DNA of 33,535 bases from Vezdaea acicularis. Its lineage: Eukaryota. Within the stretch, counting starts at the first letter, position 1. Each line of letters begins with the position of its first letter. The stretch is from positions 372,001-405,535 of the forward strand of contig JAPEUI010000002.1 of NCBI GenBank assembly GCA_026025075.1. Reading direction: 5' to 3'. The notes below the pieces were generated by a model. The model made no database searches and had not been told where the DNA came from. It saw only the letters and a list, made by a program, of their open reading frames with translations. The position numbers and the translations under genes are program-made. Of the stretch, positions 1-33,535 are shown one piece after another.

Positions 1-419
1 CAGAGCATGCCGAACCTCAACAATCCCGATGACGAAGAGATGGAATTGGATATTGACGAACTCTCCCAAGATACTCTGAGAAAGCTCCTTAGTTTCGTCC
101 AGAAGTATACGCCTGGCGCGACACATTCAAACAAATCAGCTTCACGTCCAAAAGCGTCAAGGATGGAGAGCGACCACGTTCCCCGTGCAAAGAAGAAGAA
201 TAAGCCAATGAGCAAGACAGAGCAAGATGCACGTATCTCCGAACTGGAAGGAAAGTTGAAGAATTACCAGAACCCGGGATCTCCGTCAGATCAAGGTTAG
301 TTCTATCCTGCTTCGTCAACTTATCACTCGCTAACATTGCCAAAGACCCTCGCAACGCAGATGATGGCGAGTCTAGTGGCGATGACCCCGAGACTGGCTC
401 TGAGAGTGAGGAAGACTAA
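1..419 (+). CDS. BDF1: 3' end of BET-family bromodomain protein (ET domain plus acidic tail), 5'-truncated by window
   Basis: EMELDIDELSQDTLRKL matches the ET-domain motif. Intron 296-345 (GTTAGT..GCTAAC..AAG; alternative in-frame CAG at 360) leads to the acidic tail ...SESEED, TAA 417-419. Confidence 0.8.
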
Positions 420-2079
420 GCGCATCTTAGCTCGCACACCTCGACCATTTCTCATTTCCTGAGATCCTGATTCGCCTTCGTTCACCGTCGATGCTTCAAT
501 GGTCACAACCATTTAGTATATCCTTTTACGGCTTTAGCACCTTTGAAGTGAGCTCCAGCGCGATGAAACCCTACCTTCTTGCGTACTCCTTTAATCGCAC
601 CATTTCTATGGTCAAACTTTCGAGTTTTCTTGGTCTACAGACCTTCTCCTGGACGTTCTCAGCTCATCATAGACCCACCACTTCTCTGTATACCGTCGAT
701 CTCGCTCAATCGAGCACGCGCTGCATTTAGAAAGTTGGGGCTTTCCTGACCAGGCCCTCCCTGTCCTCTACCTTAGACCACTTGCGACGGATTGGCAGCT
801 TCTCATCTCACGACCGACATGATTGTGGCGGATTGCTTGCGTGAGGGAATACTTCGGCAATTATATTTCTTGCCTGGCGGATTGCCTATAAAATTGTAAT
901 CACTTCATTGCGAGGAGCGATCTTGCTGCATTTCCATGCGTGCGTGCTGGCATTGTATATAGCTCCGAATGACCTCGGCGTGAAGCTACCCAAACGGATG
1001 AGCTATGGCGTTGTTACGCTGCGAAGAGTGAACCCATGTCATGAGGGGCACTCATGTGATGAACTGCGTCGCCGGCTATGGGCGTACTTGAGTGATCCGC
1101 TCAGGGCAACTGGCCAGTTGATTTGGTGCCGCTCTCACTGCCACTCTGTTCGAAGTGCTTCCTATTCCAGTTATGACTACCGCCATGTAAGAGCTTATGA
1201 AGATGATGCTTAGAAGTTATGATATGCACACCGTGGTATAATGTTTCCTCAAGCTTAGAAAGCACAGGACTCAAAGCAACTCCCTCGGACGTATATAGGA
1301 AGTGAAGTAAACAGTTCATGACGTCCTTCCACTAGAGATGACAAGGGGAAGTACGATAGACGCTTCAGAAGAGGATCTAACCGTACGTGAAACAATGAAC
1401 TAGCAATGTAGAGCAAAGAGAAGTTCTATATGTAGAACTTTGTGATTGCCACTTGTTAATGAACCTCAGAGGTTTCTTTGAGATATCAGGTAAAGTGTGA
1501 AGTTCTGATCTAGGGTCTAGATTTCTATTCCTCAGTAGTAAGTGGAAAAGAGGAAGGTGGATAAATCCTTTGCTATTTGGTGGAGATCCTTATGTGAGAA
1601 TCAATTTGTGGAATAATGTGATGCTTGTATTGCAAATATGTATAGTCTTTAACCTCTGTATGTAAATGTTCATGACACTCCAGTCGACGATGCCGAAACG
1701 CAGTTTCATGACCTCAGGTGATGTGGGGGGTTTAAGCCCGCGATAAATTAACAGAGTATTTAATGTGTATCAAGCAAATAATAATATGGGAAAGATATGT
1801 AGGTGAAACAAAAGTAAAAGGAATTCCTTATTTTGCGTGCGGAGTGTGATGTCGTAGGGTTTCTAGAATCTGGAGCAGAGAATCCAAATGGCTTTTGTCG
1901 CGTCAAAAATATTTCTGCCGACAAGCCAGAATAATCGTGTTTCGCTTTCACCGCGATTTCTCCCTCAGCCTTCCCACTCCGACTTGCCGTGCTAGGTCCA
2001 GCAAGCTCGATAATACTCAGTACTTGCATCATATTCACAATCAGGCACAACCGGTGGTAAGCAGCACACCGGAGGCAGA

Positions 2080-3621
<1,542 letters not shown>

Positions 3622-4243
3622 GCAGCGTATCTGTCGTAGATCAGCAAAGGTGCGTGGTCGGCAAGGGCATTCCGGCGTTTCAAGACTCATCGGGGTCACT
3701 TGGTTTTCTGTAAGATAGTTGAAAAAGTATAGACATCTGGTTGGAAAGATGTCTGTTTGCTTTGTAGCGTTGAGCTGTCTGATCGTCTGCATATACATGT
3801 ATTATGCTAAGCCTTTCTAAAATAAGCCTGGAAGTCCCACGCCCCGTTGCGTTATAGCGGACAGGCACGGAGTGTACCTTCTTTTCCCCAAGGGCATTGC
3901 GCCTCCTTTTTGAGAACTGAGAACTGAGGATTCTCCTGTCCTGCCAAGGGCAAAAGACAAGATCAGCAGTCGACTCCACTAAAGAATAGCTTGATAAGAT
4001 CGCCATAGTAATACGCCTGAATCATGCTATGTCCGCGTGTTGCAACACCCATGAAACAGAATTCGACTTTTGAATCCATCTCGGATGGATGTAAGAACTT
4101 TTGAAGCATCTCAAAATCCCAACAGCGCACCGAAGCTATAACCACCCCACAACCGGCACTTCCGAGCGAAGGCCGCAGTGGCTTTCATCGCCCTTTGAAC
4201 GTATGAAGGAAGATAACAGCTGTATCTTTGTTTGAGTGCATGC

Positions 4244-5898
<1,655 letters not shown>

Positions 5899-6076
5899 TG
5901 TGAATATTCAACTAGGTTTAGGATCGCTCAAGTGAATGTCATTCCAGAAAAAGAGGTCGTGGGCTCAGAAATTGCAAAGTGCGGTGAGCGTGTAAATTTG
6001 AGTGCGGGTGTGTCTCTGGCTTTTGTACTCCGTGCAGGGCGTTAAAAGTTGACGTAGAATTTTTGAATGGCATCCG

Positions 6077-6083
6077 ATGACTC
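6077..6083. promoter_or_regulatory. Possible Gcn4/CpcA (cross-pathway control) site
   Basis: ATGACTC about 180 bp upstream of the homocitrate synthase ATG. TGACTC is the Gcn4/CpcA core, but the motif is short and could be chance. Confidence 0.4.
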
Positions 6084-6551
6084 GCCGCATGGTGGGGGCT
6101 TCTTCTTCCCCTCGCATTGCGAAATTTGCCCAGACCCTCCCTTAGCGCTCGACTAGCGTGGTTCCCCGGCTTTGGGCGCACGCGGGCCCCGCGAGATCGG
6201 AAGCTGCCATGGAAATTTTCTTAGCAAAGCCATTCGTTACAGTCATCAACCCTAATTCAGCCTTCTGCAGCAGCACACCCTTTCCCTCTTCTGTAAGCCC
6301 TAGCGTTTGACCTTACCTCTCTTTTCAAACATGTTTAGGGCATATTCCAATTACAATCAATTGAGTTGACGAGCTAATTTGAACTGCTTCGGCTTCGAGC
6401 TCGACTTTGGTACTTTACACGTTTTATAATTGTGTTTGACCAGCTCCTAGATCTCATGATTAAGTCGGATCAAGTCTTTCTCCTGCTTCTTGACTTATAC
6501 ATGTCTATAATAATAGCATAGTCCGGGAACTCTACACCCATTGATTTCAGC

Positions 6552-7455
6552 ATGGCAAGCCTTCCAGCACTTGAGAACGCGAATTCGTTCATGGACATGC
6601 TCGCAGATGTTTTACGCCTGTAAATACTCCTGTCTATCCCAATGTGCTGCTCAGACTAAGTCCCATCTCCAGTCCAGAGGAGACGTTGGCGATGTCCTAT
6701 GCCTACATGCACCGCTATTGGCGCTTCCAAGCCTCGTCCGTACCATTAGACCTACTAGACCCCTATGTGCGCTCCGCTGGCCCCTCGCAATCCTTCAGTG
6801 CTCCTCTAATGCCCCAATCAGACAGTCGCACTATGCACAGTCTCTTTGGCTACCAAATCTACCGAGTCCCCTCGGCGCCTACGCTCCTTACTTCTGCCAG
6901 CTTACCGCTTGGTACACCCCAATTCAGCCCCCTTAGTTATTCCTTCGGCACAGTATGATACTTTGCGCAACACCCTGGTGCGCGCTGAAATGGTCATGCT
7001 CCGCGTACTAAAGTTCGAGCTGCGGATTCCGCTGCCATTCGAGTATTTGGGCAAGTATATTGAGCGAGCGCTTGGTGCCGTGGAAGTTGAAGATATCGAG
7101 GGACTAGGTAGGGAAAGAAGGGAGGAGTACAGGGTTGTTGATGTGGGAGACACCGGCTTAGGAAGAGTATGCAGAGAGATGGTCGCGCAAGCGTAGGTGT
7201 ATCGATAGAAACGGGGGGGTATGAGATATGGAGCTAACAAGGAAAAGCTGTAGAGATTACAACCTGAGCAACTTCTTTCCGGCACGAACCGTTGCTGCAG
7301 CTTGTCTTTGGCGAGCGCTAGAACGGCGAGGGCAACTCAATCATGAGCAACGTCAAAAATGGCTGGCGGAAGTGACGGGAGGCAAGGTTGACCAGACAGA
7401 CTTCGATGAGGGGCTCGACGAATTGGAAAAGTCCGGAAAGCTGTGGACAGCATGA
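6552..7455 (+). CDS. Cyclin-fold protein (transcriptional cyclin-like); exons about 6552-6619, 6673-6766, 6822-7192, 7248-7455
   Basis: Spliced product LRLPEETLAMSYAYMHRY..LDPYTVALCTVSLATKSTESPRRLR..LVRAEMVMLRVLKFELRIPLPFEYL..FPARTVAAACL resembles cyclin boxes. Three GT-AG introns; start codon uncertain. Confidence 0.75.
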
Positions 7456-7657
7456 GCTGATCATTCGGGATGGTTATCAGGCACTGGGCCTTATCTGTCT
7501 CAATAGCACAATCAAGTTTAATCAACTGAACGAGAGGGAATCTGAGTACTACTTGTTGATCTCTATCAAGCCATGCCTATTCGTGAGTATAAGCAAAACA
7601 AATATTCGAGGCCATGATACCAGTTTGGCAAGCATCGAAATGTGTCTAAAGCCCCAA

Positions 7658-8564
7658 CTAACGGTAACGCCAGTAGCTCTGGGTGTTGTGTCTCTTCCAT
7701 GTCTTCCGACGCCCAGCGGTAGTCTTGTTGTATCCATGACCCTTACCCAAGCCCCGAGACTTTTTACCAGTAGCAGTAAGACCACGAGACTCTCGGTGCT
7801 AGATGGGGAATATCCGTCAGCGACTGCATTTAAGGTCCGAATGAAGGATTTGATAAAGCCTACCTTATGAACAGGTTTGACGATCCAGTTGATTCTTGCG
7901 TCACGTCGAATAGCCTTGTGTTGAGGGTCAACGAGGATGACTTCGTAGTACTTGTAGGTTGAATCCTGGTTGATCCAGTATGAATTAAGGACACGAAGAT
8001 TGGCACATCGTCTTCCAACACGCTCTTCAGCCGTGGACTTGAGTGAACGCTGATACTTCAATTGATTCACACCCTGATTGGTAGGCTTGCCTATTGGACA
8101 ATAAAGCACATGTCAGCTCTGAAACGTAGCCTAGATATAGACTTCGCATAAGCTTCAAATACGCACCGTATGTAGCACCCTTTGGTACTGGTCGTTTCCT
8201 GCCACCACGCCTGACTCGGACACGATAGATGACATAGCCTTGTTTTGCCTTGTATCCCAAGCGACGGGCCTTGTCCGGTCGAGAAGGTCGAGAAGCTCGG
8301 TGGATAACGTTGAGTTGACGAAGCTATATTATAGCACTCTCAGCAAATGTTCACAGAGTGTATAGCCGACACAGTCAAGTGCCACTTTGTAATGATTCTT
8401 CTTGGAAGAAACATTGGGACTCATTGGAATTAAACCAAGAATAGAGTATAACTCTATGTGTCAAGAGTGTGTCATACCTCCCAGCAGCGCACACGGAGCA
8501 AAAAGCGCAGCACATCGGACTGCTTTTTCTTTTGCAGCTCTTCAACGTATTTGAGAGCACCCAT
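7658..8564 (-). CDS. RPL15: 60S ribosomal protein L15 (eL15); coding exons 8564-8478, 8323-8167, 8090-7864, 7798-7658
   Basis: [74 protein letters not shown]-terminal SYWRYR*. Confidence 0.98.
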
Positions 8565-10307
8565 CTAGCATTTGTCAACAGCGGTTCTCCAATTAAGTAG
8601 AAAGATCCTTCAGAGAAGACGAGCAATCAGTCTTTCTCATGTCTTACCTTGATTAGTCGTCGATCTAGTCGATCCCAGCGGAAGTGGTAGATTTGAAGTT
8701 TGTGGTTCTGGACGCACCAATCTCGCTTGGCATAGGAAAGTTTACGCGAAGGGTTACTGCCCTGTCGAATGATGGCAACCTGATAGCCCGAAATTGGCGA
8801 CATCAGCGGCTCAACAACTTTTACTCAACCTATGTGGCAACTAGAAACTCTACATCCAAGTCGTGTCACGCAGTAACTTCAATACACAGTCCTCAAGCTT
8901 TCTAGTATTCTTTGCGCACATATTCTTTTGCTATGAGAGTCCGGACTAACTTGTTGTCACGAATCCGCTTAGCCCGTAATTCGGGTTGCTATGGCCCTGC
9001 CCCAAGCCCGCGTTAATTGACTTACTGCAGATAATATCATAGGGGAGCGCTGGAACGTAGATTCTAGTACTTAGTCGTGTGAAGATATTCATTGAATACA
9101 ATATGTCTACTCCTCTTCCCATCTCTCAGAGCATTTGTTAGCTCGCAAAATTCTCTAAATAGATATGAGGCATGACTGCACAGAAACAGTTGGCCCTATT
9201 TACTGGATTTTCAAGTGAACCTTGCTTTACATTTTGGATCTAGGACCCAATCCACAATCTCAGCAAGGCTTTATATATCCTCGCTGAAAGCATGTGTCAA
9301 GCTCCAAGACCTCTCTAGATGTGGTTCAGAGACTGTTGCTGAAATGAAACAATCCCTTAATTTACTAGTCTTCAACAAGGCTGGTCCGATTGCCTCTTAT
9401 TGTGACGGGGTCCGCTTCATGTGTGTGTATGTGTGTGCATTGAGACGATGGGACCGCCATACACTCAGTCCAGGAAGGATTGCCCAGCCGACTGGTGCTT
9501 GGTCTCTTCGGTTCCATCGCCCTCAAGGACTTCGTGATTGCGCTCGACGCTGGTGGATTATCCTCCACTATATAGGCTTGAGCCATTAGATCATGGTCCA
9601 TTCCGAAGATAGAGTTCAGGGATGAGGAAGTACTACCTTAGAATGTTATCGAACAGAGTAACGATGTACCTGGGGTCAGATCACTATCACATTAATGGAA
9701 TCGGGTGGATGAGCATCATGGGGAACGTAAGGAGCTGGGGTAATGCCTTTAGACGAAGGACTAGCAAACAAAGATCATACACCAGGGAGAGACTGACCCA
9801 AGAAGTGACACATATAATGGGAAGGAGCACATGTAACGAAGAAGATTTGACATTATAGGAAGCAACGGATGGGCTGCGAGAGACCGTATGTAAACAAAGA
9901 TTTCTACGACAACTCACGCAAGATCTGTTCAATGTGATTCTCACGGTCATTGTTACAGTATCAATTTTGAAATGGTGGAAACGGGCCTAGAGAGAAAACG
10001 CTAGCTCCGTGAGACACTGCAGGGTCGGTCCACTCTATCGAAAGCCAACCGCCAGTATCAAAGCCATCTCGCTACCTGCCGTCGCCTGCCATCGTCATAT
10101 TGTAGATGTACATAAGGAATTTCACATAAATGTGCTCTTTGTGGAGGATCCCTAGCCAGCCGTCGAGTCATTTTTGGGTTGCAAGTCTGATATAAGTTCC
10201 TGGAACCTTAGTCTAGGAGTATAAGTATGCCGTTGCTACTTGGGAACAGGTTTTTTTTGGGCTGCCTTGAGGCAGAGTGTCAGGGCCAGCTTCTAGCTCT
10301 TATGAAA

Positions 10308-10330
10308 GAGAGAGAGAGAGAAAGAGAGAG
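10308..10330. repeat. (GA)n microsatellite
   Basis: gagagagagagagaaagagagag read directly. Confidence 0.8.
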
Positions 10331-10583
10331 GCCCGTAAATGCAGGTGTGCTGTAAAAGAAAGAATATGTTGCAATTCATGTCCTTCTAGCCATTTCGTGA
10401 TGTCGATTGAATTTGAGATTTAAAGGAGCAAGGAAATCTGGAAGCAGATAATTCTAGCGGAGTCATAAATCTGCGCGGTCTTATAAAGCAGAGAAAACGC
10501 CGTGGTGCCCTTCGTAAAGTCGTTGGCTAGAGCCGACCGAAAAAGTACAATGAGCCCGCTAGTATCTAAGAGGAGTTTTTTTT

Positions 10584-13372
10584 TCACTGGCGGCCTAAGG
10601 ATAACCTCTGGAAGGCTTCGCCGAAGCTTTCATTCGGGGCCGTTGGACGATTTGAACCCAAGTTGCTGCCAGTACGGTCGACGGAAGACCCATAATGCTC
10701 GCCATATGTGCTAGCTCCGTCGGGGCCCCTTGGAGCGTTGAAATGTGGATAGCCGAACGCGGGTGCGGCTGTTTGCGGCATGGCCATACCACTAGTGAAG
10801 CCACCTCCACCAAAGACATTCGGACGCACTTGCTGGGGAAATTGCGAGTACTGGTACCCATATGGATTTTGTTGATATGATGTTGTCTGATACGCCTGTG
10901 GGTTCAAAGGCGTCATGGATGATGACGGGGCGGTGCGGAATTGACCCATACCAAGTCCCATCCCAGGATAGCCTAGAGTCTCCGAGGTGTGGGTGTCATA
11001 GGGGCTGGTGCGGCCAACTGGAAGGCTCCCGGAGCTTGCTGGTGAAAGGCCAGCTGTAGGTGGCGAGATAGCTTGCGGGTTGACTGCAAACATCCAAATA
11101 CGAGTCTTGTAAACCTTGAATAAGTCGGTTACGAGAAGATTGAAGTTGATGTAGACGTCCGCGAAATAGAAGAAAGTAAGTTTCTTCCAGTCCCTGCTCA
11201 CAGTCAGTCGTCTTGCAATGAAGGAATTAGATAGCGACCGCACATTTGAAATTCTGCATCAAGAATTTCCATCTGTAGATGATGTTCCATGACCTTTTGC
11301 TGACAAACGCGCTTTGCCTTTGCTTCGTTGCCCTCTTTGTCTTTGAGAGCCTGGATTTCATGAGGCTGGGCAAGGCGTCGGACCATTTTCATCTTGAATT
11401 CGCCGCTGCCAGCTTCTTGAGGATTCTGCTGTCCGTTTTGTGGGCCCATACCGCCAACTGTACTTGACCCCATCATCACGCCAGGAAGTACCCCATTAGC
11501 CACTCCGGCCTGGCTAGCGCCCCGCGGCGAGTACATCATGAGCCATTTGTAATGCTCCTGGCCATAATGCGTCTTCAATTCCTTGGCTTCTTCCCAAGTA
11601 ATGGAGTCATGGGCTATTGTACCCAGATCCCAACCACGATCGCCGTCCACGATGACTAAATCACCAACCTTGACTTCTAACCCATTTCCTTGTTCAACAT
11701 AGGCGATTTCTGCTCTACAGCACTTGAACGTGACTATGTATAGAAGTTGGTTTGACTCTTGCTGCGATGCTTGAGCCAAAGCATTGTCCTGGACACCAGG
11801 ATAAAGAGGTCTGTTCATGCCCATCAAGGCCTCTTGGCGTCTTTGAAAGGCATCGTTGGTACCGAAGTAATCTGCTGCAATTTGATGTATGCGTAAATGT
11901 TCCATTCTCATAGCGTGTTCTGCTCGATTACGGTGTAAATAAAAATAGGTATACTCACCATTGTCGTCTCTCTGCGGACGGTTTTGATTATCGACATAGC
12001 TTAAACCATGATCCAGGATACCAGAGATCCCTGCGCCAAGGCCGTTCCCGGGGTTGGATCCACTCGCAGTACCTGAGCTGCTGATGGAGGTGTTCCTAGG
12101 CGCAACCTCGGCAAATGAATGGCGTCGACTTTGGGATATATCCTCCAAACCAGGAGGACCCGCAGTTGATTGCCAGTGGCCTCTCTTGAGACTCTCGAGC
12201 TTTCTATTTTCCAGTGGGCCGAGGGGGAGGAAGTGACCATCGTGGTCCGTTGCCACTTCAGAAAACCGTCTACCTACAAAGCCATAGCGACCAAATCCTT
12301 GTAGCTCTCGGACGTCATCGGCCTCGTCCACGGCATTCTCAGAACCTTCAACGATGGATCCGCGATCGCGCTTGGCATTACCTTGAGGAACGAAGAAGCC
12401 CTTGTTGGAACTGGTGGTGGTTGATCTGGTCCGGATCTTTTGGCTCTCAAGGTCAAGGTTACTCGCAGCTTGCCTCAAGTCCGAGGCGGTTTGTTTCAGG
12501 CGAGCGTTCTCTCGCATCAGTTCCGCTACCGTCTTGGTACTCTCGTATGGCCGCCTAGTAACCTGTTTTAAATCTTTGGCAATTTCCTCATCGTCTTCTG
12601 TCTCGCGAAGTTGACCCAAGCCATTTCCATCGGTCGCCATTTCACTCAGCATGCTAGGACGGGACGGTCGATGCTGAAGTCCAGATACCTGATTCGACCT
12701 TGCCGCTGCCGGAAAGTACGAGCTATTCGCCGCTGGAAAAGTTCCGTTGGAATCGGCATCCTGTTGACCAACAGAGTATGATTGCGAACGGTATGTCTTA
12801 GGGGTCGGATGTAACGGGAACGTGAAAGGAAAAGAGGACTCACCACCAACACCACGGCCTGTGGGGCTGGTCACCAGGTCTGCCTCCCCGTAAGGGCTTG
12901 GTGGTATTATACTTGTTGGAGAAGCTTGAGGCATTTCGGAAAGGCGAGCTGGTGGTTCCCTCCGAGGATCTTTACTCCATATGTTGCCAGCAGTCCAACC
13001 TGTGGGATAATTATGAGTGACAAAGGACGCATGACTGTTCGCCAGAGCGGTTGAGGTGGGGTTTTGATCGCCTGATGGGGTGTTCGGTTGAGTGCTTGTA
13101 GGCGAAAACGCACTGAATGAGCTCTTGCGTTGTGCAAGAGGTTGGAAGTCGTTTAGATGTGACGGCCGACGAGCGGTCTTGAGTCGATGAGAAAATAACG
13201 AATCTTGATCATCATCAGATGATGCGAGGGCTTCAGAATCAGGGGTGGACTTCCTCGCACTAGTCTTGGTTTTCTCAAGCAGATAAGCTCCATTGGCCGG
13301 GCGATTGTGGCCGATAGATGCGCGGTGGTTCAGTGCCGACACCGTCTTCGTATCCGAGGGCGGATTCATCAT
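10584..13372 (-). CDS. PSP1: PSP1-domain protein; intron 11194-11243
   Basis: LYIVTFKCCRAE, GDLVIVDGDRGWDLG, RRLAQPHEI..KEGNEAKAKRVCQQKV, MEILDAEFQM|DWKKLTFFYFAD..INFNLLVTDLFKVYKTRIWM are typical of the fungal PSP1 C-terminal domain. Long Ser-rich N-terminus; start taken at ATG ATG 13372. Confidence 0.88.
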
Positions 13373-13452
13373 GAATTCTTGTAAGATGTTCTTGGTTTGA
13401 ATGTCAAGGCTTGTGGAGATGATGAGGTGATGGCGTGATGGCTCCCAGACCT

Positions 13453-13852
13453 GTTCTTGCAATGTATGAAGTCTTGCAAAGATGAGATCTCGAAAATAAA
13501 GTGAGGTCTAACGGCTCGTGTCAGGGGCTCATTCCTGTTGGATTGATGAATGTGAAGTGACTGACCTAGGCTGCAGCCTGTATGAAAGGTAGTTCGCAGA
13601 GTTCACCAGACTTTATCTAGCATTGACAAGCAGTGTATTTCTGCTACGCCCAGGTTTAGTTGTCTGTTCCTTGGCTAATAGTCAGCAACGTTCTTGTAAC
13701 GTTTGAAGTCTGGCAAGAATGAGATGTTGAATTAAAGTGAGGTCTAACGGCTCGTATCAAGGGGCTCATTACTATTGGATTGACGAACGTGCAATGACTG
13801 ACCCAAGCTGCCGCCTACATGAAAGATAGTGTGCAGAGTTTACCAGACGTTA
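13453..13852. repeat. Imperfect direct duplication, about 160-bp units at 13453-13615 and 13690-13852 (period about 237)
   Basis: Shared blocks such as taaagtgaggtctaacggctcgt, ggggctcatt, ttggattga, tgactgacc, gcagagtt.accagac. Confidence 0.92.
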
Positions 13853-16800
13853 AATTGCATACAGAAGTCGGCTCCCGGTGGAGGTGGTGGATGAATGTGA
13901 AAGAGAGAGACGACTCTTCGCATTTAGTCCTCTTATACTGCTGAGATGCAGCCTCATTCACTGCTTTGAGGGAGTAAAGTCCAGTACAGGATGTCGTATA
14001 AATGTAGAGGAGGAAGATGACGCCTCGAACGGATCTTTTAATAGTCTTAGATGTAATTCAGTCACGTTCTTACAGGGTTGATGCCTTGGTGAAGATGCTG
14101 AGAGTGAAAGGGAACGAATGTTTTGTCGAGTTAATCGCTGCACAGTTCCCGAAGTGACCCTGTCTATTTCAATAAAACGGAGGCCACTCGTACAAATGGT
14201 ATACAAAAGTAACAGAGGAAGTCGAAGTCTCGGATCGATGGTTGTGTTGCAGCTTTGGTCACTCCCTTACAAAGATCGTGCTTGGTCCAGATATTCCACG
14301 ATGTGAGGCGGAGAACGCTTTCTTAGGTTGTTCGTTGTATCTATCTCGGCGCGGTCTGGGTGCAAGTTCTGACAGGAGTGGCTCCGTTTAGTGCCGGGTG
14401 GGCCTCCACTGGATGGAGGAGGTCTGGTGGAAACGTCCAGACAATATAAGATTATATGTGCACACAGTCTCTTCCGACTTCGCTTGGATCTTGTGTTTGT
14501 GTTTGTCGATTACGGCCCGTCTTTGGTTTCGGTCTAAGATGGTGGTGTTTCGGCCGCGACGTCGAAGATAAAAACTGAGATACTCCCCACAGTCGATGCC
14601 AACGTGATATGTATGACCAACGTGCGCATGGCCAAGGCCCCAAGGTGAGACCGTTCGCTTGTCCTTTTCGTTCCCTGCCCCTTTGAATGCGTCCAGGTCC
14701 TCACATGGGCCGTCGGTCTGCGCCTACCGTGACCGTCCGAGGATCGCGCGTCGTGTAGGTGAAATTGAACGGGAACGGGAACGGGCTCGTTGCGCAGCAC
14801 CAGGCAGTGGGTGACTGATCGATCGGCGGAGAAAGGTCGAGAATTCCAAGGCGCAACAAGAGAGAGTAGAATACGAGCAGGCAAAGGAGGGTGCACGAGA
14901 GCGACGGCGGTGGCAGCAGCACCAGGCGGCTGAATCTGGTCCACGTCGACGGAGGAGACGAGTCGAAGAGACGGGATGAGGCTACGCGGTCGTGGTGCCC
15001 TCGCCCGCTTAGAGTTTGATAGAGGTTGAGAAGCTGCGACGATGCCGCGAGAATGGAGGATGATGTCGAGAGAGAGGAAAAGAGGGATGAGAGGAGAGAG
15101 GGCTGCTGAAGAGGTTCGGAGATCAACGCCGCCGCACGAGGGTCATTCGCGGGTCATCCATGCACACCATCTTTCCCCGTACTCAGGCCGGACCCCGAAC
15201 CCCAGACTGTGGAGGGGGGCGCCGGGGAATACTGGAGTAGCACGGGTGGGGTGGCCCTAGGGACGGGGGGTCGCGCAGGCTGGTTAGCGAGAAGAGGGTT
15301 GCTTGCCACGGTGGGCCCTAGCTACCCGCTAAGATGGCCCCCCCATACTGCACCCAGCGGCCTCCGCTGGCGGCGCGCCGCCAGTGGATCGCCGATTTCC
15401 CCAGGCGCTGCCTTGCACGTCCGCTGTCAAAAGCTGTCGAGAGATCTCTTCGGTCGGACAACGTGGGCATCAGCCTTTTCCAACACCACATCCGCCGTGG
15501 CTACGACCCATCGCGTCGCCTGCTCTCCCCCTCCATCGACCCGCCCCCGGCGAACCAACCACCGCGTCTGCCTGCCCCGGGCCGGCCTGCTGAAGGCACC
15601 AGAGGGCGGGAGAGCCGTGTGGGCGAGCGATAACCCTAATCGAGCGGTGCGGCTGCGCGCTGCAGAGCTGCAGATCAGGAAGCGATCCGAGCGCCTCATG
15701 TGCCATCGCGCGCCGCGAGAGGGGCGCGGGTAACGCTGCTTCGCGTTGCTGGAGGTTGCTGGACGCCGCGACATGGTGCGGGTCAGGGTGGTGGCAGTGG
15801 GGATACTGGTGCAAGTGGTGAGGGTGGTGACAGTGGTGACAGTCGCGGAGGGCGGGGAAGGCCACTCTTGGGGTTGGACGTGACAGGAACGGGCAAGCCA
15901 TGCGATCCCCCAGCCCCCTCTTCTCCTCCCCCCCCATGACGTGGGAGTAATGACAGCGGGAATCCCCAAGGCGCTGGAGAGGATCGTCGACACGAGCACC
16001 TCATATCCGGCATGCACGGTGGCCAGCAAAAAGCCTCGTGAGGGACCGCATATCGTGGTCCGGCGAGTATCAAGACGTAACGCGTGAGGGGCAACGGGTA
16101 AGAGAGTGTGAGTGGGGCAGGTCACAGACGACAATCGGCACAAGCGGCAAAGACAACGAAGAAAGAAGGCAAATGCGATGAAGGAATTGATTCACAAACA
16201 CGCAACTCGAGATGTAAGGCATCAGACCACAGACACGCTCCACGGATTCGCCATCTTTCCCTCGATGCGGGTCACGAGGCAAACGCCCAAATCCCCATCC
16301 CAGGGACCCTGCAAGCCGCCAAAACCGTCATGCGCAACTGCGCAGTCAAGCGCACACCGGTAGCTTAAAGCTTCTTACCCCACACCGCGCTGCTGTGGCC
16401 GAACGGCCGCCAACACCGACTTGGCCAACAGGATCAGGCAAAGCTTTTGGACGTTGGCTTGGACCGCCGAATCTACTAGCAGGTGCACCATCGCCGCGTC
16501 CGAGATAACGCAATCGTCCGCGAGGTCCCGAGCCGACGCTCGTCCCGACACACGTTGATTGATGCGGACTCCCTACGGTGCCCCGATTGCTGGGAGACGG
16601 ACGGACGCCAATCGCGGGGTTCACTGGACTGGACAGGGCGAGGATCAGTGGAAGGAAAGCGTCAGAGGCCATGCGGGCCAATCTTGCATCGATGGCGTCA
16701 TCGGTTGGCTTCTTCCCCATCGTCGTCTTCGTCTTGGTCGTACCTTAAAACCAGGTCCCTTGTGGTGTCGGTAACACCTTGTGCCGCGGAGTCCTTGCAG

Positions 16801-17159
16801 GCTGATGTATCACCCCACACCGTTGATCTTCCAGCAGCCGTCGGAAGGAGCCGTGGAGCCGGCCTGACCCCCCAAGCTAGCTTCTTGCGGTCGAAGGTAT
16901 ATCATGAACCCTCCGCCCTCGGCGAATCAGAGCCAGCTTGAGCGCCGGGTAGACGTGGATTCTCTATCTCAGTATGCAAAAGTAGTCGCCTTGGCTTCTC
17001 TGTTCAAGAGCTGATTCCGTGTCGTCCCCAATCCTTGGCATTTGAGGATGTTAGCTCGAAGGTGTGTAAGAGTAAGTATTTTCAAGAACGGATCATCAGT
17101 CCCTCCCTATGTACAGCTTAGCCCATGATTGATACAAGTGTGATTCGGGCGCCGAAATT

Positions 17160-18179
17160 TCAGTATTCTGCGGTGTCGAGGCTACCCTTGCCAACCGTGG
17201 AGGCGACTGCGTCCGGACCCTTTTGCTGCTTCAACTTTTCCTCGAATCTCGCAAACTCCTTCATGGCAATCTCCTCTTCCTGATCGAGAACCTGCGTGAC
17301 GCTTTCGACCTCTTCGATGTAATGCATCAGCATACTCTCGATACCGTTCTTCAAGGTTACCGTGCTGGAGTCGCAGGTGCGGCAGGCACCTCGCAGCTTG
17401 AGCAAGACGTTACCGTTCTCAAACCCTCGGAACTCAATGTCACCGCCGTCATCTAGGATGGCAGGTCGAATCCTCGTTTCCAGAAGCTCTTTGATCATCG
17501 CCACGACCTCGCTATCATTTTCATCATAGCCAAGAGTATCTTGCTCGGTACCATCTTGCCCAGCTTGGTCCGACCGATTCTCTACCGTGTTCACAATCTG
17601 CTCCCCAGAAGTCACGGCTTCTGTGATGAGGCTGAAAACTTCAGGCTTGACATGTGCCCAGTTAGTCTCGGCGGCCTTGGTGACCGTGATGAAATCGACC
17701 CCATAAAAGACAGATGTAATGCCGTCGACATTGAGAAGTTTCGCTGCAAGTGGTGAAGGGTGAGGGGGCGCTAGGGTGGATCGAGGCGAAAGGTATTCAA
17801 GAAATGGCGAGGACAGATTAGGAGGAAGGACAGGATGGTTAGGGAGAAATTTGAGGGCCTGCAAATCACTTCGTTAACTTTGACCGGCGTGATTGAGAGA
17901 AGGGAGGCTCACGTCAGGGTTTGGGGTGTTTTCTGTTTGAATAAATATGCTGCGGCTGGCTCCAGCTCCTGCACCGATCTTTGATGGGATGTTTCGCTGT
18001 TGACAGGCTCTTAGGCTTGTTCGACGACCAGAACTTGACGCTGAGATACTTGGTAGGTTCGATAGGCCATGCAAACGCCGTCTCAAGGACGATACGGAGG
18101 CAAGCCGATCAACTCCGGTAGACGGACGTGCTTGAGATAGGACTCTTATCGCCATACGAGGAAGTTGTCTAGCAGCCAT
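17160..18179 (-). CDS. NFU1: Mitochondrial NifU-like Fe-S carrier Nfu1; intron 17859-17912
   Basis: Arg/Ser-rich presequence, IFIQTENTPNPD|ALKF, RIRPAILDDGGDIEFRGF, LRGACRTCDSS (CxxC), TLKNGIESMLMHYIEEV. Confidence 0.96.
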
Positions 18180-18751
18180 GATCGTTGAATAATATACGAG
18201 ACAATCTCTTCTTATTCCGCTCTTGAAGCTACGATGACCTCGTTCACTTCGCTGCTTAATATTGCCTCGAGATTTTTTGATGAAGCTTACGCGAGCCGCT
18301 TCAAGAAATGACGTTTCGGTAACTGGGGGGCGAAGTAGAAGACCACGTGACGATTACTATTCCACCGTTCTCCAAAATACATTTCAATTCGTTCTTCTGT
18401 ATCTTCAGCTGTGCAAGAATGAAGAGATTGACAGCCTACAAGCTCTTCGAGGCCTGTGACAATGAACTTGTATTGCGTACATGTCTAGGATCGAGCACCG
18501 AGCTCTCCACGCTGTAAGGACGCCTCAACTGGCCAGGTATTTAGATACAGGTAGCTTCTGCGCGAGCATATTATCTACAGATAACGCGCTTCCTCACGTC
18601 AACATCGGCCAAACCCCTCCAAGATCCCACCACATAGATCGAAGTCATGTTTCCAACGCGTTCTTGGTGGCGAAGCGAACGCCATTCCCCTCCAAAACAG
18701 CTCCGTTCGCTATGCTCGATACCAGCAAGTCCTGCAATACTGAGAAAACAA

Positions 18752-21700
18752 TCATCTTTGAAACCATGGAAACTTCTTCCTCGAAGGGTCAGTGGCGCCT
18801 GCACCAGGAACTTCAAGTTGTATGCTCCTCTCGTATAAGGCCTAATATTGGTTCATCAGCACACAAGGTTCTCATTCCAGTCGCAGGAAGAATGAAGCTT
18901 GAAACACCGAGATCAGACTCACATCGTCATCCTTGTAAAATATGCACTCGAGGATCAGTCTCTGGACGTCTATGTTGCGCGATAATTCGGGATAAGGATT
19001 ACTGCGGCTCCGTTGCAGTCCGACTATGACATCCCCCATGACCTGGAACTTTTTCCAGTTGATACGATCCTGGTGGTCGCCGATAAAGGTCCGATTTCCT
19101 TGCTCAGCGGAGACAAGATCACGACGATGTAACGGCAGGAATGGTATTCGCTCGGAGGACGTGTTCTCCCACGCTAGGCGGTAAGCAAAATGACTCCGCT
19201 GTGTACCCATGAGTATTTCTAGCCTCATGAAATTCTTTTGAGGTTCATGCGCCACGAGCTCCCTTGTCTGCGTGAGACGATGTACGGCGTTCCCGTTTAT
19301 CCCAGCTATGACGGCTCCAAGCGCATTGTAGTTGTTGAGGTATCGGAGTTTCTAATCTTTTTGTTAGCCATCCAAGAAAGAAATGAGTAGCCACAAGGAG
19401 TCTTTTACCCAGGCGACGCTCATGAATTTTTCCAAAGCTTGAGCGCGGTGTTTGGGCTTATCACGTAGCAGGATCATATTCGCGACCCAGTAGGCCACGT
19501 GGTTGAAATGGTTTATCATCCTGTTCACGTTCTCGACGCTTTTACACGTTTCCTTCTTATCTGCAGGGAGACTGACATGCCGAATGAGATCTCGGGGCCG
19601 AATAGCAGAGAACATGATCCAGTCAATTCGAGTCAATTCGGTGGCTATGTCCTCGTCCGAAGTCTCCATGAAAGCATGCCATTGAAGCTTCGTCAGATGG
19701 GTTCGTGGCGTGGGCAGGAGCAATTGTGCCTCCCTCTCCGCAGCCTCTACGCTAGTCGGTAGCGTTTGCGATGAGCCCGTCGAGATGATGGTGATGTTAC
19801 TAGCGCCCGTACTCCGGGCGTTTGACGTGGTGGGAGATCCCAGTAACGTTTCTTCAGTATCTGCTGTCATGGCGCTTAACTGCCTCTCGAGATCATCTGA
19901 GCCCGACGGAGCGCTTATGGTAGCTATTGAGCTCCTCACGGAGGAAGTCGTGCTCAGGAAGCTGTCCGTGATCTCACTGTAATCGCGATTGTGATCGCTG
20001 TCTGCCATGGCCCAAATCCCATCTTCATCCTCGATCGCCGCATCCAGATTCGCTCGCATCTGCTGAACCGCGACGGCGAAGACTCGCTTTGTTGCTATTC
20101 GTGACATGAAGCTACCAAGGCGGTTTCGCGTGTGAGGGTGAGCGAAATCGCCGGGATAATCCGTCGTCCATCTGACCAGAACACCGACATGCCTTAGCTG
20201 AGAACTGATCCGGCTCATATAAGAGGCCTCTTCGCTCTCCGTCGAGTCGAACCGACGGATGATCGAATCCAGGAGCTTTCCAGGCGTGGCAAATTTTCGG
20301 TACAAGCACAAGAACGTGGTCCCAAAGTTGGTATCGGCCTTTGACAAGGGTTGGCCTAGAAGACGGTCGACGAGGTCCTCCAGCGTGTCACCCGTCGCCT
20401 TTGCAGGCTTCTCCATGATGGACTCGTTGTCTCGCCGGTCTAGCAACGGAACATCATCAATATCGGGATACGCGTCATCTTTCTCGTCATCCATGTCCAA
20501 AAAGGACTCGACCACCCTCGTGCCCGCACTCGACTTGAATGGGGCGTCTGACACCATCGTCAGGCCGAGCCCATTCTGGCTCGCATGTCGAGGGTCTCCC
20601 TGTCTTTGACCCGGCTTGGCGCTGTTTGAGCCGCTTCTAGATGAAACGCGATGCGCACTAGACTTTGATCCGTTCGATCGCGAGCTGCGCCGGGTGACCC
20701 CATCGTTTGGATATTGGCTGGCATCCTTGACGCCGGGACTCTTCTGCCCCAGGGCGGCTTGCTCCGAGCTTGCTCTGCTATGCCGAGATCCTTGCTGACC
20801 TCGTGGCTGCGGTGACATCGGCTGTTCGCGTTGTGAGATTGAGTTGGAGCGTTGCCGGACCCCCAACGGTTTCATCTCCTCGGTCCGGCCCATTTTGATA
20901 GCTTTGGCAACAGCATTCAGGCACCTCTTCTGGGTGTCGGGCGAGTCCGCCGATGTTTGGAAACATTCCACACCGCTCAAAATGATACCCGCTTGTTCGA
21001 TCTTGTTGGGGTTTATCTGGCGTGCACCTGATGGACCGTCGCATTTGCAGGAGACGAGGATGCAGGGAATGTCAGCGTCCATAAGCCCGTCTGAAGCAGA
21101 GTTTCTCGTCAGTACAATTGCTTCAACGCTCAACGCGGGTACCGCTTGAAGATGAGATGGAGCGTTCAAGAAAACTTCGAGATAGTTCTGCCATGGTGAA
21201 AACCACGTAAAGCTCTCCTCTAAGGTCATCGAACACCTCTTCCCGAACTCTATCGAAGAAAGGAGGAGAGAAGACTCACTCAGCACATCGGGTATCATGG
21301 ACAGGCTGTCCCGGTTCTTGATATCGTACAGAGTCATGGCGCCATGGAAGATTGGTGTCGGCTGGCCATCCACAAACTTCGGCCATCGCACCTCTCCATT
21401 GTCTGCCAGCTCGATACTCCCCAGGCTCAGTTCAACGAGGCGAATGATACAGACCGCGTCTCCGATCGATACTCTCCTTGATTGCACCGCTGTCGTCGGA
21501 GGTTGCCGGGCACCAAACGCATGCTGAATGAAAGTTGATTTACCGACCCCGGGCGCGCCAAGGATGGCGATGTTCATCTCCATCATTTCAAGCTTTGAGG
21601 TGACACCATCATTAGTCCAGAGCGCTTCAGCTGGGAGAAAAAAGGCTTGCAACGGACTCAAGGCCGAGGGTAAGGGGAGATGGTCAATCGGCGAAACGCA

Positions 21701-22494
21701 TACAAGCCTCCCTCTAAGATGGAGAGCGAGTAAGATTCGCGGGGTAGCGGTGCGCGGTCGACACGGTTCGGGTCATGAGAAAGATTCGAGCATAGGGAAG
21801 ATGAAAGTCAGGGAGGACTTACGCCGAGGTAGCGGGGGTGAGAGGGCCGAAACAGACGGCGCCGTGCAGACGTCTCTCGAGGCTGACCATGAGCTCCTGT
21901 GATCTTCGGAGGCTCGTTTGGCGCGGTTGGCGGCGGTTCATGCCGAAACGGGAGGGTGACAGGAGGTGGGCGGCGAGCGGAGGCGGGTAAGCCGCGCGCG
22001 AATGAGAGGGGCGGTGCTTTGGGCGGGCGAGTTGGAAGGGAGCGTTCCGACGTCACGCTCTGTCCAAGCGGAGGGCGGAAGAGGGGCGGGCGCGAGGTGG
22101 TGGAGGAGGTGGAGTAGGAGGAGGAGGAGGAGGAGGCGGGCGGCCAGGGCGGAGGTGGGGTCGAAGATTGGTCGAGATCAGAGGAGCGGTAGAACAGGGA
22201 GCAGGCGATCGGTTTACGGGTCGGGAAGGGCGCGTCTTCGTCGGAGCTGGGTGGCGTCAAGCTCGAGGCTGCGGTGGTCGCGGCGGTGGCGGCAGTTGCG
22301 ATTGAGGACGTCCGTCGGCCGCCCTGGAGACTGAGGCTGGAGCTGCTCGCCTTGGTGCGGCGGCTGCTGCTGCCGCTGCTGCTGCTGCTGCTGCTGCTCC
22401 TGCCACTTCTCGTGCTGCTATTGTGAGGCGGCAGCCGTCCCCGGGCGACGGTTCGCTTGGGCGCCGACCGCCGTGGCCGCTCGCGTGTCAGCAT
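18752..22494 (-). CDS. Ras guanine-nucleotide exchange factor (Ras-like domain + REM + CDC25 domain); introns 18842-18922, 19352-19408, 21091-21279; start either 21586 or 22494 via a microexon
   Basis: P-loop LGAPGVGKST; REM TFLCLYRKFATPGKLL; CDC25 IATELTRID, FNHVAYWVANMIL, W|KLRYLNNYNALGA, IPFLPLHRRDL, INWKKFQVMG; last exon ALYERSIQLE..KKFPWFQR*. Confidence 0.88.
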
Positions 22495-24763
22495 CGTCCC
22501 CGGTCTTGGGCGTGAGAGCGTCGGAGGCGTCTGGCCATGCGCGATCGTCCGAGGGCTCTGGGAGATGAGGGCAGGCAGAAAGAGGACGGCCGGCGCAGTT
22601 GAAGTACAAGTACGTTCGCAGCCATCGCACGGGCTGCGGTGCGACGAGCGACGTCCAGCTTCTGCCAGCGTGAGAGCGGCCGTTGAGGAGTTGGGGAGGG
22701 AATGGACCAGCGCGCGTACGAGCCTCGCACCGCACCCGTCGCCCGGTGGCCGGACATGGAGCTGCTTCCTGCCCTCACGCTGGCCGCGCCCGCAGCCAAA
22801 CACGTAGCACAGAACAGCATGTTCGCCCATCCATCGCCACGAACGGCGGCATCATTATACCTCACCTTCACGCACGATTACTGTAACCGTCCACGCCCAC
22901 GTCCGCGCCCATGCCCGGCGGCGGGGAATCCCCGCGGTTGGGCGGGCGACCCGGATCTTGCGTCTTCACGGCGGGAGCGTGCGCCATAGGCCTCGACGCC
23001 ATGGCCACCGTCGCTCTCTCTCGCTCTTTCCTCTTTCTCTCTTTCCTCTCTTGCGCTTTCCCGTTTCGCCCGTTCCTCTCTTGCGCTTTCCCCCCCCCCC
23101 GCTCTCTCGCTCCTTCCTCTCTTTCTCCCTCGCTCTTTCCTCTCGCGCTCTCGAGACGCCATGCCCGCATCAGTCCTTACTCGTCCTGGACGAGGACGGT
23201 CCGGGAGTTGTCCAGGACGCCGGGAGCCCAACATCAACCGACAGGAACACGGTTGGGCGAGGCGGAAGGGCGGTGTCTCAGCCCATTGGGTCCCGTGGAG
23301 GGAGCATCCGACGGGGCCTCGAAGCTGGCGCGGAGCATTATTGGGCGGGCCACGATGATCGCGCACAACGGTTCCTTGGCCGCAAAGGGGCGTAGGTGGG
23401 GGAAGGGGACGGCCGTCTTCATATTCGTGCAGGATCGACGGGCGGGCGCGAGAGGGCCACGGCAGCGGCGAACGAGGAGAGGAGGAGAGGAGAGGAGAGC
23501 GGAGGGGAGGGGAGGGGAGGAGAGGGGCCGGGAGGGCAGGCGGGAGGGCAAGTCGCGCGCTAACCCTAAAGCACGAACGCCACTCGCCTGGCTGGTTCGC
23601 GCTGCCCCTTTGTCGCCGTCGCCCTCCCTCGCCCTTGCCCCATTGATCTGACCTTCCCCGTCTCCCACTCGCTCTTTCCCTCCCCCGGTGTGCTCTCCGC
23701 TCTCCGCTCTTTCCCCCCCCCCGGTCCTCTCTCTAATTGCACACCCTCTCCCTCCTCCCTTCCCAGCGCCAACCGCCAGCGACTTCCCCCTTTCTCCCCA
23801 ACAATTTGGGTGGGCTGCCCTTTGCTTTTTTGCGTCTTGCTGCTGCGGTTGCTCGCTTCGTATTCGAGCTCCTCGATGCATCGATGCCTCAACGCCTGCA
23901 CGAGTACATCAGGGCAACGCTTTTGCTGCAGTGGACGGGAGCACGAACTGTGGGTGGCCGTGGCAGGCTTGCAGGCGATCCGCAGGAGTGCGCCCGAGGC
24001 CATTGGCTGGCGAGCCACGCGAACTAGCAGTAGGCGAACCGACGGACGCCGCGACCCCTGCGCTCCCCTCGCTTCAGGCCACTCCGCCTGTCCCCCCCGC
24101 GGGTCCTGCACGCTTGCGCTCCCTCCCCCCTTGGCGACCCAGCGACGACCCAGCGACGACCCTTTGACGAGCGACAATGACAGCGAGCCCTACCGAGCCC
24201 TACCGAGGCCCCTTCCCATTCGTCCGTTTCGCGGTGCCCGCCCACGCTTGCCCATTGTCCTCCATCGTCCCCCCTTTGTCTCCTCTGTCCCCCGTCCTCC
24301 TTTCGCTGCGGCGCCGTCCGTTCTTTCTGGACGGCCTCACCAGTCGCTCTCGATGTGCGATGTCACCTCCATCGCGTGCTGGAGACAACGAAACGAGCAC
24401 GCCACGGCGCACCGTCGTCCGCCCTCGCCGCATCCAGACGGGGCCCTCTCCCAATGGCACCGTCCCCTCGCGCTACTGTATCGCCATGATGCCGGTCATG
24501 CGCCTGCCCAGCGGAGGGTGACCAGGCGCGCCCGTCACCCCGTCACGCCTTCACGCCCTCACGCCCGTCGCGCCCAGACTCGCCGTGCCAATGTCCTCTC
24601 GTTCCGAGGATAAAGAGCGGCGTGCCGGCCGCGATCTACACCAGGGGCGGCACGAGACAAGCAGCCATCCCTCGTCTTCCCCATTCAAATATTGTTGGCT
24701 CCGCCTCCAACCTCTATTCTTTATCTTTCTGACCACCGCTCTCGTTATCCATTCGCTATCCAC

Positions 24764-24854
24764 TATCCATTATCCTCTATCCTCTATCCTCTATCCTCTA
24801 TCCTCTATCCTCTATCCTCTATCCTCTATCCTCTATCTTCTATCTTCGATCCTC
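24764..24854. repeat. (TATCCTC)n heptanucleotide microsatellite
   Basis: Nine perfect units at 24771-24833, flanked by variants TATCCAT, TATCTTC x2 and GATCCTC. Confidence 0.95.
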
Positions 24855-24942
24855 GGTCCACCATCGGCGGGGTGGCAGCTGTCATTCGAGAGAGCTTGCA
24901 TGCACAGGCGATGCATATGGCCCGTTTAGGAAATTTCCCATC

Positions 24943-26203
24943 ATGATGGTATGCCGTGCGCCCTTTGCCCCACAATCTCGACAAAAAAGCATCCACGGTG
25001 AGACTTCACCGCCGCGATCAATTGCTGACGGCTTCGCAGGAGCGGCCAGGTCGCTCGTTGACACACCCGCTGCGAGAAGAGACTTTGGTGCGCAAGTCAC
25101 GGGTCAAGCAAGGCGACCCCTTCGATCCCGACGAGCTTTGTCGGAAATTGAGACGGCACCAGAGGTATCTACAGGAGCAGAAGGAACTGCGTCGGCAGGC
25201 GAGAGAGAGGGAAGCGAGGGAAGCGAAGGAGCGGGAGAGACGGTTCGGTGTAGCCGCAACTGCGAACGACTTGGTCGATGTGAAAACTCTACGAGCCCGG
25301 GTGAGAGCACAAGGCCTGGATGAAGTCAAGGAGCAATGGCGTGCGCAGATCAAAGAGGATCAGAGGGTCGCGCAAGCCAACAGGACTGAAGAGATTGCTC
25401 CGGTCAAGAGCCAAGGGCCAGCTCAGGCCAATAAGACTGACCGACGTACTCCCGTCAAGAGCCAAGGTCCTGCTCAAGCCAAAAAGACTGAAGGGCGAGC
25501 TCCAGTGAAGACCGAAGGGTCTGCTCACCTCAAAGCACCGGGACGAGAGCCAGAGGCCAGTCAAGAGACCTCTTATCATCATACGCCCAAGGTGGCGGCG
25601 AAGGACTTCAAACGGACGGCGACGCCAGACCCGCTGAAAAAGAAGAGGATGCATAAGCTGTCTCGGCCCCTGCTCAAAGAACGCTCAAAACTGCATGATG
25701 TGAACGAGCCGATACGTCGGCCCAAGACCGGAGGGCGAGAGGATGGGGATGTCACGACGTCGGAGATGCATCGAAGGCGGCAGACTCTCATGACAGCCGA
25801 GTACGACGTCCTCATGGACCTGAAGCCTGCGGGCAGAAGGACGGGCGACATCAGGCCGCTGAGCACCGGCGATCTTGCCTGGGTGGATGAAGCCGATGCG
25901 GTCGGCGACTCTTCACCGGAACGATCGTATGTCTATGGACCACATGACCGTCACGACTGGACCGAGTCAGATGCACCGGCTCCAACAGACAAGCGCCCGA
26001 CGCTCAAAAGTCGCATATCGCCGTTGTTCAAGCATAAGAAGAGCCCGCTGAATGATGGCCGGGAGTGCGATGCACCTTCAACGGCGCCCATCGTCCCAAC
26101 GCCGCCGCCACCGCCGCCGCCTCCGGACGACAACGCTGCCGATCCTTCCAAGAAGCGGCGGAAGTCACGACTCAACCTCAAGGCATTGTTCCGAAAAACG
26201 TAG
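24943..26203 (+). CDS. Uncharacterised basic, coiled-coil/disordered protein; exons 24943-24948 and 25040-26203
   Basis: ATG ATG|GTATGC..GCTGAC..CGCAG|GAG joins in frame to the long ORF. Charged helix, 17-aa repeats, poly-Pro, KKRRK basic C-terminus. Confidence 0.7.
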
Positions 26204-27090
26204 GCTGACATCGTACACCGTTCTCACGAAATAAAAGTACATCGATATACGCACGTCCCGATAACGATTCATATCACGCTCACTGCATCTTTTTCTTTTT
26301 GTGGTTCTGGCGCAGCATCGTCTTTCGCGCATACCCCCGGAAGGCTGCACTGTCACGGTTGGGGGGGCTAGGGCTGAATGAGGGCCAACGGCGTTGGGCG
26401 GGGTGAGCCTTACTCTGAATCCTCCAGCGTTACTTGACGCTGGATTACGGGTAGACGTTGAGAGAAATGGGGGGAGGGGGGCTCTTGTTTGGTTTTTTTG
26501 GCCGTGGGTACAAACGGCTGGGTGACGGGTATACCTTACTCAATGGTTGTAATTGATAATGGAAGACTATCGCCATTCAGGCCATAGTCTAATAGATTGA
26601 TCGAGAAAATGAAGACCTCATCCCATTGATCTTGAGGGGAAACACTCGGGTGCGGTAAGATGACCAAAAGCCGCATGGGCTAACACGCTCACATGTACGA
26701 GGATCATTTGTGTTTCGTCCCGCTCGTCGACGGCAACGGCTTGAGGAAAGCCGGAGACTCCCTGTCCGTCCCGAAATCCAATTTACAGTACGATGACAGG
26801 CACCCTCACCATGAAAGGAAACCAAGAACGAGACCGTCTCCGTTTCTGCCGCTCTGAATAATGCATCAGGCCATGCCGGGGGGTATCCAAATAATTAGAG
26901 TATTCAAATCACGCGCAGGCTTTGGGCTCGCTCAAAGTGATTTTCGATGAGTATTTTGAAAAATCAGGAATTCTAAAATCCTACTCAAGAGGAGAGAAGA
27001 TTGTAGGTGAAAGTTGAAAATTTCTGCATATTCACACGTCTCATTACCTCTTCTCATCCAATTCTGCCAAAGTTTTGCTAATCCACTCAG

Positions 27091-27354
27091 TGTAAGGATG
27101 TAGCGTACGAGCAGGGAGCGGCTAGGACCAATTTGGATAAGTAATGCGGGACGCAGTAGGCACGCAGTAGACACGCAGGAGGCACGCAATAGGTGATAGA
27201 ATAGTTTAGTAGTCAATGGTAAGTATCTATACGATTGAATACTGAGGAGCTATTCTACAACGCTTCCCCGACTTGCCATATGACGGTGGTCACGTGACGC
27301 AGGGGTAGCGCAGGCTTGCCGTAGCAGCGGTCACGGGAAGGCGGGTTCATGACA
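27091..27354. mobile_element. Solo LTR (family A), 264 bp
   Basis: Begins TGTAAG, ends ATGACA; CTCAG target-site duplication at 27086-27090 and 27355-27359. Confidence 0.75.
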
Positions 27355-27642
27355 CTCAGCGCCTTAATCATCAAAATTTGCTGCGCTTCTTCAGAGCAAG
27401 GCCAAAAAAGATAATAGAAGTTTTTTTTTTTTACTAATTTTGTTGGATATCTTACATAAATAAAGAATATTCTAATTAATCTATATCATAATAATATAAC
27501 ATATTCTACAAGAAAAACAATCACACAAGCATAAAATCACCTTTGGGAGCACAAAAATGCATATATGCTAAACTTATGATCATTAAGTGTAACAAGAACA
27601 TATAAGTGATTTTTACAAGAGATATTTTTTTATATCTGTAGC

Positions 27643-28020
27643 TGTAAGAACGCGACGGCATCCGCCTAGAGCGCGCCGGCGCGCCCTAGACGGCTGCTCT
27701 TGCTTAGACGCCGGCGGCGCTCAGGGGACGCTTAGTCAGCGCGCCCCTTATATATATATCGAGTCGGGTTCACTAGGGACGCGGCATCAAATAGTCTTGA
27801 TCTATAGCTAGTTCTCGGAATCGATTTATATAACCGCAATCTATTCATTATATCACTATACCGCTATATCTATACAGCCCTGTAACATTGCTAGCTATCG
27901 CCGGTGGCCCGCCTACCCCCATAGCCTATTAAACACGCAGTGACACCGCAGGCGGGCCGCAGACGGCGCCGGCCTACCACGCTCTCAAAATCAGGGGCAG
28001 CTATCGTGCCCGTCCTTACA
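27643..28020 (+). mobile_element. Solo LTR (family B, copy 1), 378 bp; strand given only relative to the other copies
   Basis: TGTAAGAACG...CGTCCTTACA termini, TSD GTAGC on both sides, internal TATATATATA, homologous to 28660-29038. Confidence 0.92.
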
Positions 28021-28659
28021 GTAGCATACATAAGCATTATTTTTAATAGTCTAGTGAGTATTTTAGCATTTTATCTGTTTTTTTAATAGTTATATATATG
28101 TGTATTTGTTTATTTTTTACTATTTAAGTTATTAATTTTTTAGTAAAAGCATTGTAAATAATTTTTTAATCTTGTAGTTATTGAAAATATTACTTTAGAA
28201 TATAAAAATCAAACTTGAATGCTATCCTGATTGATGATTCAAAATCTAACATAACTGCATTTTGATGCTCCAAATGATAAATTTTGTGCTTCTATACCTG
28301 GTTTGCTGGTAAATATGTCATTAGTAAATTTGATTATAAATTTGGATCATATAAACATTTATTATCATTATGAGAACTTATTAGTGATTTTGCAAGAAAA
28401 AGAATATTTAGCTAAATTGTGACAATAAATCATATAGGATTCACTAGTCTGCCTCAGCACAAAAAGCATTAATGATACGACTCTTATATAAATATTTGAT
28501 TGAATTAATATAATAATTTATTATTACATAACCTATAACATATTATCAGAATCAAATTTGTACTTTTATCTTCAGGGTATTTTACATGTCAAAATTTAAC
28601 ACAAGCAAAAAAATATTTTGCTTATTCAAATACATGATATATTCTGCATTGATTAATAC

Positions 28660-29038
28660 TGTAAGAACGGGCACGATAGCTGCCCTTGATTCTGAGAGCG
28701 TGGCAGGCCGGCGCCGTCTGCGGCCTGCCTGCAGTGTCACTGCGTGTTTAATAGGCTATAGGGGGGTAGGCGGGCCGTCAGCAATGGCTAGCGATGTCAC
28801 AGGGCTATATAGATATAGCGATATAGTGATATAATGAATGAATTGCAGTTACCTGAATAGATTCTAAGACTAGCTATAGATCAAGACTATTCGATGCCGC
28901 GTCTTTAGCGGGCCCGACTCGATATATATATAAGGGACGCGCTGACTAAGCGTCCCCTGAGCGCCGTTGGCGTCTAAGCGAGAACAGCCGTCTAGGGCGC
29001 GCCGGCGCGCCCTAAGCGGGTGCCACTGCGTTCTTACA
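28660..29038 (-). mobile_element. Solo LTR (family B, copy 2), 379 bp, inverted relative to copy 1
   Basis: TGTAAGAACG...CGTTCTTACA perfect 10-bp terminal inverted repeat, TSD AATAC on both sides; reverse complement aligns along its full length with copy 1. Confidence 0.92.
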
Positions 29039-29081
29039 AATACTATATGAAAATTCTGCTGCAAACAAGATTATATTCTCT

Positions 29082-29119
29082 TGTAAGAATGCGGTAACAT
29101 CTGCCTAGAGCGCGCCGAC
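29082..29119 (+). mobile_element. First 38 bp of family B LTR (copy 3), interrupted by the gypsy element
   Basis: tgtaagaatgcggtaacatctgcctagagcgcgccgac aligns to the start of copy 1, then switches abruptly to TGTCAGG at 29120. Confidence 0.85.
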
Positions 29120-29463
29120 TGTCAGGACACGGGGCGTCCTGGCATCGATACGTCAGGGCACGGGGCGTCCTGTCAGTAAACGGTGTTTATGAAGAAGTTG
29201 TTTCATTCATCTAGCTAGGGGATTCATCTATATATATAGGGCAAAGGATATCCGGTCGTGGCTGCCTGGACAAGACAGCGCTGCTAGTCGCGGCAGGCGC
29301 TGTCCGTCCTAGGGCAGTCGCATGACGTACAAGCGCTGCCCCTATTAGTAGACGCCATAGGATCGCTCCTTATCCTTGCGTCCAGATGCCACTACCCTTT
29401 AGCCCCTATGTCCGGGCGATGCTTCCTCCTGCCCAGACGCCCCCTACCTCGTGTCCCATAACA
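29120..29463 (-). repeat. 3' LTR of the chromovirus, 344 bp
   Basis: Minus strand TGTTATGGGACAC...GTGTCCTGACA imperfect terminal inverted repeat, internal TATATATATA, directly preceded by a PPT. The partner LTR is not in the window. Confidence 0.82.
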
Positions 29464-29476
29464 AATTGCCCCCTCC
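29464..29476 (-). other. Polypurine tract (plus-strand primer)
   Basis: Minus strand GGAGGGGGCAATT immediately 5' of the LTR's TGTTA. Confidence 0.75.
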
Positions 29477-29540
29477 GGAAAAGATGTCGTCCCGATATCC
29501 ATTTTATAGAGACGAGGTGCTATGCCTACCTACTGTTTGA

Positions 29541-31937
29541 TTAGGCTCTTGGGGGGGAGCGGCCGTAGCGATCAGACTCGATTGAATTCGCGTCATCATT
29601 TTCAGGATCGTCGTGCTCCTCATGTGAGTGGCCTGCCTCTGGATCTTGATAATCTGCGATGTCCGTAGCTCTAGCAGATTGTCCTTGGCGAGTGTCTCTA
29701 TCCTTGCGTCGAGTAACAGGTGGCTCTGCTGAATGAGACGGGGCAGCTTGACGAGCTGGCGAGAACGGCGTTGGGTAAGGACGTCCATGCTGGGATCGGA
29801 CGTTAGGTACGGACGGGGTATCGTCCATTGAAGGTTCGAGCATGCTTTCAATCTCCAAAAGGCGTTGCTTCTGCCTGTCCTTTTGTCTCTCATATCGCTC
29901 CAAATCCTCTCTCAACCATTTTGATTCTTCAAATAGAGCCTTCTTGGATACCTTGCTAAGACGCTTTGAACTGCCCTTAGGAGGGGACGACGCTTGTCTT
30001 GATGCTGCTGCAGTACGTTGGATTGAAGGTAAGCTATTGTCACCAACAGGAGCACGCACTGGCCGTGGTTTTGCTGCCTTTGATTGAAGATTTTCAGGTT
30101 GATTTTGTCTGGACGTCGTCGTCGGAGAGGATATGTTACCTGTCTGGGCGCTGGAGGCATTTATTGCTGTCCATCCCGACGTTGTCCTTGCCGTAGTCGT
30201 TGAGTTGTTACGATCGATTGGCCCAGGAGTGATGGATTGCTGTACTGGCGAAGGAATTGGTGGAAGCGCAGTGTTTCCAGTGCCATCGGCCCTATAGACC
30301 TGTCTAGACAACCTAGGAGTAATGGGCTGTTGTACTGGCAAAGGAATTGGTGGCAGCGCAATGTTTCCAGTGCCATCGGCCCTATAGATCTGTCTAGATA
30401 ATGCCTCCATCGCCGTATGTGGGATATAACAGTCTAGAATACCCAGGTTGGAGGGGGCAAGATCATGTATATGGGCCGTTGACCTCGCACTTCCGTTTGC
30501 CAGATTCCAGCCATTTGGGATTGGCCCACGATAGTTATCGCCCAGGAGCTTGACCGTGTCGACTATCCCTACGCGGCCATCGACGAAGAAGTATCCCGCA
30601 CCCTTAGACACATAGTCCTTGACTATGCAGGCATCTTTCTTAAAGTTGAACGGCCAATATTTTGTCTTGCTGCGGTATGAAACGGTTGAGACGATGACAT
30701 GGCCAAATGCCCTATCACTGAGTTTGACGTATACTGGGAAGGCCATCATCCTACCGTCGCCTGCCGAATAACCTCTTGTATCAAGCTTAGGAAGAGGGTC
30801 TCTTGGGTCAAATAGCAGCCAGTCAGAAGAGGACGGGTCCCCGTGTCCATTCGAAGGTTGCCACGTCCTTGCGGGGTATTGAACGTTGGGTCTTGTCCAA
30901 AAAGGGCTAGAAGACAAAGGGATCGTGTCAATAGATGGCGCAGGAGCTGCAAGGGCAGTAGATGTCCAGGCTTGAGCCGAATCAGAAGATTGAGTTGGAT
31001 CAGACGACTGGGCTGGATCATACGCTGAAGCTGGTGCCCTTGCATATGCCCGGGAGGAGGACTCTGGTGCCGTAACTGACCGGGGCGATTGCAGGGCGTC
31101 CGGATATACGCTCGGGGCCATTGGTGCTCGTCGTGTTTCTGCTATGATTTCGGCCATGACTTCTGACCCGATAGAGCTTGATGGTGCTGGCGGCACAGCG
31201 ATAGGACGTCCGGTTGAAAGGCTTGATGACTGTTCGATTGGTAGGAAGCCTGAGGGAGACGATGTCCTTGCCGCTGTAGGCTCCCGGTTGTCTTGTATCA
31301 CTTGACCCGTATTATCGATTGTATAATCCGGTGTAGGCGTTCCAACTGTCCTGGCGGTCATTACCTGATGTTTTCTTCTTGCTTCTACCACCTTCAACTT
31401 ATCACCATAGTCCGTGTACTCAGGTATGGACGCTAGAGGGTCATCGTGTCTGCCCGTGGGTTGCGCCGCGTCCTTGAAACGAGGATAACGAATGATCGTG
31501 CTGCCCCTCATGTGAGAGTTCTCCATGCGGTATATCCCTTTAGTAACGGTACCGTCCTCCTTGGCTGCCTGAATAAGGATCTTGTTTTTCGTCCGGATGT
31601 CTAGCAGAAGTGCCCTCTCAATTTCCCTATCCGTCTTGTCGCAATCCGGATATGCCGTTCTGAAGTCTTCAACGATGTTGTCGTGCAATTCGGGCTGCGT
31701 CTTTACGTTCCAGCAACGTCTGATCGCCCTGCAGGGGAATTCGGAGGGATGGTTTTCGATAAATGCCAGTCTTTCCGCCATTTCGTGGCTGGAAGGATTA
31801 GTAAAGAGGCCAAAGGTGATGTATACCGCGTTCTCCACATCTTGTTTTAATCAGGAACGAGGCCAGGCCTGCTCTACTGGTCTGAAATCGACTTTGAGTT
31901 CTCTCACGGGCGGGGCATCAGATTCGGACGATGCCAT
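29541..31937 (-). CDS. Extra ORF (ORF3) of the chromovirus, unknown function; about 798 codons from ATG 31937 with one in-frame TGA at 31851-31853
   Basis: Open from 31850 to 29541. ATG 31937 (MASSESDAPP..) is in the same frame, 28 codons before the TGA. No motif recognised. Confidence 0.75.
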
Positions 31938-32242
31938 TGCGTCTGGTAGAGCCGCAATGGTTGACGTCTTGATGTTGGTGACGGGACAAGCCCACAGTGC
32001 TGTTGATTAGTATATTTCAATAGATATTACCTGTCGTGAAGGTAGAAGGTTGGTGTAGGAAGGAGGATGAAGTGAGGCAGCGAGAGATGAGGTGAAGCAG
32101 AGCGAGATGAGGTGAGGCGAGGTTGCAGCTCAGCTAGAATTGATTTAGCGATCTAAATAAGCGATTTCGGTAGCTAGTTTGAATATAGGGGTAACTATAT
32201 CAAAATAATACCCCTTTAATCGCGCGATATGACAAGACACAG

Positions 32243-33535
32243 CTAACGCTGTGTCTTTTCAAACCTGCGGACCAGCCGGGGGACGTCTGCCGCAATGTCC
32301 TCTGCCGGTTCCCAGGTTGGATTGCTGTATCCGTCCCATTTTATCTTGTAGAAACTCTTCCCCCCCCGTTGTTCCTGTCCCAATATCTTCTCGACGACCC
32401 ATTCCTCATGCCCGTCAATCAAGAGGGGTCCGGGAGGCGGAAGTCGTCTGTCCCCGATCAATGAATCGTCGGGCGCTTGCTCTAGGTGCGCGACTGATAT
32501 TACCGGATGGATATCCTGAAGATCGGGTGGCAACTTGATCTCATAAGCTAGATCTCCAACCCTGCTCTTGATCCGGAAAGGACCCATCTTGACTGGAGAC
32601 AGCTTGCTTGCCCCGGCCAGCCTGTATCCCTTCTTTATGCCAGTGGCCAGACGCAAGTATACTGATCCGGTCAAGGTAACAGGGGAGTGCTTTGAGTCAA
32701 AATACACCTTCATTCGAGTCTGTGCCATCCGCATAGCGTCCGCCGCGTCCTGTCGTATCTGTACTCTGTTCTCGACAAAGGAGTCGGCGCCAGCATTCAT
32801 ACCCGTAGGGGGAGAGAACGCCGTCCGGGCTTCAACACCATAGAGTAACTCAAAGGGTGTTGACCCGGTGGTGACGTTTGCTGATGTATTGATGCTAAAC
32901 TCTACGTCCGGAAGGATGTCTTCCCAGCCCGACTTTGCCTCAAGGCCTGCCAGCAAGCAGCGTAAAGCAATTTCGACGGTTTGATTTGTCCTTTCGGATT
33001 GGCCGTCTGAAGCCGGATGATAGGCCGTAGTCATGGCCAAACGCGTACTGGCTCTTTTAAACAACGCCTTCCAGAAGTAGCTGGTAAACTTGGCGTCTCG
33101 GTCTGATATTATGATCTGAGGGGCTCCCCAATCCTTATAGACAAGGCGAAAGTACGCTTCCGCCCATTCGACGACGGTGAACGTGTCTCGTCCTGGTACC
33201 AGCTTTATAGCCTTGCTAAATTTGTCTGTGACCGTGAGGATGGCCGTACTACCTCTAGACGATGGTGGCAAGCTGCCCACGAAGTCCATGGTCTGTACTG
33301 CAAACGGCATCGGTGGCGACTGGATTGGATGCAGGTCACCATAGGGAGGATGTCTGGACGGTTTACTGACCGAGCAAGACGGGCATCCTTGGACATATCG
33401 AGCGACGGTTCTTTTCATCCGGGGCATATAGACGTTTTGCCTCAGGAAGTCATAGGTACGGTTGGCGCCCGGATGAGACCTATTGTCATGCGCCCATGTA
33501 AGGATTAGTGGCTGCGCCTTTTCTGGGATACAGAG
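32243..33535 (-). CDS. pol: Pol C-terminus: integrase (HHCC, DD35E, GPY/F) and chromodomain; 5'-truncated by window
   Basis: Frame stays open to the window edge: WAHDNRSHPG..CPSC zinc finger, TMDFV, ISDRD-35-GQSE, MGPFRI, chromodomain EEWVVEKIL..YKIKWDGYSNPTWEP. Confidence 0.96.
   Translation of the reverse strand, partial: LCIPEKAQPLILTWAHDNRSHPGANRTYDFLRQNVYMPRMKRTVARYVQGCPSCSVSKPSRHPPYGDLHPIQSPPMPFAVQTMDFVGSLPPSSRGSTAILTVTDKFSKAIKLVPGRDTFTVVEWAEAYFRLVYKDWGAPQIIISDRDAKFTSYFWKALFKRASTRLAMTTAYHPASDGQSERTNQTVEIALRCLLAGLEAKSGWEDILPDVEFSINTSANVTTGSTPFELLYGVEARTAFSPPTGMNAGADSFVENRVQIRQDAADAMRMAQTRMKVYFDSKHSPVTLTGSVYLRLATGIKKGYRLAGASKLSPVKMGPFRIKSRVGDLAYEIKLPPDLQDIHPVISVAHLEQAPDDSLIGDRRLPPPGPLLIDGHEEWVVEKILGQEQRGGKSFYKIKWDGYSNPTWEPAEDIAADVPRLVRRFEKTQR

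Follow-up and report, generated by a model that had tools for sequence, protein, structure and literature searches.

In the usual view, gag and pol are all that an LTR retrotransposon requires. Extra genes in these elements are rare and lack settled roles even in plants, whose examples are the best catalogued. Plant elements are described as carrying additional ORFs (aORFs), among them sense aORFs located between pol and the 3′ LTR (PMC7264820). For some fungal Gypsy elements, the legend of a figure in Novikova et al. 2010 (PMC2864245) mentions an 'additional ORF with unknown function', and Boty-like Gypsy elements of Botrytis cinerea carry an additional gene, brtn, which is antisense according to the title of the work (Zhao et al. 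2011, as cited in PMC8365987 and PMC7264820).

Here we describe a third gene, ORF3, in a fungal chromovirus. It lies in a window of 33,535 nucleotides from Vezdaea acicularis (GenBank assembly GCA_026025075.1, contig JAPEUI010000002.1, positions 372,001 to 405,535), in which pol, a spacer, ORF3, a polypurine tract (PPT) and an LTR are all found on the minus strand. As far as the plant sense aORFs are described in PMC7264820, ORF3 resembles them in its position, in sharing the gag-pol strand, in being large and lineage-specific and in having no clear function. Unlike them, it resides in a fungal host and in a chromovirus, has neither the membrane anchor nor the signal peptide, env-like features by which many of those described there are defined, and belongs to a family unrelated to Pfam entries or PDB sequences. 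The elements in the legend of Novikova et al. are likewise fungal Ty3/gypsy elements with an extra ORF besides gag and pol, a likeness by description alone. Similarly, brtn is cited as an extra gene in a fungal Gypsy element; ORF3, in contrast, is in sense orientation on the same strand as pol, a distinction drawn from the orientation in the cited title and not from sequence. Retroviral and errantiviral env genes, like ORF3, follow pol and precede the PPT and 3′ LTR, and might also share with it expression from a spliced subgenomic RNA, but ORF3 is devoid of a signal peptide, a membrane anchor and fusion-protein features.

One of our controls, a metagenome chromovirus with 36% integrase identity (L065), has a complete LTR pair, gag and pol and, like the Vezdaea element, a long same-strand frame before the 3′ LTR, in its case open over 454 codons between pol and the LTR. 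This frame begins in phase, immediately after the stop codon of pol, whereas ORF3 begins after a 305-nt spacer, and the L065 protein is unrelated to ORF3 (hhalign probability 0.3%), its only match being a sub-threshold zinc knuckle. The premise of the original prediction, that typical fungal chromoviruses encode only gag and pol, is thus correct for most but not for some of them, judging by the legend in PMC2864245, the cited brtn gene and L065.

Anatomy of the element

The element is visible from the integrase part of pol to what is probably its 3′ LTR (Table 1). Its 5′ LTR, PBS and target-site duplication fall outside the window, as do the RT and RNase H regions of its pol. Within the 430-residue pol fragment, Pfam identified Integrase_H2C2 (59.8 bits, cut-off 25.5), SH3_Tf2-1 (49.3 bits) and Chromo (38.6 bits, cut-off 25.1), the last at residues 379-427 and hence C-terminal. 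The rve core scored 28.5 bits, under its cut-off of 32.6, and covered profile positions 3-102 of 102. The fragment has the hallmarks of a Ty3/gypsy chromovirus integrase, namely an H2C2 zinc-binding domain and DDE core together with a C-terminal chromodomain. It is 98% identical to the C-terminus of P0015, a 1371-aa pol for which precomputed Pfam annotation gives RVT_1, RT_RNaseH, rve and Chromo among its domains.

Table 1. Coordinates of the chromovirus features within the window
Feature	Position	Strand	Description and basis
3′ LTR	29120..29463	-	344 bp, TG..CA, TATA-rich motif inside; from sequence and metagenome repeat borders
Polypurine tract	29469..29476	-	GGAGGGGG; 5 nt upstream of LTR; from sequence
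ORF3	29541..31937	-	799 codons from ATG to stop with one in-frame TGA; from relatives and sequence
Basic stretch, then long helix (probable coiled coil), then acidic tail to stop codon	29841..29954	-	AlphaFold2 (AF2) and identity to P0002
Tandem duplication, in-frame	30222..30401	-	90 bp in two units of 30 codons that are 89% identical; specific to the window copy
Central aromatic/Gly-rich domain, conserved	30411..30935	-	about codons 335-509; best-conserved part of the family
N-terminal domain, conserved	31413..31895	-	about codons 15-175; predicted helical with low confidence (AF2 helices, pLDDT about 40)
In-frame TGA, codon 29	31851..31853	-	TGG (Trp) in relatives; alignment column and metagenome contigs
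Spacer between pol and ORF3	31938..32242	-	305 nt, without ATG; from sequence
RNA hairpin	32215..32275	-	pol stop codon at apical loop; core arms 32230-32243 and 32248-32261
pol, 3′ part	32243..33535	-	integrase zinc-binding domain, integrase core, SH3_Tf2-1 and C-terminal chromodomain; frame runs past window end

The layout at the 3′ end agrees with what had been predicted, that is, a pol stop at 32243, a PPT near 29476 and a gap of roughly 2.8 kb uninterrupted by an LTR: the pol stop codon occupies 32243-32245, the PPT reads from 29476 to 29469, 2780 bp separate the pol stop from the LTR, and in a self-comparison of the window the LTR matched only itself, leaving no LTR copy between pol and ORF3. 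The purine run is canonical and G-rich and ends 5 nt short of the LTR; such a run marks what precedes it, here ORF3, as the interior of an LTR element. The LTR termini form imperfect terminal inverted repeats, and metagenome contigs mark both ends as repeat borders, with variable loose ends at 29463 in four contigs of run X2 and five of run X4, and at 29120 in six contigs of run X3. Summed contig depth, flagged as a poor measure, was about tenfold higher over the LTR than over the internal part of the element, and in run X1 was similar for ORF3 (about 8-29) and pol (about 13-32).

LTR pairs could be detected in 17 related elements; in 12 of these the distance between pol stop and LTR was at most 801 bp, compared with 2780 bp here, as determined with a crude LTR-pair script complemented by inspection by eye of L003, L065, L068 and L072 only. 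L072 is a permuted contig, and its 'gap' contains gag.

Reading frame, homologues and selection

A same-strand ORF of about 800 codons ending some 65 bp before the PPT had been predicted. Position, strand and length (799 codons) hold, with the stop codon at 29541-29543 and 65 nt before the purine run; the frame is not open, however, owing to an overlooked TGA at codon 29. Uninterrupted, it spans 769 codons from stop to stop (29541-31850), or 746 codons from the next ATG, as called in the public annotation (P0001). Homologues carry Trp at the alignment column of codon 29, and all covering contigs in four out of four metagenome runs read TGG at this codon (T>C at 31851, plus strand); a further run, X5, from an air metagenome (share 0.05), was left out of these comparisons. 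Given the Trp codon in relatives, the copy in the window is a recent pseudogene, created by a TGG-to-TGA change in an otherwise intact gene. The intact relative P0014 (768 aa) aligns from 31937 to 29547 and has a single unit of the 30-codon duplication; likewise, contigs in three out of four metagenome runs skip exactly 90 bases (30312 to 30403). The element carries no RIP signature (TpA/ApT 0.76). We also rejected the TGG-to-TGA change as a RIP product, as it is not in a CpA context, which is typical of RIP.

Searching 1.84 billion representatives returned eight matches, of which seven are true: three Vezdaea acicularis MAG proteins plus metagenome fragments. Five proteins, including the window's own, were found at E <= 0.001, and homologues reach E = 1e-131 and lower. 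Of 434 nucleotide differences to moss-metagenome contigs, the tool selected the 27 best supported. Third codon positions account for 18 of these 27 (binomial p = 4e-4), and 15 are synonymous versus 12 nonsynonymous. Together, homologue E-values and third-position enrichment place the frame far beyond chance, and these comparisons indicate that ORF3 is a real, conserved gene under purifying selection.

The family is small and without detectable relatives beyond a few moss- and lichen-associated fungi. Pattern searches for ORF3 relatives yielded 72 matches in JGI metagenomes and 33 in IMG/VR, none of which was confirmed in either collection, and none of 80 related chromovirus loci from JGI metagenomes contained a relative. 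Fusion proteins of pol and ORF3 were absent from the searched length range. A match to a 1047-aa sturgeon CEACAM5-like protein (E = 1.5e-10) was dismissed as chance, as it consists of a single weak match of 59 residues (31 bits) that recurs along near-identical Ig repeats.

Domain organization of the ORF3 protein

All protein features listed in the original prediction are present in the ORF3 translation. Two domains are 40-58% identical to those of two long Vezdaea homologues, compared with 16-35% for the Ser/Pro/Thr-rich, fast-evolving linkers. The N-terminal domain shows 56% and 40% identity to the two homologues, dropping to 16-28% in the linker that follows. For the central domain, the corresponding values are 58% and 49%, with 26 invariant columns in seven sequences; within its codons 411-491, eight out of ten listed nucleotide differences (from the best 27 of 434) are synonymous. 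Toward the C-terminus, the basic and long-helix stretch is 64% identical to P0002, the helix (residues 632-669 of P0014) is the only AF2 segment reaching a pLDDT of 76, and the tail has a pI of 5.0. Domain coordinates in Table 1 were obtained by arithmetic from residue numbers (for the C-terminal part, P0014 numbering plus 30) and may be off by a few codons.

No membrane segment was found in any of three family members, the top 19-residue Kyte-Doolittle mean being 0.99-1.07, and the N-terminus is hydrophilic in all three, with the first 20 residues averaging -0.07 to -0.71; the predicted lack of a signal peptide or transmembrane stretch is borne out by these values. Without either feature, the ORF3 protein is soluble and intracellular, not an envelope.

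Pfam returned no match for the whole protein, a best match of E = 0.93 (JIP_LZII) for three separately searched parts, and only two single-member chance matches across ten family members (Imm74, 0.011; CytochromB561_N, 1.6). A profile search against PDB sequences gave no matches at E <= 10, and the whole protein had no usable match in the ESM Atlas. Hence, no well-described retroelement protein, which had been named as a finding that would count against the prediction, emerged from Pfam, PDB sequences or the ESM Atlas. ESM Atlas matches of the central domain were rejected, with scores of at most 0.87, under the lead threshold, and without Pfam support; among them were an Ascomycota cluster, 17% of whose members carry DUF6590, and a PemK cluster. 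AF2 models were unusable both for the full-length protein (ten sequences, mean pLDDT 31.8) and for the central domain (seven sequences, pLDDT 30.4). An origin of ORF3 as a duplicated pol domain was also discarded, the hhalign probability between the two families being 0.3%.

Origin of ORF3 and alternative explanations

ORF3 has the orientation of gag-pol and sits after pol but ahead of the PPT and 3′ LTR, as sense aORFs do. We consider it probable that ORF3 is such a sense-strand aORF, integral to a Ty3/gypsy chromovirus lineage found in an ascomycete associated with moss or lichen and in relatives of this fungus, and we favor, with similar confidence, its being an element-borne accessory gene. 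Of the predicted accessory gene that is not an envelope, two parts stand, namely a conserved same-strand gene inside the LTR-bounded part and its non-envelope character, while the accessory role itself is probable. Among metagenome contigs, those linking the LTR to ORF3 represent two variants, one with 21 differences over 493 nt (record 2) and one with 86 over 667 nt (record 1), as do contigs linking ORF3 to the spacer (record 6, 2 differences in 675 nt; record 28, 30 in 241 nt). The variants come from one study and could represent orthologous loci of related strains, not independent insertions. Intact ORF3 P0014 (768 aa) and pol P0015 (1371 aa) are each located on a contig of 9431 bp, and because of this shared length we infer that both lie on one separately assembled contig. 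A length of 9431 bp is also the size expected of a whole element.

A passenger origin strikes us as unlikely. In this reading, one chromovirus lineage transduced a gene that was specific to the host lineage or belonged to a multigene family of the host; the gene, either kept by selection on a host-like function or only recently captured, would play no part in transposition. The appeal of a passenger lies in the absence of ORF3 from all 80 related chromovirus loci and from IMG/VR, in the absence of fused forms in the searched length range, and in a GC3 of 0.49, which falls inside the range of the window's host ORFs (0.49-0.72). Vezdaea homologues are, moreover, annotated as separate, stand-alone hypothetical proteins on long contigs of 33-61 kb, and none of the 120 pol relatives listed is on contigs of that size; since the window's own pol is likewise missing there, the source annotations may simply omit pol. 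Yet no homologue outside the Vezdaea/metagenome group was found among the 1.84 billion representatives, so that no donor host family is visible, and the LTR and spacer remain adjacent to ORF3 in a variant of about 87% identity. Transduced genes are, according to PMC7264820, usually present in one or a few copies, whereas ORF3 has several diverged paralogues per genome (three in one Vezdaea MAG) and many of its matches sit on very short contigs, as repeats tend to do.

More doubtful still is a chimera. Pol would then come from a chromovirus that has lost its own 3′ LTR, or in which the 305-nt spacer is that LTR, and ORF3, PPT and the 344-bp LTR would be contributed by another, possibly non-autonomous, LTR element or by flanking DNA. 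The 5′ LTR, being outside the window, leaves room for this arrangement, and the spacer has some LTR-like traits: it starts with TG, ends with CA, contains TATA-like motifs and is preceded by a moderately purine-rich run inside the 3′ end of pol. An LTR starting within 25 bp of the pol stop, or overlapping it, was found in four out of 17 control elements, and none of the 30 contig pieces listed, out of 421, bridges the pol-spacer junction (32098-32311). However, with a summed X1 depth of 9.5-16 the spacer does not exceed pol or ORF3, compared with 150-220 over the real LTR. Within the window the spacer occurs once, and it does not resemble the LTR. Contigs losing alignment at 32185 and 32217 continue partly window-like, which we read as divergence and not as a repeat border. 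In addition, ORF3 and pol are equally close to P0014 (97% identity) and P0015 (98%), on contigs of equal size. An envelope-like gene for cell-to-cell spread, as in errantiviruses or plant Athila-type elements, is extremely improbable: ORF3 has the env position and strand and one long helix, but neither a signal peptide nor a hydrophobic segment (top 19-residue hydropathy about 1.0 in all three members), nor any glycoprotein match in Pfam.

Possible role and expression of ORF3

With ORF3, a fungal chromovirus is seen to carry a third gene that is large and clearly under selection. If it serves the element, ORF3 would be a handle on the ways in which fungal retroelements interact with their hosts; as cargo, it would exemplify gene transduction by a fungal retroelement. 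Its practical value is limited for now. As an accessory gene of the element, ORF3 might encode a non-enzymatic adaptor acting in the element's own cycle, with the C-terminal helix mediating multimerization. Candidate roles would be particle assembly, nuclear or chromatin delivery of cDNA, or blocking of host defense, any single one of which has at best a low probability. The functions offered as examples in the original prediction (anti-silencing, anti-RIP, targeting, captured cargo) are likewise conjectural, the searches having yielded no family, fold or partner for ORF3. We regard as decidedly improbable the far-reaching proposal that ORF3 founds a new class of retroelement accessory genes in chromoviruses of moss- and lichen-associated ascomycetes, encoding a soluble, multimeric factor of unrecognized fold that disarms host genome defense or, with no need of an envelope, carries nucleoprotein from cell to cell or from one symbiotic partner to the other, with a hairpin at the pol stop and the ATG-free spacer serving as a dedicated expression switch.

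ORF3 could be translated from its own subgenomic mRNA, with the ATG-free spacer as leader; we give roughly even chances to such an RNA, as opposed to reinitiation after pol. In the spacer, the number of ATGs is zero, compared with a mean of 3.3 in shuffled sequences, and 3% of 20000 shuffles were free of ATG. It also contains TATA-like motifs near 32185-32200 and a CT-rich pyrimidine tract at about 32036-32122. Further on, a GT at 32030 resembles a splice donor, and after it come a motif like a branch point (32012-32006) and an AG (32001-32000). On motif content, these could be read as promoter and splice-acceptor elements. The mRNA might thus start at an internal promoter, formed by the TATA-like motifs and the CT-rich tract, or arise from an LTR transcript spliced onto the acceptor-like site at 32000, much as retroviruses express env by splicing. 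We rejected the 31-nt GT..AG unit (32030-32000) as an intron, as fungal introns this short are not known, and kept it as a possible acceptor only.

A search of positions 28900-33535 against Rfam gave no matches at E <= 1. The RNA around the pol stop codon is predicted to fold into a stable hairpin (-29.9 kcal/mol, z = -6.35), with none of 200 shuffled sequences folding as well. Its arms of 14 nt are 93% complementary and enclose a loop of 4 nt. Among the best 27 of 434 differences to metagenome contigs, the single one listed within a hairpin arm (32256) converts, in our reading, an A-U pair into a G-U pair.

An additional frame in the gap from pol to the 3' LTR

All element features lie on the minus strand (table). 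The pol fragment is the 3' part of a chromovirus pol (Ty3/gypsy), with Pfam scores of 59.8 bits for Integrase_H2C2, 49.3 bits for SH3_Tf2-1 and 38.6 bits for Chromo, and 28.5 bits for rve, slightly below the family cut-off. The pol stop and the 3' LTR are 2780 bp apart, and the LTR begins 5 nt past the purine run.

Coordinates of the element and of other features in the window
Feature	Position	Strand	Details
pol, 3' end	enters window at 33535; stop codon 32243-32245	-	open frame
Hairpin	32215-32275	-	core arms 14 nt, 93% complementarity, 4-nt loop
Spacer, pol to ORF3		-	305 nt
Inverted repeat	31934-31960		11-nt arms, 91% complementary, 5 nt apart
ORF3	ATG at 31937; stop codon 29541-29543	-	799 codons
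Polypurine run GGAGGGGG	29476-29469	-	65 nt beyond ORF3 stop
LTR	29463-29120	-	344 bp; TG at start, CA at end; imperfect terminal inverted repeats
Palindromic unit	29003-29117		37-nt arms, 78% complementary, 41 nt apart
Foldback-type repeat	27638-29043		inverted-repeat arms in three successive pairs (175, 111 and 108 nt; 83-94% complementary)
Tandem units	25370-25522		three 51-nt units, 73-75% identical
415-codon ORF	24956-26203		contains the tandem units; no Pfam match
Pyrimidine-rich repeat array	24748-24866		reported spacing 14 nt
RasGEF protein	19367-21661	-	
PSP1-domain protein	11207-13462	-	
Homocitrate synthase-like gene	4247-5152	-	HMGL-like and HCS_D2

The original prediction of an ~800-codon frame proved correct in its coordinates and motifs, but the frame is interrupted: codon 29 is an in-frame TGA (31851-31853). 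This leaves an open stretch of 769 codons between stops; counted from the next ATG, as in a public annotation (P0001), it has 746. This TGA aligns with a conserved Trp of the homologues. When contigs of four moss-metagenome runs from a single study were aligned to 28500-33535, every covering contig in all four runs had C instead of T at 31851 (plus strand), that is TGG, and a 768-aa database protein 97% identical to the window's ORF3 (P0014) represents an intact version. The TGA is evidently a lesion peculiar to the window copy. An in-frame 30-codon duplication is likewise private to this copy, since contigs in three of the four runs skip exactly 90 bases (30312 to 30403) and P0014 has one 30-codon unit, compared with two in the window.

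ORF3 as a gene and a protein

Five proteins, including the window's own, were recovered at E <= 0.001 in a word-indexed search of 5.8 billion proteins, and eight matches came from searching 1.84 billion representatives exhaustively with HMMER. One of the eight, a sturgeon CEACAM5-like protein, was discarded as a weak 59-residue similarity recurring across Ig repeats. Three homologues are named, all from one Vezdaea acicularis MAG (728, 634 and 164 aa); the others, unnamed, are ENA and Logan fragments whose contigs measure 1.4-3.6 kb. Conservation is modular: compared with the two long Vezdaea proteins, ORF3 has identities of 56% and 40% in the N-terminal domain, 58% and 49% in the central domain, and 16-35% in the gap-rich linkers. 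Among the 27 best-supported nucleotide differences in ORF3, a tool-chosen subset of 434 across 28500-33535, 18 affect the third base of a codon (binomial p = 4e-4); 15 are synonymous and 12 nonsynonymous, including the stop. ORF3 thus qualifies as a genuine gene on which selection acts.

No membrane segment was found in any of the three members examined (top 19-residue hydropathy ~1.0), and their N-termini are hydrophilic. The earlier view of an accessory gene is supported; by its predicted properties ORF3 is not an envelope protein. Pfam gave no match for the whole protein, 10 members or three separate parts, the family profile retrieved no PDB sequence at E <= 10, the ESM Atlas held no match >= 0.9, and hhalign found no similarity to pol. 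Two AlphaFold2 models were too poor for a fold search (mean pLDDT 31.8 and 30.4), with a C-terminal helix the only segment at pLDDT ~76.

Probable association of ORF3 with the element

The purine tract immediately upstream of the LTR identifies the DNA preceding it as lying inside an LTR element, and no LTR-like repeat was found between pol and ORF3. In the moss metagenomes, heterogeneous loose contig ends at 29463 and 29120 mark both LTR ends as repeat borders, and summed contig depth over the LTR is ~10 times that of the internal part. Contigs span the LTR-ORF3 junction in two variants (~96% and ~87% identity) and likewise the ORF3-spacer junction (~99.7% and ~87.5%), and none of the contig pieces listed bridges 32098-32311. 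These variants, like all the metagenome evidence, stem from one study and could instead represent orthologous loci in related strains. P0014 and a 1371-aa pol relative 98% identical to the window's pol (P0015) are each encoded on a single 9431-bp contig, the size expected for LTR-gag-pol-ORF3-LTR; we infer that both proteins come from a single shared contig. No Vezdaea pol appeared among the at least 120 pol relatives listed; source annotations may omit pol, as the window's own was missing there too. Overall, we consider the whole reading, including linkage of ORF3 to the element, likely; the 5' LTR, PBS and target duplication fall beyond the window.

Related chromovirus loci from JGI metagenomes, 80 in all, served as a control; integrase identity was 39-42% for the best of them, and none encodes an ORF3 relative. 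Of 74 loci processed with a crude script, 17 showed LTR pairs. The distance from pol stop to 3' LTR was between -40 and 801 bp in 12 of these, compared with 2780 bp in the window. Five had longer gaps: the contig of L072 is permuted, and L030, L064 and L077 contain no long frame there. In the fifth, L065 (36% integrase identity; LTRs 99% identical), an open frame of 454 codons lies in the interval from pol to the 3' LTR (L065:5581-6942, plus strand), beginning in phase immediately past the pol stop codon. This frame has no relation to ORF3, and a sub-threshold zinc knuckle is its sole match.

Sense or antisense additional ORFs (aORFs) between pol and the 3' LTR, where ORF3 also sits, are well described in plants (PMC7264820). 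In fungi, the Boty gene brtn is cited as an antisense example, whereas ORF3 is sense. A figure legend in PMC2864245 names an 'additional ORF with unknown function' in fungi, on which its one text supplement gives no further detail, and in passages of a survey (PMC3248453) the sole mention is of nested complex elements that carry extra domains. The full-text literature searched on chromovirus or LTR-retrotransposon additional ORFs, ORF3, fungi and lichen contained no description of the ORF3 protein, and none of the Vezdaea papers retrieved, judged by title or abstract, concerned transposons. We rate ORF3 as an aORF in sense orientation, not an envelope gene, that encodes a new protein family and belongs to a fungal chromovirus; aORFs as a kind are already known.

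Possible expression signals

The spacer contains no ATG (shuffle mean 3.3; 3% of shuffles without any), so the first ATG past the pol stop is that of ORF3. TATA-like motifs and ~85 nt of pyrimidine-rich sequence occur in the spacer, followed by a branch-point-like motif and AG at 32001-32000. This layout would suit either an internal promoter for an ORF3 mRNA or an acceptor to which the 5' leader would be spliced over a long range, by analogy with retroviral env mRNAs; reinitiation after pol could also fit. At -29.9 kcal/mol (z = -6.35) the hairpin is a strong one, and its apical loop contains the pol stop codon; a single listed arm variant preserves pairing as G-U, and no Rfam family matched. 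The ORF3 start codon is enclosed by a short inverted repeat.

Surroundings of the element

The foldback-type repeat directly adjoins the LTR and has an AT-rich centre (GC 0.33), GGCGCGCC-type palindromes and very high summed moss-metagenome depth (up to 260 in X1, one of the four runs); several contigs connect LTR ends with differing points of it. The small palindromic unit abuts the LTR end at 29120. Insertion apparently took place within or next to a repeated palindromic motif, also present at 27652-27697 and 28978-29023. No RIP signature is seen in the element. Elsewhere the window carries ordinary fungal host genes, which places the element at the margin of a gene-bearing region.
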